Origin: Candidatus Mcinerneyibacterium aminivorans
GTDB taxonomy: Bacteria > Macinerneyibacteriota > Macinerneyibacteria > Macinerneyibacteriales > Macinerneyibacteriaceae
NCBI GenBank assembly: GCA_008086245.1
Contig: VSIX01000032.1
Location: 25,742-89,741 of the forward strand
Direction: 5' to 3'
DNA length: 64,000 nt
Shown here: piece by piece, positions 1-64,000 of the stretch
Layout of the letters: the number at the start of each line of letters is the position of its first letter
How positions within the stretch are numbered: the first letter of the stretch is position 1
Program-made: the position numbers and the translations under genes
Notes under the pieces: generated by a model
Seen by the model: only the letters and a program-made list of their open reading frames with translations
What the model was told of the DNA's origin: nothing
Database searches by the model: none

Positions 1-21
1 TTACTTTTCAAGGAGTAATAT

Positions 22-2418
22 ATGTATAACTTAGAAGTTCTTTCTGCTACCGAATTTGAAAATTTATCAAAAGATCTAATTGAAAACAAAACAAAAAAGT
101 CATTTACTACTTTTAAAAAGGGTAAAGATAAGGGTATAGATTTTATATATGATGAAGATAAAAAATTAGTTGGACAAGCAAAACATTACATAAACTCAAC
201 TTTTTCTGATTTAAAAAAATCTATGAAAAAAGAAAAGAAAAAAATGGATTTAGAAAAACCTGATAGGTATTTTCTATTTACATCTTTAAAATTAAATCCT
301 CAACAACATGAACAAATAAAACAAATTATGGAACCATATGTAAAAAGCGTAAGTGATATTTATAATTTTGATAATATAATAGAACTAATAAAAAATAATG
401 CGGAAATAGAGAAAAAATATTACAAACTATGGTTATCTAGTTCAAATATATTAAAAAGGATAATTAATAATGCTCAAGAAAGTACTCTTGAATTTTATAA
501 GGAAAAAATTCTGGATAATATAAAAGTTTATGTAAAAACTGATATATTTGATAAAGTTTTAGAAAAAATAAAAAAGAAAAATTTTATTATAATTTATGGA
601 GAACCAGGAATAGGAAAAACCGTAATATCAGAAATGTTAATTTACCATTTTTTAGCTGATTTTTTTTCATTAAAATATATTTCTGGAAATAAAATAATAG
701 AAATTGAGAGTATATTATCAAGAGATCCCCAAAAAAAGGAAATCATTTTTATTGATGATTTTTTAGGACAAAATTTTCTTCACTATCGAAATAAGAATAA
801 CCAAGATAAATTAGTAACTTTTATTGATAAATATTTAGATAAAAATAATAAATATGTGATATTAACTTCAAGAACTAATATATATAATAAAGCTAAAACA
901 AGATTAGAGAAGTTAAGGAATATTAGTTATAAATTAGTTGATTATTCTATAGAAATACAACAATATTCTAAATTAGAAAAAGCAAAAATATTATATAATC
1001 ACATTTATCATAAATCTATGAATAAAGAATACTTAAATGAACTGCTTAATGAAAACTTTTATTTAAAAATAATTAATCATAAAAATTACAATCCCAGATT
1101 GATAGAGTTTATTACTGAAACAGAACGTTTTGATAAAAGTTCTATGAAATCATATAATAAATGGATTATGGATAAATTAAACAATCCTCAAGATATTTGG
1201 GGAAATGAGTTTTTTGATAATTTAAATGAATATGAAAGAATAATATTACTTACGATACTATCATTTAATAAAACAAGTGAATATAATAAGATAGAAAATG
1301 CTTTTAATAAGAGATTAAAATATGAAATAAATCACAATAATATTTCAAATAAAAGGAACATTTTTAAAATATCAATGAGAACACTTTCTGATAGTTTTAT
1401 AAAAATAAAGACAATTTCAAATAAAGAAAAAAGATACATAGATTTTCTTAACCCTTCTATTAAAGATTTTTTAATACATTATTTGAAAAATGAATCTCAA
1501 GAACAAAAAAGTATTATTGAAAGTTTATATTACATTGATCAAATGAATATATTTATGGAAGAGGAAGAGGATATATTAAAAATTAATAATGATATTATAA
1601 TAGATAAATTAATTGGAGATATTGATGAAATTTATTCAGAAAATAATAAAGAGAATAAAATAATTGATATACTTAAAAGTTTAGATTTATATAATGATAT
1701 AATTAACTCAGATTATATTCAATTATGGAATAATATTATACAGAAATATAATATTAATAATATAGTTACTACAAGTGAAATAAAATTTCTTATTGATTAT
1801 TTCAAAAATCATTTAAATAAAACAACTTTGAGTTTAAATATTAATTTTTTAAAAAATATAGATTCTTTAGATAGGTTGGAATTAGCAAAAGAATTAATAG
1901 ATTTAATTTACAAAGATAAATTCCCTTTTGAATATATAAATAAAATAGAAGTGTTAAAATCAAATATTGAAGATATATATAATAAGGAAATTAATGATTC
2001 TTTAATTAATAATATTGATTACTATCTAGATGAAATTACTTATATCCCTGATGAATTTAGAGGTAGAACTAATCACAATTTGGAACAAAGAATATTAGAA
2101 GATATAGATGAAAATACTGATGATTTTATAAATGACTTAAATTATATTTTTAATTTTGATGTTGATTTTGAATCAATAGATTATATGGTTAAATATTTTC
2201 TAGAAAATTTTCCAGTTTATGAAGAGGAATATTTACAGATTATTGAAGATTATAGAGATGATTATATTAAAGAATCACTTGCCGAAGATGAATATATCAA
2301 TCAGCAAATTGATGAATGGAAGTTAAATAAACATGAAAATACAAATGCTGGAGAAACTCAAAATTCAAGTGAGATAGATAGGATTAAGGATATGTTTGAT
2401 GATTTAAAATGTGAATAA
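22..2418 (+). CDS. N-terminal Mrr-like/PD-(D/E)xK restriction-endonuclease domain fused to a STAND-type (nSTAND3-like) P-loop NTPase; candidate anti-phage protein
   Basis: N-terminal 'EFENL...DKGIDF...VGQAKHY' nuclease pattern; Walker A GEPGIGKT; Walker B IIFIDDFLG; 'VILTSR' and 'NYNPRLIE' motifs; acidic C-terminus; AGGAG RBS. Confidence 0.75.
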   Translation: MYNLEVLSATEFENLSKDLIENKTKKSFTTFKKGKDKGIDFIYDEDKKLVGQAKHYINSTFSDLKKSMKKEKKKMDLEKPDRYFLFTSLKLNPQQHEQIKQIMEPYVKSVSDIYNFDNIIELIKNNAEIEKKYYKLWLSSSNILKRIINNAQESTLEFYKEKILDNIKVYVKTDIFDKVLEKIKKKNFIIIYGEPGIGKTVISEMLIYHFLADFFSLKYISGNKIIEIESILSRDPQKKEIIFIDDFLGQNFLHYRNKNNQDKLVTFIDKYLDKNNKYVILTSRTNIYNKAKTRLEKLRNISYKLVDYSIEIQQYSKLEKAKILYNHIYHKSMNKEYLNELLNENFYLKIINHKNYNPRLIEFITETERFDKSSMKSYNKWIMDKLNNPQDIWGNEFFDNLNEYERIILLTILSFNKTSEYNKIENAFNKRLKYEINHNNISNKRNIFKISMRTLSDSFIKIKTISNKEKRYIDFLNPSIKDFLIHYLKNESQEQKSIIESLYYIDQMNIFMEEEEDILKINNDIIIDKLIGDIDEIYSENNKENKIIDILKSLDLYNDIINSDYIQLWNNIIQKYNINNIVTTSEIKFLIDYFKNHLNKTTLSLNINFLKNIDSLDRLELAKELIDLIYKDKFPFEYINKIEVLKSNIEDIYNKEINDSLINNIDYYLDEITYIPDEFRGRTNHNLEQRILEDIDENTDDFINDLNYIFNFDVDFESIDYMVKYFLENFPVYEEEYLQIIEDYRDDYIKESLAEDEYINQQIDEWKLNKHENTNAGETQNSSEIDRIKDMFDDLKCE

Positions 2419-2494
2419 TTAATAAAATTTTTAAATAAAAAAAATCATGAAATAAAATAACAATGAGTTTTTATAAATAAAAAGGAGAATAATT

Positions 2495-5400
2495 ATTAAA
2501 AAAGTAACAAATTATATTCTTTTCCTATTAAATCCACTTTCAATTGTTGGAATAATTGACACTTTTTTATTATGGAAGATTGTTTTTTTATTAATAAATT
2601 CAAAAACTATATTTTATTTATCTATTTATATTTATTCTTTCTTTGTGATAATAAGTGTAATAATTTTTGAGATATTATTGTATTCTTTCATTAAAAAACG
2701 AGATATAAATTATTTAGAACAACAAAATTTTTTCAATATTAAATCATTAAAAAATAAAGCTAAAGAATATAATGAAGATATATATTTTTATGATTTTTGG
2801 GATATTAAAATATGGAAAAAGTTAATTAAAAAATTTTTGCTTAATTTATATAATCCTACCAGCAAATCTGTATTAAAAATTAGTGTTTTATATGGATTAG
2901 GCGTCCTTATTAACAACTCTATATTTATTAATAGTGTAACAACCTCAAACTTTTATAACAACAAATTTTTTAATATCAACATTGCTTTTGTTTCCTTAAT
3001 TATTGCTATATTTATTTTTATTACAAAAGAGATTAAAGAAAAAATATTTTCTGGGGAGGTGGAATTAAAGAAAAGTTTTATATTTCCAATAGTTATTTTT
3101 GAAATATATAATTTACTAATAATTTTTTCTGGTTTGCAATCCTATACAATTATAAATACTTATATAATCGGTATTAGTTTAATTTATTCTGTATTTAAAT
3201 TAATAGAAATATATATTAATAAAAGTAAATATGATCTATATGAAAGAGAAATAATAAATGATAAATTTAAAATGATTCAAGCTAATAAAAACATATTAAA
3301 TATTGCTGATAAAATTTTAAAAATATATTTTAATAAAAAAAGTAGAAATATTAAAAATCCGGAACTAATTAAGTCATCTTTTGAAAATTCAATAGTAATT
3401 AAATCAAAAAGACAAGGTAAAATATCAGATATAAATTTAAAAAAATTAAGTATGTTTATTAAAAAAGTAAATAAATGTATAGAATTAAATACAGGGAATA
3501 AAGATAAAAATTATGAAATTAAATTTAATTTTAAGTTTAATAAAAAATTAAATCATAATAAGAATTTAATTGAATTAAATTTTGAAAATTCAGAAAAATA
3601 TCGAAATAAGATTATTAAAATGTGGGAAAGGAATAATCCCTTGAAGATAAAAAGTGGAAGAAATGATAGAGAAACAATAACATATGAGTTTAATAAGTTG
3701 TATGAAAGAATTATAAGTGCATTTATTAATGATGATCATGTTAAGATACAAAATATATTAAAAAAGTATAATATTTTTATTGATAATATATTAAAATCTA
3801 TTTATAGGAATATAAATATAGAAAAAATTCAAAATAAAAAACATTCAATTGAAAGATTATTTCATCCTAAATTTAATGATGAATTAGAACATACAATAAG
3901 TAAAATTTATTCTGCAATTATAAGAAATAATAAATATTTTATATTAACAAATGATTTTAAAAATTTTATTTTAGAAAATATCTATAAATCTATTACTTAT
4001 TTAAATCCATATTATTTTAAATCTTTTTTAGATTATTTAATTTACTTTTATTTAGATACTCATAAAAATAATAATAATTATAACTATACTCTTGATCTGT
4101 TTTTTAGAAGAGTAGAAGAAATTTATAATTTTATTATCAGTAGGACTAAAAGAAAAGATATTAATTTAACAAAATCTAAAGATTTCATAGTAAGTATTTT
4201 GCAATTTTTTAAAAAATTCATTAGATATCTTTATGATAGAAATGGCTATGAAATATTAAGTAGAGTTTTTAATGAAATGAATACTCTATTTCAAAAAAAT
4301 ATCTTAAAAATTATAAATTATAGTAATATTGAGAATAGTAATAAAGAATGTTTTAAAAATTATGAAAATATTAAAAATAATTATTGTTTTAATAAAATTG
4401 TAATGAGATATAAAAATCAATTACTATTTGGTATGAGCTCTTATTTTAATATGTCTTTAAATAAATATAAATGTAAAAAAGACAAAACAGTAGAAGATAT
4501 TCATAAAATAGTTAATACAAAAAAAATATTAAATAAAATCATAAGGAATGAAGGGTTATTAAATATAGACCAAATAATATTATATTATAAAGATTATTCG
4601 AACAGAAAAATTGAAAATTTTTGGGGATTTTCAAACTGGGAAAACTTTGATTCAACAGGATGGGGTAGGTTATATATTCATGATTACTATAGATTAACAT
4701 TCTTAATTCAAATTTATTTTATTAAAATGAAACAAAATAATAAAAAAATTCCTTATGATGATTTTATAGCAAAAAATGCTGATAGATTAGTTAATGATAT
4801 TAAAAATAATGAAGAATATAAAAAAACAGTGAAAGAAATATTGAAAATTGAAAAGTTAGATAAGAAATTAATAGAAAATATTGAAAATGAAATAAAAGAT
4901 ATTAAAGATAATTATAAAAAGAGAAAAGAAAAAGAACTAAAAAAGAAACCTATATCCGAAAAAAAAGTAAAAGAATTCAAAAAAAATATGTATAATGAAT
5001 ATTCTTCTCTACGAAAAATTAAAAATATTTTTAATAATATAAAAAGGAAGAAGGATGAACAAATAACAATAACTGGGATTACTCAGGCGCATGATAAAAA
5101 ACCATTCGTTGAAGTAGAAGAGAATTTTATAAGTAATATAGGTGAGGTATATGGTAGAGGTTTAGCAGAAATGGAAGATAAAAAAATAATTTCCGATATT
5201 TGCCGAAAATCAAAATCATTAAATAAACAAGTTACTAATTATAATGAATTAAAGAATTTACTGAATCAAAATAATATTAATAATAATTTTATTTGTTTGA
5301 CCAAGTATCAAAATCTTTATGAGTTAAAAGATAATTGTGAGATGTTTAAACAGGAAAATATGCTGAGTAATACAAAAGGGAAATTTGAGTTAAGTAAGAG

Positions 5401-5758
5401 AGAAATTAATATATATTTCATTCCACAAAAATTTATAAGAAATGATTTTTTATTTATTAATTTGGAAAATATTAAGTTTATTCAATATGAGCCATTAAAT
5501 AAAAATGAGAGCATTAAGAAAAAAATTAATGAGTTTTATGTTGATATCCAGGCGTTTTCAGAAAATGAAAAACTAATGAAACAATTATTAAAAGATAAAC
5601 CAGATTGGTTAGTTAAAAAAGGAAGTGAAAGAGACCAGAAGGAACATTTAAAACAAAAAGTCTGGATTAAAATATTTGAAAGATTTGATATTAAAATTAT
5701 TGATAAAAATAAAACTACAGTTTTTTTTGTAGAAATGGAAAGGGATGATAAACTTTGA
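2495..5758 (+). CDS. Large hypothetical membrane protein (several N-terminal TM segments, long soluble C-terminal region); start uncertain (ATT 2492/2495 or GTG 2645)
   Basis: 1037-aa ORF from GTG 2645. The frame is open back to 2477, with AAGGAG at 2482-2487. Hydrophobic stretches in the first ~250 aa. Stop overlaps the next start. Confidence 0.65.
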   Translation: MKKVTNYILFLLNPLSIVGIIDTFLLWKIVFLLINSKTIFYLSIYIYSFFVIISVIIFEILLYSFIKKRDINYLEQQNFFNIKSLKNKAKEYNEDIYFYDFWDIKIWKKLIKKFLLNLYNPTSKSVLKISVLYGLGVLINNSIFINSVTTSNFYNNKFFNINIAFVSLIIAIFIFITKEIKEKIFSGEVELKKSFIFPIVIFEIYNLLIIFSGLQSYTIINTYIIGISLIYSVFKLIEIYINKSKYDLYEREIINDKFKMIQANKNILNIADKILKIYFNKKSRNIKNPELIKSSFENSIVIKSKRQGKISDINLKKLSMFIKKVNKCIELNTGNKDKNYEIKFNFKFNKKLNHNKNLIELNFENSEKYRNKIIKMWERNNPLKIKSGRNDRETITYEFNKLYERIISAFINDDHVKIQNILKKYNIFIDNILKSIYRNINIEKIQNKKHSIERLFHPKFNDELEHTISKIYSAIIRNNKYFILTNDFKNFILENIYKSITYLNPYYFKSFLDYLIYFYLDTHKNNNNYNYTLDLFFRRVEEIYNFIISRTKRKDINLTKSKDFIVSILQFFKKFIRYLYDRNGYEILSRVFNEMNTLFQKNILKIINYSNIENSNKECFKNYENIKNNYCFNKIVMRYKNQLLFGMSSYFNMSLNKYKCKKDKTVEDIHKIVNTKKILNKIIRNEGLLNIDQIILYYKDYSNRKIENFWGFSNWENFDSTGWGRLYIHDYYRLTFLIQIYFIKMKQNNKKIPYDDFIAKNADRLVNDIKNNEEYKKTVKEILKIEKLDKKLIENIENEIKDIKDNYKKRKEKELKKKPISEKKVKEFKKNMYNEYSSLRKIKNIFNNIKRKKDEQITITGITQAHDKKPFVEVEENFISNIGEVYGRGLAEMEDKKIISDICRKSKSLNKQVTNYNELKNLLNQNNINNNFICLTKYQNLYELKDNCEMFKQENMLSNTKGKFELSKREINIYFIPQKFIRNDFLFINLENIKFIQYEPLNKNESIKKKINEFYVDIQAFSENEKLMKQLLKDKPDWLVKKGSERDQKEHLKQKVWIKIFERFDIKIIDKNKTTVFFVEMERDDKL

Positions 5759-7188
5759 AATTAAAATCTGATCCAATTGAAATTCCTAAACTTGAGGATA
5801 TTGAAAATGAAGATCAAATTTTTAAAAATGATAAATTAAAAAGGAAAGAAGAAATTGAAATATTAACTAATTTTGTTCAGAATGTTGAAACACCCTTTGT
5901 TATAACAGTAAATTCACAATGGGGGAATGGAAAAACTACTTTTATTAGATTATGGAGAAGATATTTAGAGTTCAAGAATATTCCTACTATCCTATTCAAT
6001 GCATGGGAAACTGAATTTTTAGATATGCCCTTATTTTCTTTAATTGGTGAATTAGATGAACATATTACAGAGAATAAAAATATAAGACAGCAGGAAAAGG
6101 AAAAACTAAAAAATGCAGCTAAAGGAATATATGATAATAAATTAAATATTTTGATTAAACTACTTTCTAGAGGAACCTTAGCAGCAGAGGAGTTTAAAAA
6201 TAATTATGATTTCAGTATAGAAAAATATAAGGAACTTAAAAAGGGTATAAATGATTTAAAAGATAATGTAAATGATACAATAAAAGATATTTTAAAAAAA
6301 TATAACAAAAATTATAAAAATAAAGAGAAGAATAAAGAAATTACAGGGGATATTAATATTTTTAATCCAAATAATTTAATATTTTTCATAGATGAGTTGG
6401 ATAGATGTAAACCTTTCTATGTTATAAATATGCTGGAAAAAATCAAACATTTTTTTAATATTAAAAATGTAGTATTTGTTCTTTCAATAGACAAAAACCA
6501 AATTCAAAATGCATTAAAATCAGTTTATAGTAATGAAATTGAAGCAAAGCAATTTCTAAATAAAATTATTGATTTGAATTATGATTTAAAATCTATTAGT
6601 AGTGAAAAGTATTTACAATCTTTAATAACAAAATTTGGAATTGAAATATTAAATGAAGAAAAAAATATTTATGGTGAAAAAATTAATATTATAAAAATTA
6701 TTCGATACTTTTGTAATAAAAAAGGTTACAGTTATAGACAAAAGGAATTTTTTATAAGATACATAGTTCTTGTATCTAAAGTTATACAAGAATTAGATGA
6801 GATAACTTTTGTTTTTACACCCTTTATAATTTTTATAATGTTGGAAGATAAAAATAGCTATAAAAAAATATTAAACAATAATTATAATCCCCAAAAATTA
6901 ATTAATAATATAATTAAAAATCATAATATAAATGATAATTCTTTCAATAAAAAATATCTTGGAATAGTAGAAGCTTTATTAAGATACAAAAAAAATGATC
7001 CTGAAATGCTTGAAAGTTATCGTAATAACTATACAAGAAATGAAGATGGTTCTAAAAGTAGAGCATATTATGTTGTATCAACAATTACTTCCTTAGGTAA
7101 AAATATAAAAGAGATAAAAGAAAAAATGGAAAAAATAATAAGAAGCATAAATTTATTAGAGGGTATTTTTTTTAGTAGTGAAAAATAA
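5755..7188 (+). CDS. KAP family P-loop NTPase
   Basis: Walker A 'NSQWGNGKTT', 'FNAWE', Walker B 'FFIDELDRC', 'LEKIKHFF', 'FLNKIID'. Confidence 0.9.
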   Translation: MKLKSDPIEIPKLEDIENEDQIFKNDKLKRKEEIEILTNFVQNVETPFVITVNSQWGNGKTTFIRLWRRYLEFKNIPTILFNAWETEFLDMPLFSLIGELDEHITENKNIRQQEKEKLKNAAKGIYDNKLNILIKLLSRGTLAAEEFKNNYDFSIEKYKELKKGINDLKDNVNDTIKDILKKYNKNYKNKEKNKEITGDINIFNPNNLIFFIDELDRCKPFYVINMLEKIKHFFNIKNVVFVLSIDKNQIQNALKSVYSNEIEAKQFLNKIIDLNYDLKSISSEKYLQSLITKFGIEILNEEKNIYGEKINIIKIIRYFCNKKGYSYRQKEFFIRYIVLVSKVIQELDEITFVFTPFIIFIMLEDKNSYKKILNNNYNPQKLINNIIKNHNINDNSFNKKYLGIVEALLRYKKNDPEMLESYRNNYTRNEDGSKSRAYYVVSTITSLGKNIKEIKEKMEKIIRSINLLEGIFFSSEK

Positions 7189-8080
7189 ATTAATGAATAA
7201 TCAAATAAAAAACCTATTCACCTGCCCAAGCTGCAGCTTCGAATTTAAAATCAAAGAGAATAAACTAATATGCACAGATTGTGGAAACGAATATGAAATT
7301 GATGATAACCTTATCGATTTTGGAGTAAAACAGCAGAGGTTTGTAAATAACTGGGGAGGGACGGCAGATGAAGATGAAGCTATGGAGTGGATTACAAATC
7401 TAATAGAAGAAGGATATCTCATAGAAGAGGATCTGCAGTGGCTTCAGAAAAATGTTAACGAAGATGCCATTGAAAGCAGCTGGAAGCAGGCTTTAGAGGA
7501 AATCAGGGGTGAATACTACAATCCTGATAACGATGTGATAGTGGATCTGGCAAGTGGAATGGGTTCTGTATTCAATAATGGAATGGATTTTAAAAAACTG
7601 GAAGGCAAGACTGTTATCCTTACAGATTTGAGCAGAAAAATACTGGAAGATGTAAGGGATAGATTGAAAGAGAAAACTCAAAATATAAATATGATTTATG
7701 CAGTTTGTGATGTGGGCAATCTTCCTCTTAAAGATAATTCGGTTGATTTTATCTCCTCGGTTGGAGTTTTTGCCAACGCTTTTAGCGGTAAAGATATACT
7801 TGGTGAGCTGAAGAGAATTTTAAAACCTTCAAAAAGATTTAAATTATTTGAGTTCTTAAATATTGAGGGCAGCAGATCGCAAAAATTAAAGGAAAAAATA
7901 GCAAATGAAGATATTTTATCAACGGTTGAAAGATTCAAAATCGGTTTTGAGGAGATTGATCTGAAGAAATTTGAAATTGATAAACTTTATGAGGGTGTAG
8001 CTCACATGGAGGGAGATCTACTTCCTCTTAAGGATGAAAAGGGCGTCTGGGCACTTATTAGAGCGGTAAATTGTCAATAG
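7178..8080 (+). CDS. Class I SAM-dependent methyltransferase with N-terminal Zn-ribbon
   Basis: CPSC..CTDC; motif I VDLASGMG; 'CDVGNLPLKDNSVD'; 'ELKRILKP'. Confidence 0.85.
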   Translation: MKNKLMNNQIKNLFTCPSCSFEFKIKENKLICTDCGNEYEIDDNLIDFGVKQQRFVNNWGGTADEDEAMEWITNLIEEGYLIEEDLQWLQKNVNEDAIESSWKQALEEIRGEYYNPDNDVIVDLASGMGSVFNNGMDFKKLEGKTVILTDLSRKILEDVRDRLKEKTQNINMIYAVCDVGNLPLKDNSVDFISSVGVFANAFSGKDILGELKRILKPSKRFKLFEFLNIEGSRSQKLKEKIANEDILSTVERFKIGFEEIDLKKFEIDKLYEGVAHMEGDLLPLKDEKGVWALIRAVNCQ

Positions 8081-8421
8081 TGAATATAAAATAAATCCAG
8101 AGAAGATTTTCAAAAAATTAAGAAGAATTTATAATAGATAACTGGAATATAAACTACTCTGAAATATACAGTTAATCTCCAATTTAAGTTTATCAATACA
8201 AAAGAAATATTTTTAATTAATAAATAAGAAAGTAATTACTGTTAATATTTTCAACTATTGGTATAAGTAATACAAAAAATAGCTTGAAATATTATTTGAG
8301 TATGGGAAAATATTATGCAGGGATATCTTGGGGAAGATAATCTTTAAATTTATTATTTAAAAATTTACAAGATATTCTTTTTAGATATAAGTTTTAAAGT
8401 TTTTTAGAGAGGAGTTTACTA

Positions 8422-9186
8422 ATGAAAAAATTTGTTACTGTATTTTTAATTGTGGGAATTTTATTTGCATTTGGCTGTTCTGATGAAAACACTACAGGAA
8501 TATCGGATGATAATTCATCGGGAGATGATTCGGATGATGGTACAAATGAATCAGATCCTGTTGTTGAAGTATTAAATATAACAGAACTTGATACGGAATA
8601 TTCTCCAAGATATGTTATTTCTTATGAAAATACTTTTTCTCATGGAGAGCATAAAATATATAAGGTAGAAAATGGAATTGAATGGTATGGGTTGTGGTTT
8701 TCTAATGATGGGACAAATAATTTACCTTATGAAGTACAGGAAAAACCATTATCTGTATTTGATTTTATTAATTCAAATGGATATCTTATTGAATATCCTT
8801 TAGAAATAGGTACCAGCTGGTATGAAAGTGTATCGCTTAGAGGAATTAACTGGAGTGGAGCATCAAGTATTAGATCATTGAATGATACAGTAGAATTTGA
8901 AGAAAATCAGTTTGAAAATTGTATAAGAATTAGGACAGAAATTACCGGGGAAGGTGACGACTCGTTCGGTGAAACAGTTACAGATAAAATGAATGCGTTA
9001 GGCAGAGGTACAAGATATACCTGGCTTAAAAAAGGTGTAGGAATAGTTAAAATCGAATATAACCACGAAAATGGAAATGTAACTGTTATTGAACTTGATA
9101 CATATTCAGTAGAAAGTTCTGATAGTTATTTCCCAATGGCGGTTGGTAATAGCTGGACCTACAACTGGTACTACAAAACAAATTAA
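8422..9186 (+). CDS. Hypothetical lipoprotein
   Basis: Lipobox FAFGC, acidic linker, 'YPLEIGTSW' and 'YFPMAVGNSWTY' motifs; AGGAG RBS. Confidence 0.7.
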   Translation: MKKFVTVFLIVGILFAFGCSDENTTGISDDNSSGDDSDDGTNESDPVVEVLNITELDTEYSPRYVISYENTFSHGEHKIYKVENGIEWYGLWFSNDGTNNLPYEVQEKPLSVFDFINSNGYLIEYPLEIGTSWYESVSLRGINWSGASSIRSLNDTVEFEENQFENCIRIRTEITGEGDDSFGETVTDKMNALGRGTRYTWLKKGVGIVKIEYNHENGNVTVIELDTYSVESSDSYFPMAVGNSWTYNWYYKTN

Positions 9187-9197
9187 GTAAATGAAAA

Positions 9198-9250
9198 TTC
9201 TGGTATTTCCCAGCTTGCTGGGAAATACCGGGAACTTCTTGTTTACTTTT
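9198..9250 (+). terminator. Probable intrinsic terminator
   Basis: GGTATTTCCCAGC-TT-GCTGGGAAATACC hairpin followed by T-rich sequence. Confidence 0.7.
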
Positions 9251-9421
9251 TATATATTATTAGAAATTAAGTTAATGAAGATGATTGTTTCATAATCTTA
9301 TTTCCTGTATTACTTTTAATTATTTTTATATCAAATATATTACTTGTAAGAACTTTCAATTTTCATCTTTTAATTTTTTTAAAAATGTAGTATTATTAAT
9401 ATATGAAAATAGGAGTAAATT

Positions 9422-10234
9422 ATGATCTGGCAGAAGCTTATATTTAATATCATTTTATTAATCGCTATAGCCTATTTTTTGATAGGGCTGTTTTTTTACT
9501 TCATGCAGAAATCTTTTATTTACCATCCCGATGAAATGGATTTTGAAAGCTGTGAGGGGTTTGAGGATTATGAAAAGATAAATCATAATGGTACCAGATT
9601 CTACTTTAAAAAAACTTCCGGAGAAAATGTCCTTATTTATTATCACGGGAATGCAGGTTCTGCATGCAGCAGAAGTAACCTGAAACACTTTTTTGAGAAC
9701 TGCACCTGCTCATTAATATTTGTTGAATATGCCGGGTATGCCGGTGATGAAAAAAAACCCTCAAAAAATCTAATTCTTGAGGATGTTAAAAATGTTAAAA
9801 ATTTCCTAGAAAGCAGTAAATTTAAAAATGTGATTGTTTACGGACAGAGTATAGGTTCCGGTCCCGCAAGTTATCATGCTTCTCTTGGAGGTGTAGATTC
9901 GCTAATTCTTGTATCTCCCTTTTCAAGTTTGGAAGATGTGGCTCAATCAAAATTTAAAATCTATCCCGTTTCACTGATACTGAAAGAAAATTATACCAAT
10001 GTAAAATGGCTTTCAGAATTTAAGGGTCATTTAAAAATATTTCACGGTGATAGAGATTCAGTGGTAGATCATAAATTTTCAAAAAAGCTGTATGAGAATA
10101 TTAATATAGAGAAAAAGGATTATGTTCTAATAGAGAACAGGGGGCATAACGATATATGGGATTCCGAAAAGTTTCAAAAGCTATTGAAAAGATTCATTAT
10201 TAATAAATCAAAACAAATCGGAGGAGTTAAATGA
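9422..10234 (+). CDS. Membrane-anchored alpha/beta hydrolase (ABHD13/Bem46-like)
   Basis: YYHGNAG, nucleophile GQSIG, HGDRD, GHND. Confidence 0.85.
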   Translation: MIWQKLIFNIILLIAIAYFLIGLFFYFMQKSFIYHPDEMDFESCEGFEDYEKINHNGTRFYFKKTSGENVLIYYHGNAGSACSRSNLKHFFENCTCSLIFVEYAGYAGDEKKPSKNLILEDVKNVKNFLESSKFKNVIVYGQSIGSGPASYHASLGGVDSLILVSPFSSLEDVAQSKFKIYPVSLILKENYTNVKWLSEFKGHLKIFHGDRDSVVDHKFSKKLYENINIEKKDYVLIENRGHNDIWDSEKFQKLLKRFIINKSKQIGGVK

Positions 10235-10719
10235 AGCTTTTTTTGAGAAAAGCGGATAAAAGCGATTATGAAGAACTCTGCAGGATAATCAAACAGGTTG
10301 ATTTTCTGCATCATAGAAATTTGCCCAACATATTTGAGAATAATCCCGGTCCCGCCAGAACCCCCGAATATCTTTTTTCGATTATCGATGGAGAAAAAAA
10401 GGAGATAATAGTTGCCGAAACGGATGAGAAAATACTGGGGTTGGTGATTATTGGCATAGAAACTTCTCCGGATTATTCGGTTCTGATTCCCAGAAAATAC
10501 GTTCTGATAGATAATATAGCAGTTGATGATAATTACAGAAATAAAGGAGTAGGAACCGCTTTAATGAAAAAGGTACATAAATGGGCAAAGAGTAGAAATA
10601 TAAATGAAATTGTTTTGAATGTATATGAGTTTAATGATGAGGCTATAGAATTTTATAAAAAGCTGGGCTATAGAACCAGAAGCAGAAGAATGGCTGTTAA
10701 ATTAAATAAAATAAATTAA
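10231..10719 (+). CDS. GNAT family N-acetyltransferase
   Basis: YRNKGVGTALM, N..AIEFYKKLGY. Confidence 0.9.
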   Translation: MKLFLRKADKSDYEELCRIIKQVDFLHHRNLPNIFENNPGPARTPEYLFSIIDGEKKEIIVAETDEKILGLVIIGIETSPDYSVLIPRKYVLIDNIAVDDNYRNKGVGTALMKKVHKWAKSRNINEIVLNVYEFNDEAIEFYKKLGYRTRSRRMAVKLNKIN

Positions 10720-10836
10720 GATTAAATATGAATCTAAAATCATAAAATATTATTAATCTATGAGGTATTCCATTATCTTCTTGATTGAACCCCCAATTTA
10801 TTTTAAAATCTTGAGTGTGTTTATAGGGGAGTATTT

Positions 10837-11730
10837 ATGAGATCTGAAAAACAAATGTACAAATTAATAAAAGATTTTGCAAGGAAGGATGACAGAATTA
10901 GAGGAATAGTGCTAAATGGTTCCAGGGCAAACCCTAATGTAGAAAGGGATCCATTTCAGGATTATGATATAGTATATCTGGTGACAGATATTGAACCTTT
11001 TAAAGATGAAAATTATATTATAAATCATTTTGGAGAGGTAATGCTCATGCAGAAACCTGAAGAAATCACATTAATACCTCCAGAAGGTGATGGAAGATAT
11101 ATTTATTTAATACAGTTTTATGATGGAAATAGAATTGATATGCAGTTCAGGCACATAGATAAAGCAGAAAAAGTTGTTGAGGATAGCCTGACAGAGATTC
11201 TTCTGGATAAAGATGATTTTATCCCTGAAACCGGAGAACCCGATGAAAGTAGTTATTTTATTCAGCAACCCACGGAAAAATACTACTGGGATTGCTGCAG
11301 CGAATTTTATTTCGGCATTGGCTCCCAAATACCTAAAACAATATGGAGAAAAGAGCTTCCGCTTTTAAAAAATTTGATATATATTGTTTTAAGAAAACCG
11401 TTAGTACAGATGTTAAAGTGGCACATTGGAAACAAATATAATTTTAAGGTTTCTGCTGGCAAGGGCTGGAAAAATTTAAAAAAATATTTGGAGCATGATT
11501 ACTGGCAAAAATATAAAAAAACTTATTCGGATTATAAATACGACAACATCTGGAATTCACTTTTTGTTTTTCATGAACTTTTTACTGAAATTGCAGCAAA
11601 CTTAGCAGAGGAATTTGATTATAAATTTCCCCAAAAAGATGCTGAAAATTCAATTAAATATTTGCGGTATGTAAAAAAACTACCGGAGGACAGAAAAATT
11701 GGTGAATATAATTATCAAATTAATAAATAA
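10837..11730 (+). CDS. Aminoglycoside 6-adenylyltransferase family protein (AadK/ANT(6)-like)
   Basis: MRSEKQM..., LNGSRAN, DPFQDYDIVY, DGNRID, LLDKD: the AadK family pattern. Confidence 0.85.
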   Translation: MRSEKQMYKLIKDFARKDDRIRGIVLNGSRANPNVERDPFQDYDIVYLVTDIEPFKDENYIINHFGEVMLMQKPEEITLIPPEGDGRYIYLIQFYDGNRIDMQFRHIDKAEKVVEDSLTEILLDKDDFIPETGEPDESSYFIQQPTEKYYWDCCSEFYFGIGSQIPKTIWRKELPLLKNLIYIVLRKPLVQMLKWHIGNKYNFKVSAGKGWKNLKKYLEHDYWQKYKKTYSDYKYDNIWNSLFVFHELFTEIAANLAEEFDYKFPQKDAENSIKYLRYVKKLPEDRKIGEYNYQINK

Positions 11731-12044
11731 AAAATAAAAAAAGGTATTTGTTAAGTATTATATTTTTGTATCAAATTAAAAATTTCTAAAGATGTATTTA
11801 ACCTAAAATAAAGATTGAGACTAAGAAATTAAAAAAACAGCAGTTTATACATATTCCGAATGCAGTGGGTTGAAATCAGTGAAATTCTGAAATCTTCTAA
11901 TATTACCTTTAAATCTTTTTCACTGGAATTTTTTTATGTTATTAGCTATTTGCTAAAAATTAATAAAGCAAATTATTTTATTTGAAACATTAACTGTATA
12001 AATATTGTCTATTTAGTAAATGGAAATATTTGGAAGGGGAATTT

Positions 12045-13094
12045 ATGTTTAAAAAAATTATAGTAATCTTTGTTTTCACAGCTTTACTGGCCGGATGTTC
12101 GGGTAAAAATACTAATCGATTGGGCAGACTGGAAGTAATCAAAAAGGTTGAATTTGAAGAACCGCTAACTCCCATGTCTACGGTTAAGAGCGGGAATAAT
12201 TATATAGCTTTTGATGCAGTACAAAGAAGAATTGTTATTTTCAATAAAAATGGACAAATTCTGTACAGCTATGAAAAGCACGGTAAAGGTCCCGGTGAAT
12301 ATTTAAGAGAGGAAGACCTATTTTTACTGGGAATTTATGAGAATAAACTATATGTTCTGGAATATGCCAGAAATAGAGTATTGATTTTTAATATTGAAAA
12401 TAACAGTAAATTAGAATATTATGATGAATTCAGTATAAATGACGGACAGATAATAACCGGGGGAATATCTCCGGATGGAAAATTATATTTAAATGAAATG
12501 ATAGGTGAGAAACTTTTTAGAAAATATGACAGGGATGGAAATTTTATTAACGGCCTTATAGATAAAGAAAAGACTAATCTTGACCGGTTAAGTGCAGAAG
12601 AAATAAAACAACATTATGTTGACAATATATTTATCCCCCATTTTAGTGAAAATGGCTTTGTATTAACTGGAATTTTTAACAAGCATATTAAATTCTACAA
12701 AAAAAGCGGGGAAGATACAGAACTTCTAGAAGATACTATAATTAAACAGTATCAGGAAAAGGGATACAATTCAAAAACACAGCAATCAAAAAATCAACGT
12801 GAAGTTTATCTTGAAAATATTGGAATAGCAGGTTCAGGTATTTTAAAAGGAAGTTATTATATGGGACTAGCCCCTTCAAACGAAAAAAATTCACTGCTTA
12901 ACAAATATAATTTAAAAGGTGATTATATCGGTAGTTATTTGATAGAAAGCGATATTAATATGAAGATTGAAAATTTATTTTTGTTTGATAATGATGAGAT
13001 TATTTTTACAAAAACAAAAAGAGAGAATAGAGATGATTCTTTTAAAAGAGAAACAGATTATTTCTTTATAGCAAAGCTTGTAGAGAATAATTAG
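12045..13094 (+). CDS. Beta-propeller (6-bladed/NHL-like) lipoprotein
   Basis: Lipobox LLAGC, 'GKGPGEY', repeated 'KYD.DG.FI' blades. Confidence 0.7.
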   Translation: MFKKIIVIFVFTALLAGCSGKNTNRLGRLEVIKKVEFEEPLTPMSTVKSGNNYIAFDAVQRRIVIFNKNGQILYSYEKHGKGPGEYLREEDLFLLGIYENKLYVLEYARNRVLIFNIENNSKLEYYDEFSINDGQIITGGISPDGKLYLNEMIGEKLFRKYDRDGNFINGLIDKEKTNLDRLSAEEIKQHYVDNIFIPHFSENGFVLTGIFNKHIKFYKKSGEDTELLEDTIIKQYQEKGYNSKTQQSKNQREVYLENIGIAGSGILKGSYYMGLAPSNEKNSLLNKYNLKGDYIGSYLIESDINMKIENLFLFDNDEIIFTKTKRENRDDSFKRETDYFFIAKLVENN

Positions 13095-13105
13095 GACCAA
13101 AAATT

Positions 13106-13825
13106 ATGGATAAAATAATTCAAATGTTAAATAATATTCATATAAAAGAGGCCCTTGATGTTGCAACGGGAAGGGGACAGTATATAAATTTTTTAAAAGA
13201 GAATCTGGGTAGTTTCGAAAAAATCATAGGACTTGATAATCATGAATATTCTCTGAAAATGGCAAAGAAAAAATTTGAAGAAGATTCAAGGATAGAATTT
13301 ATTGAAAAAGATTTATATAGACTGGATTCAGAAAAAAACAAATACGATCTTATCAGTATATCCAATTCCCTACATCATTTTGAAAAACCAAAGGAATGCT
13401 TAAGAAAGTTATTCTGCTTATTAAATGAAAATGGATATTTGATATTGAATGAGATGCATAAAGACGGTGAACAAATGGAAAGTCAGAAAATACATATTAA
13501 GCTTCATCACTGGAGTGCCAGAATCGATAGGTATAATGGTATTTATCATGCAGAAACCTTTAACCATAAAAAGATCGATAATTTAACAAATTCATTGGGT
13601 TTAAAAGATAAAAAGGTGGTTAAATTTAAATATCCATATGATGAAGAAAATCAGGCAGAGATAAAAAAACATTTGAAAAAAATATTAAATAAAAAGATGG
13701 AGCAGATGAATAAAAATTGTAATATATATTTTGATTTAAAAAAAGAAAAAGATAAAATAATAAAAAATTTAAATAAATATGGATTTGCTTCTGCCGGTAT
13801 GACATTTATAATTGGCAGGAAATAG
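13106..13825 (+). CDS. Class I SAM-dependent methyltransferase
   Basis: LDVATGRG, SNSLHHF. Confidence 0.85.
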   Translation: MDKIIQMLNNIHIKEALDVATGRGQYINFLKENLGSFEKIIGLDNHEYSLKMAKKKFEEDSRIEFIEKDLYRLDSEKNKYDLISISNSLHHFEKPKECLRKLFCLLNENGYLILNEMHKDGEQMESQKIHIKLHHWSARIDRYNGIYHAETFNHKKIDNLTNSLGLKDKKVVKFKYPYDEENQAEIKKHLKKILNKKMEQMNKNCNIYFDLKKEKDKIIKNLNKYGFASAGMTFIIGRK

Positions 13826-13862
13826 AGAAAAAAATATTAAATCATATAGGGAGTTTTTGTTT

Positions 13863-14042
13863 ATGCCAAAATTATTTGCAATATTAATACCAATTGGAAC
13901 GATACTTATTACTACAGTTGTTGTAACATTATTAAATAGTAAGGAGAGTGATGAAGATAAAAAAACAAAATACTTTCCTGTAATTTTGTTTATAGGTGCT
14001 TTAATTTTGGGTATTATTTTATTTCTGATTAATAAATTTTAA
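13863..14042 (+). CDS. Small two-TM membrane protein
   Basis: GGGAG RBS before ATG 13863; two hydrophobic segments. Confidence 0.55.
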   Translation: MPKLFAILIPIGTILITTVVVTLLNSKESDEDKKTKYFPVILFIGALILGIILFLINKF

Positions 14043-14066
14043 ACAATAAGAGTAGATTATTTTAAA

Positions 14067-14552
14067 ATGAAATATAGAAAACCGGAAAAGTCCGATATAG
14101 CAGGGTTGATAAGATTATCCAAAGAATTTTCGATTGAATCCAGGTGGGGACATCTTATTCCCGTGGGACAGATTTATAATATTGAAGAGGCAAGAGAAAA
14201 CCTTTTTGGCAGTAATATTTATGAATGCCGGGTGGCAAAGAAAAAAGATAAACTCATTGGTTATATTGCTGTGAAAGAACATGAAAAAATCTATGAAGCT
14301 TCTATACTTGTTGACTCTGATTACAGAAAACAGGGTGTCGGGAAAAATCTAACGGATAATATATTTAAAAGCATACCCCGGGATATAGAAGTAGAAGCAT
14401 GGGTGGCAGATTTTAATGAAGCATCGATTAAAGCAACCCCCCAAATGGGATTTGAATTTAAAAAAAAGATATATGAAACTGAATACATCCCGGATAAGGA
14501 GTTTTATGTATACATTTATTCAAGATATGGCGATTACAAAAATCAGCTTTAA
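14067..14552 (+). CDS. GNAT family N-acetyltransferase
   Basis: YRKQGVGK, NEASIK...MGF. Confidence 0.8.
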   Translation: MKYRKPEKSDIAGLIRLSKEFSIESRWGHLIPVGQIYNIEEARENLFGSNIYECRVAKKKDKLIGYIAVKEHEKIYEASILVDSDYRKQGVGKNLTDNIFKSIPRDIEVEAWVADFNEASIKATPQMGFEFKKKIYETEYIPDKEFYVYIYSRYGDYKNQL

Positions 14553-14593
14553 TGGTTTATATAAGTAGATAAAAAGGAATAACTACCAAAGCA

Positions 14594-14930
14594 GTCATCC
14601 TGAATTTAATTTCAGGATTACATTTTGTATGAGAAAATATTGGGAAGATGCTGAAACAAGTTCAGCATGACAGTAATAAGGATAGTCATCCTGAATTTAT
14701 TTCAGGATCTCATTTTGTATGAGAAAATATTAAGAAGATGCTGAAACGAGTTCAGCATGACAGTAAAAGGAAGTCATTCTGAGCTTGTCTCAGAATCTCC
14801 TATAGGAATAAAGAGAAATATTGTAGGAGATTCTGAAACAAGTATGTTTGAGAATATAATATTGGGAAGATGCTGAAACAAGTTCAGCATGACATTATCA
14901 GGTAGTCGTTCTGAATTTATTTCAGGATCT
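14594..14930. repeat. Upstream array of 26-nt palindromic REP-like repeats (GTC-ATnnyGAr-YTYRT-yTCrnnAT-CT)
   Basis: Copies: +14594-14620, -14646-14671, +14685-14710, -14736-14761, +14773-14798, -14828-14843 (truncated), -14868-14893, +14905-14930. Confidence 0.95.
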
Positions 14931-14964
14931 ACTGTGAATTATAACAAATGGAAAGGAATTTATT

Positions 14965-15255
14965 ATGAATAAAAAGGGCTTTGTATATTTTCTTACCAAT
15001 AGAAATAATAAAGTTTTATATATCGGAGTTACCAGCAATTTGAAAAAAAGAATCTATGAACATAAGAATAAATTAATTGAAGGATTTACAAACAAATATA
15101 ACTGTGAGAAACTGGTGTATTATGAAAAATATAATGATATAAATGAAGCAATTGAAAGAGAGAAGCAACTTAAAAATTGGCATAGAGATTGGAAGAATAA
15201 TTTAGTTGAAAAAGAAAACAGTGAATGGAAAGATTTAAGTGAAGAGTTTTTGTAG
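14965..15255 (+). CDS. Stand-alone GIY-YIG nuclease (96 aa)
   Basis: GFVYFL...LYIGVT, conserved R (KKRIYEH), GFT.KY, LVYYE, catalytic E in AIEREKQLK, W.R.WK..L...N.EW.DL. Confidence 0.93.
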   Translation: MNKKGFVYFLTNRNNKVLYIGVTSNLKKRIYEHKNKLIEGFTNKYNCEKLVYYEKYNDINEAIEREKQLKNWHRDWKNNLVEKENSEWKDLSEEFL

Positions 15256-15259
15256 ATAA

Positions 15260-15727
15260 TGAATCCTGAGATAAATCAGTGTCATAGTATGAAGTCATTT
15301 CGAACTTGTTTCGGAATCTCCTTATGTAAACAGCTTTGTATTAGGTAGATGTTGAAACAAGGTTTTAAAAGATATATTGTAAGAAGATATTGAAACAAGT
15401 TCAATATGACATGAGGTCAAAGTCATTCCGAATTTATTTCGGAATCTTATTTTGTATGAGAAAATATTAAGAAGATGCTGAAACGAGTTCAGCATGACAG
15501 TAAAAGGAAGTCATTCTGAGCTTGTCTCAGAATCTCCTGTAGAAATAAAGAGAAATATTGTAGAAGATGCTGAAACAAGTATGTTTGAGAATATAATATT
15601 GGGAAGATGCTGAAACAAGTTCAGCATGACAGTAATAAGGATAATCATCCTGAATTTATTTCAGGGTCTATCTCACAATCTCCTCTTAAATAAAGAAAAA
15701 TTTTGAAATAGATGCTTAAATGAACTG
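15260..15727. repeat. Downstream array of the same 26-nt palindromic repeats
   Basis: Copies: -~15260-15279 (degenerate), +15294-15319, -15347-15361 (truncated), -15385-15410, +15422-15447, -15473-15498, +15510-15535, -15565-15580 (truncated), -15605-15630, +15644-15669, possible relic -15710-15727. Confidence 0.93.
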
Positions 15728-15891
15728 TAATATTTTCATATTTCAAAAAAATGAATAATAAAAACGCCCGTAGGAATTTTTAATATACACAAACATCAAT
15801 ATCGAAAGTATAAATAAAAGCTTGCAAATACCGTTGCAATTATATAAAATAAAATATGATTTAAATGAAACTAAAATAAAAATGGGGGAAA

Positions 15892-16575
15892 ATGTTTTAT
15901 TTTTTTCTGGCAATACTGCCCGGGATTTTAATAATTGTATATTTTTATAAAAGAGATAGGCTTGAACCCGAGCCTAAATGGATGATTGTAAAAACCTTTT
16001 TCCTGGGAATTCTTGCTTCTTCAGCTGCTTTGTTTTTTAATAGTTTGTTTGGAGGGATATTTCAAAATAATTTGTTGATTGGCGCAGTATTAATTGCTCC
16101 TATTGTCGAAGAATCGTGCAAATTTTATTCGGTTAAATATTTTAGATTTAAAGATAAACATTTTACCGAACCAATGGATGGAATAGTATATGGAGTGACT
16201 GTAGCTGTTGGTTTTGCTGTAATGGAAAATCTCAATTATGTGTACAGAGCCCTACAGGAAGGACATGTTTATTATACACTTATAATAAGAGGTTTTCTAT
16301 CGGTACCGGCCCATGCGTTATTTGCAGTAATCTGGGGTTATGCACTGGGAATGTATAAATTTGGGAAGAAAGATGAAAATTTTGTTAAAAATTCTCTTAT
16401 TCAGGCAATGATATTCCACTCTGCTTTTAATGCAATTGCAGTTTTGGTAAATCCAATTTGGGATATTTTCTATCTTGCTCTTCTTTCAGTATACCTATGG
16501 TACATAGCGGATAAAGATATAAGAAGTGCAATAAAAAATTCTCCCTATCAAAATGATTTTGATGAAGAAAAGTAA
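15892..16575 (+). CDS. prsW: PrsW family intramembrane metalloprotease
   Basis: DRLEPEP, APIVEESCK, DGIVYG..VAVGFA..EN, HA..A, H..FN. Confidence 0.9.
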   Translation: MFYFFLAILPGILIIVYFYKRDRLEPEPKWMIVKTFFLGILASSAALFFNSLFGGIFQNNLLIGAVLIAPIVEESCKFYSVKYFRFKDKHFTEPMDGIVYGVTVAVGFAVMENLNYVYRALQEGHVYYTLIIRGFLSVPAHALFAVIWGYALGMYKFGKKDENFVKNSLIQAMIFHSAFNAIAVLVNPIWDIFYLALLSVYLWYIADKDIRSAIKNSPYQNDFDEEK

Positions 16576-16684
16576 AAAGACAACATTTTAATTTTATTTA
16601 TATATTAGTGATTAATTCTTTAATTTACAGATTTGTGATATTAAGATATTCTATTTATATGGTTTTGTTATAGAAAGGATATGG

Positions 16685-17560
16685 ATGAAGAGGCTGAAAT
16701 TAATATTAATAATTATAATTTTTGGTGCAATAATAATATTTTCCGCTGTTAATCTTTTAAACCAGAACAAACTTCCCGAATATAAATCTAAAGTTCAGTT
16801 TGCTGAAAATGCTGAAATGAATTTCGAAATAACCGGAGAGGGCAACCCGGTTTTGTTTATTCACGGACTGGGAACTGATTCGGGAATCTGGAAAGAACAG
16901 ATTGATAAAGTAAAGAAAAATTATAAAGTAATAACTGTTGATCTTTACGGGCACGGGGAAAGCGAAAATATCCCCAGAGATATTACAATAAAGCAAACTG
17001 CGGGAGAGATTTTGAATTTATTAATAGATAATGATATTGATGAAGTTGATATTGTGGCTCACGGGCTGGGTGGATTAATTGCGCTTGATATGAAAAATAT
17101 CAATATCAATTTTGTTAAAAAATTAATTTTGCTGGATACGCCTGTAAAAAGAAGAAATTTAGCTTTTATGGATGATATTTATTTGAAGTATATTGAAAAT
17201 AATTTTGAAAGGGCCATAGAAGAATATTTTAATGAAAAAAGTAGTGATGAAGAATTGAAGGATAAAATTAAAAGCAGGGCTCTAAAAACAAACAAATATA
17301 CCTTTTATAATTATACAAAGAGCATGATTGAAAATGATTTTTTAAAGATTGCTAAAAATTTTGACAATAAAAATATTTATCTATTTTATTCTAAGACATT
17401 TGTCGATGATAAAAAACATCTGGAATTTGTAAAAAAACAGCACGGGTTTAAAGATGTAGATGATAACAACATATATTATTATCCCAATTCCGGTTTTTTT
17501 ATGATGTTTAAGAAACCTGAAAAATTTCTGAAGGATATAGAAGATATTTTAAAAATCTAA
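16685..17560 (+). CDS. Membrane-anchored alpha/beta hydrolase-fold protein lacking catalytic Ser/His
   Basis: LFIHGLG, DLYGHGES; nucleophile elbow reads AHGLGG; His site reads SGFFM. Confidence 0.8.
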   Translation: MKRLKLILIIIIFGAIIIFSAVNLLNQNKLPEYKSKVQFAENAEMNFEITGEGNPVLFIHGLGTDSGIWKEQIDKVKKNYKVITVDLYGHGESENIPRDITIKQTAGEILNLLIDNDIDEVDIVAHGLGGLIALDMKNININFVKKLILLDTPVKRRNLAFMDDIYLKYIENNFERAIEEYFNEKSSDEELKDKIKSRALKTNKYTFYNYTKSMIENDFLKIAKNFDNKNIYLFYSKTFVDDKKHLEFVKKQHGFKDVDDNNIYYYPNSGFFMMFKKPEKFLKDIEDILKI

Positions 17561-18203
17561 AATAAAGTCCAATTTTAATTAAGCCATATAATATATTTTT
17601 TCTACTGGTCTGTTCCTTACAGAATAAAAATATTTAATAGAAATTTGAAGCAGATATATATAATTAAATACAGATCTAGCTCTTAATTGTTATAAATTCA
17701 CTGGTTTGTTGGCGGGGGTAATTTTACAATTAATGGTGATATGACGGCTGCTTCTTTAGCATTTGTTAAAAAAACAAATTCCTTTAAGGGATTTATTAAT
17801 GTTCTTGGAATAATTGAAAAATATATCATAATTCATATCGAAGATAGTTCTGAATATTTTGGGAAAAAATATAATAAAAATTATAGTGAAGTGATTCTAG
17901 TCTGCAAAAAACACAAAACTTATAGAAATTATATCTTTCAAAAACATACTCTGGAGGATATTAAATAAAGACAATTAACAAATATTCATTATCCTGATTA
18001 AACATAAATCATAATAATATAAAAGAAATATATGAATAGTTATATATTGTCAATATAGAATATATTAAATAAAAGGTAAATAAGCCATAATAAATCTTAT
18101 AAATATTTTATTAGATAATATTATATCGATATAATTCTTTATATACTTGAAAAAGAAGAAAATGGTATAATATTATAATAGTAAGTATTATTTGGAAGGA
18201 TAG

Positions 18204-19148
18204 ATGAAAAAGCTATTATTTTATTCTTTGTTTTTTTTTATTTTAATTTCATGTGGAAAAAACAATTCCGATTCTGTGAAATATGTTTTTCAGGGAGAAG
18301 AAGTTATTTCACTTTCAAAAACTGAGATAAATAAGTCCAGGAATTTAATAAACTTTGGTATTACTCCATGGCAATCTTTAAAAGAGCATCAAAAAGGCTT
18401 TATTCCACTGTTAAAATATTTAAGCGACAAAACAGGAAAAAAATTTGTTTTAAATGTTTCTAAGGATTATGATTCTTTAAAAGAAGAATTTAAAAAAGAA
18501 AATATTGATATAGCAGCTTTTTCCCCCTTTGCCTATGTTGATGCCGTAAATCAAATTCCTGACAGATTAAAATATATTGCTACAACAAAAAGAAAATTTA
18601 ATAAAACAATACGTGACCATTATTTGGGATATATCATTGTAAAGAAGGAATCTGATATAAATAGTGTTTTTGATTTAAAAGGTAAAACTTTTGCTTTTGT
18701 AGATAAAATATCAACAAGCGGATATCTCTTTCCAATGCTGCTGTTTAAAAAAATGAATATTGACCCTTACAGTTTTTTTGATGAAGTATATTTTCTAGGA
18801 AATCATACAAAAGTAATTGAAGCAGTTGCTTCAAATATTGTAGATGCTGGAGCAACATGGGATGGAAGTTATTACCTTGGAAGGAAAAAATATGGCGATG
18901 TATTCAAAATAATTGAAACAACAGAGCCAATACCCCTGGATGCATGGGCAGCAAGCAGCAGTCTGCCGGATGATTTCATTATCAGATTGAGGAATATATT
19001 AATATCGATCAATCATGAAACTGTCAATTCTGATAATGAAAAAATACTTGATAATGAGTATTTTCCGTTTGATGGATTTATAGTAAAAGATTACGATTAC
19101 TATAAAATAGTCAAAGAAGCTTCTCAATTACTCTCAAGGAACCGGTAA
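18204..19148 (+). CDS. PhnD/SsuA-type (phosphate/phosphonate) substrate-binding lipoprotein
   Basis: Lipobox LISC; DLKGKTFAFVD..STSGYLFP; GNH..VI.AV...VDAGA. Confidence 0.85.
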   Translation: MKKLLFYSLFFFILISCGKNNSDSVKYVFQGEEVISLSKTEINKSRNLINFGITPWQSLKEHQKGFIPLLKYLSDKTGKKFVLNVSKDYDSLKEEFKKENIDIAAFSPFAYVDAVNQIPDRLKYIATTKRKFNKTIRDHYLGYIIVKKESDINSVFDLKGKTFAFVDKISTSGYLFPMLLFKKMNIDPYSFFDEVYFLGNHTKVIEAVASNIVDAGATWDGSYYLGRKKYGDVFKIIETTEPIPLDAWAASSSLPDDFIIRLRNILISINHETVNSDNEKILDNEYFPFDGFIVKDYDYYKIVKEASQLLSRNR

Positions 19149-21742
19149 TGTTTAATTTAAATAAAATCATCTCAAAAATGAATTTAAAAAGAAAAATTAG
19201 TCTGATTATACTTGCAATATTAATTCCATTAATAGTAACCTTGCTGATTGCAGTTATCATCTACAGTAATAGAGTTTTTAAAGTAATTAACAGATCCAAC
19301 ATTAATTTAACAGGTAATGTTTATAACGCTTTAAATCAGTATAAATTACAGACTATAAGGTATTCAGCAACGATTTCGGAGAATTCCTTAATTCAAAGGG
19401 CTGTTTATTATAATGACACAGGTGTTCTGTTAAATTATTTTAAATCATTAATGGTTGAGTTGAATGTAGGAAATATAATAATCCATAACAAAAATGGAAA
19501 AATTATAGCACAGGGATATTATCCCGAGAAATTTAATATAATGGATAAAAGTAAATATTTTAAAAAAGCAATAGCTGGAAATAGAATATTTGCTATTGAT
19601 AGAATCAATAATAAATATCTTTTTTTTACTACTTCACCTATTTATCATTCAACAGATAAAAATCTTGCTGTAGGAACTATAACTGTGGAGTATGAGATTA
19701 ATAACGAATTTATGTTAAAAATTAAAAATCTTGCCGGAACACACCTTATTTTTATGGATGAAAAGGATGTTGTTACAAGTTCTTTTGGAGAAATAAAAAG
19801 AGAAAACTTATTGAAAAATTTTAAAAAGTTGAGATTGGGTAATATAAAATATGATTTAATAGAAATACCCGTAAAAGCCGATCAACAGACAAGATATTTA
19901 ATATATGCAGCAATTGATAATTCCATTATTAAAAATTCCCTTACCAACTTTATATTATTTTTATTATTTATTTTTGTAGCTGCTATGGCGCTTGGAATTA
20001 CCCTTGCATTGAAAATTGCTAATAATATAAATAACTCAAAAAATAAGATACTGGCTTTTACCGAAGAAATTTCAAAAAATAACTATAATACCAGAGTAGA
20101 GATTGATACCGAGGATGAGTTTAAGATGCTGGCATCTACATTTAATAAAATGGCTGATAATATAAAAAACAATTTTGGCCGGATAGAAAAACAGAGAGAT
20201 GAAATAAGATTATTTAAAAATTATCTTTCAGGGATAATAGATTCAATGCCTTCCCTGCTAATTTCAATTAATAAAAAAGGTGAAATTAAAAGATGGAATA
20301 AAGCTGTAACTTCCTATACAGGTATAAAATCCGAAAAAGTGAAGGGGGCAAAAATTGGCAGTATTATTCCTATGTTTAAAAGATATTTGAAGTATATTGA
20401 TGATGTTATTGAAAATAATAAAACATTTTCTTTTTCCAGAGAAAGGTTTGGAAATGAAGAGATTAAATATTTTGATATAAATTTATTTCCGGTAAAAAAT
20501 GAATCTTACTGCGAAATGTTAATTAGAGCCGATGATGTGACAGAAATGCATAATAAAGATATGGAACTTAAGCAGATTCAAAAAATGGAAACGGTTGGAA
20601 ATTTAGCCAGCGGATTTGCCCATGATTTAAATAATATTCTTGGAGGTATTGTCGGCATATTATCTATACTGGAATATAAAATAGAAAATGAAAAGAATAT
20701 TTCCCGGGACGAGTTAGGGGATAGAGTAAAATCCATGATAAATATATCCCGCAGGGCAGAAGATCTTATTAATAAATTACTGACACTGGCCAGGAAAAAG
20801 GAAATGAAATTTCTACCTGTTGATATAAATGAAATAATTGAAAATGTTGTTGGAATATGCACTAATTCATTCAATAAAAAAATAAATATTGAACAAAAAC
20901 TTTCAAAGAATCGGATTTTGATAAATGCTGATAGTACACAAATAGAGCAGGCTATTTTGAATATTTGTATAAATAGTGAACATGCCATGACCATAATGAA
21001 AGGCAATGAAGATGATTATGGGGGTACCTTAAGTATAGAAGTTGAGTTAATAGAATCGGATAAATACTTTGTTAAATATCATCCAAAAGCCGAAGTGGAT
21101 TCACATTACTGTATTGTTTCAGTTTCTGATAATGGTGTTGGGATGGATGCAGAAACTCAAAATAAAATATTTGAGCCTTTCTTTACCAGTAAAGAGAAGA
21201 TGGGAGGTACAGGTCTGGGGCTGACTATGGTATATAATATAATCTCCCAGCATAATGGATTTATTGAAATTTATTCGGAAATTGATGAAGGAACTTCTTT
21301 TAATGTTTATTTACCCGTTATGGAAAAACCTTTTGATAAGAGTAAAATTGAAAAGGAAAGTATTGTAATGGGGGAAGGTACGGTGCTTGTTGTGGATGAT
21401 GAGAGTATTATGAGAGAAGTAGCTGGTTCAATATTAAAGGAATGTAATTATAATGTTATAAAGGCGAAAGATGGAAAGGAATGCTTAGATATTTATAGAG
21501 CAAATAAAGAAAGAATCAATTGTATTCTTCTCGATTATGGAATGCCGATAATGACCGGAAAAGAGGTTTTTCAAAAACTGAAAGAAATTGATAAAGATGT
21601 AAAAGTTATTCTTACTTCGGGGTCCAGAAAAGAGGATAAAATGAACAGTTTGGGAGAAAATTACAAGATAAAATTTCTTAAAAAACCCTTTACACTTAGA
21701 AAGCTATCCAAAATTGTAGCTGAAATTTTAGAGATAGTTTAA
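19148..21742 (+). CDS. Hybrid sensor histidine kinase (Cache-HAMP-PAS-HisKA-HATPase-REC)
   Basis: Two TMs, HAMP 'DEF..LA..FN.M', H-box AHDLNN, DNGVGM, FEPFFTSK, GTGLGL, REC LVVDD...LLDYGMP...KPF. Confidence 0.93.
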   Translation: MFNLNKIISKMNLKRKISLIILAILIPLIVTLLIAVIIYSNRVFKVINRSNINLTGNVYNALNQYKLQTIRYSATISENSLIQRAVYYNDTGVLLNYFKSLMVELNVGNIIIHNKNGKIIAQGYYPEKFNIMDKSKYFKKAIAGNRIFAIDRINNKYLFFTTSPIYHSTDKNLAVGTITVEYEINNEFMLKIKNLAGTHLIFMDEKDVVTSSFGEIKRENLLKNFKKLRLGNIKYDLIEIPVKADQQTRYLIYAAIDNSIIKNSLTNFILFLLFIFVAAMALGITLALKIANNINNSKNKILAFTEEISKNNYNTRVEIDTEDEFKMLASTFNKMADNIKNNFGRIEKQRDEIRLFKNYLSGIIDSMPSLLISINKKGEIKRWNKAVTSYTGIKSEKVKGAKIGSIIPMFKRYLKYIDDVIENNKTFSFSRERFGNEEIKYFDINLFPVKNESYCEMLIRADDVTEMHNKDMELKQIQKMETVGNLASGFAHDLNNILGGIVGILSILEYKIENEKNISRDELGDRVKSMINISRRAEDLINKLLTLARKKEMKFLPVDINEIIENVVGICTNSFNKKINIEQKLSKNRILINADSTQIEQAILNICINSEHAMTIMKGNEDDYGGTLSIEVELIESDKYFVKYHPKAEVDSHYCIVSVSDNGVGMDAETQNKIFEPFFTSKEKMGGTGLGLTMVYNIISQHNGFIEIYSEIDEGTSFNVYLPVMEKPFDKSKIEKESIVMGEGTVLVVDDESIMREVAGSILKECNYNVIKAKDGKECLDIYRANKERINCILLDYGMPIMTGKEVFQKLKEIDKDVKVILTSGSRKEDKMNSLGENYKIKFLKKPFTLRKLSKIVAEILEIV

Positions 21743-22037
21743 AGACTGCTTAAGGAAGTTTTATAATTTATCTTATTTTAACTCTTATCTAAAAGCATTT
21801 ATAAATAATATTCATGTTTTCCTGAACTATCAGTCAAATAATATCTACTATAATCTATATAAAAAGTTAGAAGATTTTGATTTATTAGTTGCTGGTTTTA
21901 TAAACTGCTAAATATGTTAGGAATTTTTAAGAAAATATTTGAGATAATTAAAAATTTCTCTATAATTATTCGGAGTGAAAATGTTCGTATAAAGAAATAT
22001 AATTTAAATTTAAAACCAATAATACGGGGTGAGTTAA

Positions 22038-23470
22038 ATGAAAAAATTATCAGTTATTATTTTTTTTGTGTTAATTTTGACGGTTAGTTTGGCTGCAGCT
22101 GATAAAAGTATCTCTAAAGAGATGCTTGAAGATATTACGAAGTATAAAGCTACAGGAAAGGACAAACTGATTCAGGATACTTTTTTTGAAAATTCAGTTT
22201 GGACCATGGCAATCAATCCTGATATTTTTAGAAAGCACAATGATAGGTTCTCCCATGAGATAAAATCCGGAAATATAACAAATCAGGAATATACCGGTAG
22301 ATGCTGGATATTTGGTGCTTTAAATTCTATTAGACCTTTTGTTATTGAGAAAACCGGGAAGAAAGATTTTGAGTTTTCTCAAAATATATCTATTTTTACA
22401 GCAAACTGGAAAAGGCAAATTATTTTTTTGAAAAGGTAATAGATTTTATAGACTATGGAATAAGGAGCTATCAGTTTCAGGAACTGATTGATGAACCAAT
22501 TGAAGATGGGGGATACTACAGCTGGGTTAGGGGTATAATTAAAAAATATGGAATTGTTCCGGACAGCCAGATGATTGATACAAAGAGTACCGAAAATTCC
22601 CGTGGGATGAATAAAATATTAAACAGATATGTTTTAATTTCTGCATCTAAAATGATCGATAAATATGAAGAAACAAAAGATAAGGAAGATATGAGAGAGA
22701 TGAAAACGGAGTTTTTAAAAGGAGTTTATAAAATTCTTGTCCTTCATCTTGGAACTCCACCTGAGGAGTTTACTTTTGCATATAAGGAAAAAGATAAATC
22801 CAAAAAGAAAGATGAAGGCAGCAAAAATAAGGATTCTGAGGGTAATAAGGATAAAACTGAATGGGTTGAAGAAAAGCATACCCCTTATTCCTTTGCAGAA
22901 AAATATGTTTATGAGGACCTGGATAAAATTGTCACCGTAACATATATTCCTTCGAGAAAAATGAACCAGCCGTACAAATTAGTGGGAACAGATCTTGTAA
23001 AAGACGAGATGGGAAATATTATTAGATATAATATGAATTTGAATGAAATAAAAAAGATGATGAAAAAATCAATTAAGGATGATCTACCCGTAGCTTTTGC
23101 TGCAAATGCTAATTTTGATATGCATAATGATACTGGAGTAATGCATCCTGAAGTTTACAATTATGAAAAAATATATGATTTGGACCTTAAGAGAAGTAAA
23201 ACAGCAGAAGGATTGATGGGTCTTATCTTTTCGAATCACCTAATGACTGTACTGGGGTTGGATGAGAAAAATGAAGAAGTTATAAAATGGAAAGTTGAAA
23301 ACTCCTGGGGAGAGGATGCAGGAGATAACGGTATTTATTATATGTATGATGGCTGGATAGATAAATATGTTGAAGAAGTATATATACATAGAAAATATCT
23401 ATCCAAAAAACATTTAAAAAATTTAAAGAAAACACCAATTGAAGTTGATTATTACGAAACTCCTTATTAA
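22038..23470 (+). pseudogene. pepC: Secreted C1B cysteine aminopeptidase (PepC/bleomycin hydrolase family), split by a 1-nt frameshift at ~22385
   Basis: Signal peptide; NQEYTGRCWIF (catalytic Q/C); FEFSQN then YFYSKLEKANYFF in the other frame; EDGGY; NHLM (His); ENSWG (Asn). Confidence 0.85.
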
Positions 23471-23490
23471 AATATTGAGTTTGAAAAATT

Positions 23491-23528
23491 AGGGCGTCAA
23501 AATCCTGTATTTTGACGTCCTCTTTTTA
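23491..23528 (+). terminator. Intrinsic terminator
   Basis: AGGGCGTCAAAAT-CCTGT-ATTTTGACGTCCT followed by CTTTTT. Confidence 0.8.
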
Positions 23529-23693
23529 TATTAAAATTTTTGATTTCCTCTTTAATCAAAACAAAAAGCATATACCGGGCAACAGAATTCAGAAAACAGA
23601 TATTAAAACATACTTGCTAAAAAAAAATATTAGGATAAAATAAAATTATTGGAATATTAATATTCTTAACAATTAAATTAGGAGATTATAAAT

Positions 23694-24170
23694 ATGAGCC
23701 TTTTAATTATCTATTCAACCAAATATGGCTGTACCGAAAAAGTTGCTAACAGGCTGGCTAATTACTACCGGAAGAAATATCATCTCATAAATATTAAAAA
23801 ACAAAACTTCAATCCAGATATTTTAAATGAATTTAATTCAATCGCAATTGGCGGATCAATTTATGCGGGTAAAATTCAAAAAGAAATAAGTAAATTTTGT
23901 GAAGATTATAAAGATTTGTTGCTCAAGAAAAAAATAGGTTTATTTATTTGCTGCGGTTCTGAGGCTGAAATTGATAAATATTTTGAAAAATCTTTTATTA
24001 GTGAAGTTTTGGAGCATGCTGTAGATAAAGCATATATGGGATATGAATACAATTTTGATAAAATGAATTTTCTGGAAAAAATGCTAGTTAAATCAATAGC
24101 CAAAATTAAGGAAAATAAATCCCTGATTAAGGAAGAAAATATTAAAAATTTAGCAAATAAATTGAACTAA
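23694..24170 (+). CDS. Flavodoxin domain protein (HemG-like)
   Basis: YSTKYGCTEKVA, IGGSIYAG, GLFICC. Confidence 0.85.
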   Translation: MSLLIIYSTKYGCTEKVANRLANYYRKKYHLINIKKQNFNPDILNEFNSIAIGGSIYAGKIQKEISKFCEDYKDLLLKKKIGLFICCGSEAEIDKYFEKSFISEVLEHAVDKAYMGYEYNFDKMNFLEKMLVKSIAKIKENKSLIKEENIKNLANKLN

Positions 24171-24283
24171 AAAAATGCATCGATTGCGAATTAATTTGTA
24201 GCTCCTAAAGCTGTAAGAAGAAAAAAAATTTTGATAACAGAAGAAACTTATCTTTCTAAGTAGCTAATATTGTGAGGGCAATC

Positions 24284-25108
24284 ATGATAAAAAATATACT
24301 TTTAATTTTATTCATAATTCTTTTTTTATTTATGATAATTAGATTTTTTTTTAAATATAAGTTTAATAAATATTTTTATACCAAAGTAGAAAAACTGTTT
24401 GAATTGTCTGAGGATATATCAAATCAAAAAGTTAATTTTGAGAATCTAAAAAGTCTACCCGGGCCTGTACGAAAATATTTTAGATATTCTCTAACAGATG
24501 GTATCCATTATATTAGTTCTGTAAGAATGAAGCATGAAGGTGAGTTTAAAATGGGAAAAGATAAGGGATGGGTTCCTATAAAGGGAAGGCAGTATTACAC
24601 ATCTGAACCCCCAGGATTTGTCTGGAAGGGGGATATTCGTTTTGCTTCTGCGATAGATAGTTACATTGATGGAGAGGGCAGATTAATGGCAAAGGCCTTT
24701 TCTATCTTCAAAGTAATTGATTTAAAATCAGATAAGATGAATGAAGCCGAGTTCATGAGATGGTTAACGGAAGCTGTTTTGTTTCCCACTGCTTTATTAC
24801 CCTCCAGAAACATTAAGTGGGAATATATTGATCAAAGTTCGGCAAAGTTAATTTATAAGAATAATGGTAATGCCCCTGAATGCAAGGTGTTTTTCAATGA
24901 TAAAAACCAAATTACAGAATTCAAAAGCAAAAGATATGATGGAGAAAAAATTAAGACATGGGGTGGAATTGTATCAAATTACAAAAGGATTAACAATATG
25001 ATGATCCCCACACAAATAGAAGCTTACTGGGAAAAAAATGATAAAAAAAGTAGATATGCAAAATTTTCAATTACAGAAATTGATTATAACACAACAAAAC
25101 TCTTTTAA
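24284..25108 (+). CDS. DUF6544/DUF6920-like membrane-anchored protein
   Basis: LP.PV.KYF, QYY...PPGFVW, RWL.EAV.FPTALLP. Confidence 0.65.
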   Translation: MIKNILLILFIILFLFMIIRFFFKYKFNKYFYTKVEKLFELSEDISNQKVNFENLKSLPGPVRKYFRYSLTDGIHYISSVRMKHEGEFKMGKDKGWVPIKGRQYYTSEPPGFVWKGDIRFASAIDSYIDGEGRLMAKAFSIFKVIDLKSDKMNEAEFMRWLTEAVLFPTALLPSRNIKWEYIDQSSAKLIYKNNGNAPECKVFFNDKNQITEFKSKRYDGEKIKTWGGIVSNYKRINNMMIPTQIEAYWEKNDKKSRYAKFSITEIDYNTTKLF

Positions 25109-25151
25109 ATGAAAAAAGTAGAAAAATATTTCAAATATAAAAATTAATCCC

Positions 25152-25179
25152 TTGACATATTTCGCGATACGAATATAAT
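25152..25179 (+). promoter_or_regulatory. Consensus sigma70/sigmaA promoter of the ABC exporter operon
   Basis: TTGACA-16 nt-TATAAT, ending 8 nt before ATG 25188. Confidence 0.7.
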
Positions 25180-25187
25180 TATCCGGC

Positions 25188-26912
25188 ATGATAAAATATC
25201 TGTTTAAAAATTATATTTCTCCATTTAAATGGCGTTTTGCTCTGGGATTCATTTTGCTTATACTGGGGTCATTTCTTAATGTTCTGCTTCCCAAGATATT
25301 AATGGAAGCAATTGATAGGGGAGTGGATGTATCGGATGAGAATCAGCTTATTCATTTTGGATTAGTTTATCTAACAGCATTTTTGTTTTATATTTTTTCT
25401 CTTTATTTTATGGCTATAGTGCTTGAAAATTTGGGACAGGATATATTAATTAAATTGAAAACCACTTCCTTTTATAAAGTTTTAAACTGGGATTATCATC
25501 AGTTTACCAAATATTCCGCAGGCAATCTTGTTTCCAGAATAGAAAGGGATGCAGAAAAGGTAAGGTTTTTCTTTACATATGCTCTTGTTGCTATTGTTCA
25601 GAGCTTTCTTATGTTTCTGGGAATGATTTTCCTAATGGGCAGTGAAAATAAGTTGCTTACTCTGATAGTTATTGCACCATTACCTCTGGTTGTGTTTCTG
25701 CTTTATCTTTTACAGAAATTTGTATATCCAAAATTTAAAAAAGTTAGAAAAATTATGGCAGAAATTATGTCCAAAACAACTGAGTATCTACGAGGTCTTG
25801 ATGTCTTAAAGGTGTTTAATAGGGAAAAGTTATATTTTGATAAATATGACAGTGATAATGAAAATAAATTTAAACTGGAACGCAATATTGAAATTGTATG
25901 GATTGTTTTTTTTAATTTTATAATGCTTTTAACCAACCTGGTTATAGCAATAATTTTTAAAGTAGGGGCACCAATGATTGTAAAGGGTATTCTTACCTAC
26001 GGGGCTATAGTTATGTTTATAGAGTATGTTAGACAGTTCTTTTTTCCCTTAATTCAAATATCAGAGCAAATATCTCAAATTCAAAGGGCAATTGCTTCGT
26101 TTTCAAGAATATATAAGATGCATTCTAAGGAATCAAAAATAAAAAGTGGCAATGAAGAGATAGAAAAAATCCTAAATTCAATTGAGTTTGAAAATGTAAA
26201 TTTTTCCTACAAGGTAGATGAGCCAGTATTGAAGAATATAAGTTTTAAAATTCCAAAAGGAGAAAAGTGGGCTATAGTTGGTGAAACCGGTTCTGGTAAA
26301 AGCACTTTAATTAAACTTTTGTTGAGATTTTATGATGTAGATAAAGGAAGAGTTTTAATAGATGGTACTAACATTCGGGATATAAAGATTAAGTCGTTAA
26401 GAAAGGATATATCCCTAATTGAACAGGATTTTTATCTTTTTCCTGCAACAGTAATCGATAATATAAGGTTGTTTGATAATTCAATTACCAAAAATTATAT
26501 TAAAAAAATCTGTAAAGCCATAAAGATAGATGGTTTTATTGAAAATCTACCCAGGGGGTATGACACTTATTTAAGGGAAGAAGGAAGTAATTTGTCTGTT
26601 GGAGAAAAACAGCTTCTTTCTATTGCAAGAGCTATGGTAAAAGAAGCAGACCTTGTTTTGCTGGATGAAGCAACTTCATCTATTGATCCTCATACTGAAA
26701 AAAAGATTGATAAAGCAATGAATATTTTGCTTAAGGATAAAACATCAATAATTATTGCTCATAGATTAAATACAATCCTTGATGCTGATAAAATAATTGT
26801 TCTTCATGAGGGGAAAATATTAGAAATTGGAAATCACAGGGAACTGTATAAAAAAGAGGGTTATTATTATAATCTGTGCCAGAATCAGTTTGTAGAGAAG
26901 TTAGAGGATTAA
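25188..26912 (+). CDS. ABC exporter, fused permease/ATPase (heterodimer subunit, consensus Walker B)
   Basis: TM domain; GETGSGKS; LSVGEKQ; LLDEATS; AHRL. Confidence 0.93.
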   Translation: MIKYLFKNYISPFKWRFALGFILLILGSFLNVLLPKILMEAIDRGVDVSDENQLIHFGLVYLTAFLFYIFSLYFMAIVLENLGQDILIKLKTTSFYKVLNWDYHQFTKYSAGNLVSRIERDAEKVRFFFTYALVAIVQSFLMFLGMIFLMGSENKLLTLIVIAPLPLVVFLLYLLQKFVYPKFKKVRKIMAEIMSKTTEYLRGLDVLKVFNREKLYFDKYDSDNENKFKLERNIEIVWIVFFNFIMLLTNLVIAIIFKVGAPMIVKGILTYGAIVMFIEYVRQFFFPLIQISEQISQIQRAIASFSRIYKMHSKESKIKSGNEEIEKILNSIEFENVNFSYKVDEPVLKNISFKIPKGEKWAIVGETGSGKSTLIKLLLRFYDVDKGRVLIDGTNIRDIKIKSLRKDISLIEQDFYLFPATVIDNIRLFDNSITKNYIKKICKAIKIDGFIENLPRGYDTYLREEGSNLSVGEKQLLSIARAMVKEADLVLLDEATSSIDPHTEKKIDKAMNILLKDKTSIIIAHRLNTILDADKIIVLHEGKILEIGNHRELYKKEGYYYNLCQNQFVEKLED

Positions 26913-26913
26913 A

Positions 26914-28623
26914 ATGAGTTTTGTCGAGAGAATAAAAAAAGAGTGGAAACCTTATAAAAAGAGATTTATTTTTTTACTTTTTATTACAGTATTATCAGCA
27001 ATTTTAAGAACATCCATTCCTTATTTTTTCAAATTTATTGTAGATCTGTTAAAAGACAAATCACCAATTTCACAAATTGATGATTATATCTATATGATTG
27101 TGATTTTGAGCATAGGTAGGTTTTTACTTTATTCGTATTTTCAGAGTAATCGGGCAATGATGAATTTTAAATTTCAGTGGAATGTTAGAAGTAGAGCTTT
27201 TAATAAATTATTGAAAGCGGGAAAGCTGAAATTCCAGCATATTAATATAGGTGAAATAGTTACAAGATTATCCGATGACACGGAAAAACTGACATGGTTT
27301 TTATCCTCCGGTATTTTTCGCGGTCTGGATGCTATACTTATTTTTGGATTAAGCATTTTTTATATGTTAACCCTCTCTCCTTTTTTGACTTTGTTTTCGG
27401 TGTCAACTTTAATTTTTGTTGTTGTTTTCATGCTGGTTTTTAGAACTGTTCTACATAGAGCATACAGCAAATTACAGACATCTATTTCTGAAGTTAATGA
27501 TTACATAAATTCATCGATAAACGGGGTATCAATTATTAAAGGTTATAACAGGGAAGAAAATCTAAAGGATTATTTCTATAAACTTGTTAAAAAAAGAAAA
27601 GAACATGAAATGCGGGTGGTTAAACTGGATAGAGGAACGATGGTGTTCTATCAGTCACTTCCTCATATAACAACAATAATAGTAATATTTGTGGGAGGTT
27701 ATAAGGTAATTTCAGGAGAAATAACACTGGGTACTCTTGTTGCTTTTTTGGGTTATATTAAAAATTTAATACACCCCATGCTCGATATCGGAACTCTTTT
27801 TGTGAGGGGGAAAAGGGCTTCGGTTTCAAGTAAAAGAATTGAGAAGCTTGAAGATATAAAAATGGAATATTTAAACAGAGCCGAAAAAATATCCTTTAAT
27901 GAGAATATAGTTTTTAAAAATGTAACTTTTAAATATGGAGAAAAAGAGATACTTAAAAATATTAATTTAGAAATCGAAAAGGGTGAGAAAATAGCTTTAA
28001 TGGGCAAAATAGGTTCAGGAAAAAGCTTTTTAACCCTTCTGTTAAGCGGAATTATAAAGCCTACAGAAGGAAAAATTTATATTGATGGTAAAGATATCAG
28101 CGGGGGAAATATAAAATCATTCAGAAAAAATATTGGTTATGCCCCCCAGGAGCCCATTGTGTTTTCAGATACAATAAAAAATAATATTTTGATGGGTGAA
28201 TCACTGGATGAAACCAGTTTTGATTATGCTATAAATACCTCTCAGTTTAAAGGAGAACTTGAAAAATTTGGTCTTGGATTTGAAGAAAAAATAGGTCCAA
28301 AAGGAAATACTCTTTCAGGTGGACAGAAGCAGAGATTGGCTCTAGCAAGAGCTCTTTACAGAAAACCACCCATTCTTATCCTCGATGATATTACCTCGGC
28401 ACTCGATGCTGAAACAGAAATGAATTTATGGAAAGATCTGTTCCATACTATTCCGGAACAGACTTTAATTCTGGTTACCCATAGACCCAAAACTGCTGAA
28501 ATTGTGGATAAAATAGTTATAATGGAAAGGGGAAAAATCGTTGAAAAAGGTTCTCATTGTGATTTAATAAAAAGAGATTCATTATATAAAGAAATCTATG
28601 TAAAAATGCTGGATGAAAAATAA
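26914..28623 (+). CDS. ABC exporter, fused permease/ATPase (heterodimer subunit, degenerate Walker B)
   Basis: GKIGSGKS; LSGGQKQR; ILDDITSALD. Confidence 0.93.
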   Translation: MSFVERIKKEWKPYKKRFIFLLFITVLSAILRTSIPYFFKFIVDLLKDKSPISQIDDYIYMIVILSIGRFLLYSYFQSNRAMMNFKFQWNVRSRAFNKLLKAGKLKFQHINIGEIVTRLSDDTEKLTWFLSSGIFRGLDAILIFGLSIFYMLTLSPFLTLFSVSTLIFVVVFMLVFRTVLHRAYSKLQTSISEVNDYINSSINGVSIIKGYNREENLKDYFYKLVKKRKEHEMRVVKLDRGTMVFYQSLPHITTIIVIFVGGYKVISGEITLGTLVAFLGYIKNLIHPMLDIGTLFVRGKRASVSSKRIEKLEDIKMEYLNRAEKISFNENIVFKNVTFKYGEKEILKNINLEIEKGEKIALMGKIGSGKSFLTLLLSGIIKPTEGKIYIDGKDISGGNIKSFRKNIGYAPQEPIVFSDTIKNNILMGESLDETSFDYAINTSQFKGELEKFGLGFEEKIGPKGNTLSGGQKQRLALARALYRKPPILILDDITSALDAETEMNLWKDLFHTIPEQTLILVTHRPKTAEIVDKIVIMERGKIVEKGSHCDLIKRDSLYKEIYVKMLDEK

Positions 28624-28635
28624 TGTTTTAAAATT

Positions 28636-29370
28636 ATGGGGATAGAAATGGATTCTAAAAGTGTTGTTATAATAGGTGCTTCTTCAGGTATTGGAAAGGG
28701 TCTGGCCTATAAATTTTCCCAAAATGGTTATAGAGTTGGTCTGGTTGCAAGAAGAATTAATTTGTTAAAAGAGATTGCGGAGGATATTCCCACCAGAGGA
28801 TATGTTAAGCAAATAGATGTAACTGAAACTCAAAAAGCGATGTCCAGGATGAAAGAGTTACTGAAAGAAATGAAAAATGTAGATATAGTGGTATTAAATG
28901 CAGGGGCGGGTAATATAAATCACGAACTTGACTGGCAGAAAGAGGAAATTTCTATACAAACAAATATATTGGGTTTTACTTCATTGTTAAATGTTGTTTA
29001 TCACTACTTTAGAAAACAACAGAGTGGACATATTGTGGGAATATCTTCCATTGCAGCACTGTTCGGAAATAGATATTCACCGGCCTACAGCGCTTCAAAG
29101 ACCTATATTTCTAAATATCTTGATGGGATAAGAAACAAAACAATACATGATAATCTTAATATAGAAATTACTGATATTATGCCTGGATTTGTGGATACAA
29201 AAATGGCTCAGGGCGAGCATGTTTTCTGGAAGGTTTCTGTAGCTAAGGCTGTAAATCAAATTTATAAAGCAATAATTAAGAAGAAAAAAAGAGTATATAT
29301 ACCAAAGAGATGGAGATTAATTGCCTGGCTTATAAACCTGCTTCCCGATTTTATCCTGGATAGGATATAG
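28636..29370 (+). CDS. SDR family oxidoreductase
   Basis: GASSGIG, NAG, YSASK, PGFVDT. Confidence 0.92.
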   Translation: MGIEMDSKSVVIIGASSGIGKGLAYKFSQNGYRVGLVARRINLLKEIAEDIPTRGYVKQIDVTETQKAMSRMKELLKEMKNVDIVVLNAGAGNINHELDWQKEEISIQTNILGFTSLLNVVYHYFRKQQSGHIVGISSIAALFGNRYSPAYSASKTYISKYLDGIRNKTIHDNLNIEITDIMPGFVDTKMAQGEHVFWKVSVAKAVNQIYKAIIKKKKRVYIPKRWRLIAWLINLLPDFILDRI

Positions 29371-29601
29371 GCAATAATTTTAAACTTTATAGAGCTATAA
29401 TTGTTGTTTCTTTTGGATTATAGGAGAAAGTAAAGCTGTCTTACTCATAAAAGAGCAGTTATAAATTATATGCAATTTATTAAATAGATCCCTTTATAAA
29501 AGCAATATAGTTTAATATATAGCTGTTTATATTTTTCTTGTCAAAGATATATTTTTATCTATAATTATTACGCAAACAGAAATAAAATTGGGAGCTTAAT
29601 T

Positions 29602-30840
29602 ATGAATCTAAATATAGTTGGACTTATAATAGGTTTTTCATTAATTCTTTTATTAAATTCAAAAAAAATTAAACTGGATATGTGGATTTCAATTATAACA
29701 GGAACTACAGTTATCGGATTTTTTTCATTATCATATCATGAAATATTTAATGTATTTTTGGATTCAATTAAGGATACCTTAACCATCAAATTGTTTTTTA
29801 TCATATTATTAATAAGCGGGCTGGGATATCTGTTAAAAGAAACCGGTGATTTTGACCGGATGATAAAATCCCTGATTGAAATTATTAAAAATACAAGAGT
29901 TCTAACGATGGTCATTCCTGCTCTTATAGGGACTCTTTCCATACCGGGTGGAGCTATTTTGTCTGCTCCAATGATTGAAGAAAGCGGCGATAGAATAAAT
30001 TTAAAGGATTATAAAAAAACGACTGTAAATCTTTTTTACCGGCATATTTTCATATTTATTTATCCTCTTGTAGGTTCAATTATTTTAACAAGTGAATTAT
30101 TTAATGTTAGTAAATTTTATATTATTAAATACAATTTTCCAATGATGCTTGTAGGGTCCATTGTAGGTTATTTTGTATTTTTCAGTAAAGACAACACCCA
30201 GAAAAATAAGACAAAAAAGAAAAGTATAAAACTAAATAAAAATATTATTCAATTTGGTTTTAGTTTTCTACCAATTTTTATAATAATTTTCATGGCATTG
30301 ATTTTAAAAATTCCCTTTATAATTTCCATAATTGTTGGAGTAGTAATTGCTCTTGGAAAAAATATGAAAAAAGTTGAAAGAAAAATAAACCTGTATTTTA
30401 AACGCCTAAGAGATTTTGTTTTTAAAGGAATTAATTATAAAATGGGTATGTTAATTATTGGGATTATGTTTTTTAAATCTATGTTAAAAGAGACCGGTGC
30501 AGTTTCAGACATATCAATAATATTTAAGCAAACCCATTTGCCGCTTTTTGTTCTAATAATAATAATGGGATATATAACAGGCTATTTATCTGGAATGACA
30601 TCGGCTGGTCTGGGTATTTTAATACCTGTATTTAAACCTATGATCCCCCAATCCAATTTAGGACCGTTTATAGCACTGCTATATACATCTATTTTTATGG
30701 GATATTTGATATCCCCTCTCCATCTGTGTTTTGCTCTTACCAAGGAGTATTTTGAATCTAATTACAAACCTGTTTATAAGCTTATGATCATACCCACATT
30801 AGCGATTATTTTGACTGCAGTTGTGCAAATATTTCTGTAA
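29602..30840 (+). CDS. DUF401 family membrane protein (IT-superfamily transporter-like)
   Basis: PALIGTLSIPGGAILSAPM, N..YRH, GY.ISPLHLC...T.EYF. Confidence 0.8.
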   Translation: MNLNIVGLIIGFSLILLLNSKKIKLDMWISIITGTTVIGFFSLSYHEIFNVFLDSIKDTLTIKLFFIILLISGLGYLLKETGDFDRMIKSLIEIIKNTRVLTMVIPALIGTLSIPGGAILSAPMIEESGDRINLKDYKKTTVNLFYRHIFIFIYPLVGSIILTSELFNVSKFYIIKYNFPMMLVGSIVGYFVFFSKDNTQKNKTKKKSIKLNKNIIQFGFSFLPIFIIIFMALILKIPFIISIIVGVVIALGKNMKKVERKINLYFKRLRDFVFKGINYKMGMLIIGIMFFKSMLKETGAVSDISIIFKQTHLPLFVLIIIMGYITGYLSGMTSAGLGILIPVFKPMIPQSNLGPFIALLYTSIFMGYLISPLHLCFALTKEYFESNYKPVYKLMIIPTLAIILTAVVQIFL

Positions 30841-31002
30841 AAAATCCCAATATCTTAAAAAAATATTGATTACAGATATCTCTGATAAAAAAAATCCATA
30901 TGAATAATTAAATTAAAAAAATTGAAACAAAAACTTATTTTAAACTGTCAAATAATAAAGAAATGTTTGAACTAAAGTTGTTTTTTAAAAAAAGGGGATG
31001 AA

Positions 31003-31836
31003 ATGTTTGAGAAAATAAAAGGCTGGCAGAGTTCTTTGTACTATCTTTTGGTATATATATTTATCGGCGGAACTTTGACTTTTTTTGTAGGTAGTTTTAT
31101 TCTGAAACTTGCCGGATTAAATGATTTTATATTAGCAAGGTACTATATAATAAAATCTTTTGATTTAATTTTTGTTTTAATCTTAACATTCTTATTTGCA
31201 GGATATGTGAGCAAAGAAAAGTTTAGCGATCTTGGATTATGTAGAGATAGTGCAATTAAAAATTCTTTTCTGGGAGTGCTAGGTGGCTTTATTTTCATTT
31301 TTATTGTTTTTATCTTTTTTTGGGGATTTAATTATTTAGCTGTTCAGGAAGTATCACTGAATATTAAAGGACTATTTTTTGCATTTATTTTCTGGATGTA
31401 TGTTGCTATTATAGAAGAACTGGTTTATAGGGGATACATATTAAATAATTTGAGCAAATCATTTAATAAATATATATCAATTGTTATAGTTTCAATTTTA
31501 TTTTCCCTGGTTCATGCTTCAAATCCAAATACAACTATTCTGGGGTTTATTAATCTGTTTCTATTCGGATTTTTAGTAGGGCTTTATTATATTAACAAAA
31601 AAAGTCTCTGGTTTCCCATCTTTTTTCATTTTAGCTGGAATTTTTTCCAGGGTTCTTTTTTTGGAATGAATATAAGCGGATTAATGGGCTTTTCTTCCAT
31701 AATTGAAATAAATATGATATCAAAAAATAAATTTTTAACAGGAAGCAAATTTGGTGCTGAGGGAAGCATTCTTGTTACTGTACTATTAATAACATTTATT
31801 ATTGTAATGAAGACAATTTTTAAAAAAGAAAAATAA
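31003..31836 (+). CDS. CPBP (CAAX/Abi) family intramembrane metalloprotease
   Basis: EELVYRG, FSLVH..N, H..WN, FGAEGS. Confidence 0.9.
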   Translation: MFEKIKGWQSSLYYLLVYIFIGGTLTFFVGSFILKLAGLNDFILARYYIIKSFDLIFVLILTFLFAGYVSKEKFSDLGLCRDSAIKNSFLGVLGGFIFIFIVFIFFWGFNYLAVQEVSLNIKGLFFAFIFWMYVAIIEELVYRGYILNNLSKSFNKYISIVIVSILFSLVHASNPNTTILGFINLFLFGFLVGLYYINKKSLWFPIFFHFSWNFFQGSFFGMNISGLMGFSSIIEINMISKNKFLTGSKFGAEGSILVTVLLITFIIVMKTIFKKEK

Positions 31837-31900
31837 AAGTTTTGAATTTAAAAATTTTGATAAATAATATAGAATAAACTGGATGGTGAAAGGAGTTCAA

Positions 31901-33103
31901 ATGAAAATAAAAAAAATTATGGATACAAATAATCGTAAAAAATTCAAAAAGATGTTAAATTATGCTTTTGGGGAATGGAAAGATGAGAAAATTAAGGATG
32001 ATGAGCTTTCCTGGTTTGAGAATGCAGAAGTACTGGGAGTTTTTGAAAATAAAAAACTTGCCTCGGGGTTAGTGCTCCATGATTTTGAACAAATAATAAG
32101 GGGTTCAATTAAAAACATGGGAGGAATAGGAGGAGTAGCGACATATCCAGAATTTAGAAACAGAGGATTTGTTTCGTCTCTTATGAAAAAAGCTTTTGAT
32201 GTTATGAATGCAAATAAACAGTGTGTTAGTATGCTTCTTCCCTTTAAAGAAACCTTTTATGAAAAATATCAATATGTTTCTACAAACAACAATATGAGGG
32301 TAGAATTCGATCTTCAGAGTTTCAAGCATTATAAAAATATTGATCCTGAAGGTAAATGGAAAGAAATCCGTAAGGAGAGTAGAAAGGCGGAAAAAGACTT
32401 TTTAAAATTGATGGAAAAAGTTGCTCCTGATAAATATCATGGACTTATTCTATACAGTAGAAAAATAAAAGGGATATGGAAAAAAATGATGAAGAATAAC
32501 ATGTTTATATTTATTGAAAGGGATGGTGATATTGCCGCAGGGGCAAGATATACTAAAAAGGGATTTCAGGAAATGTTTGATACGGGAAAAATTGATGTCA
32601 AAGAGATGTACTGGGAAGATAGTGTTTCCAGGGGGATGCTTTTAAAATATTTTGCCAAGCATCTGGATCAAATAAAAAAAATCAAATTTTTACTTCCATA
32701 TGGTTTAAATTTTTATTCATGGGTAAAAAATAACATTAAGATAGATATATCTGTAGATGATGTACCGTGGATGGTAAGAATTATTGATGTAGAAAAAGCG
32801 CTTAAAAATATTCCTGCTAACGCTGAAGGAGAAGTAAATATTAAAATTGAAGACCCAAACTGCAGCTGGAATAGTAACGTATATAAAATTGAAGGCAATG
32901 GGAAAAAACTACTGATTGAAAAAACCGATGAAGATTATCATATAAATGCAGATATTCAAGCTATAACAGCACTGCTTTATGGTGCATATAATCTGGAGGA
33001 AGTGAAAAACAGGTTCAAGTTTGAGAGTCAAGATTCAAAAAAGGAAAAGATATTGAGATTGTGGTTTGAAAAAAGGTTTATTTTCAATACTTTTTATTTT
33101 TAA
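31901..33103 (+). CDS. Eis-like GNAT acetyltransferase with C-terminal SCP2 domain
   Basis: GGIGGVATYPEFRNRG, LLPF...FYEK, MVRIIDVEKAL. Confidence 0.85.
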   Translation: MKIKKIMDTNNRKKFKKMLNYAFGEWKDEKIKDDELSWFENAEVLGVFENKKLASGLVLHDFEQIIRGSIKNMGGIGGVATYPEFRNRGFVSSLMKKAFDVMNANKQCVSMLLPFKETFYEKYQYVSTNNNMRVEFDLQSFKHYKNIDPEGKWKEIRKESRKAEKDFLKLMEKVAPDKYHGLILYSRKIKGIWKKMMKNNMFIFIERDGDIAAGARYTKKGFQEMFDTGKIDVKEMYWEDSVSRGMLLKYFAKHLDQIKKIKFLLPYGLNFYSWVKNNIKIDISVDDVPWMVRIIDVEKALKNIPANAEGEVNIKIEDPNCSWNSNVYKIEGNGKKLLIEKTDEDYHINADIQAITALLYGAYNLEEVKNRFKFESQDSKKEKILRLWFEKRFIFNTFYF

Positions 33104-33116
33104 AGAGGAAGTTAAT

Positions 33117-33917
33117 GTGATTCGTAAATTAACACAAAAAGACAATAAAAAATTAATGAGATATGTTTTGAAGGAACCAGAAATTAATCTTTTTATAATA
33201 GGTGATATCGAAAATTATGGTTATGAGAGTGATTTCCAAACAATCTGGGGAGAGTTTGATAGTAATAATAATTTTAAAGCCGTTTTTGTTAAATTCTATA
33301 GTTTTTTTATTGTTTATTCGGCAGAAAATAATTTTGCCCAAGAAGAAGTAGCAGCAATAATATGTGAATATAATTATGAGGCAGTTTCGGGAAAATTAGA
33401 ACTAATGGAGGATTTAAAACCATATTTTAAAAATGCTGAAATAAATAGTGATTACTTTGCGAAACTTGATTCTCCAAAATATTTAAAACTTTAAAAACCC
33501 CAAAATACAGAAATAATAAAAATTACAGAAGATAACCTGCTGAAGGGAGAAAAAAATCAATTCAATTTATTTAAACATGTTGATGAGTTTAACGATTCTG
33601 AATCTTCAAGAAAAGCATTTAAAAATGAAATTAAATCAAATACAAAAAGGGTATATCAATTAAAATATAAAAATAATATTGTAGCCACAGTTTCATCAGC
33701 AGCTGAAAATTCCAAATCTGCTATGATAGTAGGTGTGGCAACTCATCCCGGTTATAGAAATAGAGGATTTGCAACCTATCTTCTAAGTAAATTAAGTAAA
33801 GACCTACTTGATGAAGGAAAAACATTATGCCTATTCTATGATAATCCCGATGCCGGATCTATATATAGAAGGCTTGGATTTGAAAATATCGGGAGATGGG
33901 GGATGTTGAGCAAATAA
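33117..33917 (+). pseudogene. GNAT acetyltransferase interrupted by an in-frame TAA at 33492-33494
   Basis: ORFs 33066-33494 and 33723-33917 share a frame and are separated only by this stop. NLFIIGDIENYG...AENSKSAMIVGVATHPGYRNRG...LCLFYDNP.AG.IY.RLGF. Confidence 0.85.
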
Positions 33918-33939
33918 ATTGTGAGATTTATTTGCTCAA
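33906..33939 (+). terminator. Perfect hairpin overlapping the stop codon; possible terminator
   Basis: TTGAGCAAATAAAT-TGTGAG-ATTTATTTGCTCAA (14-bp stem). Confidence 0.55.
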
Positions 33940-33988
33940 AATTAAAAATTAAGAATTAAGAATTAAAAATTAAGAATTAAGCATTAAA
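33940..33988. repeat. Heptanucleotide tandem repeat (AATTAAR)x7
   Basis: AATTAAA AATTAAG AATTAAG AATTAAA AATTAAG AATTAAG CATTAAA. Confidence 0.85.
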
Positions 33989-34137
33989 AAATTTATTAAT
34001 AAAAGATTTCCAATTAGATATTAGGTTTTAGTATTTTTTAAAAATTCTCTTTAATTAAGTTTATTTCTGAGTTTTTTTATTGACTTTATAATTATATTTC
34101 GTAAAAATAAACTTACATAATAGTAAGGGGAGGAAAA

Positions 34138-35355
34138 ATGGATAAAAAATATTCTATAAATGAATTTTTTTCCAATTTGATCGATTTTACCTCGGGCTGT
34201 ACAGAACCTGCAGCAATTGCTTATAATGCCAGTATAGCAGGAGATTATCTAAAAAATAAAGTAAATAAATGTGTAGTGAAAATTGATAGTTTAACTTATA
34301 AAAATGCCTACCTTGTGGGAATACCGAATGCTAAAGGATACAAAGGAAGTAAATGGGCATATTTATTTGGTTATCTAATTGCAGAACCGTCTCTTAAGCT
34401 GGAAATATTCAAAGAAATGAAAAAAGAAAAAATAGAAAAAGCTGAAAAATTCCTTGAAGAAGTTGATTTTAATATTGAAATAGTTGAAAAACCTTATTTA
34501 TATATTGAAACAGAGGCAGAAAGTCCTGATAACAGGATATCAGTAGTAACGACAAAAGAACATACTAATATAAAGGTATACATTAATGAGGAAATTGATA
34601 GAAGAAAACCGATTGAAAAAGAAGAAGTAGAATTACAGTATCCTGCTGAATGGTTTGATCATGATAACTGGGAGGATTTGGTAGAGAGGATTTATTCCAG
34701 CAACAATGATGCTATAAAAAAATTCAAAACGGGAATTAATTATAATTTAGAGGCTGCAGAAAAAGGTGATAAATATATTAATTTTACAGAAGATTATGGA
34801 GTTGCAGGTGCTGTATATTCAAGAATGAATGGAGATGATATTCCGGTTATGAGCTGTGCCAAATCGGGGAATAAAGGTTTGACAAGTGTAATTCCTGTAG
34901 TAAAAAAAGCTCAAAAACTTAAAGTTTCTGAAGCCAAAAAGGTAAAGTCAGCAATATTATCCTGTTTTATTGCAGGAATAATATCTGAAAAATTTGGGAC
35001 CGTTTCCTCTATATGCGGCTGCGTTTATGCGGCTGCCGTTGGAGTTATTGCAGGAAGCCTCTATCTCGAGAATAAACTCGACCTATTTTTTGATTCGTTT
35101 CAAAATTATATTTCCTCTACGGCGGGGGTTTTCTGCGATGGGGCTAAAGGAAGCTGTGCAATGAAAACTTCTAATTCGGTACTGTTTGCAGACAAGGCAA
35201 TTAGTTTTGCCAAAAATGGATTTGTAGTTTCCTTCGAGGATGGATATCTTGGGAATAGTTTTGTAGATACTCTTGAAAATTTAAAATCTTATAATAAATA
35301 CTTTAAAAAATTTGATAAAAAAACAATTCAAATTTTAAATAATAAGAAACTGTAA
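34138..35355 (+). CDS. L-cysteine desulfidase / serine dehydratase-alpha-like protein (YhaM/CdsB, UPF0597 family)
   Basis: GCTEPAAIA, KNA..VGIP, RM.G...PVMS...SGNKG, SICGC, G.FCDGAK.SCAMK. Confidence 0.85.
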   Translation: MDKKYSINEFFSNLIDFTSGCTEPAAIAYNASIAGDYLKNKVNKCVVKIDSLTYKNAYLVGIPNAKGYKGSKWAYLFGYLIAEPSLKLEIFKEMKKEKIEKAEKFLEEVDFNIEIVEKPYLYIETEAESPDNRISVVTTKEHTNIKVYINEEIDRRKPIEKEEVELQYPAEWFDHDNWEDLVERIYSSNNDAIKKFKTGINYNLEAAEKGDKYINFTEDYGVAGAVYSRMNGDDIPVMSCAKSGNKGLTSVIPVVKKAQKLKVSEAKKVKSAILSCFIAGIISEKFGTVSSICGCVYAAAVGVIAGSLYLENKLDLFFDSFQNYISSTAGVFCDGAKGSCAMKTSNSVLFADKAISFAKNGFVVSFEDGYLGNSFVDTLENLKSYNKYFKKFDKKTIQILNNKKL

Positions 35356-35369
35356 AGTAAAGGTTTTTT

Positions 35370-36101
35370 ATGATAAACGACATTAAAGATGCTTTTGGGC
35401 ATTATTTTATGGATATATATAAAGAGAGAGATGTTTACGGACTGGTTATAGAAAGAGATGATGGTTATATTGATGTTGACACCTATGATTATTTTGCTGG
35501 TTATCAATTTTGGCCAAAAAGACAGAAAAAAATTATAAAATACATAAAGGGAAAAGTTCTGGATATTGGATGCGGACCTGGAAGCCATTTGCTTGAATTA
35601 AAGGATAGAAATTACGATGTAGCAGGTATAGACACCTCCCAGTTATCTGTTCAAATTTGCAAAAAAAGAGGATTGAAAAATATTTATCCAGTAGCTTTAA
35701 ACTCACTGGACTCTAAAATAGGTATATTTGATACTTTTCTCATGCTGGGTAATAACTTTGGTTTAATGAAAAATGAGAAAAAGGCAAGGGAATATTTAAA
35801 AAAATTATCCAAGGTTTCAAATCCCGAAGCTGTAATAATTGCGGAAACTATGGATCCATATAAAACTACAAACAAATTTCATAAAAGGTATCATAAAAAA
35901 AATAGAGAAAATGGTCGTTTAGCTGGACAGTTAAGAGTCAGGGCAAGATATAAAATATATAAGACTAACTGGATGGAATATTTACTTGTAAGCAAAGGGG
36001 AAATGAAGAAAATAATTAAAAACACAGACTGGAAAATTGATAGGTTTATTAATTCCATTGTAGGACCCGGATATATTGCAGTATTAAAGAAAAAAAAATA
36101 A
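35370..36101 (+). CDS. Class I SAM-dependent methyltransferase
   Basis: IERDDG, VLDIGCGPG, FDT.LMLGNNFG. Confidence 0.88.
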   Translation: MINDIKDAFGHYFMDIYKERDVYGLVIERDDGYIDVDTYDYFAGYQFWPKRQKKIIKYIKGKVLDIGCGPGSHLLELKDRNYDVAGIDTSQLSVQICKKRGLKNIYPVALNSLDSKIGIFDTFLMLGNNFGLMKNEKKAREYLKKLSKVSNPEAVIIAETMDPYKTTNKFHKRYHKKNRENGRLAGQLRVRARYKIYKTNWMEYLLVSKGEMKKIIKNTDWKIDRFINSIVGPGYIAVLKKKK

Positions 36102-36147
36102 TTAGGAAGTTTTTATTATAAGATAAAGGTTTTATGCGATAATTGTG

Positions 36148-36175
36148 TTGACATAATCATCTAAATACTTATACT
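36148..36175 (+). promoter_or_regulatory. sigma70/sigmaA promoter upstream of the tRNA
   Basis: TTGACA-16 nt-TATACT. Confidence 0.7.
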
Positions 36176-36195
36176 TTTTATGTCAAAATTTATTT

Positions 36196-36269
36196 GCGTC
36201 TGTAGCTCAGTTGGAGAGAGCACTGGTTTCCTAAACCAGGGGGCGGAGGTTCAAATCCTCCCAGACGTG
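36196..36269 (+). tRNA. tRNA-Arg (anticodon CCT); CCA not encoded
   Basis: Cloverleaf: acceptor GCGTCTG/CAGACGT, D-stem GCTC/GAGC, anticodon arm CTGGT-TTCCTAA-ACCAG, T-arm GGAGG-TTCAAAT-CCTCC. Confidence 0.95.
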
Positions 36270-36291
36270 TAAGTAATATAGGGAGGTTTCT

Positions 36292-36939
36292 ATGAAATCA
36301 GATGAGAGACATAGGTTAAAAGAAAATCCTGTAATGAAATATGTAAGTAAAGCAGTTCAATGGGCAATACCCCATGCAGGTAAAATTGTAACTGGAGTTA
36401 TTATTATATTATTGATTATTATGGGCAGCTGGTATTATAATTATAAACAACAGCAGAAAAACGAAAAGGCCGGAATCGAAATATCAAGAACAATGGAAGA
36501 TTTAGGTATTGAAAGGGTCGAAGAAGTTAAAGAGGAAAAAATAACACTACTAGGGGATTTGGTTAATAATTTCAAGAGTACAAAAAATGGAGCAGTACTT
36601 TCATATAAGCTTGGAAAGTATTACTACGAAAAAGATGAATATGAAAAAGCGAAAAATTATTTGAATATCGCAAAAGATAATCTTGAGGATAATGATTATA
36701 TCAAACATATGCTAGCAAATCTGCTGATTGAGCAGCAAAAATACTCTGATGCATTAACCGTTTTACAGAGTATAAACAAAAAATATGAGCTTTATGATAA
36801 TATTCTATATTTGATATATATAAGCGCAGAAAAAACAGATAAAGAAAAAATAGTTTCTAATGTAAAGAGAGAATTTGAAAAAGAAAAATATAACAATTCA
36901 AAGTATTACAGTATGATAAAAATTAGGGAGGCATTATGA
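36292..36939 (+). CDS. YfgM-like single-TM tetratricopeptide repeat protein
   Basis: 'ERHRLKEN' N-terminus, one TM, TPR-like helices. Confidence 0.7.
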   Translation: MKSDERHRLKENPVMKYVSKAVQWAIPHAGKIVTGVIIILLIIMGSWYYNYKQQQKNEKAGIEISRTMEDLGIERVEEVKEEKITLLGDLVNNFKSTKNGAVLSYKLGKYYYEKDEYEKAKNYLNIAKDNLEDNDYIKHMLANLLIEQQKYSDALTVLQSINKKYELYDNILYLIYISAEKTDKEKIVSNVKREFEKEKYNNSKYYSMIKIREAL

Positions 36940-38690
36940 AAAAATTATTATCCGGAAATGAAGCTGTAGCAAGAGGATTTTATGAAGCAGGAGGACATGT
37001 AGCAACTGCTTATCCGGGAACTCCAAGTACTGAAATACTGGAAAACATGCCTCAATACGGGGAAGATGTTTACAGTCAATGGTCTCCTAATGAGAAAGTA
37101 GCTCTGGAAGTAGGTATTGGTTCATCATTTGGAGGAGCCAGAACATTAGTAGCCATGAAGCATGTTGGTGTAAATGTTGCAGCGGATCCTCTTCTTACTT
37201 TAACATATTCCGGTGTAAAAGGGGGATTTGTTCTAGTATCCTCCGATGATCCTGGTATGCATTCATCACAAAATGAACAGGATAATAGATTTTATGCAAA
37301 ATTTGCTAAAATGCCTCTTTTGGAACCTTCTGATTCCCAGGAAGCTAAAGATTTTGTAGCCAGAGCTTTAAAAATCAGTGAGGAATATGACACACCTGTT
37401 ATGCTCAGATTAACAACGAGAATATCCCACACAAAAACTCTTGTTGAATTAAAAGAAAGGGAGGAACACAACGATCTTCTGGGATTTGAAAAAAATCCAC
37501 CAAAATATGTTATGGTACCTGCAAACGGGCGTAAACGACATCCAATAGTTGAAGAAAGAACAAAAAAATTAAAAGATTTAGCAGAAAATATTGACATAAA
37601 TAAAGCAGAATATAATGATAAAAGTATTGGTATAATAACAAGCAGTATAGCTTATCAATATGTTAAGGAAGTTTTCCCTGAAGCATCCGTATTAAAACTT
37701 GGGATGGCTTTTCCTTTTCCAATAAATAAAGTTAAAGAATTTGCCGAAAAAGTAGAAAAACTTTATGTAGTAGAGGAACTGGAGCCTTTTATGGAAGAGA
37801 TGATCAAAGCAGAGGGCATTGAAGTTACAGGTAAAGATATTATACCAAGATGCGGGGAATTAAATCCTAAGATAATAAAAAATGCTGTAAATAAAAATAA
37901 AAATGAGATAAAAGAAAATAAGTTTGAAGATGTTAAAACACCAATTAGGCCTCCGGTATTATGCCCCGGATGCCCCCACAGAGGTGTTTTCTATACCTTA
38001 AATAAGCTAAATACAGTTGTCACAGGAGATATTGGATGCTATACCCTTGGTGTTCAGAAACCTCTTGATGCTATGGATTCTACCATTGCAATGGGGGCTT
38101 CAATTGGAGTTAATATAGGACTTGAAAAAGCTCTTGGAAAGGAATTTTCAAGAAAATCTGTAGCTGTTATTGGTGATTCAACTTTCTTGCATTCTGGAAC
38201 TACAGGACTAATGGATGCTGTTTATAATAAGGGGACCAATACAATAATAATACTGGATAATAGGATTACGGCAATGACAGGAAGACAGGACAATCCATCA
38301 ACGGGTTATACTCTTATGGAGGAAGAAACAAAAGAGGTTGATTTCGAGAAACTTGCAAAAGCAATTGGAGTTGAACGGGTTAAAATTGTTGACTCCTATG
38401 ATTTAAATGAATTAAAAGAGGTAATTTCAAATGAGATAGATAAAGAGGAAGTATCAGTTATAATTACAAAAAGACCGTGTATGTTAATTAGAAGAAGAGA
38501 GTATGATATTAAAACATATAGAGTAGATGAAGATAAATGTATCAATTGTGGACTGTGTTTAAAAGTTGGCTGTCCTGCAGTTATTAAAAATGATGATGAA
38601 ACAAAGGCAAAAATCGTTGAAAGTATGTGTACAGGTTGCTCCGTATGTGCACAGGTTTGTCCACAAGATGCAATTAAATTGGTTAAGTAG
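36936..38690 (+). CDS. iorA: Indolepyruvate:ferredoxin oxidoreductase subunit alpha
   Basis: GNEAVARG, YPGTPSTE, MKHVGVNVAAD, SSQNEQD, CPGCPH, GDIGCY, GDSTF.H, C-terminal 2x[4Fe-4S]. Confidence 0.96.
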   Translation: MKKLLSGNEAVARGFYEAGGHVATAYPGTPSTEILENMPQYGEDVYSQWSPNEKVALEVGIGSSFGGARTLVAMKHVGVNVAADPLLTLTYSGVKGGFVLVSSDDPGMHSSQNEQDNRFYAKFAKMPLLEPSDSQEAKDFVARALKISEEYDTPVMLRLTTRISHTKTLVELKEREEHNDLLGFEKNPPKYVMVPANGRKRHPIVEERTKKLKDLAENIDINKAEYNDKSIGIITSSIAYQYVKEVFPEASVLKLGMAFPFPINKVKEFAEKVEKLYVVEELEPFMEEMIKAEGIEVTGKDIIPRCGELNPKIIKNAVNKNKNEIKENKFEDVKTPIRPPVLCPGCPHRGVFYTLNKLNTVVTGDIGCYTLGVQKPLDAMDSTIAMGASIGVNIGLEKALGKEFSRKSVAVIGDSTFLHSGTTGLMDAVYNKGTNTIIILDNRITAMTGRQDNPSTGYTLMEEETKEVDFEKLAKAIGVERVKIVDSYDLNELKEVISNEIDKEEVSVIITKRPCMLIRRREYDIKTYRVDEDKCINCGLCLKVGCPAVIKNDDETKAKIVESMCTGCSVCAQVCPQDAIKLVK

Positions 38691-38701
38691 GAGGAACAGA
38701 T

Positions 38702-39283
38702 ATGTCTGAGGTAAAAAGTATATTATTGACCGGTGTTGGAGGGCAGGGAGTTTTAACTGCCAGCGAAATTTTATCAGATGCTTTAATAGATGAGGGTTAT
38801 GATGTTAAAAAAGCAGAAGTGCATGGAATGAGTCAGAGAGGTGGAAGTGTAAATTCCCATCTGAGGTATGGAGAAAAAGTCTATTCTCCTTTAATTGAAG
38901 AAGGATCTGCTGATCTTATCTTTTCCTTTGAAGTTCTGGAGACAATAAGATTTTCAAAATTTTTAAAAGAAAACGGAAAGCTCGTTGTAAATAACATGAA
39001 AATAATTCCTAACTCGGTTTATTTTTCTGATGTTAAATATCCCAAGAATCCGGATAAAATATTAAAAGAAGTGTTTAAGGATAATATTTATTTATTTGAT
39101 GCATTTAAGATAGCTAAGGATATAGGAAATGCTAAATTTGCTAATGTGGTAATGCTGGGTGCCATCTCAAAAATCATGGGCATTTCTGATAGGAGCATGG
39201 AAAAAGCAATAGAAAACAGGGTGCCTCCTAAAACCATAGAGGGAAATTTAAAAGCTTTTAGACAGGGGAAGGAGCTTGTTTAA
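38702..39283 (+). CDS. iorB: Indolepyruvate:ferredoxin oxidoreductase subunit beta
   Basis: GVGGQG, EVHGMSQRGGSV, NVVMLGA. Confidence 0.95.
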   Translation: MSEVKSILLTGVGGQGVLTASEILSDALIDEGYDVKKAEVHGMSQRGGSVNSHLRYGEKVYSPLIEEGSADLIFSFEVLETIRFSKFLKENGKLVVNNMKIIPNSVYFSDVKYPKNPDKILKEVFKDNIYLFDAFKIAKDIGNAKFANVVMLGAISKIMGISDRSMEKAIENRVPPKTIEGNLKAFRQGKELV

Positions 39284-39288
39284 AGCTA

Positions 39289-39645
39289 ATGAATAAGAAA
39301 GATTATTACTTGTATAATACCAAAGATATTGAAAATGCAGGATGGTGGTGGGGGTTTTTAAGCTATGGATTAATTTTTTCATTTATTCCCTTTTTAATTT
39401 ATTCAAACAAAAACAAATTTATATATCATCATTCAAAGCAGGGGGTTATGCAGTTTTTGTTTTTTGCCGCTGGCTTCATGCTGCTGTATATTCCAAAAGT
39501 TGGTGAACTATTTTTACTTGCCTACTTTCTTTTACATTTTTCAATATCCTTTATAGGTATTATACTTTATATAAAAAAAGAGATTTATGAGTTTCCAATT
39601 ATTGGATTAATCTCCAGAATGATAAAAATATCTTCATATGATTAA
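39289..39645 (+). CDS. DUF4870-like small membrane protein
   Basis: LSY...IPF.....KF..HHSKQG...; PIIG. Confidence 0.6.
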   Translation: MNKKDYYLYNTKDIENAGWWWGFLSYGLIFSFIPFLIYSNKNKFIYHHSKQGVMQFLFFAAGFMLLYIPKVGELFLLAYFLLHFSISFIGIILYIKKEIYEFPIIGLISRMIKISSYD

Positions 39646-40450
39646 TATTGTTAACAAGCAGAGCGCTAAATATATTTTCCTTATAATATTTTTTATTTTT
39701 ATAACATTTCTTTTGCATGGAAAAGATGTTAACTGGAGTGAAAACTATTTTCCTTTCTCTGCTGAAGTACTTGGAAGTGGAAATACGTTTTCTTCTGATT
39801 TATCTGCTAATTACATATCACCGGCATTAAAAGGAAATTCAAATATTTATTTTTCAACCTCCTTTTTAAAATCCAATGCTCAAATATATTATTTTGTTTA
39901 CGGCATAAAAAACTTTACTTTTGATTTATTTTATTATGACTGGAACAAAATAGAATGGCGGGATGAAATGGGGAGAGATCTTGGTTATTACTATTCTTCC
40001 AATTATTCCGGTTCAGTTTCATATATTCATAGTTTAAATAAATTTAAAGGAGGCATGCAGATAAGATATAATTTAAAAGAAATTGGCAGTACCAGGGAAA
40101 CCAGGGTGTTTTTCTCGCCTTTTTTATACTATAATATAGATATAGTTGATGCCGGCATAACCCTTAAAGATTACAAAAATAAAAATATTATAATTTTTGG
40201 AGGATTTAATTACAGGTTTTTGAAATTAAAAACAAGAATAGATTATTATAACGAGGAGTATAAATTTAATTACGGCTGTGATTTTTACTTAAATGAAAAA
40301 AATAATTATGTTTTATTTTTAGGTGCCGCGGATAAAAAATTCACAGCTGGATTTGGCATCAACAGCGATAATATCAAATTTAGCTATGGTTTTATAATAG
40401 AAAATGAACAATTTTTTGTTAATAATTTTGGACTTAAAATAGAAATTTAG
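39638..40450 (+). CDS. Putative outer-membrane beta-barrel (PorV/PorQ/UPF0164-like)
   Basis: Signal peptide; SAEVLGSG...SPAL; RDEMGRDLG; alternating aromatic beta-strands. Confidence 0.45.
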   Translation: MINIVNKQSAKYIFLIIFFIFITFLLHGKDVNWSENYFPFSAEVLGSGNTFSSDLSANYISPALKGNSNIYFSTSFLKSNAQIYYFVYGIKNFTFDLFYYDWNKIEWRDEMGRDLGYYYSSNYSGSVSYIHSLNKFKGGMQIRYNLKEIGSTRETRVFFSPFLYYNIDIVDAGITLKDYKNKNIIIFGGFNYRFLKLKTRIDYYNEEYKFNYGCDFYLNEKNNYVLFLGAADKKFTAGFGINSDNIKFSYGFIIENEQFFVNNFGLKIEI

Positions 40451-40457
40451 GATAAAT

Positions 40458-42242
40458 ATGGATAATAAAAAAATTAGAAACTTTTCAATTATTGCACATA
40501 TAGATCATGGTAAATCAACATTAGCTGATAGAATTCTTGAGTTTACAAATACTATTGAAAAAAGAGACATGCAGGATCAATTTTTAGATACAATGGATAT
40601 CGAAAGAGAAAGAGGTATCACGGTTAAATCCCAGGCTATAAGAATAATGTATAAGGGACACAAGCTTCATCTTATCGATACTCCGGGACATGTGGATTTT
40701 TCATATGAGGTTTCAAGGGCATTGAAAGCCTGTGAAGGAGCTTTATTAATTATTGATGGAACCCAGGGAATCCAGGCACAAACAATGGCAAATGTGTATC
40801 TTGCAATGGAAACAGATGTAAAAATAATTCCTGTGATTAACAAAATTGATCTTCCCGGCGTTAAAATTGAAGAAACAAAACAGGAAATATATGAAGAACT
40901 TGGATATGAGGAGGATGAGATTTTACTTGCCAGTGCTAAAGAAGGTATTGGGATTGAAAAAATACTGGATACCATTATAGAAAGAATTCCGGCTCCCGCC
41001 GGAGATGAAAAAAAGTCCTTAAAAGCTTTAATTTTTGACTCACATTATAATTCTTACCAGGGGGTAATTTTATATGTGAGAATAATTGATGGAGAAATAA
41101 ATAAGGAAGATAAAATATTACTAATGGGAAGCCAGGCTAAATATGAAGTGCATGAAATAGGTATTTTTGAACCGAAGATGAAAAAAGTAGATAAACTAAC
41201 AGCAGGAGATGTTGGGTATATTACAGCAGGAATAAAAGATATTACCAAAGCTAAAGTTGGAGATACTATTACATCGGCCGAAAATCCTGTTGATAAACCC
41301 CTTCCGGGTTATAGAGAAATGATTCCAATGGTTTACTGCGGTATGTATCCAACGGATAATGATAGATACAACGAGCTAAGAGATGCATTGGATAAGCTTG
41401 CATTGAATGATGCGGCCATTAGATTCGAACCTGATACATCGGAGGCTTTAGGTTTTGGATTTAGAGTGGGATTTTTGGGGCTTTTACACATGGAAGTTAC
41501 ACAGGAAAGATTGGAGAGGGAGTTTGATATAGATCTTGTTATAACAACTCCCAATGTTGTTTATAAGGCTTATTATGAAGATGGTGAAGTTAAGGAGATT
41601 CACAATCCAGCACAGCTGGATCAATCCCGTCTTGAAAGGATTGAAGAACCTTATGTAAAAGCTGAAATAATTACTCCCGATGATTATATTGGACCAATCA
41701 TGAAATTATGTACCGATAAAAATGCCGATCATAAAGGAATGGAATATTTGAGTTCAGACAGAGTATTGATAAAATTTAATATTCCGCTGAGACAGATAAT
41801 ATTTAATTTTTATGATAGATTGAAATCTGTGAGTTCGGGATATGCTTCTCTTGATTATGACTTAATTGGATACAAGGAATCTGATCTCGTGAAATTAACA
41901 ATATTGGTCAATAAAAAACCGGTTGATGCTTTAACAACAATTGTACATAGAGATGACGCTCATTATAGAGGAAGGCAGCTGGCAAGAAAGTTAAAAGAAC
42001 ATATTCCGAGACAGCTGTTTAAAGTACCTATTCAGGCATCGATTGGAAAAAGAGTAGTAAGCAGAGTTACCGTTAAAGCATTAAGAAAAAATGTTACTTC
42101 AAAGTGTTATGGAGGGGATGTAAGTAGAAAGAAAAAATTGCTTGAAAAACAGAAAGAGGGAAAGAAGAGGATGAAAAAAGTTGGTTCTGTAGATATCCCC
42201 CAGGAAGCTTTTCTTTCCATACTCGAGGTGGATGATGAGTAG
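40458..42242 (+). CDS. lepA: Translation elongation factor 4
   Basis: IRNFSIIAHIDHGKSTLADR, DTPGHVDF, GFLGLLH, KCYGGD. Confidence 0.98.
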   Translation: MDNKKIRNFSIIAHIDHGKSTLADRILEFTNTIEKRDMQDQFLDTMDIERERGITVKSQAIRIMYKGHKLHLIDTPGHVDFSYEVSRALKACEGALLIIDGTQGIQAQTMANVYLAMETDVKIIPVINKIDLPGVKIEETKQEIYEELGYEEDEILLASAKEGIGIEKILDTIIERIPAPAGDEKKSLKALIFDSHYNSYQGVILYVRIIDGEINKEDKILLMGSQAKYEVHEIGIFEPKMKKVDKLTAGDVGYITAGIKDITKAKVGDTITSAENPVDKPLPGYREMIPMVYCGMYPTDNDRYNELRDALDKLALNDAAIRFEPDTSEALGFGFRVGFLGLLHMEVTQERLEREFDIDLVITTPNVVYKAYYEDGEVKEIHNPAQLDQSRLERIEEPYVKAEIITPDDYIGPIMKLCTDKNADHKGMEYLSSDRVLIKFNIPLRQIIFNFYDRLKSVSSGYASLDYDLIGYKESDLVKLTILVNKKPVDALTTIVHRDDAHYRGRQLARKLKEHIPRQLFKVPIQASIGKRVVSRVTVKALRKNVTSKCYGGDVSRKKKLLEKQKEGKKRMKKVGSVDIPQEAFLSILEVDDE

Positions 42243-43455
42243 TAAAAAATATGTTATTTTACTGATTGTAATTTTATTGGTCGTATTTTCTTGTTCAAAG
42301 AAAAGAGAACTAAAATGGAAATATGACCTTGGGGAAACTTTAAAAGTGCAGACAGATCCTTTATATATATCCGACTATAATATTATAGTTACATGGCGAA
42401 TAGATGTTAAAAAGCTTGATAGAGAAAAACAGGAAGGGGAATATGTAGTTCCCAAAGTAAATACTTTTGGATCTGATATCGAGATGGAGCTTCAGAATAA
42501 GAAATTTTATGCAAACCTTGTAGCCCTAAATGCGAACAATGGAAAAGAAGTATGGAAAACTGTTTCTCTTGGAAGCTCTGATCAGAACCTGTCTTCTCCT
42601 TCTTACTATAATGGAAACATATATGTTGGTAGTGATAATAATTTTGTATCAGAAATTAATGCCTCAAACGGCAAAATCAAGTGGCAGTATGATACGGGTA
42701 GCTGGGTTTATGCTGAAGTCTTTGTAAATGAAAATTATATTTTAGCCGGAAATGAAGAGGGTTATGTTTTTCTTTGGGATAGAAAAACAAAAAAATTAAT
42801 GTTTAAAAAGAAAATAGGGTATATTGAAAAAAAATGGATTGTTAAAAATGGATTTATTTACGGCAGCTCGGAGAATAAAATATACAAATTAAATTTAGAT
42901 GGTGAGATTGAACATAAATATATATTAAAAGATGAATATAAAAATTTTTCAAATCAATTGGCAACAGATCCCCCAATAAAGTCAAAATTGTTATTTGAAG
43001 ATAAATACTGTTATTTTACAGCTGAGAGTGATTATCTTTATAAGTTAGATATTAAAAACTGGAAAATAATATGGAAAAAGAAGATTGAAACGTCGTTATC
43101 TTCCCCTATTTATCATGATAACAAAATATTTATTGGGACCGAGAAAAATCTCATTGCCTTAAATTCTGAAACTGGTGAAATAATGAATGAATATAAAACA
43201 AATAATAGATGGATAGATTATGACATAAGATTCCGAAAGGGCGGTGCAGTAAATGGCGAGGCCAGGATATTTGATAATACTGTTTACTTTGGGAGTTACG
43301 ATTACGCTTTGTATGCCTATAATATTGATGATGAGAATCTCAGGTGGACCTATAAAATAAAGCACCACATAGATAGGACCAGACCAGTAGTAACTGATGA
43401 TTTCGTATGTTTTGGTGCAGACAGTCATCATTTATATCTTCTTAAAAAATATTGA
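42232..43455 (+). CDS. PQQ-like beta-propeller lipoprotein (BamB-like)
   Basis: Lipobox VFSC; repeated 'AL.A..G...W' blades. Confidence 0.8.
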   Translation: MMSSKKYVILLIVILLVVFSCSKKRELKWKYDLGETLKVQTDPLYISDYNIIVTWRIDVKKLDREKQEGEYVVPKVNTFGSDIEMELQNKKFYANLVALNANNGKEVWKTVSLGSSDQNLSSPSYYNGNIYVGSDNNFVSEINASNGKIKWQYDTGSWVYAEVFVNENYILAGNEEGYVFLWDRKTKKLMFKKKIGYIEKKWIVKNGFIYGSSENKIYKLNLDGEIEHKYILKDEYKNFSNQLATDPPIKSKLLFEDKYCYFTAESDYLYKLDIKNWKIIWKKKIETSLSSPIYHDNKIFIGTEKNLIALNSETGEIMNEYKTNNRWIDYDIRFRKGGAVNGEARIFDNTVYFGSYDYALYAYNIDDENLRWTYKIKHHIDRTRPVVTDDFVCFGADSHHLYLLKKY

Positions 43456-43462
43456 AATTTAT

Positions 43463-44554
43463 ATGGGTAAAGGACTTTATATACATATTCCTTTATGTTT
43501 TAAAAAATGTAATTACTGCAATTTCGTTTCTTATCCGATTTCAAAAGTAAAATTTAAAATAACTGATTATATTAAAACCCTGAAAAAAGAGATGAAAGAA
43601 TTTGAAAATGAGAAGATTGATACAGTTTATATAGGCGGAGGAACTCCCTCCTTGTTGGACCCAGAAGAAATAGAAAATATAGTTTCCGGGATTAAACAAA
43701 ATTTTAAAGTATCAGGTTTAGAAGAGTTTACTATTGAAATTAATCCCTTTGATTTTAATATAGAAAACATCAGGAAAATGCAAAAATCAGGTATTAACAG
43801 ATTTTCATTTGGATTTCAATCTTTTGACAATAATAAGTTAGAAAAGCTTGGAAGAATTCATAGAAGAAGGGATTTGGAGAATATTAAAAAATACAGAGAA
43901 GAATTTAATAATTTTTCACTGGATTTAATTTTCGGATTAAAAAATGATATAAAATTAATTGAATCTGAATTAAGAAAACTTATTGAATTTAACCCGCAGC
44001 ATATTTCAATTTATAATTTGAAAGTGGAAAAGAATACAAAAATTTTCAAAATGCTGGAAAATAACAAAATTGAATTGGACAATGAAGATGCTCAATCCAA
44101 AACATACAGTTATATAAATAGATTATTAAAAGAAAATGGATATAATCATTATGAGATTTCTAATTATGCAAAAAAGGGATTTGAATCAAAACACAACTTA
44201 AAATACTGGAGGTTTAAACCATATATCGGTTTGGGGGTTTCAGCAAGCGGGTATTATGATAATATACTTTATACAAACTACTCTTCTTATGATAAGTACA
44301 AAAACAATGGGTATAAGAGTATTCAGAAAGAAATTAAAAAAGTTCAGAAAAGATATTTCAGGATAATGATGGGGTTAAGGCTGAAAGAAGGTGTCATTCT
44401 AAATAAAGAAGAATATTCAATAATTAGAAAATTTTTTGATAAAAATAATCTTGATAAATATTTTATTTTTAGAAATAAAAGAATTTCAATAAAGGAAAAA
44501 TATTTTTTTATATCCAATAGTTTAATTGGAAGAATACTCGATGAATTGTTTTAA
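43463..44554 (+). CDS. hemW: Radical SAM heme chaperone HemW (HemN-like)
   Basis: LYIHIPLCFKKCNYCNF, GGGTPS, YEISNY, HNLKYW. Confidence 0.9.
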   Translation: MGKGLYIHIPLCFKKCNYCNFVSYPISKVKFKITDYIKTLKKEMKEFENEKIDTVYIGGGTPSLLDPEEIENIVSGIKQNFKVSGLEEFTIEINPFDFNIENIRKMQKSGINRFSFGFQSFDNNKLEKLGRIHRRRDLENIKKYREEFNNFSLDLIFGLKNDIKLIESELRKLIEFNPQHISIYNLKVEKNTKIFKMLENNKIELDNEDAQSKTYSYINRLLKENGYNHYEISNYAKKGFESKHNLKYWRFKPYIGLGVSASGYYDNILYTNYSSYDKYKNNGYKSIQKEIKKVQKRYFRIMMGLRLKEGVILNKEEYSIIRKFFDKNNLDKYFIFRNKRISIKEKYFFISNSLIGRILDELF

Positions 44555-44698
44555 AAAAAGTATTAAAAATGATTGATTTTTTTATGCTAAATGATATAGT
44601 TAAAGGAGTCTAAATTCTATTATAATGGGACGGTAAAGTATTTTAATGTAGTTTTTAGAAGATAGTTTGCTATTAATAGATATAAAGAGGTTTATTAG

Positions 44699-45487
44699 AT
44701 GATATGGGTACATAATATCAATCCGGTTATTTTACATATTTATAAAAATATCGCCATTAGATGGTATCCGCTTGCTTATATTCTGGGATTTATTGCAGCA
44801 TTCATCTGGATTCACTATTTAATAAAAAATAATTATCTTGATTTAAACAAAAAAGAACTCGATGATTTTATTTTTTATCTGTTTCTGGGAGTTCTGTTAG
44901 GTGGTAGAATATTCTACATGATTTTTTATCAGTTTGAGCTTCTTCTGAAAAAACCATTTGAGTTATTTATGGTATGGCATGGAGGTATGTCTTTTCACGG
45001 GGGATTCATAGGTATACTGTTTTTTACTTATCTGTTTTCTAAGAAATACAATAAGAATTTATGGAAGTTGTATGGATCATTAGCAGTAGTTGCCCCAGTG
45101 GGTTTGTTTTTTGGCAGAATAGCTAATTTTATAAATGGCGAATTATGGGGTAAACCAACCAATGGAGAGTGGGGAATAATATTTCCCGAGGCAGGTCCCT
45201 TACCAAGACATCCTTCCCAGCTTTATGAAGCATTTTTAGAGGGATTAATATTGTTTATAATTTTGTTTATTATATTTAAATCAACACGAAAATTAAAATA
45301 TTTGGGGCCTTATTTTGGAATGGGTTATTCCACATTTAGAATCATTGTTGAATTGTTTAGGGAGCCCGATAGACAGCTGGGTTATTTAATTTTAAAACCA
45401 ATAACCATGGGCCAGATTTTAAGTTTAATTATGTTTTTGTTTAGTGTTTATATTTTTTATATAATCAGGAAAAAGGAGGGATTTTAA
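44699..45487 (+). CDS. lgt: Prolipoprotein diacylglyceryl transferase
   Basis: IRWY, GGR..Y, GGMSFHGG, GRIANFINGELWG, RHPSQLYE. Confidence 0.97.
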   Translation: MIWVHNINPVILHIYKNIAIRWYPLAYILGFIAAFIWIHYLIKNNYLDLNKKELDDFIFYLFLGVLLGGRIFYMIFYQFELLLKKPFELFMVWHGGMSFHGGFIGILFFTYLFSKKYNKNLWKLYGSLAVVAPVGLFFGRIANFINGELWGKPTNGEWGIIFPEAGPLPRHPSQLYEAFLEGLILFIILFIIFKSTRKLKYLGPYFGMGYSTFRIIVELFREPDRQLGYLILKPITMGQILSLIMFLFSVYIFYIIRKKEGF

Positions 45488-45488
45488 T

Positions 45489-46004
45489 ATGAGCCAAAAA
45501 AAGCTTGTGGAAATTTACATGGGAAGTGATTCTGATTTAAAGGTGATGAGTTTAACGGCAGAATATTTAAAAAAGTTTGATATTGATTTTAATATGTATA
45601 TCTTATCTGCACATAGAACAACAGATGCTGCACTTGAAAAGATAAAAACGGCAAAAGATCGGGGTGTTGAAGTTGTTATTGCAGGGGCTGGAAAAGCGGC
45701 ACATTTGCCAGGAGTACTGGCGGCGAAAACTAATATACCTGTTATTGGTGTACCGATGAAAACTTCAGATCTTGGTGGAAGAGATTCTTTATATTCTATA
45801 GTTCAAATGCCTACAGGAGTTCCTGTAGCTACTGTTGCAATAGGTAAAACCGGAGCAAGAAATGCTGCTATTCTGGCAGCAAAAATGCTTTCAATGAAAT
45901 ATGAAAAAATTGAGAAAAAAGTTTTGGAATTTATGAAAAAAATGGAGGATGAAGGGTTGAAAAAAAATAAAAAATTGCAAGAATTAGGATATAAGAATTA
46001 TTAA
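45489..46004 (+). CDS. purE: N5-CAIR mutase
   Basis: MGSDSD, SAHRT, AGAGKAAHLPG, SIVQMP.GVPVATVAI. Confidence 0.97.
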   Translation: MSQKKLVEIYMGSDSDLKVMSLTAEYLKKFDIDFNMYILSAHRTTDAALEKIKTAKDRGVEVVIAGAGKAAHLPGVLAAKTNIPVIGVPMKTSDLGGRDSLYSIVQMPTGVPVATVAIGKTGARNAAILAAKMLSMKYEKIEKKVLEFMKKMEDEGLKKNKKLQELGYKNY

Positions 46005-46013
46005 AAGGGCTTT

Positions 46014-46769
46014 ATGAATATAAAAAATTATATCTTTAATTTGATTGAAGATTACAGATTAACCCATACAAAAAACCGCAGAAAAATATTAATTGAAAGC
46101 TGGGATAAAGTCAGTAGTTATATTAAAAAAAATCCGGATAATTTAGATTATAAGGAAATTATAAATATTGTAAGCGAATATCTCAGTATGGTTCATGATT
46201 ACGGTTTGCTTGAAAAGGGAGATTTGTTTGATTTGAATAAGCTTTACCGTAAAAAAGATCTGGGTGCTAATTTTGATTATAATCCCATGGACAAAAATTT
46301 AAAAATATTTGGGAACAGGGAATTTTTTATTTATTTATCTAAACTGTTTTACAATATTGTAAAAAGTGAGGATTATTTTAAAAAAATCAAAAAGGATGAT
46401 AGTAAGGAAAATATTATTGAGTTTACTGTTTCCTTAAAAAAAGATAAAAAAAATAATGATAAAAAAAGAAAGATTGATCTCGAAAATCTTCTAGCAGTTC
46501 AATTTATTAAATGGAAACCCGGTAAAAAAAATATTTCCTGGGTTAAATTATATTCAATTTTGGAAATTAATGAATTTGATGCTGATTCAATAGAGGGTTA
46601 TGATTTTGTAAAATTCCCCGAAAAAAATAATGATCAATTATGGGCTTTTACAATAAAAAATGATATTGATGAAATTGTTCAATTTACTGCAGCCCTTTCG
46701 GATGAAAATATTTTGTTTGTGAGTAAAAAAGATTTAGATCAATTAAAAAGAGATACAAAAGATGTCTAA
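46014..46769 (+). CDS. Hypothetical protein
   Basis: 251-aa ORF in operon context; no recognisable motif. Confidence 0.6.
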   Translation: MNIKNYIFNLIEDYRLTHTKNRRKILIESWDKVSSYIKKNPDNLDYKEIINIVSEYLSMVHDYGLLEKGDLFDLNKLYRKKDLGANFDYNPMDKNLKIFGNREFFIYLSKLFYNIVKSEDYFKKIKKDDSKENIIEFTVSLKKDKKNNDKKRKIDLENLLAVQFIKWKPGKKNISWVKLYSILEINEFDADSIEGYDFVKFPEKNNDQLWAFTIKNDIDEIVQFTAALSDENILFVSKKDLDQLKRDTKDV

Positions 46770-47580
46770 TAAAAAAATAGAGTATAATAATGTCAACAAC
46801 ATAATTTATGAAAAAAAGATAAACGGTAGTAAGTATAATATAATAAATCACTATAAAGGCTGTTTTTATGGATGTACCTACTGCAATGCTAAAATTCCAT
46901 TCAATACTGTTTATACCGATCATAAATGGGGAGAAGTTGTTGAAGTAAGAAATAGCTCGCTTGAGAAATTTGAGAAGAGAATATCAAAACTCAATAACAA
47001 AAACTTTTATCTATCTTCACTAACAGATCCGTATAATCCTGTTGAAAAAAATGAAAAATTAACTCAAAAAATTCTGAAAATATTATCACAACAGAAGATT
47101 GAATCAATAACAATAAAAAGCAAATCTCCTCTTTTATTAAGGGACCTAAAACTTTTTAAAAAATTTGATAATCTGAATATAATCATCCCTATATTTTCTA
47201 ATAATTCCAACATTCATGAAATATTAGAAAACAAATCTCCTGCTAAACATAAAAGATTTAATACAATCAAAAAGTTGAGAAAAAAGAATATTCCTGTATC
47301 TCTAAATATATTTCCATATTTACCTGAAATTACTCCTGTTGAGGAGCTAATAGATGAATTTAGTTCTTTTACCAAAAATTTTCAGCTTGTACCTCCTAAT
47401 TGGAAAGCTAACAGTATAAAAAAATCTCTTTTTGATTTCATAAGAAAAATTGAACCGGAACTTTTAATTAGATATCATACAATTTATTTCAAAAACGGTG
47501 AATATAAAAGTTTTATAGAAAAGGAAGCTGAAAGATTAAAAGAAAGATTCAAGATTAATATTAAAATACTTGATAATTAG
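46762..47580 (+). CDS. SPL-like radical SAM protein
   Basis: N.Y.GCFYGCTYC.A, SLTDPY.P.E, KSPLLLRDL. Confidence 0.8.
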   Translation: MSNKKIEYNNVNNIIYEKKINGSKYNIINHYKGCFYGCTYCNAKIPFNTVYTDHKWGEVVEVRNSSLEKFEKRISKLNNKNFYLSSLTDPYNPVEKNEKLTQKILKILSQQKIESITIKSKSPLLLRDLKLFKKFDNLNIIIPIFSNNSNIHEILENKSPAKHKRFNTIKKLRKKNIPVSLNIFPYLPEITPVEELIDEFSSFTKNFQLVPPNWKANSIKKSLFDFIRKIEPELLIRYHTIYFKNGEYKSFIEKEAERLKERFKINIKILDN

Positions 47581-47626
47581 TAGATTTGTAAATATAATTA
47601 ATAATAAGTTATATTAGGGGGTTATT

Positions 47627-49255
47627 ATGCAAAATGTAATCTTTCTTAGCAGTAATAAATTTATTATCAAAGCAGTATCAAACAAGCTGGTTAATGAAAA
47701 TATTTTTGTTTCTGGTTTCACTTCAATTAATGAAGCCGATGAATTTCTTGATGAATATTCATCCGAACTTGATATAGTTTTACTGCAGGAAGATCCGGAA
47801 AATCCGGAAAAAATTTATATAACAGCTAAATCAATTAGAAATGTATGGAATTTAGATATTCCTATAATACTGTTAACTGAAAACTATAATATAAACAAAA
47901 TTAATAAGGCGTCTGATTATGAGATAAATTTGCTTTTTAATAATGAAATTATAAATAATCACAAAAGATTAATATCTTTTATGAATCTTTTACATAAACT
48001 ATATATAAATAAGAAGGAAAATAGTGTTTTGATTATTGATGATTCCAAAATCTCACGCGAAAAGCTTAAATTTGAACTCAAAGGTGGATATTATGAAGTT
48101 CATGAAGCTAAAAATGGAGTAATTGGAATAGAACTTGCAAAAAAATATAAACCGGACTTTATAATTTTGGATATTGAGATGCCAGGTTTTGATGGGTTTG
48201 AGACAACTAAATCTTTAAAAGAAAATGCTGAAACATCACATATTCCAGTAATATTTTATGCGAATAAACCTTCAGCAAAAATGAAGTTAAAAGCTTCCGA
48301 AGCAGGAGTGGTTGATTTTTTTAATAAACAAAATAGACCAGGAGAAATGCTAAAATATATTGATGAGCTGTATTTTTATGAAAAGGGGCGAAAATTTAAA
48401 AAGTGTATTTATTATGGCTTTTCGGAAATAAAATATCAGATGATAAGGCATGTATTGAAGAAAATTGATATTGAAGTTCAAAGAAAGGATAGTCTGGACA
48501 CGGCGAAAAATTTTATGGAGAATTATGATGTTGATGGCATATTACTTGATATTGTAAACGATAATTTGAAAAGTTATGATGAATTAATGGATATGGTGAA
48601 CAATATTGAAAGGACGTATGTGCCTATAATTGCAATTGTTGGTAAGGGGAAAACTGATTTACATTTGAAGCTTTTGAAAAAAGGAATTACAGATTATATA
48701 ACCGAACCATTTTTTGAAGAGGAACTAACACTAAGGGTAGCATTGAACTTCAAATATAAAGAGGCCCTGAGAAGATTAAAATCCAAGGATGAAATGCTAA
48801 GTCTGCTTTCCATAATAGATTCAGAAACCGGTGCTTATAATAGGAATTATCTAGAGGATATCCTTGATTCTTTTATTAGTAGATTTGACCGGGAAGGCAT
48901 TAATTTTTCATTAATTACAGTAATTGTTGATAAATATGATTATATAGTTGAAAATTTCGGAAAATCTAAGGCTTCTGAAGTTCTTAAAAAAATAACTAAT
49001 AAAATGATTAAATTTAGCAGGCCTACCGATATGATTTTCAGGTATAATAATTACAAATTTTTAATTCTTCTGGAGGGCGCGGCTTATGATGAGGTGGATA
49101 TTGTTACTAATAGGATAATAAATAATATGGGGGACCTTGTTATGAGAAATGAAAAAGAATTATATCATAAAGTTAATTTGAAATATGATTATATAACATA
49201 TGAAAATCAATCCAAAGCAGAATTATTAGAAGAAATTGAAAATCAGTTCAAATAA
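47627..49255 (+). CDS. Multi-REC response regulator with degenerate GGDEF domain
   Basis: REC VLIIDD...ILDIEMPGFDG; D.ETGAYNR; RPTDMIFRYNNYKF in place of RxxDxxxRxGGDEF. Confidence 0.85.
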   Translation: MQNVIFLSSNKFIIKAVSNKLVNENIFVSGFTSINEADEFLDEYSSELDIVLLQEDPENPEKIYITAKSIRNVWNLDIPIILLTENYNINKINKASDYEINLLFNNEIINNHKRLISFMNLLHKLYINKKENSVLIIDDSKISREKLKFELKGGYYEVHEAKNGVIGIELAKKYKPDFIILDIEMPGFDGFETTKSLKENAETSHIPVIFYANKPSAKMKLKASEAGVVDFFNKQNRPGEMLKYIDELYFYEKGRKFKKCIYYGFSEIKYQMIRHVLKKIDIEVQRKDSLDTAKNFMENYDVDGILLDIVNDNLKSYDELMDMVNNIERTYVPIIAIVGKGKTDLHLKLLKKGITDYITEPFFEEELTLRVALNFKYKEALRRLKSKDEMLSLLSIIDSETGAYNRNYLEDILDSFISRFDREGINFSLITVIVDKYDYIVENFGKSKASEVLKKITNKMIKFSRPTDMIFRYNNYKFLILLEGAAYDEVDIVTNRIINNMGDLVMRNEKELYHKVNLKYDYITYENQSKAELLEEIENQFK

Positions 49256-49260
49256 TATTT

Positions 49261-50268
49261 ATGAATGTAAAAAATATATTCGATTTAGACAAATCCGATC
49301 TAAAAAACTATTTTAAGAAGGATTTTCGGTACGATCAGATTTTCAGCTGGGTGCTTGATAGAAATGTTTACGATTTTAAAAAAATGACCAATCTACCGAA
49401 ATCTTTAAGGAAAGAATTGGATAAATCTCTTGGTATTATCAATCTGCAGAAAGAAAAAGTAGAGGTTTCTAAAGATTCCAATACTGAAAAATATTTATTT
49501 AAAACAGAAGATGGAAGCTATATAGAATCTGTTTATATGAGATATGAAAATCGAAATACCGCATGTATATCAACTCAAATTGGATGTAAAAGGAAGTGTA
49601 AATTTTGTGCAACAGGAGCTGTTGGATATAAAAGGAACCTTAAACCATCAGAAATACTATCTCAAATACTTTTTTTACCGGATGTAACAAATATTGTTTT
49701 TATGGGCATGGGTGAACCCCTTGACAATTATGATAATCTGGTAAGGGCTCTTAATTTTATAAATGACGAAATTTACATGAATATGGGGGCAAGAAGAATA
49801 ACTATATCTACTATTGGAATTCCATCTAAAGTAAAACAGCTTGCTAAATTAAAAAAACAGTTTGGTTTGTCATGGTCTTTGCACACTACAATGAATGACT
49901 TAAGAAAAAAACTTATGCCATCAACCAGAAATTATGGGATTGATGATTTGCTGAATTCTTTCAAATATTATAAAGACGAAACTAATGCAGATATAACTAT
50001 AGAATTTATTCTAATAAAAAACATTAATATGAACAGGAAAGAAGCAACTAATTTATATAAAATATCTAAAAAATTAAATGCGAAGATTAATTTTATACCT
50101 TATAATGAACATAGATATGCAAATTATAAAAAACCCAACAAAACAGAGATTAACAATTTTGTTAAATTTTTTCAGGATAAAGGAGTTTTTTATAGCATCA
50201 GAGATAGTAAGGGACAAAATATTTCAGCTGCATGCGGTCAATTATCAGGGAAAACAAAGGAGGCTTAA
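49261..50268 (+). CDS. rlmN: 23S rRNA A2503 C2-methyltransferase
   Basis: CISTQIGCKRKCKFCATG, VFMGMGEP, AACGQL. Confidence 0.95.
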   Translation: MNVKNIFDLDKSDLKNYFKKDFRYDQIFSWVLDRNVYDFKKMTNLPKSLRKELDKSLGIINLQKEKVEVSKDSNTEKYLFKTEDGSYIESVYMRYENRNTACISTQIGCKRKCKFCATGAVGYKRNLKPSEILSQILFLPDVTNIVFMGMGEPLDNYDNLVRALNFINDEIYMNMGARRITISTIGIPSKVKQLAKLKKQFGLSWSLHTTMNDLRKKLMPSTRNYGIDDLLNSFKYYKDETNADITIEFILIKNINMNRKEATNLYKISKKLNAKINFIPYNEHRYANYKKPNKTEINNFVKFFQDKGVFYSIRDSKGQNISAACGQLSGKTKEA

Positions 50269-50960
50269 TGAATGTGATAACAGTGTCTAGAGAATATGGT
50301 CTTTTTGTTGAGGATCTTTTAAAGGATTTTGCCAGGGATAATGATATGAATATTTTTTCCCATCAACTGCTTATGGAAGTTGCAAAAAAAATTGATGAAC
50401 CTATAGAAAAGCTTGAAAACTTATATTCTATGGAAAAATTCAAATCTTTTAAAATATTTCTTACAGAAATGCTTCAATCTATGACAGAAGCATCTTCTTT
50501 ATTTGTTGAAAGTTCACAGATGGATTCTCCTATATTTTTCCCACTGTTTTATCCCACTTCGTCTAAAAAGGATGATCTGGAAAAAATTGAAAATAGGGAA
50601 TCCTATATTGATTTAATGAGAAAAGTTATAATAGATACTTATAAAAAAGGAAATGTTATAATTATTGGACGAGGAGCCCAGATCGTACTACGTGATTACA
50701 AAAAGGTAAGACATTTAAGATTCGTGGGTAGTTGCGAAAAGCAGATTGAACGAGTAATGGATAAGCTTGATTTGGAAAAAGAGGAAGCTATTAATAAGAT
50801 TAAAACAATTAATAAGCGAAGAAAAGATTATATAAGTTATTTTTATGATGAAGATATAAATGATAATTCACTTTATCATTTTATAGTTAATGTTGATAGG
50901 TTAGGCAAAGATAATCTTTATGGTTTTTTAAAACATTTAGCAGGAGGTAGAAATGGATGA
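50268..50960 (+). CDS. Cytidylate kinase-like family protein
   Basis: VITVSREYG, VIIIGRGAQ, RR..Y...Y......LYH. Confidence 0.8.
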   Translation: MNVITVSREYGLFVEDLLKDFARDNDMNIFSHQLLMEVAKKIDEPIEKLENLYSMEKFKSFKIFLTEMLQSMTEASSLFVESSQMDSPIFFPLFYPTSSKKDDLEKIENRESYIDLMRKVIIDTYKKGNVIIIGRGAQIVLRDYKKVRHLRFVGSCEKQIERVMDKLDLEKEEAINKIKTINKRRKDYISYFYDEDINDNSLYHFIVNVDRLGKDNLYGFLKHLAGGRNG

Positions 50961-51183
50961 TGATATAAAGAAAAAATTATTAAAAAAAGATACCGAATTT
51001 AGTGAAAGACTTGAATATTTGATCAGAGATGTAGATATAATAGAAAAAGATGTTCGGGATATAGAAACTGATCTTCATGATATGTTCAAGGAATTTGAAG
51101 AGATAAAAAAATTGATTAAAAATAAAGAAAATAATAAAAAACAAAATAAAATATTCGATAAAAAGGATGATAGTAAAAAATAA
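50953..51183 (+). CDS. Small coiled-coil hypothetical protein (paralogue of 54659-54823)
   Basis: AGGAGG RBS; heptad pattern; FSERLEYLIRD. Confidence 0.65.
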   Translation: MDDDIKKKLLKKDTEFSERLEYLIRDVDIIEKDVRDIETDLHDMFKEFEEIKKLIKNKENNKKQNKIFDKKDDSKK

Positions 51184-52930
51184 TTTCAAAAACCTATTTT
51201 ATGTATTTTTTTTAGTATTTAGTTTTACCTCTATTAGCAATGCTAATTTTGTTTTTGGTAAACCTTATTATAATAGACATGAGATAATTAAGGTTTATAC
51301 AGATAATAAAAGGGCAGAACATCTAAAAGTATTTAAAAATGACAGCCGGTTTTCTCCCTTTGAGGATATGGAAAAAATACATTTTCAGCAAATAGATGTT
51401 GATCTTAAGGTTGCCTATATCCCGCTGGGATTCAATCCCCCAACAGGTAGTTATGAAATAAAATTTTATTCATCAAAAAAGTTGCTCGAAACTAAAAAAA
51501 TTAGTGTATATCCCAGAAAAATAGAAAAAATAAATCCTCCATTTCATTCATTTACCGTTGAATATGGTGGGAATCTTAATAAAATCAAGGTTGGAGTACC
51601 TTCAAAAAAAGGGTACAGCAATGAAAAGATAAAGGAGCTTTTACAGTATTTAAATATAGATAATTTATTTTTTATGGTAGGGCAAACTAATGCAAAATTA
51701 AAAGAAGTTCATAAGGATAACCCCTGGATTCCTGAAAATTTAACAAGCTGGAAGAAATTTAACACTAAATTTAAAGATGATTTTACAACCGGAGGATATG
51801 TTGGTTGTTTTCTATGTTTTGGACCTGCAATTTCAAAATTTCCGCAGTATGAATTTTCCTATGATTATTCTTTTGACTATGGTCTTTACCGTTCAAATTT
51901 CATTTCAATTGATGATTCAAACCGGATAAAAGATATTAGCAAATTGGTTCAAAAGATAGATGATGATAAAGATGTTGAATTCGTGGGACTGGATTATATA
52001 CGAGCAGGCCAGGGAGGTTTTGAAAATTACAAAGAATTCATAACAATATTTAATTTGGATCTACCCGGAAAAAGCAAAAGGGAAAAAATTCTGCAACTTG
52101 CAAAATCCGTTAAAAATGATAGAAAACCAAATATTAAAAAAAAGTGGGAGTATTTTAGAGCATATAAAACCTCACAGGTGATAGAAAGCATGGCTAATGC
52201 TGTAGATAAGACTATTTGGGTATTTACTCTTGGATGGGAACAGGGACATAATCATGGGCAGGATCCCATAATGTTTACAGATGCTGGTGCAGATGTTATT
52301 TTTGTTATGTTATATGAAGCCACTCATTCTGAATATGAAGATATGATGCAAAGCTGGGAAAAATATCTTGCCAAAACTGAAAATTTACAGCTTGTAATTG
52401 GTCAGGATATCGATTATCCATTAAACGATAATCCTCAAATTAGAAAATCTGGTCCTGAAGAAATGCTAAAAAGATATAAAAAAGCCTACAAAGTATTTTC
52501 CATTAATGATAATTTAAAGGGGTTTTTTCTGCACGATCTGGTAAGGGCTTTTTACGGTAGATTATATCCCTATCAGAGTAAAGAATGGCTTTATTCGGCC
52601 GGCTCTGCTCTTACCTACTTCAATATTAACAGTGATGAATACAATTTTAGTATTAGTGCAGAGAAAACGGGAAGAAATATTTACTTTACGGTAAAAAATG
52701 AATATAATAATAGTATAAAACTAGAAAGAGTTACATTTCGTCCTGGATACTGGAATAAATATCAGTATCAGGATATTGTTATAGAACCCGAAAGTGAAGC
52801 AATATTTGAACTTCCTTACAGGTATTACCACAGAAAAATGGAGAGGCAGTATATTACAATGATTTTTAAATTTGATAATAAAAATTTTTTTAAGACACTT
52901 TATTTTGATTCAATTAAATATAATAAATGA
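51167..52930 (+). CDS. Secreted hypothetical protein, possibly glycoside-hydrolase-like TIM barrel
   Basis: Signal peptide (SNA); 'VGLDYIR', 'HGQDP', 'VMLYE' resemble GHL10/DUF4015-type barrel motifs. Confidence 0.5.
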   Translation: MIVKNNFKNLFYVFFLVFSFTSISNANFVFGKPYYNRHEIIKVYTDNKRAEHLKVFKNDSRFSPFEDMEKIHFQQIDVDLKVAYIPLGFNPPTGSYEIKFYSSKKLLETKKISVYPRKIEKINPPFHSFTVEYGGNLNKIKVGVPSKKGYSNEKIKELLQYLNIDNLFFMVGQTNAKLKEVHKDNPWIPENLTSWKKFNTKFKDDFTTGGYVGCFLCFGPAISKFPQYEFSYDYSFDYGLYRSNFISIDDSNRIKDISKLVQKIDDDKDVEFVGLDYIRAGQGGFENYKEFITIFNLDLPGKSKREKILQLAKSVKNDRKPNIKKKWEYFRAYKTSQVIESMANAVDKTIWVFTLGWEQGHNHGQDPIMFTDAGADVIFVMLYEATHSEYEDMMQSWEKYLAKTENLQLVIGQDIDYPLNDNPQIRKSGPEEMLKRYKKAYKVFSINDNLKGFFLHDLVRAFYGRLYPYQSKEWLYSAGSALTYFNINSDEYNFSISAEKTGRNIYFTVKNEYNNSIKLERVTFRPGYWNKYQYQDIVIEPESEAIFELPYRYYHRKMERQYITMIFKFDNKNFFKTLYFDSIKYNK

Positions 52931-52941
52931 GGAGTTTGGTT

Positions 52942-54144
52942 ATGGATAAAAGAAATATATTGATTGGAGTAAGCGGGGGTATTGCAGTATATAAAGTTGC
53001 CTATCTAATAAGATTATATAAAAAGAATAATTTTAATGTAAAAGTTGTAATGTCGGAGAATGCAGCTGAATTTGTTTCCCCTGTAACTTTTGAAACACTT
53101 TCTGAAAATCCTGTCTATATGGATACCTTTAAGTTAAACCATAATTCAGAAAAAAATGGATTTATTCCGCATATACATCTTTCAGATTATGCAGATATTT
53201 TTGTTTTAGCGCCTGCAACTGCAAATATTTTGGGGAAAATAGCAAATGGAATTGCCGATGATATATTGTCCACGACTGCAATAGCATTGAAAAGAAAAAT
53301 TCCCAAATTAATTTTTCCCGCTATGAATATTAACATGTATGAAAATCCGATAAATCAGAAAAATATTGAGAAATTAAAAAACAATGGTTATAAAGTTTTT
53401 GAACCTGGGGAGGGTGAACTGGCATGTGGTGTAGAGGCCAAGGGGAGATTGATCCCCGAAAAGGATATTTTTGAATTAACAAAAAAATATCTAAAAAAAC
53501 AAAAATTGAAGGGAAAAAAAATACTTGTGACATCAGGTGCAACTATAGAACCGATTGATCCCGTAAGATATATTACAAATCATTCCACAGGAAAAATGGG
53601 AAATTCCCTAGCAAAGGTATGCTGGAGTTATGGAGCGGATGTTGATCTTGTTAGTGGTAGATATGGGAGGAAAGTTTCTTTAATTAATCAGTATTATGTT
53701 GATAAAGGTGAAGATATGTGGAGAAAAATTGATAACTTAATCTCTAATAAAGATTATGATTATATTATAATGGCTTCAGCAGTTTCAGATTATAAAGTAA
53801 ATGAAATTAAAAAACAAAAAATTAAAAAAAAGAGTAAGCAGTTAGCCCTGAAAATGGAAAAAACAAGAGATATAATAAAATCAATAAAAGAGAAATATGA
53901 TATCCCGGTTATAGGTTTTGCTGCTGAAACAGAAAATATTAAAGATAATGCCAAAAAAAAGTTAAAAGAGAAAGGTTTATTTGCAATAGTTGCCAATGAT
54001 GTTTCAAGAGATGATATAGGTTTTGGAAGTGATGAAAACCAGTGCACAATTATAATGGAGGACAAAATTATTGAAACAGATAAATTAAGCAAGTATGAAA
54101 TTGCTGAACAAATTGTATCAGTGATTGAAGGAGGAGAAAAATGA
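52942..54144 (+). CDS. coaBC: Phosphopantothenoylcysteine decarboxylase/ligase
   Basis: GVSGGIAVYK, APATAN, PAMN..M, GELACG, T.EPIDPVRYITNHSTGKMG, GFAAET. Confidence 0.96.
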   Translation: MDKRNILIGVSGGIAVYKVAYLIRLYKKNNFNVKVVMSENAAEFVSPVTFETLSENPVYMDTFKLNHNSEKNGFIPHIHLSDYADIFVLAPATANILGKIANGIADDILSTTAIALKRKIPKLIFPAMNINMYENPINQKNIEKLKNNGYKVFEPGEGELACGVEAKGRLIPEKDIFELTKKYLKKQKLKGKKILVTSGATIEPIDPVRYITNHSTGKMGNSLAKVCWSYGADVDLVSGRYGRKVSLINQYYVDKGEDMWRKIDNLISNKDYDYIIMASAVSDYKVNEIKKQKIKKKSKQLALKMEKTRDIIKSIKEKYDIPVIGFAAETENIKDNAKKKLKEKGLFAIVANDVSRDDIGFGSDENQCTIIMEDKIIETDKLSKYEIAEQIVSVIEGGEK

Positions 54145-54644
54145 GAATAGGTTTAATAACTGATACCCATGAAAACACTGATACAATTAAATGGGCAGTT
54201 AGAAAGGCGAATAATAGCAATCTGGATCTGTTTATTCATCTTGGTGATATAATATCTCCTATTATGTACCGTTATTTTAAAAATATAAACAGCAAATATC
54301 TTTTTCTTTATGGAAATAATGATGGAGAGAGGCAATGGTTAAAAGAAAAATTCATTAATATTTATGAACCACCTTACATTTTAAATAAAAATAATATGAA
54401 ATTTTATCTTACCCATATCGATACGGACTGGGATGAAGTTATTGAAAAAGAAAATCCTGATTTTATATTTTACGGGCATACGCATAAATTTAATCTTGAG
54501 AAAAGAAAGGATACAGTGATTTTTAATCCAGGTGAAGCCTGCGGGTTACTTGAAAATCTACATAACTTTGCTATAGTGGATTTAAGAAAAAATTCTATTA
54601 AAGTTTTAAAAAAATTTGATGATAGCAGGGAATATAAATTTTAA
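54141..54644 (+). CDS. YfcE/MJ0936 family metallophosphoesterase
   Basis: DTH, HLGD, GNND, GHTH, NPG. Confidence 0.9.
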   Translation: MRIGLITDTHENTDTIKWAVRKANNSNLDLFIHLGDIISPIMYRYFKNINSKYLFLYGNNDGERQWLKEKFINIYEPPYILNKNNMKFYLTHIDTDWDEVIEKENPDFIFYGHTHKFNLEKRKDTVIFNPGEACGLLENLHNFAIVDLRKNSIKVLKKFDDSREYKF

Positions 54645-54658
54645 ATGAAAGGGGAAAA

Positions 54659-54823
54659 ATGGGAATTGATAAGAAACAACTTGCAGAAATAGAGAATCGT
54701 TTTAGTGAAAGAAGTGAATATTTATCAAGAGATCTTGATATGATAATAAAAAATCTTAATGATATTAAAGATAGTGTTGTTAATCTGTCTACAGAAATTG
54801 AAAATATGAAGAAAAACACATGA
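54659..54823 (+). CDS. 54-aa coiled-coil protein missing from the ORF track
   Basis: AAGGGG RBS; MGIDKKQLAEIENRFSERSEYLSRDLDMIIKNLNDIKDSVVNLSTEIENMKKNT; fills the operon gap; similar to 50953-51183. Confidence 0.7.
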   Translation: MGIDKKQLAEIENRFSERSEYLSRDLDMIIKNLNDIKDSVVNLSTEIENMKKNT

Positions 54824-54826
54824 ATA

Positions 54827-56521
54827 ATGAAGATACATCGCTTCTTCTTTTTAATATTTTTTTTAATATTTAATTTCATTATTATCTTCAGTGAATCGGA
54901 AATAAATTTTAACAAACTTTATAGTGAATATAAATTTGATAAAATATTATACTTATATGATAATAAAACTAAAGAATATGATTTAGATGATATTTTCATC
55001 ATTGCTAATACTTTAAATAGAAAGGGAAGAAAAAAAGAAGCAAAAAACCTTTATGAAGAGCTATTGGAAAAAAACTATAGTAATGAAAATTATCTTTACA
55101 AATTATGGAACATACTTGATGAAAAAGAGAAAAATAAATTTTTTAAATTTACATTGAAAAACTATCCAAATAATAATTTTATAATTCATCGATATCTGGA
55201 TTATCTGGAAACAAATCGGAAATATGATAGATTAATCTATTTTATCGAAAAAAACGTTATAAATTTTAACAATCCAAATATTAATTATGTAAAAAAACTA
55301 ATCAATTTATATTTGCAGAGGGGAATTTTTGAAGACAAATACAGTTACTTTAAAGAAAAAAATTCTATCTTTACTCTGTATTTATCGATTGTTGCAGATG
55401 ATAGAAGTTATCTTGCAAGTAATTTCCAAAATGTTGATAGCAGGATAAAAGATAAGTTAATTAGGTTCATTTTGCAGAATAGAAAATTTTTGTTTCTAAA
55501 GGGTTTTAAAAATAACTTGAATCAGGAAAAATATACTATTTTATTTGAAGTTTTGAATGAAGATAGTGAAGTTGATTTTAGTAAAACTTCCAAGAATGAT
55601 TTGAAATTTATTTTGAATTCCTGTATGGAATATGAAAAATTTGAAAAAGCCGATGAAATATTAAATAAAATTAATGTGAAAGATAATGAGTTTCTGATTA
55701 TTAGAGCTAAGTTAGCGATATTCAAAGAAAACTATTTAAAGGCTTTTAATTTATTAAAAAATAAATATAAAAGTGATAATTATTTTAATTCCAGATTGAT
55801 GCGGGACCTTTTGGATAAAATAGATTTAAAAAGTGTATCTTTAGATAATGATAAATTTCTTGATCGATTAATAAACATAATGATTAATAAAAGAAATTAT
55901 AATAATATTGTAAAGATTATTCCAAAAATAAAAAAAGATCAAAAAAAGATAGCATTACTTTCCTTAATGAAAAATAGAATTAAATATGAGAAATGGCGGG
56001 AACTGATAAAATATATTAACAAAGAAACTGTTATAAAGAGATTTGCTCCAATGTTAGTAATCCATCAGGATAAATATCTGTCTAATAATTTGGAGTTTAT
56101 TAAGGATTTGCAGGGATTAAAAAATAAAAATTCACTAATAGGAGATGTTTATTTTTTTCTTAAAAAGGATAATGATAATGCTTTAAAGTATTATAATAAA
56201 ATTAAGTTTAAACCTGAAAAATTCTATAAATTATTTATGTATTATTTAATTAATCATAATTATTCTGAAATAAAAGATATTCTAAAAAAAGAAGTTTACA
56301 AGTATAAAGGATTTTATATACTGATAGGTGATTATTATATTTTAAATAAAAAAGAGAAGAGGGCTATTAAGTATTATAACGGAGCGCTTGATAATGTTCC
56401 TTCTATGCTAAGAGATGAACTGCATAGAAGATTTTATTTTTATCATAAGGGAAATTTTGATAAACTAAGAACGCAGTTAACGATTTTAAATGAAAGAAAA
56501 AATTATATAATTTGGAGGTAG
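54827..56521 (+). CDS. Secreted/membrane-anchored TPR-like hypothetical protein
   Basis: N-terminal hydrophobic segment; TPR-like 'IGD.Y......A.KYY' motifs. Confidence 0.6.
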   Translation: MKIHRFFFLIFFLIFNFIIIFSESEINFNKLYSEYKFDKILYLYDNKTKEYDLDDIFIIANTLNRKGRKKEAKNLYEELLEKNYSNENYLYKLWNILDEKEKNKFFKFTLKNYPNNNFIIHRYLDYLETNRKYDRLIYFIEKNVINFNNPNINYVKKLINLYLQRGIFEDKYSYFKEKNSIFTLYLSIVADDRSYLASNFQNVDSRIKDKLIRFILQNRKFLFLKGFKNNLNQEKYTILFEVLNEDSEVDFSKTSKNDLKFILNSCMEYEKFEKADEILNKINVKDNEFLIIRAKLAIFKENYLKAFNLLKNKYKSDNYFNSRLMRDLLDKIDLKSVSLDNDKFLDRLINIMINKRNYNNIVKIIPKIKKDQKKIALLSLMKNRIKYEKWRELIKYINKETVIKRFAPMLVIHQDKYLSNNLEFIKDLQGLKNKNSLIGDVYFFLKKDNDNALKYYNKIKFKPEKFYKLFMYYLINHNYSEIKDILKKEVYKYKGFYILIGDYYILNKKEKRAIKYYNGALDNVPSMLRDELHRRFYFYHKGNFDKLRTQLTILNERKNYIIWR

Positions 56522-56523
56522 AA

Positions 56524-57822
56524 ATGGCTTATTTCGAAGTTGAAGGTAAAGCCCTGTTAAAAGGAAAATTAATTCCATCAGGTAATAAAAATGAAGCATT
56601 ACCTGTTATAGCTGCTACATTACTTACCAATGAAGATATAATTCTGGAAAATGTACCTGCTATTAATGATGTTAAGGTATTACTGGATATTATTGGAAGT
56701 ATTGGAGCAGAAATAGAGTATGTTGATGAACATAAAATAAAAATTAATACTTCAGGTGTAGAGAGATATGATATTTTAAACAGTCTTGGAGGGAAGATTA
56801 GAGGGTCACTTCCACTAATTGCAGCACTATTATCAAAATTGAATAAAGTTTTTTTTCCTATTCCAGGGGGGGATAAAATTGGAAGAAGAAGATTGGATAC
56901 CCACTTATTAGTTTTAAAAAAATTAGGAGTAGAGTATACATACGATACTGATACAGATAAGCTCAAATTTTTTGCTGAAAATGGTTTAAAAGGTAATTAT
57001 ATTTTGCTTGATGAGGCAAGCGTGACAGCAACAGAAAATGCAATTATTGGAGCTGTTTTAGCAGAAGGTGAAACTTCTATTTATAATGCGGCCTGTGAGC
57101 CGCATATACAGGGACTCTGTAAATTTCTTAATTCAATTGGCGCCAAAATTAAAGGTATAGGAACAAATTTATTAAACATTAAAGGAGTAGATAATCTCGG
57201 TGGTGGTAGATATAAAATCCAGGATGATTATATTGAAGTAGGAAGCTTTATGGGACTCGCTGCTGTTACAGGCGGCGAAATTACACTAAAAGATGTTTAT
57301 AGAAGTAAAACTGACTATATTTCAATTATTGGAAGAGAATTTAAAAGGATAGGGTTGAATTTTAAAAGAAAAGGAGATGATTTATATATTCCTCCTAATC
57401 AAAATATGGAAATTCAGCCGGATTTTAGAAATAAAATTCCAAAAATCGGTGATGGAACATGGCCTAAATTTCCGGCTGATTTAATTTCAATAATGATTGT
57501 TTCTGCAACACAATCCAAGGGAAGTATTATTATTCATGAAAAGATGTTTGAAAGCAGAATGTTTTTTGTTGATAAATTGATTTCTATGGGTGCTAGAGTT
57601 GTTCTGTGCGATCCCCATAGAGTTGTGGTAAACGGACCATCAAAATTATACGGGGCTGAAGTAGTCAGTCCTGATATTCGAGCAGGGATATCTCTATTAT
57701 TGGCAGCCATGGGAGCAGAAGGCAAATCTATTATTAGAAATATTTATCAGATAGATAGGGGATATGAAAAAATAGATAAAAGATTAAATAAAATAGGTGC
57801 AAAAATTATGAGAAAAGGTTAG
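56524..57822 (+). CDS. murA: UDP-N-acetylglucosamine 1-carboxyvinyltransferase (Asp-type active site)
   Basis: GNKN..LP, PGGDKIGRR.LDTH, SVTATEN, NAACEPH, HEKMFESR, PDIRAG, IDRGYE. Confidence 0.96.
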   Translation: MAYFEVEGKALLKGKLIPSGNKNEALPVIAATLLTNEDIILENVPAINDVKVLLDIIGSIGAEIEYVDEHKIKINTSGVERYDILNSLGGKIRGSLPLIAALLSKLNKVFFPIPGGDKIGRRRLDTHLLVLKKLGVEYTYDTDTDKLKFFAENGLKGNYILLDEASVTATENAIIGAVLAEGETSIYNAACEPHIQGLCKFLNSIGAKIKGIGTNLLNIKGVDNLGGGRYKIQDDYIEVGSFMGLAAVTGGEITLKDVYRSKTDYISIIGREFKRIGLNFKRKGDDLYIPPNQNMEIQPDFRNKIPKIGDGTWPKFPADLISIMIVSATQSKGSIIIHEKMFESRMFFVDKLISMGARVVLCDPHRVVVNGPSKLYGAEVVSPDIRAGISLLLAAMGAEGKSIIRNIYQIDRGYEKIDKRLNKIGAKIMRKG

Positions 57823-57825
57823 AGT

Positions 57826-58173
57826 ATGAGAATTATTAGAGGAGCTATAAATTTAAAAAAGAATTCCAAAAAAGAAATAAAACACTGTACTGAAAAATTG
57901 ATGAATGAAATAGTAAAAAAAGAAAAGTTAAAGGAAAGAGATATTTATTCAATTATTATTTCTGTTACTAAAGATATAACTAAAAAAAATCCCTGTACTA
58001 TCGTTAGAAAAATGGGATTTGTAAATACTGCACTTATGGGAGTACAGGAGATGCAAATAGAAAAAAGCATGCCTTTAACTATAAGGTTTTTGATTCATTC
58101 CAGGGGCAAAGATTCGACTAAATTTTATTATCTTAAGGATACAGCTAAATTAAGGGGAGAAAGTGAAAAATAA
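57826..58173 (+). CDS. aroH: AroH-type chorismate mutase
   Basis: MR.IRGA, SII.SVT.DI...P....R, QEM.I...MP..IR.LIH, YYL...KLR. Confidence 0.82.
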   Translation: MRIIRGAINLKKNSKKEIKHCTEKLMNEIVKKEKLKERDIYSIIISVTKDITKKNPCTIVRKMGFVNTALMGVQEMQIEKSMPLTIRFLIHSRGKDSTKFYYLKDTAKLRGESEK

Positions 58174-58897
58174 AAAATCATTTTTTATATATGGACCCTG
58201 CTCAATTGATACTGAAGCAAATTTGGAGTATATAGCCAGAAATTTAAAAGAAATGGGTGTTAAGTATCTAAGAGGAGGAGCATTTAAACCTAGAACTTCA
58301 CCTTATACATTTAAAGGGTTGAATTATGCAGGCTTAAAAATATTAAAAAGGGTGTCTAAAAAATATAATCTTAAATCTGTATCTGAAATATTGGATGTAT
58401 CATATCTTAAATATTTTGAAGAAAATATTGATGTTATACAGCTGGGAGCGAGAAACATGCAAAATTTTACTCTTCTTGAAGAAGTGGGGAAATTGAATAA
58501 ACCAATAATTATAAAAAGAGGGTTTATGTCTACAATTAAGGAACTTTTATACTCTATTGAGTATATCCTTCAGCAGGGAAATGACAATATTATAATATGC
58601 GAGAGAGGTATAAGAACTTTTCAACAGGAAAGCAGATTTAGTTTGGATATTACATCAATTTTTGCTCTAAAGGAAAAAACAAATTTTCCTGTAATTGTTG
58701 ATCCATCCCATAGCACCGGAAATGCTAATTGGATAATGAATGCCTCCTTTGGAGTTATGGCAGCAGGAGCAGATGGGTTAATGATAGAAACACATCAAAA
58801 TCCATTTGTTTCCCTTTCCGATGCAGACCAAATTATTTCTTTGGAGAAATTAAAAAAACTGCATCAAAAAGTTATTGAAATTCAAAAAATATTATGA
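58163..58897 (+). CDS. aroF: DAHP synthase type I-beta, catalytic barrel only
   Basis: GPCS, RGGAFKPRTSPY.F.G, Q.GARNMQNF.LL, KRG, CERGIRTF, VDPSH. Confidence 0.9.
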   Translation: MKNKKSFFIYGPCSIDTEANLEYIARNLKEMGVKYLRGGAFKPRTSPYTFKGLNYAGLKILKRVSKKYNLKSVSEILDVSYLKYFEENIDVIQLGARNMQNFTLLEEVGKLNKPIIIKRGFMSTIKELLYSIEYILQQGNDNIIICERGIRTFQQESRFSLDITSIFALKEKTNFPVIVDPSHSTGNANWIMNASFGVMAAGADGLMIETHQNPFVSLSDADQIISLEKLKKLHQKVIEIQKIL

Positions 58898-59529
58898 ATG
58901 ATATAATTTATCTGATTTCAGGGTCTCCAGAAATAGATTTTGAATATTTAAAGAGTTTAAACCTTAATAAGAAGAAGGTTTATGCGATTGATTCTGGCTA
59001 TAAAATATGTAATAGACTAAAAATTATACCTAAAAAAATAATTGGAGATTTCGATTCATCTTCTTATAAAAAGGTTGTTTCTATGTATGATGAAGAAAAA
59101 GTTTTTAAATATCCTAAAAAGAAGAATAAATCCGATACTGAATTGGGAATTGATATGGCTTTAAGTAACGGGTATAAAAAAATTATAGTTTTAAATGCAA
59201 CAGGGGGTAGAATTGATCATGAATTTTTTAATATTTTTTTGCTTTTAAAAAGTCCAGGTAAAATTGTAGTTCAGAATAAACTGGCAGAAATGTATGCCAT
59301 TAAAAAACAAATTATTAATAAGATTAAATTAAAAAAAGGTCAATATTTTTCATTGCTTCCTCTTTCTGAGATAAAAAACCTTTCTATAAAGAATGCGGAA
59401 TATGAGTTAGAAAATAAAGATATCCAGTTAAATTCTTTAACCCTGAGTAATAGGGCACTATCAAATAATTTAGAAATACATTTTGATGAAGGAAAACTCC
59501 TTATATATATATTGAAAGGAAAAAAATAG
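58894..59529 (+). CDS. thiN: Thiamine pyrophosphokinase
   Basis: AIDSG, IGDFDS, K..SDTEL, ATGGRIDH, LSN. Confidence 0.92.
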   Translation: MNDIIYLISGSPEIDFEYLKSLNLNKKKVYAIDSGYKICNRLKIIPKKIIGDFDSSSYKKVVSMYDEEKVFKYPKKKNKSDTELGIDMALSNGYKKIIVLNATGGRIDHEFFNIFLLLKSPGKIVVQNKLAEMYAIKKQIINKIKLKKGQYFSLLPLSEIKNLSIKNAEYELENKDIQLNSLTLSNRALSNNLEIHFDEGKLLIYILKGKK

Positions 59530-59530
59530 T

Positions 59531-60190
59531 ATGATGAATCCTTTTGAAGAAAAAGAAGTTGCAGAAAATTATGATGGATGGTATCAAACAAAAGTAGGAT
59601 ATATTTATGATTATCTTGAGAAAAAAACTATAGCCAATCTGCTTAAACATAAAAAAAGAGGAAGGATGTTGGAAATTGGAAGTGGTACCGGACACTGGAG
59701 TAGGTTTTTTTCTAAAATGGGGTTTGAAGTGATAGGAGTGGAAAAATCAAAACATATGTATGATATTTCTAAACGAAAAAGAATAAAAAATGCAAATTTT
59801 CTTAATGAAGATATTTTTAATTATAATCCCGATAAAAAATTTGACTGTGCCGCTTTTATTACTACCTTGGAGTTTCTGGAAAATGATAAAAAAGCAGTTA
59901 ACCATGTAATCAATTTGCTGGCAGATAATGGGTTTATTCTATTTGGAGTATTAAATAAGAATTCTTTTCTGGGGCAGCAGAGAAAGAAAGAAAAAAATAT
60001 TTTTACTGATGCAAGATTTTATACACAGGATGAAATAAAAGAGATATTTGATCCCCATGGAGAGATAACTATAAAAACGTGTGCCTATCCTTCCCCTAAA
60101 TTTATTAATTATTATGCTATAATTGAATTAATAAAAAAAATGTTTAATTTTAAAAATGGCAATTTTATTGCTGGAAGGGTGGATCTATGA
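59531..60190 (+). CDS. Class I SAM-dependent methyltransferase
   Basis: YDGWYQT..G, LEIGSGTG, ITTLEF. Confidence 0.88.
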   Translation: MMNPFEEKEVAENYDGWYQTKVGYIYDYLEKKTIANLLKHKKRGRMLEIGSGTGHWSRFFSKMGFEVIGVEKSKHMYDISKRKRIKNANFLNEDIFNYNPDKKFDCAAFITTLEFLENDKKAVNHVINLLADNGFILFGVLNKNSFLGQQRKKEKNIFTDARFYTQDEIKEIFDPHGEITIKTCAYPSPKFINYYAIIELIKKMFNFKNGNFIAGRVDL

Positions 60191-60432
60191 AAATTAGTGT
60201 GCAGATATCCTATTATCCCCTCGGGGAAAAGGAATTTAAAAAAATTATTAACAAATTTATTCAACATCTGAAAGATAAAGATGTTGAAATTAACTTTTCT
60301 ATAATGTCATCTACTATAAGTGGAGATAAAGAAATAGTTCTTAAAATTATTGATGAATTGATAGAATTATATTTTTCCAGATTCAACAGCATACTGGATT
60401 TGAAGTTTTCAAATAGCTGCCCAAAACTTTGA
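60187..60432 (+). CDS. YkoF/thiamine-binding protein family
   Basis: ISVQISYYPL....I..FI..L, MSSTISGD. Confidence 0.7.
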   Translation: MKISVQISYYPLGEKEFKKIINKFIQHLKDKDVEINFSIMSSTISGDKEIVLKIIDELIELYFSRFNSILDLKFSNSCPKL

Positions 60433-61095
60433 GTTTAGGAGTTCTTTGTAGCTATTTACAAGAATGTCTGGCTTGAATTTTTGAAGCTTTTTGAAGGTAT
60501 AGCTTCCACCTGTTATTGCTACTGTGCTTGCATTAATTGATTTTCCTGAAATAATGTCAAGTGGGGTATCTCCTATTACTATAACTCTGCTGAAATTTTG
60601 ACCATAATAACTTTCGGCCCGATTTAAGGCGGTAGTTGCTAGATTATTTCTGGAGATATGTTCATCTCCATAAGCCCCAACAGGGAAATATTTTTTCATG
60701 CTCACCATTTCTAGTTTTATACGGGCACCTTCTTTCATATTTCCTGTAATCAGTCCCGTTTTAGCTTTATTATTCTTTATTCTTCTAAGGACTTCATCTA
60801 CATCGGTAATTAACTTCCATTCATAGTCTGATACTAAATCTATTAGTTTTTTTGCAAAAATAGTTTTAAATTTATGCCAGTAAGTTTCAAAATCATTTTT
60901 CAGCTGGAGATTGTTTTTTTGAATAACCTTTTTGAAGGTTGACAAATCAGTTTTGCCGGCAATGTCAATATTTTTCAGCAAGTTATTTTTTTGGAATGTT
61001 TCATTAAAAGAGTAACTTAAAGCTTTTTTACCTGCATAATTAATTTTTATAATAGTTCCATCTATATCAAACAAAAATAAAATATTCTCCCACAT
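60409..61095 (-). CDS. HAD family hydrolase
   Basis: LFDIDGT, GKTD, TGN, IGDTPLDI. Confidence 0.9.
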   Translation of the reverse strand: MWENILFLFDIDGTIIKINYAGKKALSYSFNETFQKNNLLKNIDIAGKTDLSTFKKVIQKNNLQLKNDFETYWHKFKTIFAKKLIDLVSDYEWKLITDVDEVLRRIKNNKAKTGLITGNMKEGARIKLEMVSMKKYFPVGAYGDEHISRNNLATTALNRAESYYGQNFSRVIVIGDTPLDIISGKSINASTVAITGGSYTFKKLQKFKPDILVNSYKELLNSKFWAAI

Positions 61096-61279
61096 AAATT
61101 TGATTATAGCTAAAATTATGTTGTTGTAAAGATAAGTTATTTAGAAGTTATTTAAGGTATATTGCTGATTAGCTGTTATAATTAGATAAAATAGAATGTA
61201 ATAGTAAAATATTAAAAAAATTTGAATATTAATCTTATTAAGCTAAAATTAATTTTCTTTTACTGAGATAGATAATAAC

Positions 61280-61308
61280 TTGACAAAATCAGCTAAATGT
61301 ATTATAAA
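61280..61308 (+). promoter_or_regulatory. sigma70/sigmaA promoter of the betaine transporter operon
   Basis: TTGACA-17 nt-TATAAA. Confidence 0.6.
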
Positions 61309-61321
61309 TAAAGGTAAGTAA

Positions 61322-62518
61322 ATGAAGAAAGGAGAAACCTTGATAAAAGTTAAAAATCTATATAAATTATTTGGAAAAAACAAGAAAAAAGCATTAAAAC
61401 TTCTTGATGAAGGCTATACAAAAAAAGAAATTCTCGATAAAACCGGAGTAACAATTGGTGTACAGGATGCGAATTTAGATATAAAAGAAGGTGAAATATT
61501 TGTCATTATGGGGCTTTCCGGGAGTGGCAAATCAACCTTGTTGAGATGTATAAATAGATTAATTGAACCCACCAAAGGTGAGGTTTATGTGGATAATACC
61601 GATATCATAAGTATGGATAAGAAAGAGCTCAGGGAGTTCCGTAAAGAGAAATTTGGAATGGTGTTTCAGCATTTTGGTTTGTTTCCTTATAGAAGTGTAA
61701 TGGGGAATGTTGAATTCGGCCTCGAAATTCAAAATGTGGACAAAGAAAGAAGAAAAGAACTTTCAAAAAATGCCATACAACAGGTGGGACTATCGGGATG
61801 GGAAAATAAGATGCCCGCATCTTTAAGTGGAGGAATGAAACAGCGTGTTGGACTTGCAAGAGCACTAGCTGTTGAAGCAGATTATTTGTTAATGGATGAA
61901 CCTTTTAGTGCTCTGGATCCCTTGATAAAAAGAGATATGCAGGATAATCTTATTGAATTACAGGAAAAAATTCAAAAAACTATAATATTTATCACCCATG
62001 ATTTAGATGAAGCACTGAAAGTTGGAGATAGAATAGCAATAATGAAAGATGGTAAAATTGTTCAAACTGGTAATCACGAGCAAATTCTCACAGAAGCAAA
62101 AAATGACTATGTTAAAGAATTTGTTCACGATGTTAATCGCTCTAGAGTATATGATGCTAGAGATATTATGACAAAGCCGGATGATATTTTATATATTCAT
62201 GAAGATGGCCCCAAAACAGCTTTACATAAAATGAAAAATTATAATATTGATTATATGTTTGTTTGTGATAAAAATAAAAAATATCTGGGATATGTAGTTA
62301 TAGAAGATGTTAAGGAAGCTATAGATCAAAAGAAGTCTGTATTAGATGATATTATTAAAAAATCAAGGACTGCTAAAACTAATGAAAATTTAAATAATTT
62401 ATTTTCTAAAATAACCAACAATAGTTATCCACTGCCGGTTGTGGATCATGATAATAAATTTAAGGGATTAATAACTAAAACAAATATAATTACTAATCTT
62501 TCTAGGGATAACGATTAA
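61322..62518 (+). CDS. proV: Glycine betaine/proline ABC transporter ATPase with CBS domains (ProV/OpuAA)
   Basis: MGLSGSGKST, NRLIEPT, LSGGMKQRVGLARAL, MDEPFSALDPLI. Confidence 0.95.
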   Translation: MKKGETLIKVKNLYKLFGKNKKKALKLLDEGYTKKEILDKTGVTIGVQDANLDIKEGEIFVIMGLSGSGKSTLLRCINRLIEPTKGEVYVDNTDIISMDKKELREFRKEKFGMVFQHFGLFPYRSVMGNVEFGLEIQNVDKERRKELSKNAIQQVGLSGWENKMPASLSGGMKQRVGLARALAVEADYLLMDEPFSALDPLIKRDMQDNLIELQEKIQKTIIFITHDLDEALKVGDRIAIMKDGKIVQTGNHEQILTEAKNDYVKEFVHDVNRSRVYDARDIMTKPDDILYIHEDGPKTALHKMKNYNIDYMFVCDKNKKYLGYVVIEDVKEAIDQKKSVLDDIIKKSRTAKTNENLNNLFSKITNNSYPLPVVDHDNKFKGLITKTNIITNLSRDND

Positions 62519-62552
62519 TAAACTATAATGTAAGAATTAAGGAGGGGAACTT

Positions 62553-63509
62553 ATGAGATTGAGAAATATTTTAATTTTTGCACTAATTATAGGAGTTCTG
62601 TCATTAGGTTTAGTAGGATGTTCTCAAAAACCTAAGGCAAAAAAATCTATTAATTTCGGTTATGTTCAATGGCCCGGAGTGACAGTAAAAACTCATCTGG
62701 TGAAGAAGCTTGCAGATTATATGGGATATGATACAAAAATGATAGCTGGTACCCAGCAGGTAGTTATGAAAGGAATGGAAACCAAGGATATTGATGTGTT
62801 TCCAGGAGTATGGCTACCAAGTATGAAAACTAATCTTAAACCCTATCAGGATAAAGGTGTTATTGAGCTTGTAAAACCTAATCTAAAAGATTGTCTTTAT
62901 ATTACAGCTGTAAATAAAGAAGCTTGGGAAGCTGGCGTTAAAACATTTGAAGATTTGAAAAAACACGCAGCAAAATTTGATAAAAAAATCTATGGTATCG
63001 AACCTGGAAATGATGGTAATAAAATTGTTAAAAATAAAATCATACCGGAATATAACCTTAATGGATGGGAACTTGTTCCAAGCAGTACCGGTGGAATGCT
63101 ATCTTCAGTAAAAAGCAGATTACAGAAGGGTAAATGGGTAGCATTTAATGCATGGAAACCACATTATATGAATGTTATGTTTGATATTAAATATTTAGAA
63201 GATCCTAAAAATGTATGGCCTGATGGAGGAAAAAGCACGGTATATACTGCAATCAGAAATGGTTATTCAAAAGAAGATCCTAATTTCTACAAATTTTTAC
63301 AAAATTTTGAATTAAAAGTTGAAACTCAAAATAGACTTATCTATGAATACAAAAAAGGCGGAGAAGATGAAGAAGGCAGGAACCCTGAAGAAGTTGTAGA
63401 AGAATGGATAGCAAATAATCTTGATACAGTGGAAAAATGGGTTAAAGATGTAAAAGCTTTAAACGGCGAAGAGGCTATAAAAGCAATTAGCGAAAATGCA
63501 AAAAAATAA
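62553..63509 (+). CDS. proX: Glycine betaine ABC transporter substrate-binding lipoprotein (ProX/OpuAC)
   Basis: Lipobox LVGC; VQWPG, WLPS, IYGIEPG, WKPH.M. Confidence 0.9.
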   Translation: MRLRNILIFALIIGVLSLGLVGCSQKPKAKKSINFGYVQWPGVTVKTHLVKKLADYMGYDTKMIAGTQQVVMKGMETKDIDVFPGVWLPSMKTNLKPYQDKGVIELVKPNLKDCLYITAVNKEAWEAGVKTFEDLKKHAAKFDKKIYGIEPGNDGNKIVKNKIIPEYNLNGWELVPSSTGGMLSSVKSRLQKGKWVAFNAWKPHYMNVMFDIKYLEDPKNVWPDGGKSTVYTAIRNGYSKEDPNFYKFLQNFELKVETQNRLIYEYKKGGEDEEGRNPEEVVEEWIANNLDTVEKWVKDVKALNGEEAIKAISENAKK

Positions 63510-63544
63510 TTGAATTGTTTTATTTGATATAAAATTAGTTATTA

Positions 63545-63582
63545 ATACCGGTACCAGCAAATTTTGGTACCGGTATATTTTA
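63545..63582 (+). terminator. Intra-operon hairpin after the substrate-binding protein gene (terminator or mRNA stabiliser)
   Basis: ATACCGGTACCA-8 nt-TGGTACCGGTAT followed by ATTTT. Confidence 0.6.
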
Positions 63583-63610
63583 ATAAATAAGAAGATTAAG
63601 GAGGAATTTG

Positions 63611-64000
63611 ATGACTTTAAGTTTTATTTCTATGATGCCAGTAGAAAAAATTCCACTGGGTGATTGGATAGAGTCTTTTGTAAATTTTTTGGTAAATAAT
63701 TTTAGTGGTCCATTTAATGCATTTTCAAATTTAATAAGTACTTTAATAAGCGGGTTTGAATCGGGTCTATCTTTTCTTCCACCGATTGTTTTAATTCTTA
63801 TATTTGCAGTTATTGCTTATAAAAGAAAAGGGTGGGGGTTATCAATTTTTGTAATAATAGGATTTGGCTTATTATGGAATCTACAGCTTTGGCCTGAATT
63901 ATTGACAACTCTTTCTTCTATTATCACTTCAGTACTTGTTGCTCTGATTATCGGTATTCCCATTGGAATTATTAAAGCACATAGTAAAATTGTGCATCAT
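63611..64000 (+). CDS. proW: Glycine betaine ABC transporter permease (ProW/OpuAB), truncated by the window end
   Basis: GAGGA RBS; KIPLGDWIESFVNFL...LW...TTL....S...AL.IGIP.GI. Confidence 0.88.
   Translation, partial: MTLSFISMMPVEKIPLGDWIESFVNFLVNNFSGPFNAFSNLISTLISGFESGLSFLPPIVLILIFAVIAYKRKGWGLSIFVIIGFGLLWNLQLWPELLTTLSSIITSVLVALIIGIPIGIIKAHSKIVHH

What the first reader, a model, noticed from the sequence alone, without database searches (positions are those of the whole stretch)
14594..15727. Stand-alone GIY-YIG nuclease embedded in a bilateral array of GTC-tagged hairpin repeats: a RAYT/REPIN-like system with a different enzyme
Seen: a 96-aa GIY-YIG gene is flanked by 8 upstream and about 10 downstream copies of a 26-nt unit, GTC + 8-bp arm + 5-nt loop + 8-bp arm + CT (e.g. 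GTCATCCTGAATTTATTTCAGGATCT, GTCATGCTGAACTTGTTTCAGCATCT). Copies mostly alternate orientation. The GAC..GTC gaps are 11-13 nt and the CT..AG gaps are 25-29 nt. I saw no copies elsewhere in the window, and no transposase, integrase or cas gene nearby. Established: REP doublets (REPINs/BIMEs) with a short 5' tag cluster around the HUH RAYT transposase that processes them, and (C)GTC-tagged palindromes form a separate REP class. Inference: the GIY-YIG protein is the cognate enzyme that recognises or nicks these hairpins and maintains or spreads them, forming a minimal nuclease-repeat element. Alternatives are that the array is a titration site or the source of structured RNAs for the nuclease.
Basis: partly seen in the sequence, partly recalled or inferred. 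Interest (0 to 1): 0.92.

Follow-up and report, generated by a model that had tools for sequence, protein, structure and literature searches.

The report
Ssn hairpin nuclease with its repeats
A tiny GIY-YIG nuclease gene sits between arrays of tagged DNA hairpins; this nuclease-plus-repeat pairing was described in 2025 as the Ssn family, so it is a real but already known kind of system, here with a hairpin variant that the published search string misses.

Summary
A 96-aa single-domain GIY-YIG gene (14965-15255, +) lies between two arrays of 26-nt hairpins, GTC + 8-bp stem + 5-nt loop + stem + CT. There are 13 units within 3 mismatches against 0 in shuffles, plus about 6 decayed ones.

The kind is already published: Chenal et al. 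2025 (PMC11893778) describe the Ssn family. These are about 94-aa GIY-YIG nucleases that bind a GTC-tagged hairpin (NTS/SRM) in single-stranded DNA only and cut just upstream. Their genes are typically flanked by those hairpins, and the authors themselves draw the RAYT/REP analogy.

Evidence for membership:
- Catalytic residues are conserved.
- 75 of 80 named homologue loci carry GTC...C hairpins within 400 nt, 64 of 80 on both sides.
- Some homologues are flanked by the exact published NTS core.

What this work adds:
- The published SRM search string finds 0 hits in this genome.
- The same CYGAR hairpin class accompanies close homologues in 14 named phyla.
- Hairpins face outward around the gene.
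- A near-identical strain lacks the whole 1049-bp module.

Verdict: new member of a known kind. Mobility remains unproven.

The parts
14594..14620 (+). F1, decayed hairpin unit (6-nt loop; 3' tag TTA instead of TCT); left breakpoint of the 1049-bp indel lies at 14617/14618
   Evidence: (family D7)
14646..14671 (-). R1 hairpin unit, 0 mismatches
   Evidence: ssDNA fold -6.7 kcal/mol, z -5.0
14685..14710 (+). F2 hairpin unit, 0 mismatches
   Evidence: ssDNA fold -6.2 kcal/mol, z -3.8
14736..14761 (-). R2 hairpin unit
14773..14798 (+). F3 hairpin unit (stem ATTCTGAG)
14828..14855 (-). decayed inverted unit without the GAC tag
   Evidence: inverted pair I6
14868..14893 (-). R4 hairpin unit
14905..14930 (+). 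F4 hairpin unit; ends 34 nt before the ATG, in the orientation usual for the nearest upstream hairpin in homologue loci
14965..15255 (+). ssn-like gene: 96-aa single-domain GIY-YIG nuclease
15294..15319 (+). F5 hairpin unit (stem ATTTCGAA/TTCGGAAT, 7 of 8 pairs)
15347..15361 (-). half unit (AGAT + one arm only)
15385..15410 (-). R6 hairpin unit (stem ATATTGAA)
15422..15447 (+). F6 hairpin unit (stem ATTCCGAA)
15473..15498 (-). R7 hairpin unit
15510..15535 (+). F7 hairpin unit
15565..15592 (-). decayed inverted unit without the GAC tag
15605..15630 (-). R9 hairpin unit
15644..15669 (+). F8 hairpin unit (ATC instead of GTC); right breakpoint of the 1049-bp indel lies at 15666/15667
15710..15725 (-). 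partial last unit
14684..14897 (+). left copy of the 214-nt direct repeat (95% identical to 15421-15634)
   Evidence: family D2
15421..15634 (+). right copy of the 214-nt direct repeat
   Evidence: family D2
14618..15666 (.). 1049-bp segment (both arrays plus the gene) that is absent from one contig of a near-identical strain in run X2
   Evidence: tables 5 and 8

Best explanation
This is a member of the Ssn family: a single-domain GIY-YIG endonuclease together with its cognate Ssn-related hairpin motifs.

By analogy with four purified homologues, the protein most likely works as follows.
- It recognises the hairpin only when the DNA is single-stranded, for example at replication forks or in incoming transforming or conjugating strands.
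- It needs the C just 3' of the stem for binding and the GTC just 5' of the stem for cleavage.
- It cuts hydrolytically a few nucleotides upstream of GTC.

Because units alternate in orientation here, both strands carry sites.

What is shown here: the anatomy, conservation of the catalytic residues, the gene-hairpin association across homologues, and gain or loss of the whole module between strains.

What is inferred from the literature: the biochemistry, and any role such as restricting or modulating recombination of hairpin-bearing single-stranded DNA.
For: Protein:
- 96 aa with PF01541 at 69.9 bits and no other domain.
- Y8, Y19, G21, R29, H33, E66, K67, K70, R74, K77 and N85 are invariant in 28 family members. 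The paper's inactivating mutants in the 94-aa N. meningitidis SsnA are Y6A, Y17A and E64A.
- The family is very large: 4749 clusters at 50% identity with E <= 1e-10.

Hairpins:
- The GTC and AT...ATCT tags are kept while stem pairs covary. Pair 3 occurs as G-C, C-G, T-A and A-T.
- They fold as single-stranded DNA at -6.2 and -6.7 kcal/mol, z -3.8 and -5.0.

Association in relatives:
- 10 of the 12 homologue places in relatives' genomes have tagged hairpins beside the gene.
- These include the exact published NTS core GTCATTCCCGCGAAAGCGGGAATCC next to a 54%-identical homologue (L012).

Association in 80 named loci:
- 75 of 80 have at least one hairpin within 400 nt, and 64 of 80 have them on both sides. 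Density is 4.28 per kb near the gene against 0.43 per kb further away.
- Controls gave 24 of 80 (any) and 6 of 80 (both sides) for reversed sequence, 15 of 80 and 1 of 80 for shuffled sequence, and 18 of 53 for stretches 1.9-2.3 kb away.
- Hairpin class clusters on the protein tree: 17 changes against 24.5 +/- 2.0 in shuffles, with 0 of 1000 shuffles reaching the observed value.

Within this genome, arrays of four or more units occur only at the two ssn genes.

Literature: PMC11893778 reports binding and cutting of single-stranded DNA only, the roles of GTC and of the 3' C, and flanking hairpins in 71% of homologues and on both sides in 42%.
Against: - The published degenerate SRM search string matches none of the units and has 0 hits in the whole 2.15-Mb assembly. 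It hits 9 of 80 homologue loci.
- I could not test assignment to CDD cd10448 or direct similarity to N. meningitidis SsnA, because neither was on hand.
- The paper reports that changing the palindrome sequence while keeping the hairpin abolished N. meningitidis SsnA activity. Activity on these AT-rich stems therefore requires a co-evolved specificity, which is not shown for this protein.
- The same-genus genome G001 (88% complete) has at least 3 such hairpins but no detectable ssn.
- No biochemistry exists for this protein.
Confidence: 0.85

Rival explanations
1. The gene plus an outward-tagged hairpin pair is an IS-like mobile unit. The gene-less F-R doublets, both in the arrays and in the dispersed MITE-like elements, are its non-autonomous copies, with Ssn supplying the strand cuts. 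This would be a GIY-YIG analogue of RAYT/REPIN. It is compatible with the best explanation at the level of biochemistry and differs only in biological role.
For: - The nearest upstream hairpin is in + orientation in 57 of 72 loci and the nearest downstream hairpin is in - orientation in 56 of 69. The GTC tags therefore face outward like terminal inverted repeats (binomial p about 1e-7).
- Gene-less F-(25-33 nt)-R doublets occur in this genome inside roughly 15-18 palindromic elements of 180-270 bp. They also occur in other genomes that carry the same hairpin class.
- Distribution is patchy: 10 of 41 relatives have a homologue.
- The same hairpin class accompanies the protein in 14 named phyla, at locus GC of 0.29-0.58.
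- One Atrimonadaceae chromosome has two copies 17 kb apart, 90% identical over about 690 nt.
- The 1049-bp module is absent from a near-identical strain.
Against: - The indel junction lies at the 3' end of a hairpin (GGA|TCT), not a few nucleotides 5' of GTC where the homologues cut. Recombination or slippage between the direct copies F1 and F8 explains it equally well.
- Two Kordia species keep the gene at the same locus at about 90% DNA identity.
- No searched genome had more than 2 gene copies.
- GIY-YIG enzymes hydrolyse DNA and have no known strand-transfer step (established knowledge).
- I found no target-site duplication.
- Copy boundaries in the Atrimonadaceae pair are not sharp.
Confidence: 0.22
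2. The co-location is passive. The hairpins are ordinary intergenic palindromes or terminators that accumulate where they do no harm, and an unrelated selfish GIY-YIG gene happens to sit among them.
For: - Eight terminator-like hits in the region against 0.4 expected.
- Hairpins also occur away from any ssn gene.
- G001 has hairpins without a detectable ssn.
Against: - 75 of 80 independent homologue loci across many phyla carry tagged hairpins, against 15-24 of 80 in controls.
- Orientation around the gene is strongly biased.
- Hairpin class follows the protein tree.
- Homologues bind their own hairpins at nanomolar affinity.
Confidence: 0.04
3. The array acts at the RNA level, as structured RNAs, guides or regulators of ssn expression.
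For: The stems covary, which fits RNA as well as DNA hairpins. The last upstream unit lies in the likely 5' leader, 34 nt before the ATG.
Against: - N. meningitidis SsnA neither bound nor cut RNA of the same sequence.
- No Rfam family reached its threshold; the best hit scored 23 bits against a gathering score of 65 or more.
- Units lie on both strands in equal numbers.
- No RNA run holding the stretch was on record.
Confidence: 0.04

Closest known systems
Ssn family / NTS-SRM hairpins (SsnA of Neisseria meningitidis; Chenal et al. 2025, Nat Commun 16:2388, PMC11893778)
   Same: - A single-domain GIY-YIG protein of about 94-96 aa with the same catalytic Tyr, Tyr and Glu.
- The gene is flanked on both sides by hairpins with GTC 5' and C 3' of an AT...AT palindrome.
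- The repeats also occur elsewhere in the genome.
- Homologues of the window's protein are flanked by the exact NTS core.
   Different: - The stem interior is AT-rich (NCTGAA / TTCAGN with a 5-nt loop) and escapes the published SRM search string, which gives 0 hits in the genome.
- Copy number is low, about 25-35 in this genome against hundreds in pathogenic Neisseria.
- Units form regular alternating arrays and F-R doublets.
- The host is an unnamed 30%-GC assembly from a sparsely sampled lineage.
- No biochemistry exists for this member.
RAYT (TnpA-REP) with REP / REPIN / BIME repeats
   Same: A single gene is flanked by its own tagged palindromes, the repeats are dispersed as inverted doublets, and recognition is of single-stranded hairpins.
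   Different: The enzyme there is an HUH/Y1 tyrosine transposase (PF01797) that forms a covalent intermediate. Here it is a hydrolytic GIY-YIG nuclease. The one Y1_Tnp match in this genome (contig C148) has no such hairpins on its contig.
IS200/IS605 insertion sequences
   Same: Subterminal hairpins are recognised on one strand, and the architecture is hairpin-gene-hairpin.
   Different: The enzyme class differs, and no transposition has been shown for Ssn elements.
GIY-YIG homing endonucleases (for example the I-TevI type)
   Same: The GIY-YIG catalytic fold, and selfish-gene-like patchy distribution.
   Different: Homing enzymes carry an added DNA-binding domain and cut double-stranded DNA. 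The TIGR01453 score here is 23.6 bits against a cut-off of 56.05, and the protein consists of the catalytic domain alone.

Membership tests
Ssn (GIY-YIG_unchar_3, cd10448) | Single-domain GIY-YIG protein of about 94 aa | tested here: met
   96 aa; PF01541 covers residues 4-78 at 69.9 bits; there is no room for another domain.
Ssn (GIY-YIG_unchar_3, cd10448) | Catalytic Tyr, Tyr and Glu, whose mutation abolished cleavage in N. meningitidis SsnA (Y6A, Y17A, E64A) | tested here: met
   Y8, Y19 and E66, plus R29, H33 and N85, are invariant in 28 aligned members. The mutants come from the paper. The residue correspondence rests on position and motif only; I made no alignment with the Neisseria protein.
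Ssn (GIY-YIG_unchar_3, cd10448) | Best CDD assignment cd10448, or membership of the shaded Ssn clade in the superfamily tree | not testable with these tools
   No CDD library and no sequence of the characterised enzymes was on hand. NCBIfam has no model above its cut-off and the PDB has no hit.
Ssn (GIY-YIG_unchar_3, cd10448) | Gene flanked by hairpin repeats on both sides (NTS-ssnA-NTS architecture) | tested here: met
   8 units upstream and 10 downstream.
Ssn (GIY-YIG_unchar_3, cd10448) | Motif signature: oriented hairpin with conserved GTC just 5' of the palindrome and C just 3' of it | tested here: met
   12 of the 13 strict units in the window start with GTC and all 13 end with ATCT or GTCT. 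The tags are kept while the stems covary.
Ssn (GIY-YIG_unchar_3, cd10448) | Match to the published degenerate SRM search string. This is an operational detector built by hand from 29 genomes, not a definition; 29% of homologues in the paper lack a match. | tested here: not met
   0 of 5 tested units and 0 hits in the 2.15-Mb genome. 9 of 80 homologue loci match.
Ssn (GIY-YIG_unchar_3, cd10448) | Homologues are flanked by canonical NTS-type hairpins | tested here: met
   L002, L006, L012 and L013 carry GTCATTCCC...GGGAATCC hairpins within 100 nt of genes that are 51-57% identical to the window's protein.
Ssn (GIY-YIG_unchar_3, cd10448) | Binds and cuts its hairpin as single-stranded DNA only, a few nucleotides upstream | not testable with these tools
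   This needs purified protein.
RAYT / REPIN | HUH/Y1 transposase (PF01797) as the associated enzyme | tested here: not met
   The flanked protein is GIY-YIG. The only Y1_Tnp match is on contig C148, a contig with no hairpin hit.
GIY-YIG homing endonuclease | Catalytic domain joined to a DNA-binding domain; the TIGR01453 model | tested here: not met
   TIGR01453 scores 23.6 bits against a cut-off of 56.05, matching residues 4-47 only. The protein is 96 aa in total.

The most novel reading that the evidence does not exclude
The Ssn gene with its outward-facing hairpin pair is a self-mobilising, IS-like unit. The gene-less F-R doublets are its non-autonomous progeny, that is, REPIN-like elements driven by a hydrolytic GIY-YIG nuclease. 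These doublets include the tandem ones spaced 11-13 nt apart around the gene and those inside about 15-18 dispersed palindromic elements. On this reading the 1049-bp presence/absence difference between near-identical strains is a gain or loss of that unit.
Probability: 0.22. Interest if true: 0.75.

Novelty: new member of a known kind. Interest (0 to 1): 0.35.

Why it matters
The finding itself is a rediscovery: the Ssn nuclease-hairpin pairing was published in 2025, with biochemistry. Three things give this locus residual value.

- **A missed hairpin class.** A large, phylum-spanning hairpin class (NCYGAR stem, 5-nt loop) travels with close Ssn homologues but is invisible to the published search string. 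Published association figures therefore probably understate the link, and a new enzyme-site pair is available for single-stranded DNA tools.
- **Regular layout.** Outward-tagged hairpins, F-R doublets and fixed 11-13-nt gaps give concrete predictions for where the enzyme cuts.
- **A natural indel.** A near-identical strain lacking the whole module offers a natural test of what the module does. Its role outside Neisseria is still an open question.

Tried and rejected
**Searches that found nothing useful**
- Rfam scan of 14300-16000 at E <= 5: only chance-level miRNA and sRNA hits far below gathering scores. An RNA family is rejected.
- NCBIfam: nothing above its cut-off.
- PDB sequence search: no hit at E <= 0.01.

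**Empty-site test in the same-genus genome G001**
- The methyltransferase-prsW interval there holds two other genes of 537 and 419 aa, and neither GNAT nor ssn.
- At 68-76% DNA identity it gives no clean empty site, so I dropped it as a test.

**Boundary mapping of the two Atrimonadaceae copies**
- Similarity ends inside runs of half-hairpins, so the ends are not sharp.

**Possible decayed inverted hairpin just after the stop codon (15256-15292)**
- It folds at -1.7 kcal/mol, z -0.5, so it is not supported as a hairpin.

**Sequencing runs**
- Runs X1, X3 and X4 gave only short pieces, and no cover of the gene in X3. I draw nothing from uncovered parts.
- The 'goes back' joint in X2 (15669 to 14641 with 40 other letters between, depth 2.1) most likely comes from another repeat locus. 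I did not use it.
- Habitat labels of runs with small shares were not used.

**Link to N. meningitidis SsnA**
- A direct link was not made, because no tool gave me its sequence.

**Literature**
- Three full-text searches found only PMC11893778 on this system.
- Its supplementary data, which hold the lists of SRMs and homologues, were not opened because supplements are closed. They may already include CYGAR-type hairpins.
Full report
**1.

The ORF at 14965-15255 (+) encodes 96 aa. It matches PF01541 GIY-YIG at E 2.2e-19 over residues 4-78.

A degenerate 26-nt pattern, GTC + 8-nt arm + 5-nt loop + arm + CT, matches 13 times in the 64-kb window with up to 3 mismatches. All 13 lie between 14646 and 15669, and none of 100 shuffles gave a match.

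- Orientation alternates.
- GAC..GTC gaps are 11-13 nt.
- CT..AG gaps are 25-29 nt.

The units fold as single-stranded DNA at -6.2 and -6.7 kcal/mol, z -3.8 and -5.0. Across the 16 distinct units of the genome the tags GTC, AT...AT and CT are kept while stem pairs covary. Pair 3 is found as G-C, C-G, T-A and A-T.

The two arrays also share a 214-nt direct repeat at 95% identity.

**2. The kind is already in print**

A full-text search led to Chenal et al. 2025, Nat Commun 16:2388 (PMC11893778). I read Results parts 1-3, the Discussion and Methods section 17. Two further searches found no other paper on the system.

The paper defines the Ssn family (CDD cd10448) from the 94-aa SsnA of N. meningitidis and reports the following:
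- The enzyme binds a hairpin repeat, NTS (CGTCATTCCCGCGMAVGCGGGAATCYRG), only as single-stranded DNA, and cuts a few nucleotides upstream.
- The three nucleotides 5' of the palindrome matter most for cutting.
- The C just after the palindrome matters most for binding.
- RNA and duplex DNA are not touched.
- Y6A, Y17A and E64A abolish cutting.
- Loss of the gene raises transformation by NTS-bearing DNA about five-fold.
- 71% of homologues have such motifs nearby, and 42% have them on both sides.

The authors themselves compare NTS-ssnA-NTS with insertion sequences and RAYT/REP.

**3. Membership**

The window's protein is single-domain and of the right size. In an alignment of 28 family members, Y8, Y19, G21, R29, H33, E66, K67, K70, R74, K77 and N85 are invariant. 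The family is very large: 12927 clusters at 50% identity at E <= 0.001 and 4749 at E <= 1e-10. The best 120 hits in the other collection are 64-81% identical.

Among 41 genomes (the window's own plus 40 relatives), 10 have a homologue at E <= 1e-10, at 14 places. Of the 12 places outside this genome:
- Six have perfect-stem GTC...C hairpins within 100 nt of the gene.
- Four more show 5-bp-stem or long-loop forms right beside the gene when the flanks are read.
- The two without hairpins are the weakest matches, at E about 5e-11 to 7e-11.

Some of these hairpins are the exact published NTS core, for example GTCATTCCCGCGAAAGCGGGAATCC next to a 54%-identical gene in L012.

I could not test the CDD assignment or similarity to the Neisseria protein itself.

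**4. Wider association**

A scan of named genomes returned 80 loci, drawn from many phyla. With a relaxed definition (GTC, 5-bp perfect stem, loop of 3-45 nt, then C):
- 75 of 80 loci have at least one hairpin within 400 nt of the gene.
- 64 of 80 have them on both sides.
- Density is 4.28 per kb near the gene against 0.43 per kb further out.

Controls:

| Control | Any hairpin | Both sides |
|---|---|---|
| Reversed sequence | 24 of 80 | 6 of 80 |
| Shuffled sequence | 15 of 80 | 1 of 80 |
| Two 400-nt stretches 1.9-2.3 kb away | 18 of 53 | not counted |

By contrast, the published degenerate SRM string hits 9 of 80 loci on either side and 0 of 80 on both sides. It finds nothing at all in the window's 2.15-Mb genome. 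I treat that string as a detector rather than a definition. Even so, a formally tested feature was not met, and I record it as such.

**5. The hairpin class travels with the protein**

I labelled 89 loci by the commonest hairpin near the gene. These were the 80 named loci plus 9 from the genome search. L009, L010, L012, L013 and L014 were left out.

31 of the 89 carry the window's class: an NCYGAR stem, short loop, total length up to 28 nt. These come from 14 named phyla, with locus GC from 0.29 to 0.58, so the AT-rich stem is not just a reflection of host composition.

On a quick maximum-likelihood tree of 87 proteins (L050 and L089 left out for length; 80 rows labelled):
- The class changes 17 times against 24.5 +/- 2.0 in 1000 shuffles, and none of the shuffles reached 17.
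- With four classes the figures are 27 against 42.1 +/- 2.2, again 0 of 1000.

The tree of a 96-aa protein is weak and the labels are crude. I read this as moderate evidence that enzyme and site are inherited or transferred together.

**6. Architecture**

Across 87 homologue loci:
- The nearest upstream hairpin is on the gene's strand in 57 of 72 loci, ending a median 35.5 nt before the match.
- The nearest downstream hairpin is inverted in 56 of 69 loci, starting a median 19 nt after the match (binomial p about 1e-7).

The GTC tags therefore face outward, like terminal inverted repeats.

In the window the upstream rule holds: F4 is on the + strand, 34 nt before the ATG. The first intact downstream unit, F5, is on the + strand and so belongs to the minority. 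A possible decayed inverted copy just after the stop does not fold convincingly.

The arrays themselves read as gene-less F-(25-29 nt)-R doublets set 11-13 nt apart.

**7. The rest of the genome**

- 25 units pass a stricter filter genome-wide, and 14 of them lie at this locus.
- The others sit mostly as F-R doublets inside palindromic elements of 180-270 bp with CAGRCTGTAAAGAAA ends. There are roughly 15-18 of these, and several are cut by contig ends.
- A second Ssn paralogue (contig C26, 60% identical, PF01541 E 5e-16) has its own flanking long-loop hairpins. These keep the 3' ...GGAATCT but lack the 5' GTC.
- A third GIY-YIG gene, of another subfamily on contig C7, has no repeats nearby.
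- The only Y1 transposase match is on contig C148, which carries no such hairpins.
- Arrays of four or more units occur only at the two ssn genes.

Other genomes with this hairpin class hold 9, 23 and 41 copies, with 0 for the backwards control pattern. Several of the listed copies lie in F-R pairs.

**8. Gain or loss of the module**

In run X2, which belongs to a different study from the best holder X1, one 559-nt contig of depth 4.1 matches 14132-14617 with 1 changed letter and 1 gap. It then runs straight on at 15667-15740 with 1 changed letter, skipping 1049 nt (tables 5 and 8).

The joined form carries one complete canonical hairpin...GTCATCCTGAATTTAATTTCAGGATCT.... The longest word shared around the two breakpoints is 14 nt, too short for a 31-mer assembly graph to join them falsely. 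A near-identical strain therefore lacks both arrays and the gene.

This is one low-depth contig in one run. The junction lies at the 3' end of a hairpin, not where Ssn enzymes cut. It fits recombination or slippage between the direct copies F1 and F8 at least as well as insertion or excision.

The same-genus genome G001 (88% complete) has no detectable ssn and only 3 strict hairpins. Its interval is rearranged, so it gives no clean empty site.

**9. Mechanism and rivals**

- **Most likely (0.85).** A site-specific single-stranded DNA endonuclease with co-evolved hairpin sites, working as in the published homologues. The biochemistry is inferred, not shown here.
- **Mobile-unit reading (0.22, compatible with the above).** The unit is mobile and the doublets are its non-autonomous copies. 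Support comes from orientation, doublets, patchy distribution and the indel. Against it stand the junction position, the syntenic Kordia pair, the low gene copy number, and the lack of a known strand-transfer chemistry for GIY-YIG enzymes.
- **Passive co-location and RNA-level function.** Each about 0.04.

**10. Verdict and limits**

The feature is real and the core reading is correct, but the kind is known: a new member of a known kind. What I add:
- a hairpin class missed by the published detector;
- the outward-tag rule;
- two enzyme-hairpin pairs in one genome;
- a natural presence/absence variant.

Interest is 0.35.

Noticed in passing
G000 contigs outside the window, e.g. C26:677-870, C26:5278-5553, C43:4957-5230, C101:2440-2718, C108:3245-3438, C17:13586-13834, C61:88534-88782: About 15-18 MITE-like palindromic elements of 180-270 bp with CAGRCTGTAAAGAAA inverted ends. 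Each carries one F-(about 33 nt)-R pair of the same GTC-tagged hairpins. Many sit at contig ends, so the true number is probably higher.
   Followed up: partly
G000 C26:5333-5390, C43:5014-5160, C101:2497-2660, C144:2207-2261, C153:75-140 and 6773-6830: A 28-nt module of two mini-hairpins (TCCC..GGGA and CAGAC..GTCTG) is nested inside hairpin units at the same point of the stem (CCT|GAA or TTC|AGG), in either arm. Whole hairpins are also nested in the loops of others. This looks like repeated insertion into hairpins.
   Followed up: no
G000 C26:4400-5230 (locus L011): A second Ssn paralogue (60% identical) is flanked by long-loop hairpins that keep ...GGAATCT at the 3' side but have CAT or AAA instead of GTC at the 5' side. 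By the published mutagenesis such sites would be bound but perhaps not cut, unless this paralogue has another 5' specificity.
   Followed up: partly
G000 C35: about 23164-23204 (2.5 kb before the window's start): A solitary hairpin of a third class (GTCATTGCGAGG...GAAGCAATCT) lies next to a CYGAR-type unit. This is the class that flanks the ssn gene of the same-family genome G002 (L003).
   Followed up: no
Homologue loci, e.g. L012:1900-1968, L030, L033, L040:2885-2926, L053, L086, L091, L106: A 5' half-site (GTCAT plus the left arm) recurs about 9-12 nt upstream of a complete hairpin, sometimes two or three times in tandem, in several phyla. Runs of 3' half-sites occur in the Atrimonadaceae loci. 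The origin is unexplained.
   Followed up: no
L085 versus L095 (Kordia periserrulae and Kordia sp.): The ssn gene sits at the same syntenic locus in both genomes at about 90% DNA identity, while the downstream hairpin array differs in length by about 70 bp (340 versus 270 bp between the syntenic blocks). The arrays evolve faster than the gene's position.
   Followed up: partly
window 14711-14735 and 15448-15472: The 25-nt spacer between F and R units contains its own small hairpin (CTCAT-TTTGT-ATGAG), predicted in the fold of 14685-14761.
   Followed up: no
G000 C7:30350-30556: A GIY-YIG gene of a different subfamily has no flanking hairpins. It serves as an internal negative control for the association.
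   Followed up: partly

Follow-up and report, generated by a model that had tools for sequence, protein, structure and literature searches.

Between positions 14594 and 15669 of a stretch of DNA from Candidatus Mcinerneyibacterium aminivorans (the window, 64,000 nucleotides analysed as a whole), short palindromic repeats, alternately oriented, flank a small open reading frame on either side. The initial annotation took these repeats for strand-specific folded ssDNA or RNA hairpins with a sequence-specific foot, as in HUH/REP or attC recognition, rather than dsDNA operators, and left the GIY-YIG gene inside the array unmentioned. The locus raises the question whether the folded structure is indeed what is maintained, and which enzyme would recognize it.

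Anatomy of the array and its gene

The repeat unit is 26 nt long and consists of a GTC tag, an 8-bp stem opening with A-T/T-A, a 5-nt loop and a CT tail. A search of the 64-kb window with the pattern GTCATNNNGANNTNNTNTCNNNATCT, allowing up to 2 mismatches, gave 13 matches, all at 14646-15669, where 0.23 were expected from 100 shuffles, none of which reached 13. A covariance model recovered 14 copies in the window at E ≤ 0.0011, all inside 14591-15672, with 7 matches upstream and 7 downstream of the GIY-YIG ORF. Over the 2.15-Mb assembly the model gave 33 matches, including the 14 of the window array. The features are as follows.

14594..14621, plus strand: leftmost hairpin copy; GTC tag, stem ATCCTGAA/TTCAGGAT, 6-nt loop and an atypical TA tail (not CT); model match 14591-14623 with 22 bits; left end of the 1,049-bp block, joint at 14617
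14646..14671, minus strand: hairpin copy; tag TGTC, stem ATGCTGAA, loop CTTGT; 0 pattern mismatches, 47.3 bits; minimum-energy DNA fold is an 8-bp hairpin of -6.7 kcal/mol
14685..14710, plus strand: hairpin copy; tag AGTC, stem ATCCTGAA, loop TTTAT; DNA fold of -6.2 kcal/mol, z -4.8
14736..14761, minus strand: hairpin copy; stem ATGCTGAA, loop CTCGT; from pattern, fold and model
14773..14798, plus strand: hairpin copy; stem ATTCTGAG/CTCAGAAT, loop CTTGT; from pattern, fold and model
14824..14856, minus strand: degenerate partial copy lacking the GTC tag, with extra loop bases and one stem mismatch; found as an inverted-repeat arm, no covariance-model match at E ≤ 1
14868..14893, minus strand: hairpin copy; stem ATGCTGAA, loop CTTGT; from pattern and model
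14905..14930, plus strand: hairpin copy closest to the gene start (34 nt upstream); two G.T stem cells; canonical hairpin not its minimum-energy fold
14965..15255, plus strand: ssn-like gene, predicted to encode a 96-aa single-domain GIY-YIG nuclease; from ORF and Pfam
15294..15319, plus strand: hairpin copy 38 nt past the stop codon; stem ATTTCGAA/TTCGGAAT, one T.G cell
15347..15376, minus strand: degenerate partial copy, 3' arm and tail only; from the direct-repeat family, no model match
15385..15410, minus strand: hairpin copy; stem ATATTGAA/TTCAATAT; from pattern, fold and model
15422..15447, plus strand: hairpin copy; stem ATTCCGAA/TTCGGAAT, loop TTTAT; from pattern, fold and model
15473..15498, minus strand: hairpin copy; stem ATGCTGAA, loop CTCGT; from pattern and model
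15510..15535, plus strand: hairpin copy; stem ATTCTGAG/CTCAGAAT; from pattern and model
15562..15594, minus strand: degenerate partial copy, counterpart of 14824-14856 in the duplicated 214-nt block; from direct and inverted repeats
15605..15630, minus strand: hairpin copy; stem ATGCTGAA, loop CTTGT; from pattern and model
15644..15669, plus strand: rightmost hairpin copy; tag ATC instead of GTC, one T.G cell; 2 pattern mismatches, 33.7 bits; right end of the 1,049-bp block, joint at 15667
14618..15666, no strand: 1,049-bp block with the array and the ssn gene, absent from an otherwise near-identical contig (run X2)

All five perfectly paired arm variants that had been noticed earlier are present in the window, namely ATCCTGAA at 14685, ATGCTGAA at 14646, 14736, 14868, 15473 and 15605, ATTCTGAG at 14773 and 15510, ATTCCGAA at 15422 and ATATTGAA at 15385. 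The tag reads TGTC in 6/6 minus-strand copies; on the plus strand it is AGTC in 6/7 and AATC in the remaining one (15644). The 214-nt segment 14684-14897 recurs at 15421-15634 with 95% identity. A strand asymmetry is directly observed, since one and the same site scores 42-47 bits with the model on the tagged strand versus 12-14 bits on the opposite strand. In DNA folding the canonical 8-bp hairpin was the minimum-energy fold in 7/9 single copies (-3 to -7 kcal/mol). Promoter-like sites in the array showed no excess over chance, with 9 found and 9.9 expected. Dispersed copies on contigs C26, C100 and C6 are arranged head to head with a 33-nt spacer and have stems unlike each other. Many genomic copies sit at contig ends, and paralogous repeat units of the genome differ through insertions within hairpin arms.

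The gene product matches Pfam PF01541 (E 2.2e-19) over residues 4-78 of 96 aa. The sole other Pfam match, T5orf172 (PF10544, 4.5e-06), overlaps the same region, and a separate second domain was not found. Residues Y8, Y19, R29, H33 and E66 do not vary across 12 homologues. A PDB sequence search with the 96-aa protein gave no matches at E ≤ 0.01, and NCBIfam gave sub-threshold matches only, to group I intron endonuclease and UvrC. By Pfam assignment, the array lies next to genes for a GNAT acetyltransferase and for a PrsW protease.

Proteins 62-73% identical to the window protein are encoded by 80 metagenome loci, and the combination of such a protein with the same hairpin extends across several phyla. 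A pattern in which the variable stem positions were left free matched 206 sites in 78/80 loci, with 0 for the reversed control. A scan for structure only, within 400 nt of the gene, gave 207 perfect 8-bp hairpins in 76/80 loci, so that the association of gene and hairpin is observed well beyond the window. GTC stands on exactly one strand in 196 of these 207 hairpins, and a C directly follows the palindrome in 194 of the 196 (in 187/189 of the GTC hairpins with a 5-nt loop). The loop is 5 nt long in 189/196 tagged hairpins, and for these 189 the base before GTC is T in 155, C in 28, A in 4 and G in 2. Stem position 1 is A in 189/189, position 2 is T in 174 and C in 15, and the tail is CT in 177, CC in 14 and CA in 3 of 196 hairpins. 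Among the window copies, the near-invariance that the initial annotation had attributed to the GTC tag, the A-T stem base, the GA/TC pair and the terminal CT is borne out. Tags face outward from the gene, with 72 plus versus 23 minus upstream and 73 minus versus 28 plus downstream.

Compensatory variation in stems and loops

Covariation within the stem was assessed on 13 window copies (10 distinct rows) against 500 shuffles. Standard pairs filled 100% of the cells versus 88.9% after shuffling (0/500 shuffles as high), changes on both sides occurred in 4/8 pairs (2/500 shuffles), and 11 cells were doubly changed versus 2.7 in shuffled data (0/500). These shuffle tests overstate independence because the copies are related by duplication. 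When the partners were slid by 1-3 columns, at most 55% of the cells could pair. The relatives gave the same picture on 71 distinct sequences: 97.9% of the cells were paired versus 87.3% shuffled (0/500), both-sided change was found in 5/8 pairs, and there were 73 doubly changed cells versus 23.4. Their covariation score was 0.342 versus 0.139 for shuffled data, and at most 0.093 with slid partners. One stem pair occurred across the relatives as CG in 24, GC in 23, UA in 14 and AU in 2 sequences. The excess was repeated on the best 150 of 274 covariance-model matches. Compensatory change in the stems, as first proposed from the window, is therefore seen above both shuffled and slid controls, in the window and in the 80 related metagenome loci.

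The changes are confined to part of the stem. At positions 2, 3 and 5, and rarely 8, they come in pairs, and positions 1, 4, 6 and 7 are fixed. The loop also covaries in the manner described earlier, C..G versus T..A, i.e. the closing pair C-G or T-A is kept, and this linkage would fit a DNA type II tetraloop. Where a locus has both an inner upstream and an inner downstream copy, their stems differ in 48/53 cases; pairing is kept inside each hairpin and not between flanking copies.

A further claim was that imperfect copies deviate only by G-T wobbles on the GTC-tagged strand. This holds in the window, where the copies at 14905, 15294 and 15644 have four non-Watson-Crick cells, 4/4 of them G.T on the GTC strand, but it does not extend to the relatives, in which 62 distinct sites gave 17 mismatched cells of mixed kind (5 G.T, 5 A.C and 7 other). 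The wobble strand bias was rejected as a proof of strandedness, with 4/4 in the window but 5 G.T versus 5 A.C in the relatives. The proposal of a strand-specific folded hairpin with a sequence-specific foot, as opposed to a dsDNA operator, draws its support from the covariation and the strand asymmetry.

Relation to Ssn nucleases and alternative explanations

Gene and repeats together make it highly probable that the window locus is an Ssn locus, in which the gene for a 96-aa GIY-YIG nuclease lies within an array of its own recognition hairpins, and that these hairpins are Ssn-related motifs (SRMs), equivalent to CGTC/TGTC-tagged REPs of the type with an 8-bp stem and a 5-nt loop. Ssn nucleases with Ssn-related motifs in the same gene-array architecture were described by Chenal et al. 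(Nat Commun 2025; PMC11893778). The system is already published, and the present locus adds an AT-rich subtype. In literature from 2024 on, SsnA, GIY-YIG and single-stranded DNA were treated together only in PMC11893778, and a literature search gave no paper joining GIY-YIG with repetitive extragenic palindromic.

According to that report, ssnA codes for a 94-aa protein of GIY-YIG family cd10448. SsnA recognizes the folded NTS hairpin solely in ssDNA and on a single strand, neither dsDNA nor RNA being bound, and cleavage takes place directly upstream of the motif. Cleavage is determined by the 3 nt that precede the palindrome on its 5' side, and binding by the C that immediately follows it on the 3' side (PMC11893778). 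The bases conserved here coincide with these mutagenesis-sensitive ones, the tag with cutting and the C after the palindrome with binding. Judged by a constant +2 offset, Y8, Y19 and E66 of the window protein probably correspond to Y6, Y17 and E64, mutation of which killed N. meningitidis SsnA (PMC11893778). As in the Ssn/NTS system, a single-domain GIY-YIG gene of about 95 aa carries hairpin repeats on both flanks, and the hairpins share with NTS a (C/T)GTC tag, an 8-bp stem starting with AT, a short loop, a C straight after the palindrome and an orientation set by the unpaired flanks. NTS has a GC-rich stem and a 4-nt loop; in the window the stems are rich in AT, as in ATGCTGAA and ATCCTGAA, the loops have 5 nt, a CT tail replaces CYRG, and the plus-strand copies carry AGTC. 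The assembly contains about 33 copies, not hundreds. The AT-rich subfamily is known here from its sequence, Ssn from biochemistry.

Homologues in named genomes connect the two groups, since the window protein is 45-51% identical to proteins whose genes are flanked by NTS-type hairpins. The Thiohalobacter thiocyanaticus homologue shares 45% identity over residues 1-96 (E 7e-26), and the hairpins that flank its gene have a core equal to NTS. The Sphingopyxis witflariensis homologue (51% identity) is flanked by CGTC + ATGCTGAA-CTTGT-TTCAGCAT + CCA, which is the same hairpin as in the window. For comparison, the published homology criterion for Ssn was tblastn E<1e-10 (PMC11893778). Exact NTS matches in genome contigs comprised at least 129 loci, with N. 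meningitidis not among the matches listed. The 96-aa query found no homologue in the N. lactamica and N. mucosa genomes; the 91-aa GIY-YIG gene that they do contain lacks a neighbouring NTS and was judged by sequence to be of a different subfamily.

The published SRM motif, HGTCWYN(0-2)YYVSBRHN(0-5)WNVSBRGN(0-2)RNCYNB, had no matches in the window or the whole assembly and matched 0/206 of the related sites, although 3 other sites in 2/80 loci did match. The search sequence had been drawn from 29 mostly GC-rich genomes (PMC11893778). The local hairpin strings were also absent from the supplements of PMC11893778 (files 13 and 14 excepted) and PMC3733652. An abundant AT-rich hairpin subtype is thus invisible to the published motif, and it stands beside close homologues from several phyla. 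Because this subtype is missed, the published share of ssn genes with flanking motifs, at least one SRM near 71% of Ssn homologues and SRMs on both sides in 42% (PMC11893778), is likely an underestimate.

By analogy with the published homologues, binding, specificity for ssDNA, rather than RNA, and the position of the cut would be as follows. When the DNA becomes single-stranded, during replication or repair or as incoming or transferred DNA, the GTC-tagged strand would fold into the 8-bp hairpin. The nuclease would then bind to this stem and to the unpaired bases at its foot (YGTC 5', C(T) 3') and cleave the tagged strand a few nucleotides upstream of the tag. Such a mechanism would explain why stem positions 2, 3 and 5 (rarely 8) change only in pairs and why the tag, the tail and positions 1, 4, 6 and 7 are fixed. 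The mechanism initially proposed appears essentially right, and would match the homologue biochemistry. A single enzyme may not accept all five arm variants, because N. meningitidis SsnA lost its activity when the palindrome was given a new sequence with the hairpin preserved (PMC11893778); some copies may be inert. Candidate roles include a restraint on the recombination of incoming ssDNA and the propagation of the cassette. Homologues of ComEC and DprA occur in the genome; since 10-11 of 14 control genomes have them too, they are hardly informative on a part played in transformation.

Pairing could also be kept without selection on structure, if one arm is rewritten from the other by intrastrand template switching. 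Such quasi-palindrome correction is known to act on short palindromes, one-step paired changes would give the same pattern, and the shuffle controls cannot separate the two causes. Template switching nevertheless leaves unexplained the asymmetric foot (GTC on one strand in 196/207 hairpins, C after the palindrome in 194/196), the fixed stem positions and the tight link to one gene family. We consider it an improbable explanation by itself; it may be the mutational route that selection then filters. Being palindromic and clustered around a gene, the units might also be operators in dsDNA, or extruded cruciforms, to which a dimeric regulator binds. Recognition of two half-sites by a dimer would not, however, account for compensating pair changes at free positions. 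Moreover, the flanks are asymmetric and SsnA showed no activity on dsDNA carrying NTS (PMC11893778). The probability of an operator function is close to negligible.

The hairpins could instead work in RNA, terminating or stabilising transcripts, as has long been proposed for REPs. Eight of the nine terminator-like sites in 14400-16000 are array hairpins with T-rich tails, against 0.5 expected, and many REPs are argued to be transcribed (PMC3733652). Due to the alternating orientation, however, any one transcript carries both strands, and the conserved unpaired GTC tag has no termination role. No Rfam family reached threshold (best 23 bits versus gathering scores of 65-98), and at a permissive threshold the region 13500-16500 gave only chance-level matches to mir-605, mir-590 and AaHKsRNA41 at 22-23 bits. 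Since SsnA did not bind the RNA form (PMC11893778) and the loop covariation fits DNA type II tetraloops, a primary function in RNA is very unlikely; a secondary RNA effect may still exist. Highly unlikely, too, is that the hairpins are REP elements recognized and mobilized by an HUH tyrosine transposase (RAYT), with the GIY-YIG gene as a bystander. REP/RAYT systems are described as likewise using tagged hairpins in inverted doublets, and contig C148 begins with the one RAYT-like fragment of the genome (Y1_Tnp with a DnaA C-terminal HTH), whose upstream flank is missing from the assembly. Yet this contig, which holds the only PF01797 match in the genome, is without any covariance-model match, and no hairpin occurs in the 900 nt downstream of the RAYT-like gene. 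The tag is (Y)GTC and not GTAG, CGTC repeats are reported never to flank tyrosine transposase genes (PMC3733652), and the hairpins accompany the GIY-YIG gene in 78/80 related loci.

The comparison with HUH/REP and attC recognition made in the initial annotation is apt for the recognition of a folded strand; the partner is a GIY-YIG Ssn protein and not an HUH/RAYT enzyme or an integron integrase. Like REPtrons, the locus has tagged inverted doublets and clusters flanking the single-copy gene of an enzyme that would recognize them as folded ssDNA, but the fold is GIY-YIG instead of HUH/Y1 and the tag GTC instead of GTAG; the RAYT-like gene lies elsewhere, and hairpins were not found beside it. 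Integron attC sites are imperfect palindromes of 57-141 nt with extrahelical bases, read by a tyrosine recombinase. The Ssn hairpins resemble them in that a folded single strand would be recognized, that structure is kept more than sequence, and that the cassette may be present or absent at a site; they differ by their perfect 8-bp stems with 5-nt loops and by having GNAT and PrsW genes as neighbours, not an integrase. Much of the value of the analysis lies in correct filing of the repeats, which are not a new RNA, a RAYT REP or an attC site.

A further counterpart is the group of CGTC-tagged REPs, catalogued by Di Nocera, De Gregorio and Rocco (2013; PMC3733652) without a known enzyme. As described in that catalogue, CGTC-REPs have CGTC or TGTC tags, 8-9-bp stems opening with A-T pairs and 4-5-nt loops, and they form head-to-head dimers, mostly heterodimers, with no associated transposase (PMC3733652). 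On stem and loop lengths, which are the whole basis of the assignment, the present hairpins would be filed as CGTC-2. They share with CGTC-2 REPs the CGTC/TGTC tag, the 8-bp stem, complementary A-T at positions 1 and 2, the 5-nt loop and a short unpaired tail, and their dispersed copies are head-to-head doublets with unlike stems. In contrast to the CCA consensus tail of CGTC-2 REPs, the tail here is CT(C/T), with CCA only in the Sphingopyxis relative. Unlike CGTC-REPs, for which no dedicated enzyme was found, the window array has a GIY-YIG gene sitting in it. The natural variation of the hairpin amounts to a position-by-position map, which could be useful for work on Ssn enzymes as ssDNA tools.

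An empty-site allele

A hairpin-bounded presence/absence allele was observed directly. The near-identical contig from another study (run X2) joins 14617 to 15667 and is without the whole 1,049-bp array and gene. The junction comes right after base 7 of the 3' arm in both end copies, and one complete hairpin remains. It sits at one base common to the two ends, with mismatches on either side, and not in the 14-nt identical stretch. Runs X3 and X5 had no reads spanning the array. In a same-genus genome (G001) the ssn gene is missing as well; the synteny there is uninformative on the end points of the block because the flanking GNAT gene is also absent.

Whether Ssn cassettes are mobile was raised as a question, and not tested, in the 2025 paper (PMC11893778). 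We suggest only tentatively, and regard as somewhat doubtful, that the 1,049-bp block forms a separate cassette, gained or lost by the chromosome when two folded hairpins exchange in register. Ssn units would then be mobile and site-specific, with the hairpins serving as attachment sites, and the gene-less doublets and nested mini-palindromes would be their non-autonomous relatives. The observations counted for this reading are the X2 joint, the absence of the gene from G001, the multi-phylum spread and the insertions inside hairpin arms. Slippage between direct repeats would explain the same X2 joint. The empty-site allele fixes both ends of the block exactly, which could serve as a starting point for the question of Ssn mobility. 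Besides the window array, the genome also contains gene-less head-to-head doublets and nested mini-palindromes.

The hairpin array and the gene it encloses

Direct reading of 14300-16000 and repeat tools showed a dense run of short palindromic units of alternating orientation. In each repeat unit a GTC tag precedes an 8-bp stem starting A-T, T-A with a 5-nt loop, and CT forms the tail; the strand carrying GTC 5' of the hairpin is called the tagged strand. With up to two mismatches allowed, the pattern GTCATNNNGANNTNNTNTCNNNATCT had 13 matches in the 64-kb window, all within 14646-15669, compared with a mean of 0.23 expected from shuffles, and none of 100 shuffles reached 13. The five perfectly paired arm variants listed in the initial annotation were all found in the window, and the three imperfect copies deviated, as claimed, in G·T cells alone, on the tagged strand. 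In the 13 copies, which give 10 distinct rows, all stem cells held standard pairs, against 88.9% with the 3' partners shuffled (0 of 500), and four of the eight stem pairs changed on both sides, which 2 of 500 shuffles reached. Sliding the partners by 1-3 columns lowered pairing to 25-55%. In DNA folding the 8-bp hairpin was the minimum-energy structure of seven of nine single copies, at −3 to −7 kcal/mol. Pattern counts, pairing relative to shuffles and DNA folds thus bear out the paired hairpin repeats originally observed. The window copies are not independent because a 214-nt block is duplicated on both sides.

The array encloses a 96-codon ORF (14965-15255), unmentioned in the initial annotation, which consists of one GIY-YIG domain (PF01541, 2.2e-19) and is referred to below as the ssn gene, after the Ssn group of small single-domain GIY-YIG nucleases. 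It is bracketed by the 214-nt direct repeat (14684-14897 and 15421-15634; 95% identity, 737 nt apart), the arrangement that an integrated circle or a partial tandem duplication would produce. The spacer of head-to-head hairpins at 14708-14724 (also 15445-15461) has a small hairpin of its own, CTCAT-TTTGT-ATGAG, according to DNA folding of the doublet.

Hairpins and covariation beside homologous genes

To avoid circularity, three detectors were used in the relatives, 80 metagenome loci kept from a contig scan with the window protein, whose products are 62-73% identical to it. A pattern that held the tag, tail and invariant stem positions constant but let the loop and stem positions 3-5 and 8 vary matched 206 sites, spread over 78 of 80 loci, and had no match in reversed sequence. 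The second detector set no sequence requirement and took every perfect 8-bp stem closing a 4-6-nt loop that lay no more than 400 nt from the gene. This gave 207 hairpins, spread over 76 of 80 loci; GTC stood immediately 5' on exactly one strand in 196 of the 207 and on both strands in none, and in 194 of these 196 tagged hairpins the next base after the hairpin was C. The third, a covariance model, gave 274 matches at E<=0.01. Tags pointed mostly outward (upstream 72 plus versus 23 minus; downstream 73 minus versus 28 plus); the median distance to the gene was 42 nt for upstream copies and 21.5 nt for downstream copies. Among the 53 loci having both an inner upstream and an inner downstream copy, 48 carried unlike stems in the two, so pairing is kept inside each hairpin and not between flanks. 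Close homologues (64-81% identity) came from sources named Spirochaetaceae/Treponema, WOR-3, Planctomycetota, Nitrospirae and Desulfobacterales.

Covariation was measured in a set of 71 distinct sequences (window 9, relatives 62), and exceeded both shuffled and slid controls. Paired cells made up 97.9% (shuffled 87.3%; 0 of 500), doubly changed cells numbered 73 (shuffled 23.4; 0 of 500), and five of eight stem pairs changed on both sides, as in 9 of 500 shuffles. The covariation score was 0.342, compared with 0.139 shuffled (0 of 500) and at most 0.093 with partners slid; one stem pair occurred as CG 24, GC 23, UA 14 and AU 2 times. The best 150 of the 274 covariance-model matches gave the same picture in an alignment that is fitted to the structure and biased towards it. 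The 196 tagged hairpins contained 15 distinct perfect stems. Among the 189 tagged hairpins with a 5-nt loop, stem positions 1, 4, 6 and 7 were almost invariant, positions 2, 3 and 5 changed as pairs only, and position 8 was A in 183 and G in 6.

The proposed loop covariation (C..G versus T..A) was upheld as well. Loop bases 1 and 4 were C-G in 50 of the 71 sequences, T-A in 13, T-G in 2 and other in 6, and were pairable in 91.5% compared with 78.6% shuffled (0 of 500). In the model alignment, whose structure does not include this pair, the counts were CG 108, UA 17, UG 2 and other 3 (n=130). At least four different stems carried T..A loops. A review of DNA minidumbbells (PMC9975016, available text) classes YYYR tetraloops, CTTG and TTTA among them, as type II DNA loops, closed by pairing of loop bases 1 and 4; the 5-nt loop may be a type II tetraloop with one extra 3' base.

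Several other origins of the hairpins were weighed. RNA terminators would account for the T-rich tails on several hairpins, but the hairpins alternate in orientation, and the tag serves no purpose in termination. Recognition as a dsDNA operator does not predict the compensating changes. Template switching may supply paired changes, although it leaves the asymmetric foot unexplained. As for a RAYT, the HUH/Y1 transposase of REP elements, the single Y1 transposase fragment lies on another contig with no hairpins adjoining. This RAYT-like fragment (C148:1-828, locus L001) carries a fused DnaA C-terminal-like HTH and is truncated by the contig start, and C148 has no GTC hairpins. Anatomy, strand asymmetry, covariation and gene association are established, and we judge the original reading, a folded single-strand hairpin with a foot, to be sound.

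Relation to published Ssn and CGTC-tagged systems

The combination of hairpin and Ssn is already published, and the additions made here are modest. In the available text of Chenal et al. 2025 (PMC11893778), SsnA of N. meningitidis is a 94-aa GIY-YIG protein (CDD cd10448) that binds its hairpin site, NTS, as ssDNA only and on one strand only, and neither dsDNA nor RNA. Cleavage falls a few bases upstream of the motif. In mutagenesis, cutting hinged most on the three bases 5' of the palindrome and binding on the C directly after it; changing the palindrome with its structure preserved abolished activity. At least one Ssn-related motif (SRM) lies near 71% of homologues and both sides carry one in 42%; the authors raise an IS-like layout NTS-ssnA-NTS as a hypothesis. 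The bases conserved in the window and relative hairpins are those important in SsnA mutagenesis. By analogy with these homologues, the nuclease would act on single-stranded DNA, binding the tagged strand in its folded form and cutting 5' of the tag. ComEC and DprA are present in the genome, yet they are nearly universal among control genomes.

The window gene is tied to Ssn indirectly, through two homologues. That of Thiohalobacter thiocyanaticus is 45% identical over its full length (E 7e-26), and its flanking hairpin core is that of NTS. That of Sphingopyxis witflariensis is 51% identical and flanked by the window's ATGCTGAA-CTTGT hairpin with a CGTC tag and CCA tail. Residues Y8, Y19 and E66, invariant in 12 homologues, lie two residues beyond the SsnA catalytic Y6, Y17 and E64. 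With the window protein as query no homologue was found in N. lactamica or N. mucosa. The published degenerate SRM sequence matched no copies in the window or genome and none of the 206 relative sites, with only three other sites in 2 of 80 loci; the window subtype lies outside the reach of that search sequence while having the Ssn architecture in common.

The exact NTS motif occurred in at least 129 stretches of genome contigs. Among the matches listed, none was from N. meningitidis, and its exact consensus was seen in MAGs labelled Dehalococcoidia, Planctomycetaceae, Nitrospirae, Verrucomicrobia, Gemmatimonadetes and others. The S. witflariensis genome (G043) had 8 full-length ssn-like matches and, in addition, shorter pieces forming 2 split pairs (10 by tally, in 13 rows); an internal stop interrupts one copy, and one is split. 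Nine loci were kept (L212-L220), of which L212, L215, L216, L218 and L219 have differing flanking hairpin types and L217 and L220 showed no flanking hairpins.

In the available text of Di Nocera et al. 2013 (PMC3733652), CGTC-tagged REPs have 8 or 9 bp stems with a complementary A-T start, 4 or 5 nt loops and a short tail, and the tag is frequently altered to TGTC. Head-to-head dimers are their usual arrangement, heterodimers being the commoner kind in families 2 and 3, and they "apparently lack a dedicated transposase".

An allele without the array, and copies across the assembly

Four public sequencing runs were compared over 13900-16400. Run X1, the best source, gave an identical 264-nt contig on 15150-15413. 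Run X2, from another study, had no cover over 14740-15580 and gave a 559-nt contig (depth 4.1) matching 14132-14617 with one mismatch and one gap and then 15667-15740 with one mismatch, thereby skipping 1,049 bp, the entire array and ssn gene. In the leftmost and rightmost plus-strand copies alike, the joint follows base 7 of the 3' arm, and it leaves a single complete tagged hairpin. The end copies share at most 14 consecutive identical bases, from which we infer that a 31-mer assembly collapse is unlikely. This one contig from one run shows array and gene gained or lost as a unit whose ends lie in hairpins; its joint fits slippage or recombination between direct copies and site-specific insertion alike. 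In the same-genus genome G001 (88% complete), the ssn gene was not found with the window protein as query, and other genes occupy the interval between the conserved neighbours.

The assembly (2.15 Mb, 175 contigs, 30% G+C) holds 28 pattern matches, 14 on the window's contig. The covariance model built from the 71 sequences found 33 copies at E<=0.1, 14 of them at the ssn locus, where sites scored 42-47 bits on the tagged strand versus 12-14 on the opposite strand. The features on other contigs are as follows.

C26:4625-4912 (locus L242:1501-1788), second ssn-like gene; flanks L242:1134-2112
C26:680-900, dispersed hairpin unit
C144:1-230 and 2100-2287, dispersed hairpin units
C43:4980-5220, dispersed hairpin unit
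C17:13600-13830, dispersed hairpin unit
C61:88540-88760, dispersed hairpin unit
C153, both ends, dispersed hairpin units
C4:3260-3394, dispersed hairpin unit
C144:42-100, unit with nested palindromes
C43:5008-5093, unit with nested palindromes
C17:13725-13783, unit with nested palindromes
C26:5417-5502, unit with nested palindromes
C101:2579-2664, unit with nested palindromes
C4:3301-3359, unit with nested palindromes

The C26 paralogue (59% identity) has another, longer palindromic repeat on its flanks: a 112-140-nt composite, containing a CGTC-tagged long imperfect hairpin, is present in two direct copies on the upstream side and two on the downstream side; the paralogue thus appears to have a cognate repeat unlike that of the window. 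A third, distant GIY-YIG gene had no hairpin by eye within about 450 nt on each side. The dispersed hairpins are head-to-head doublets with a 33-nt spacer, set in units of about 190 nt with inverted ends (…CAGGCTGTAAAGAAATA…); many of these lie at contig ends and so probably interrupt the assembly. Paralogous units vary by small palindromic modules nested in the hairpins, one being a 28-nt two-hairpin insert within the 3' arm and another an inner CCTGAA hairpin that sits in the ATGCTGAA hairpin's loop. Covariance-model matches extend over the full length of such copies, taking in 27-54 extra bases. A distinct family of short repeats, typified by GCGAATTGCAAAT / ATTCGCAATTTG, surrounds the hairpin units of C26 (1-120, 560-700 and 860-1030).
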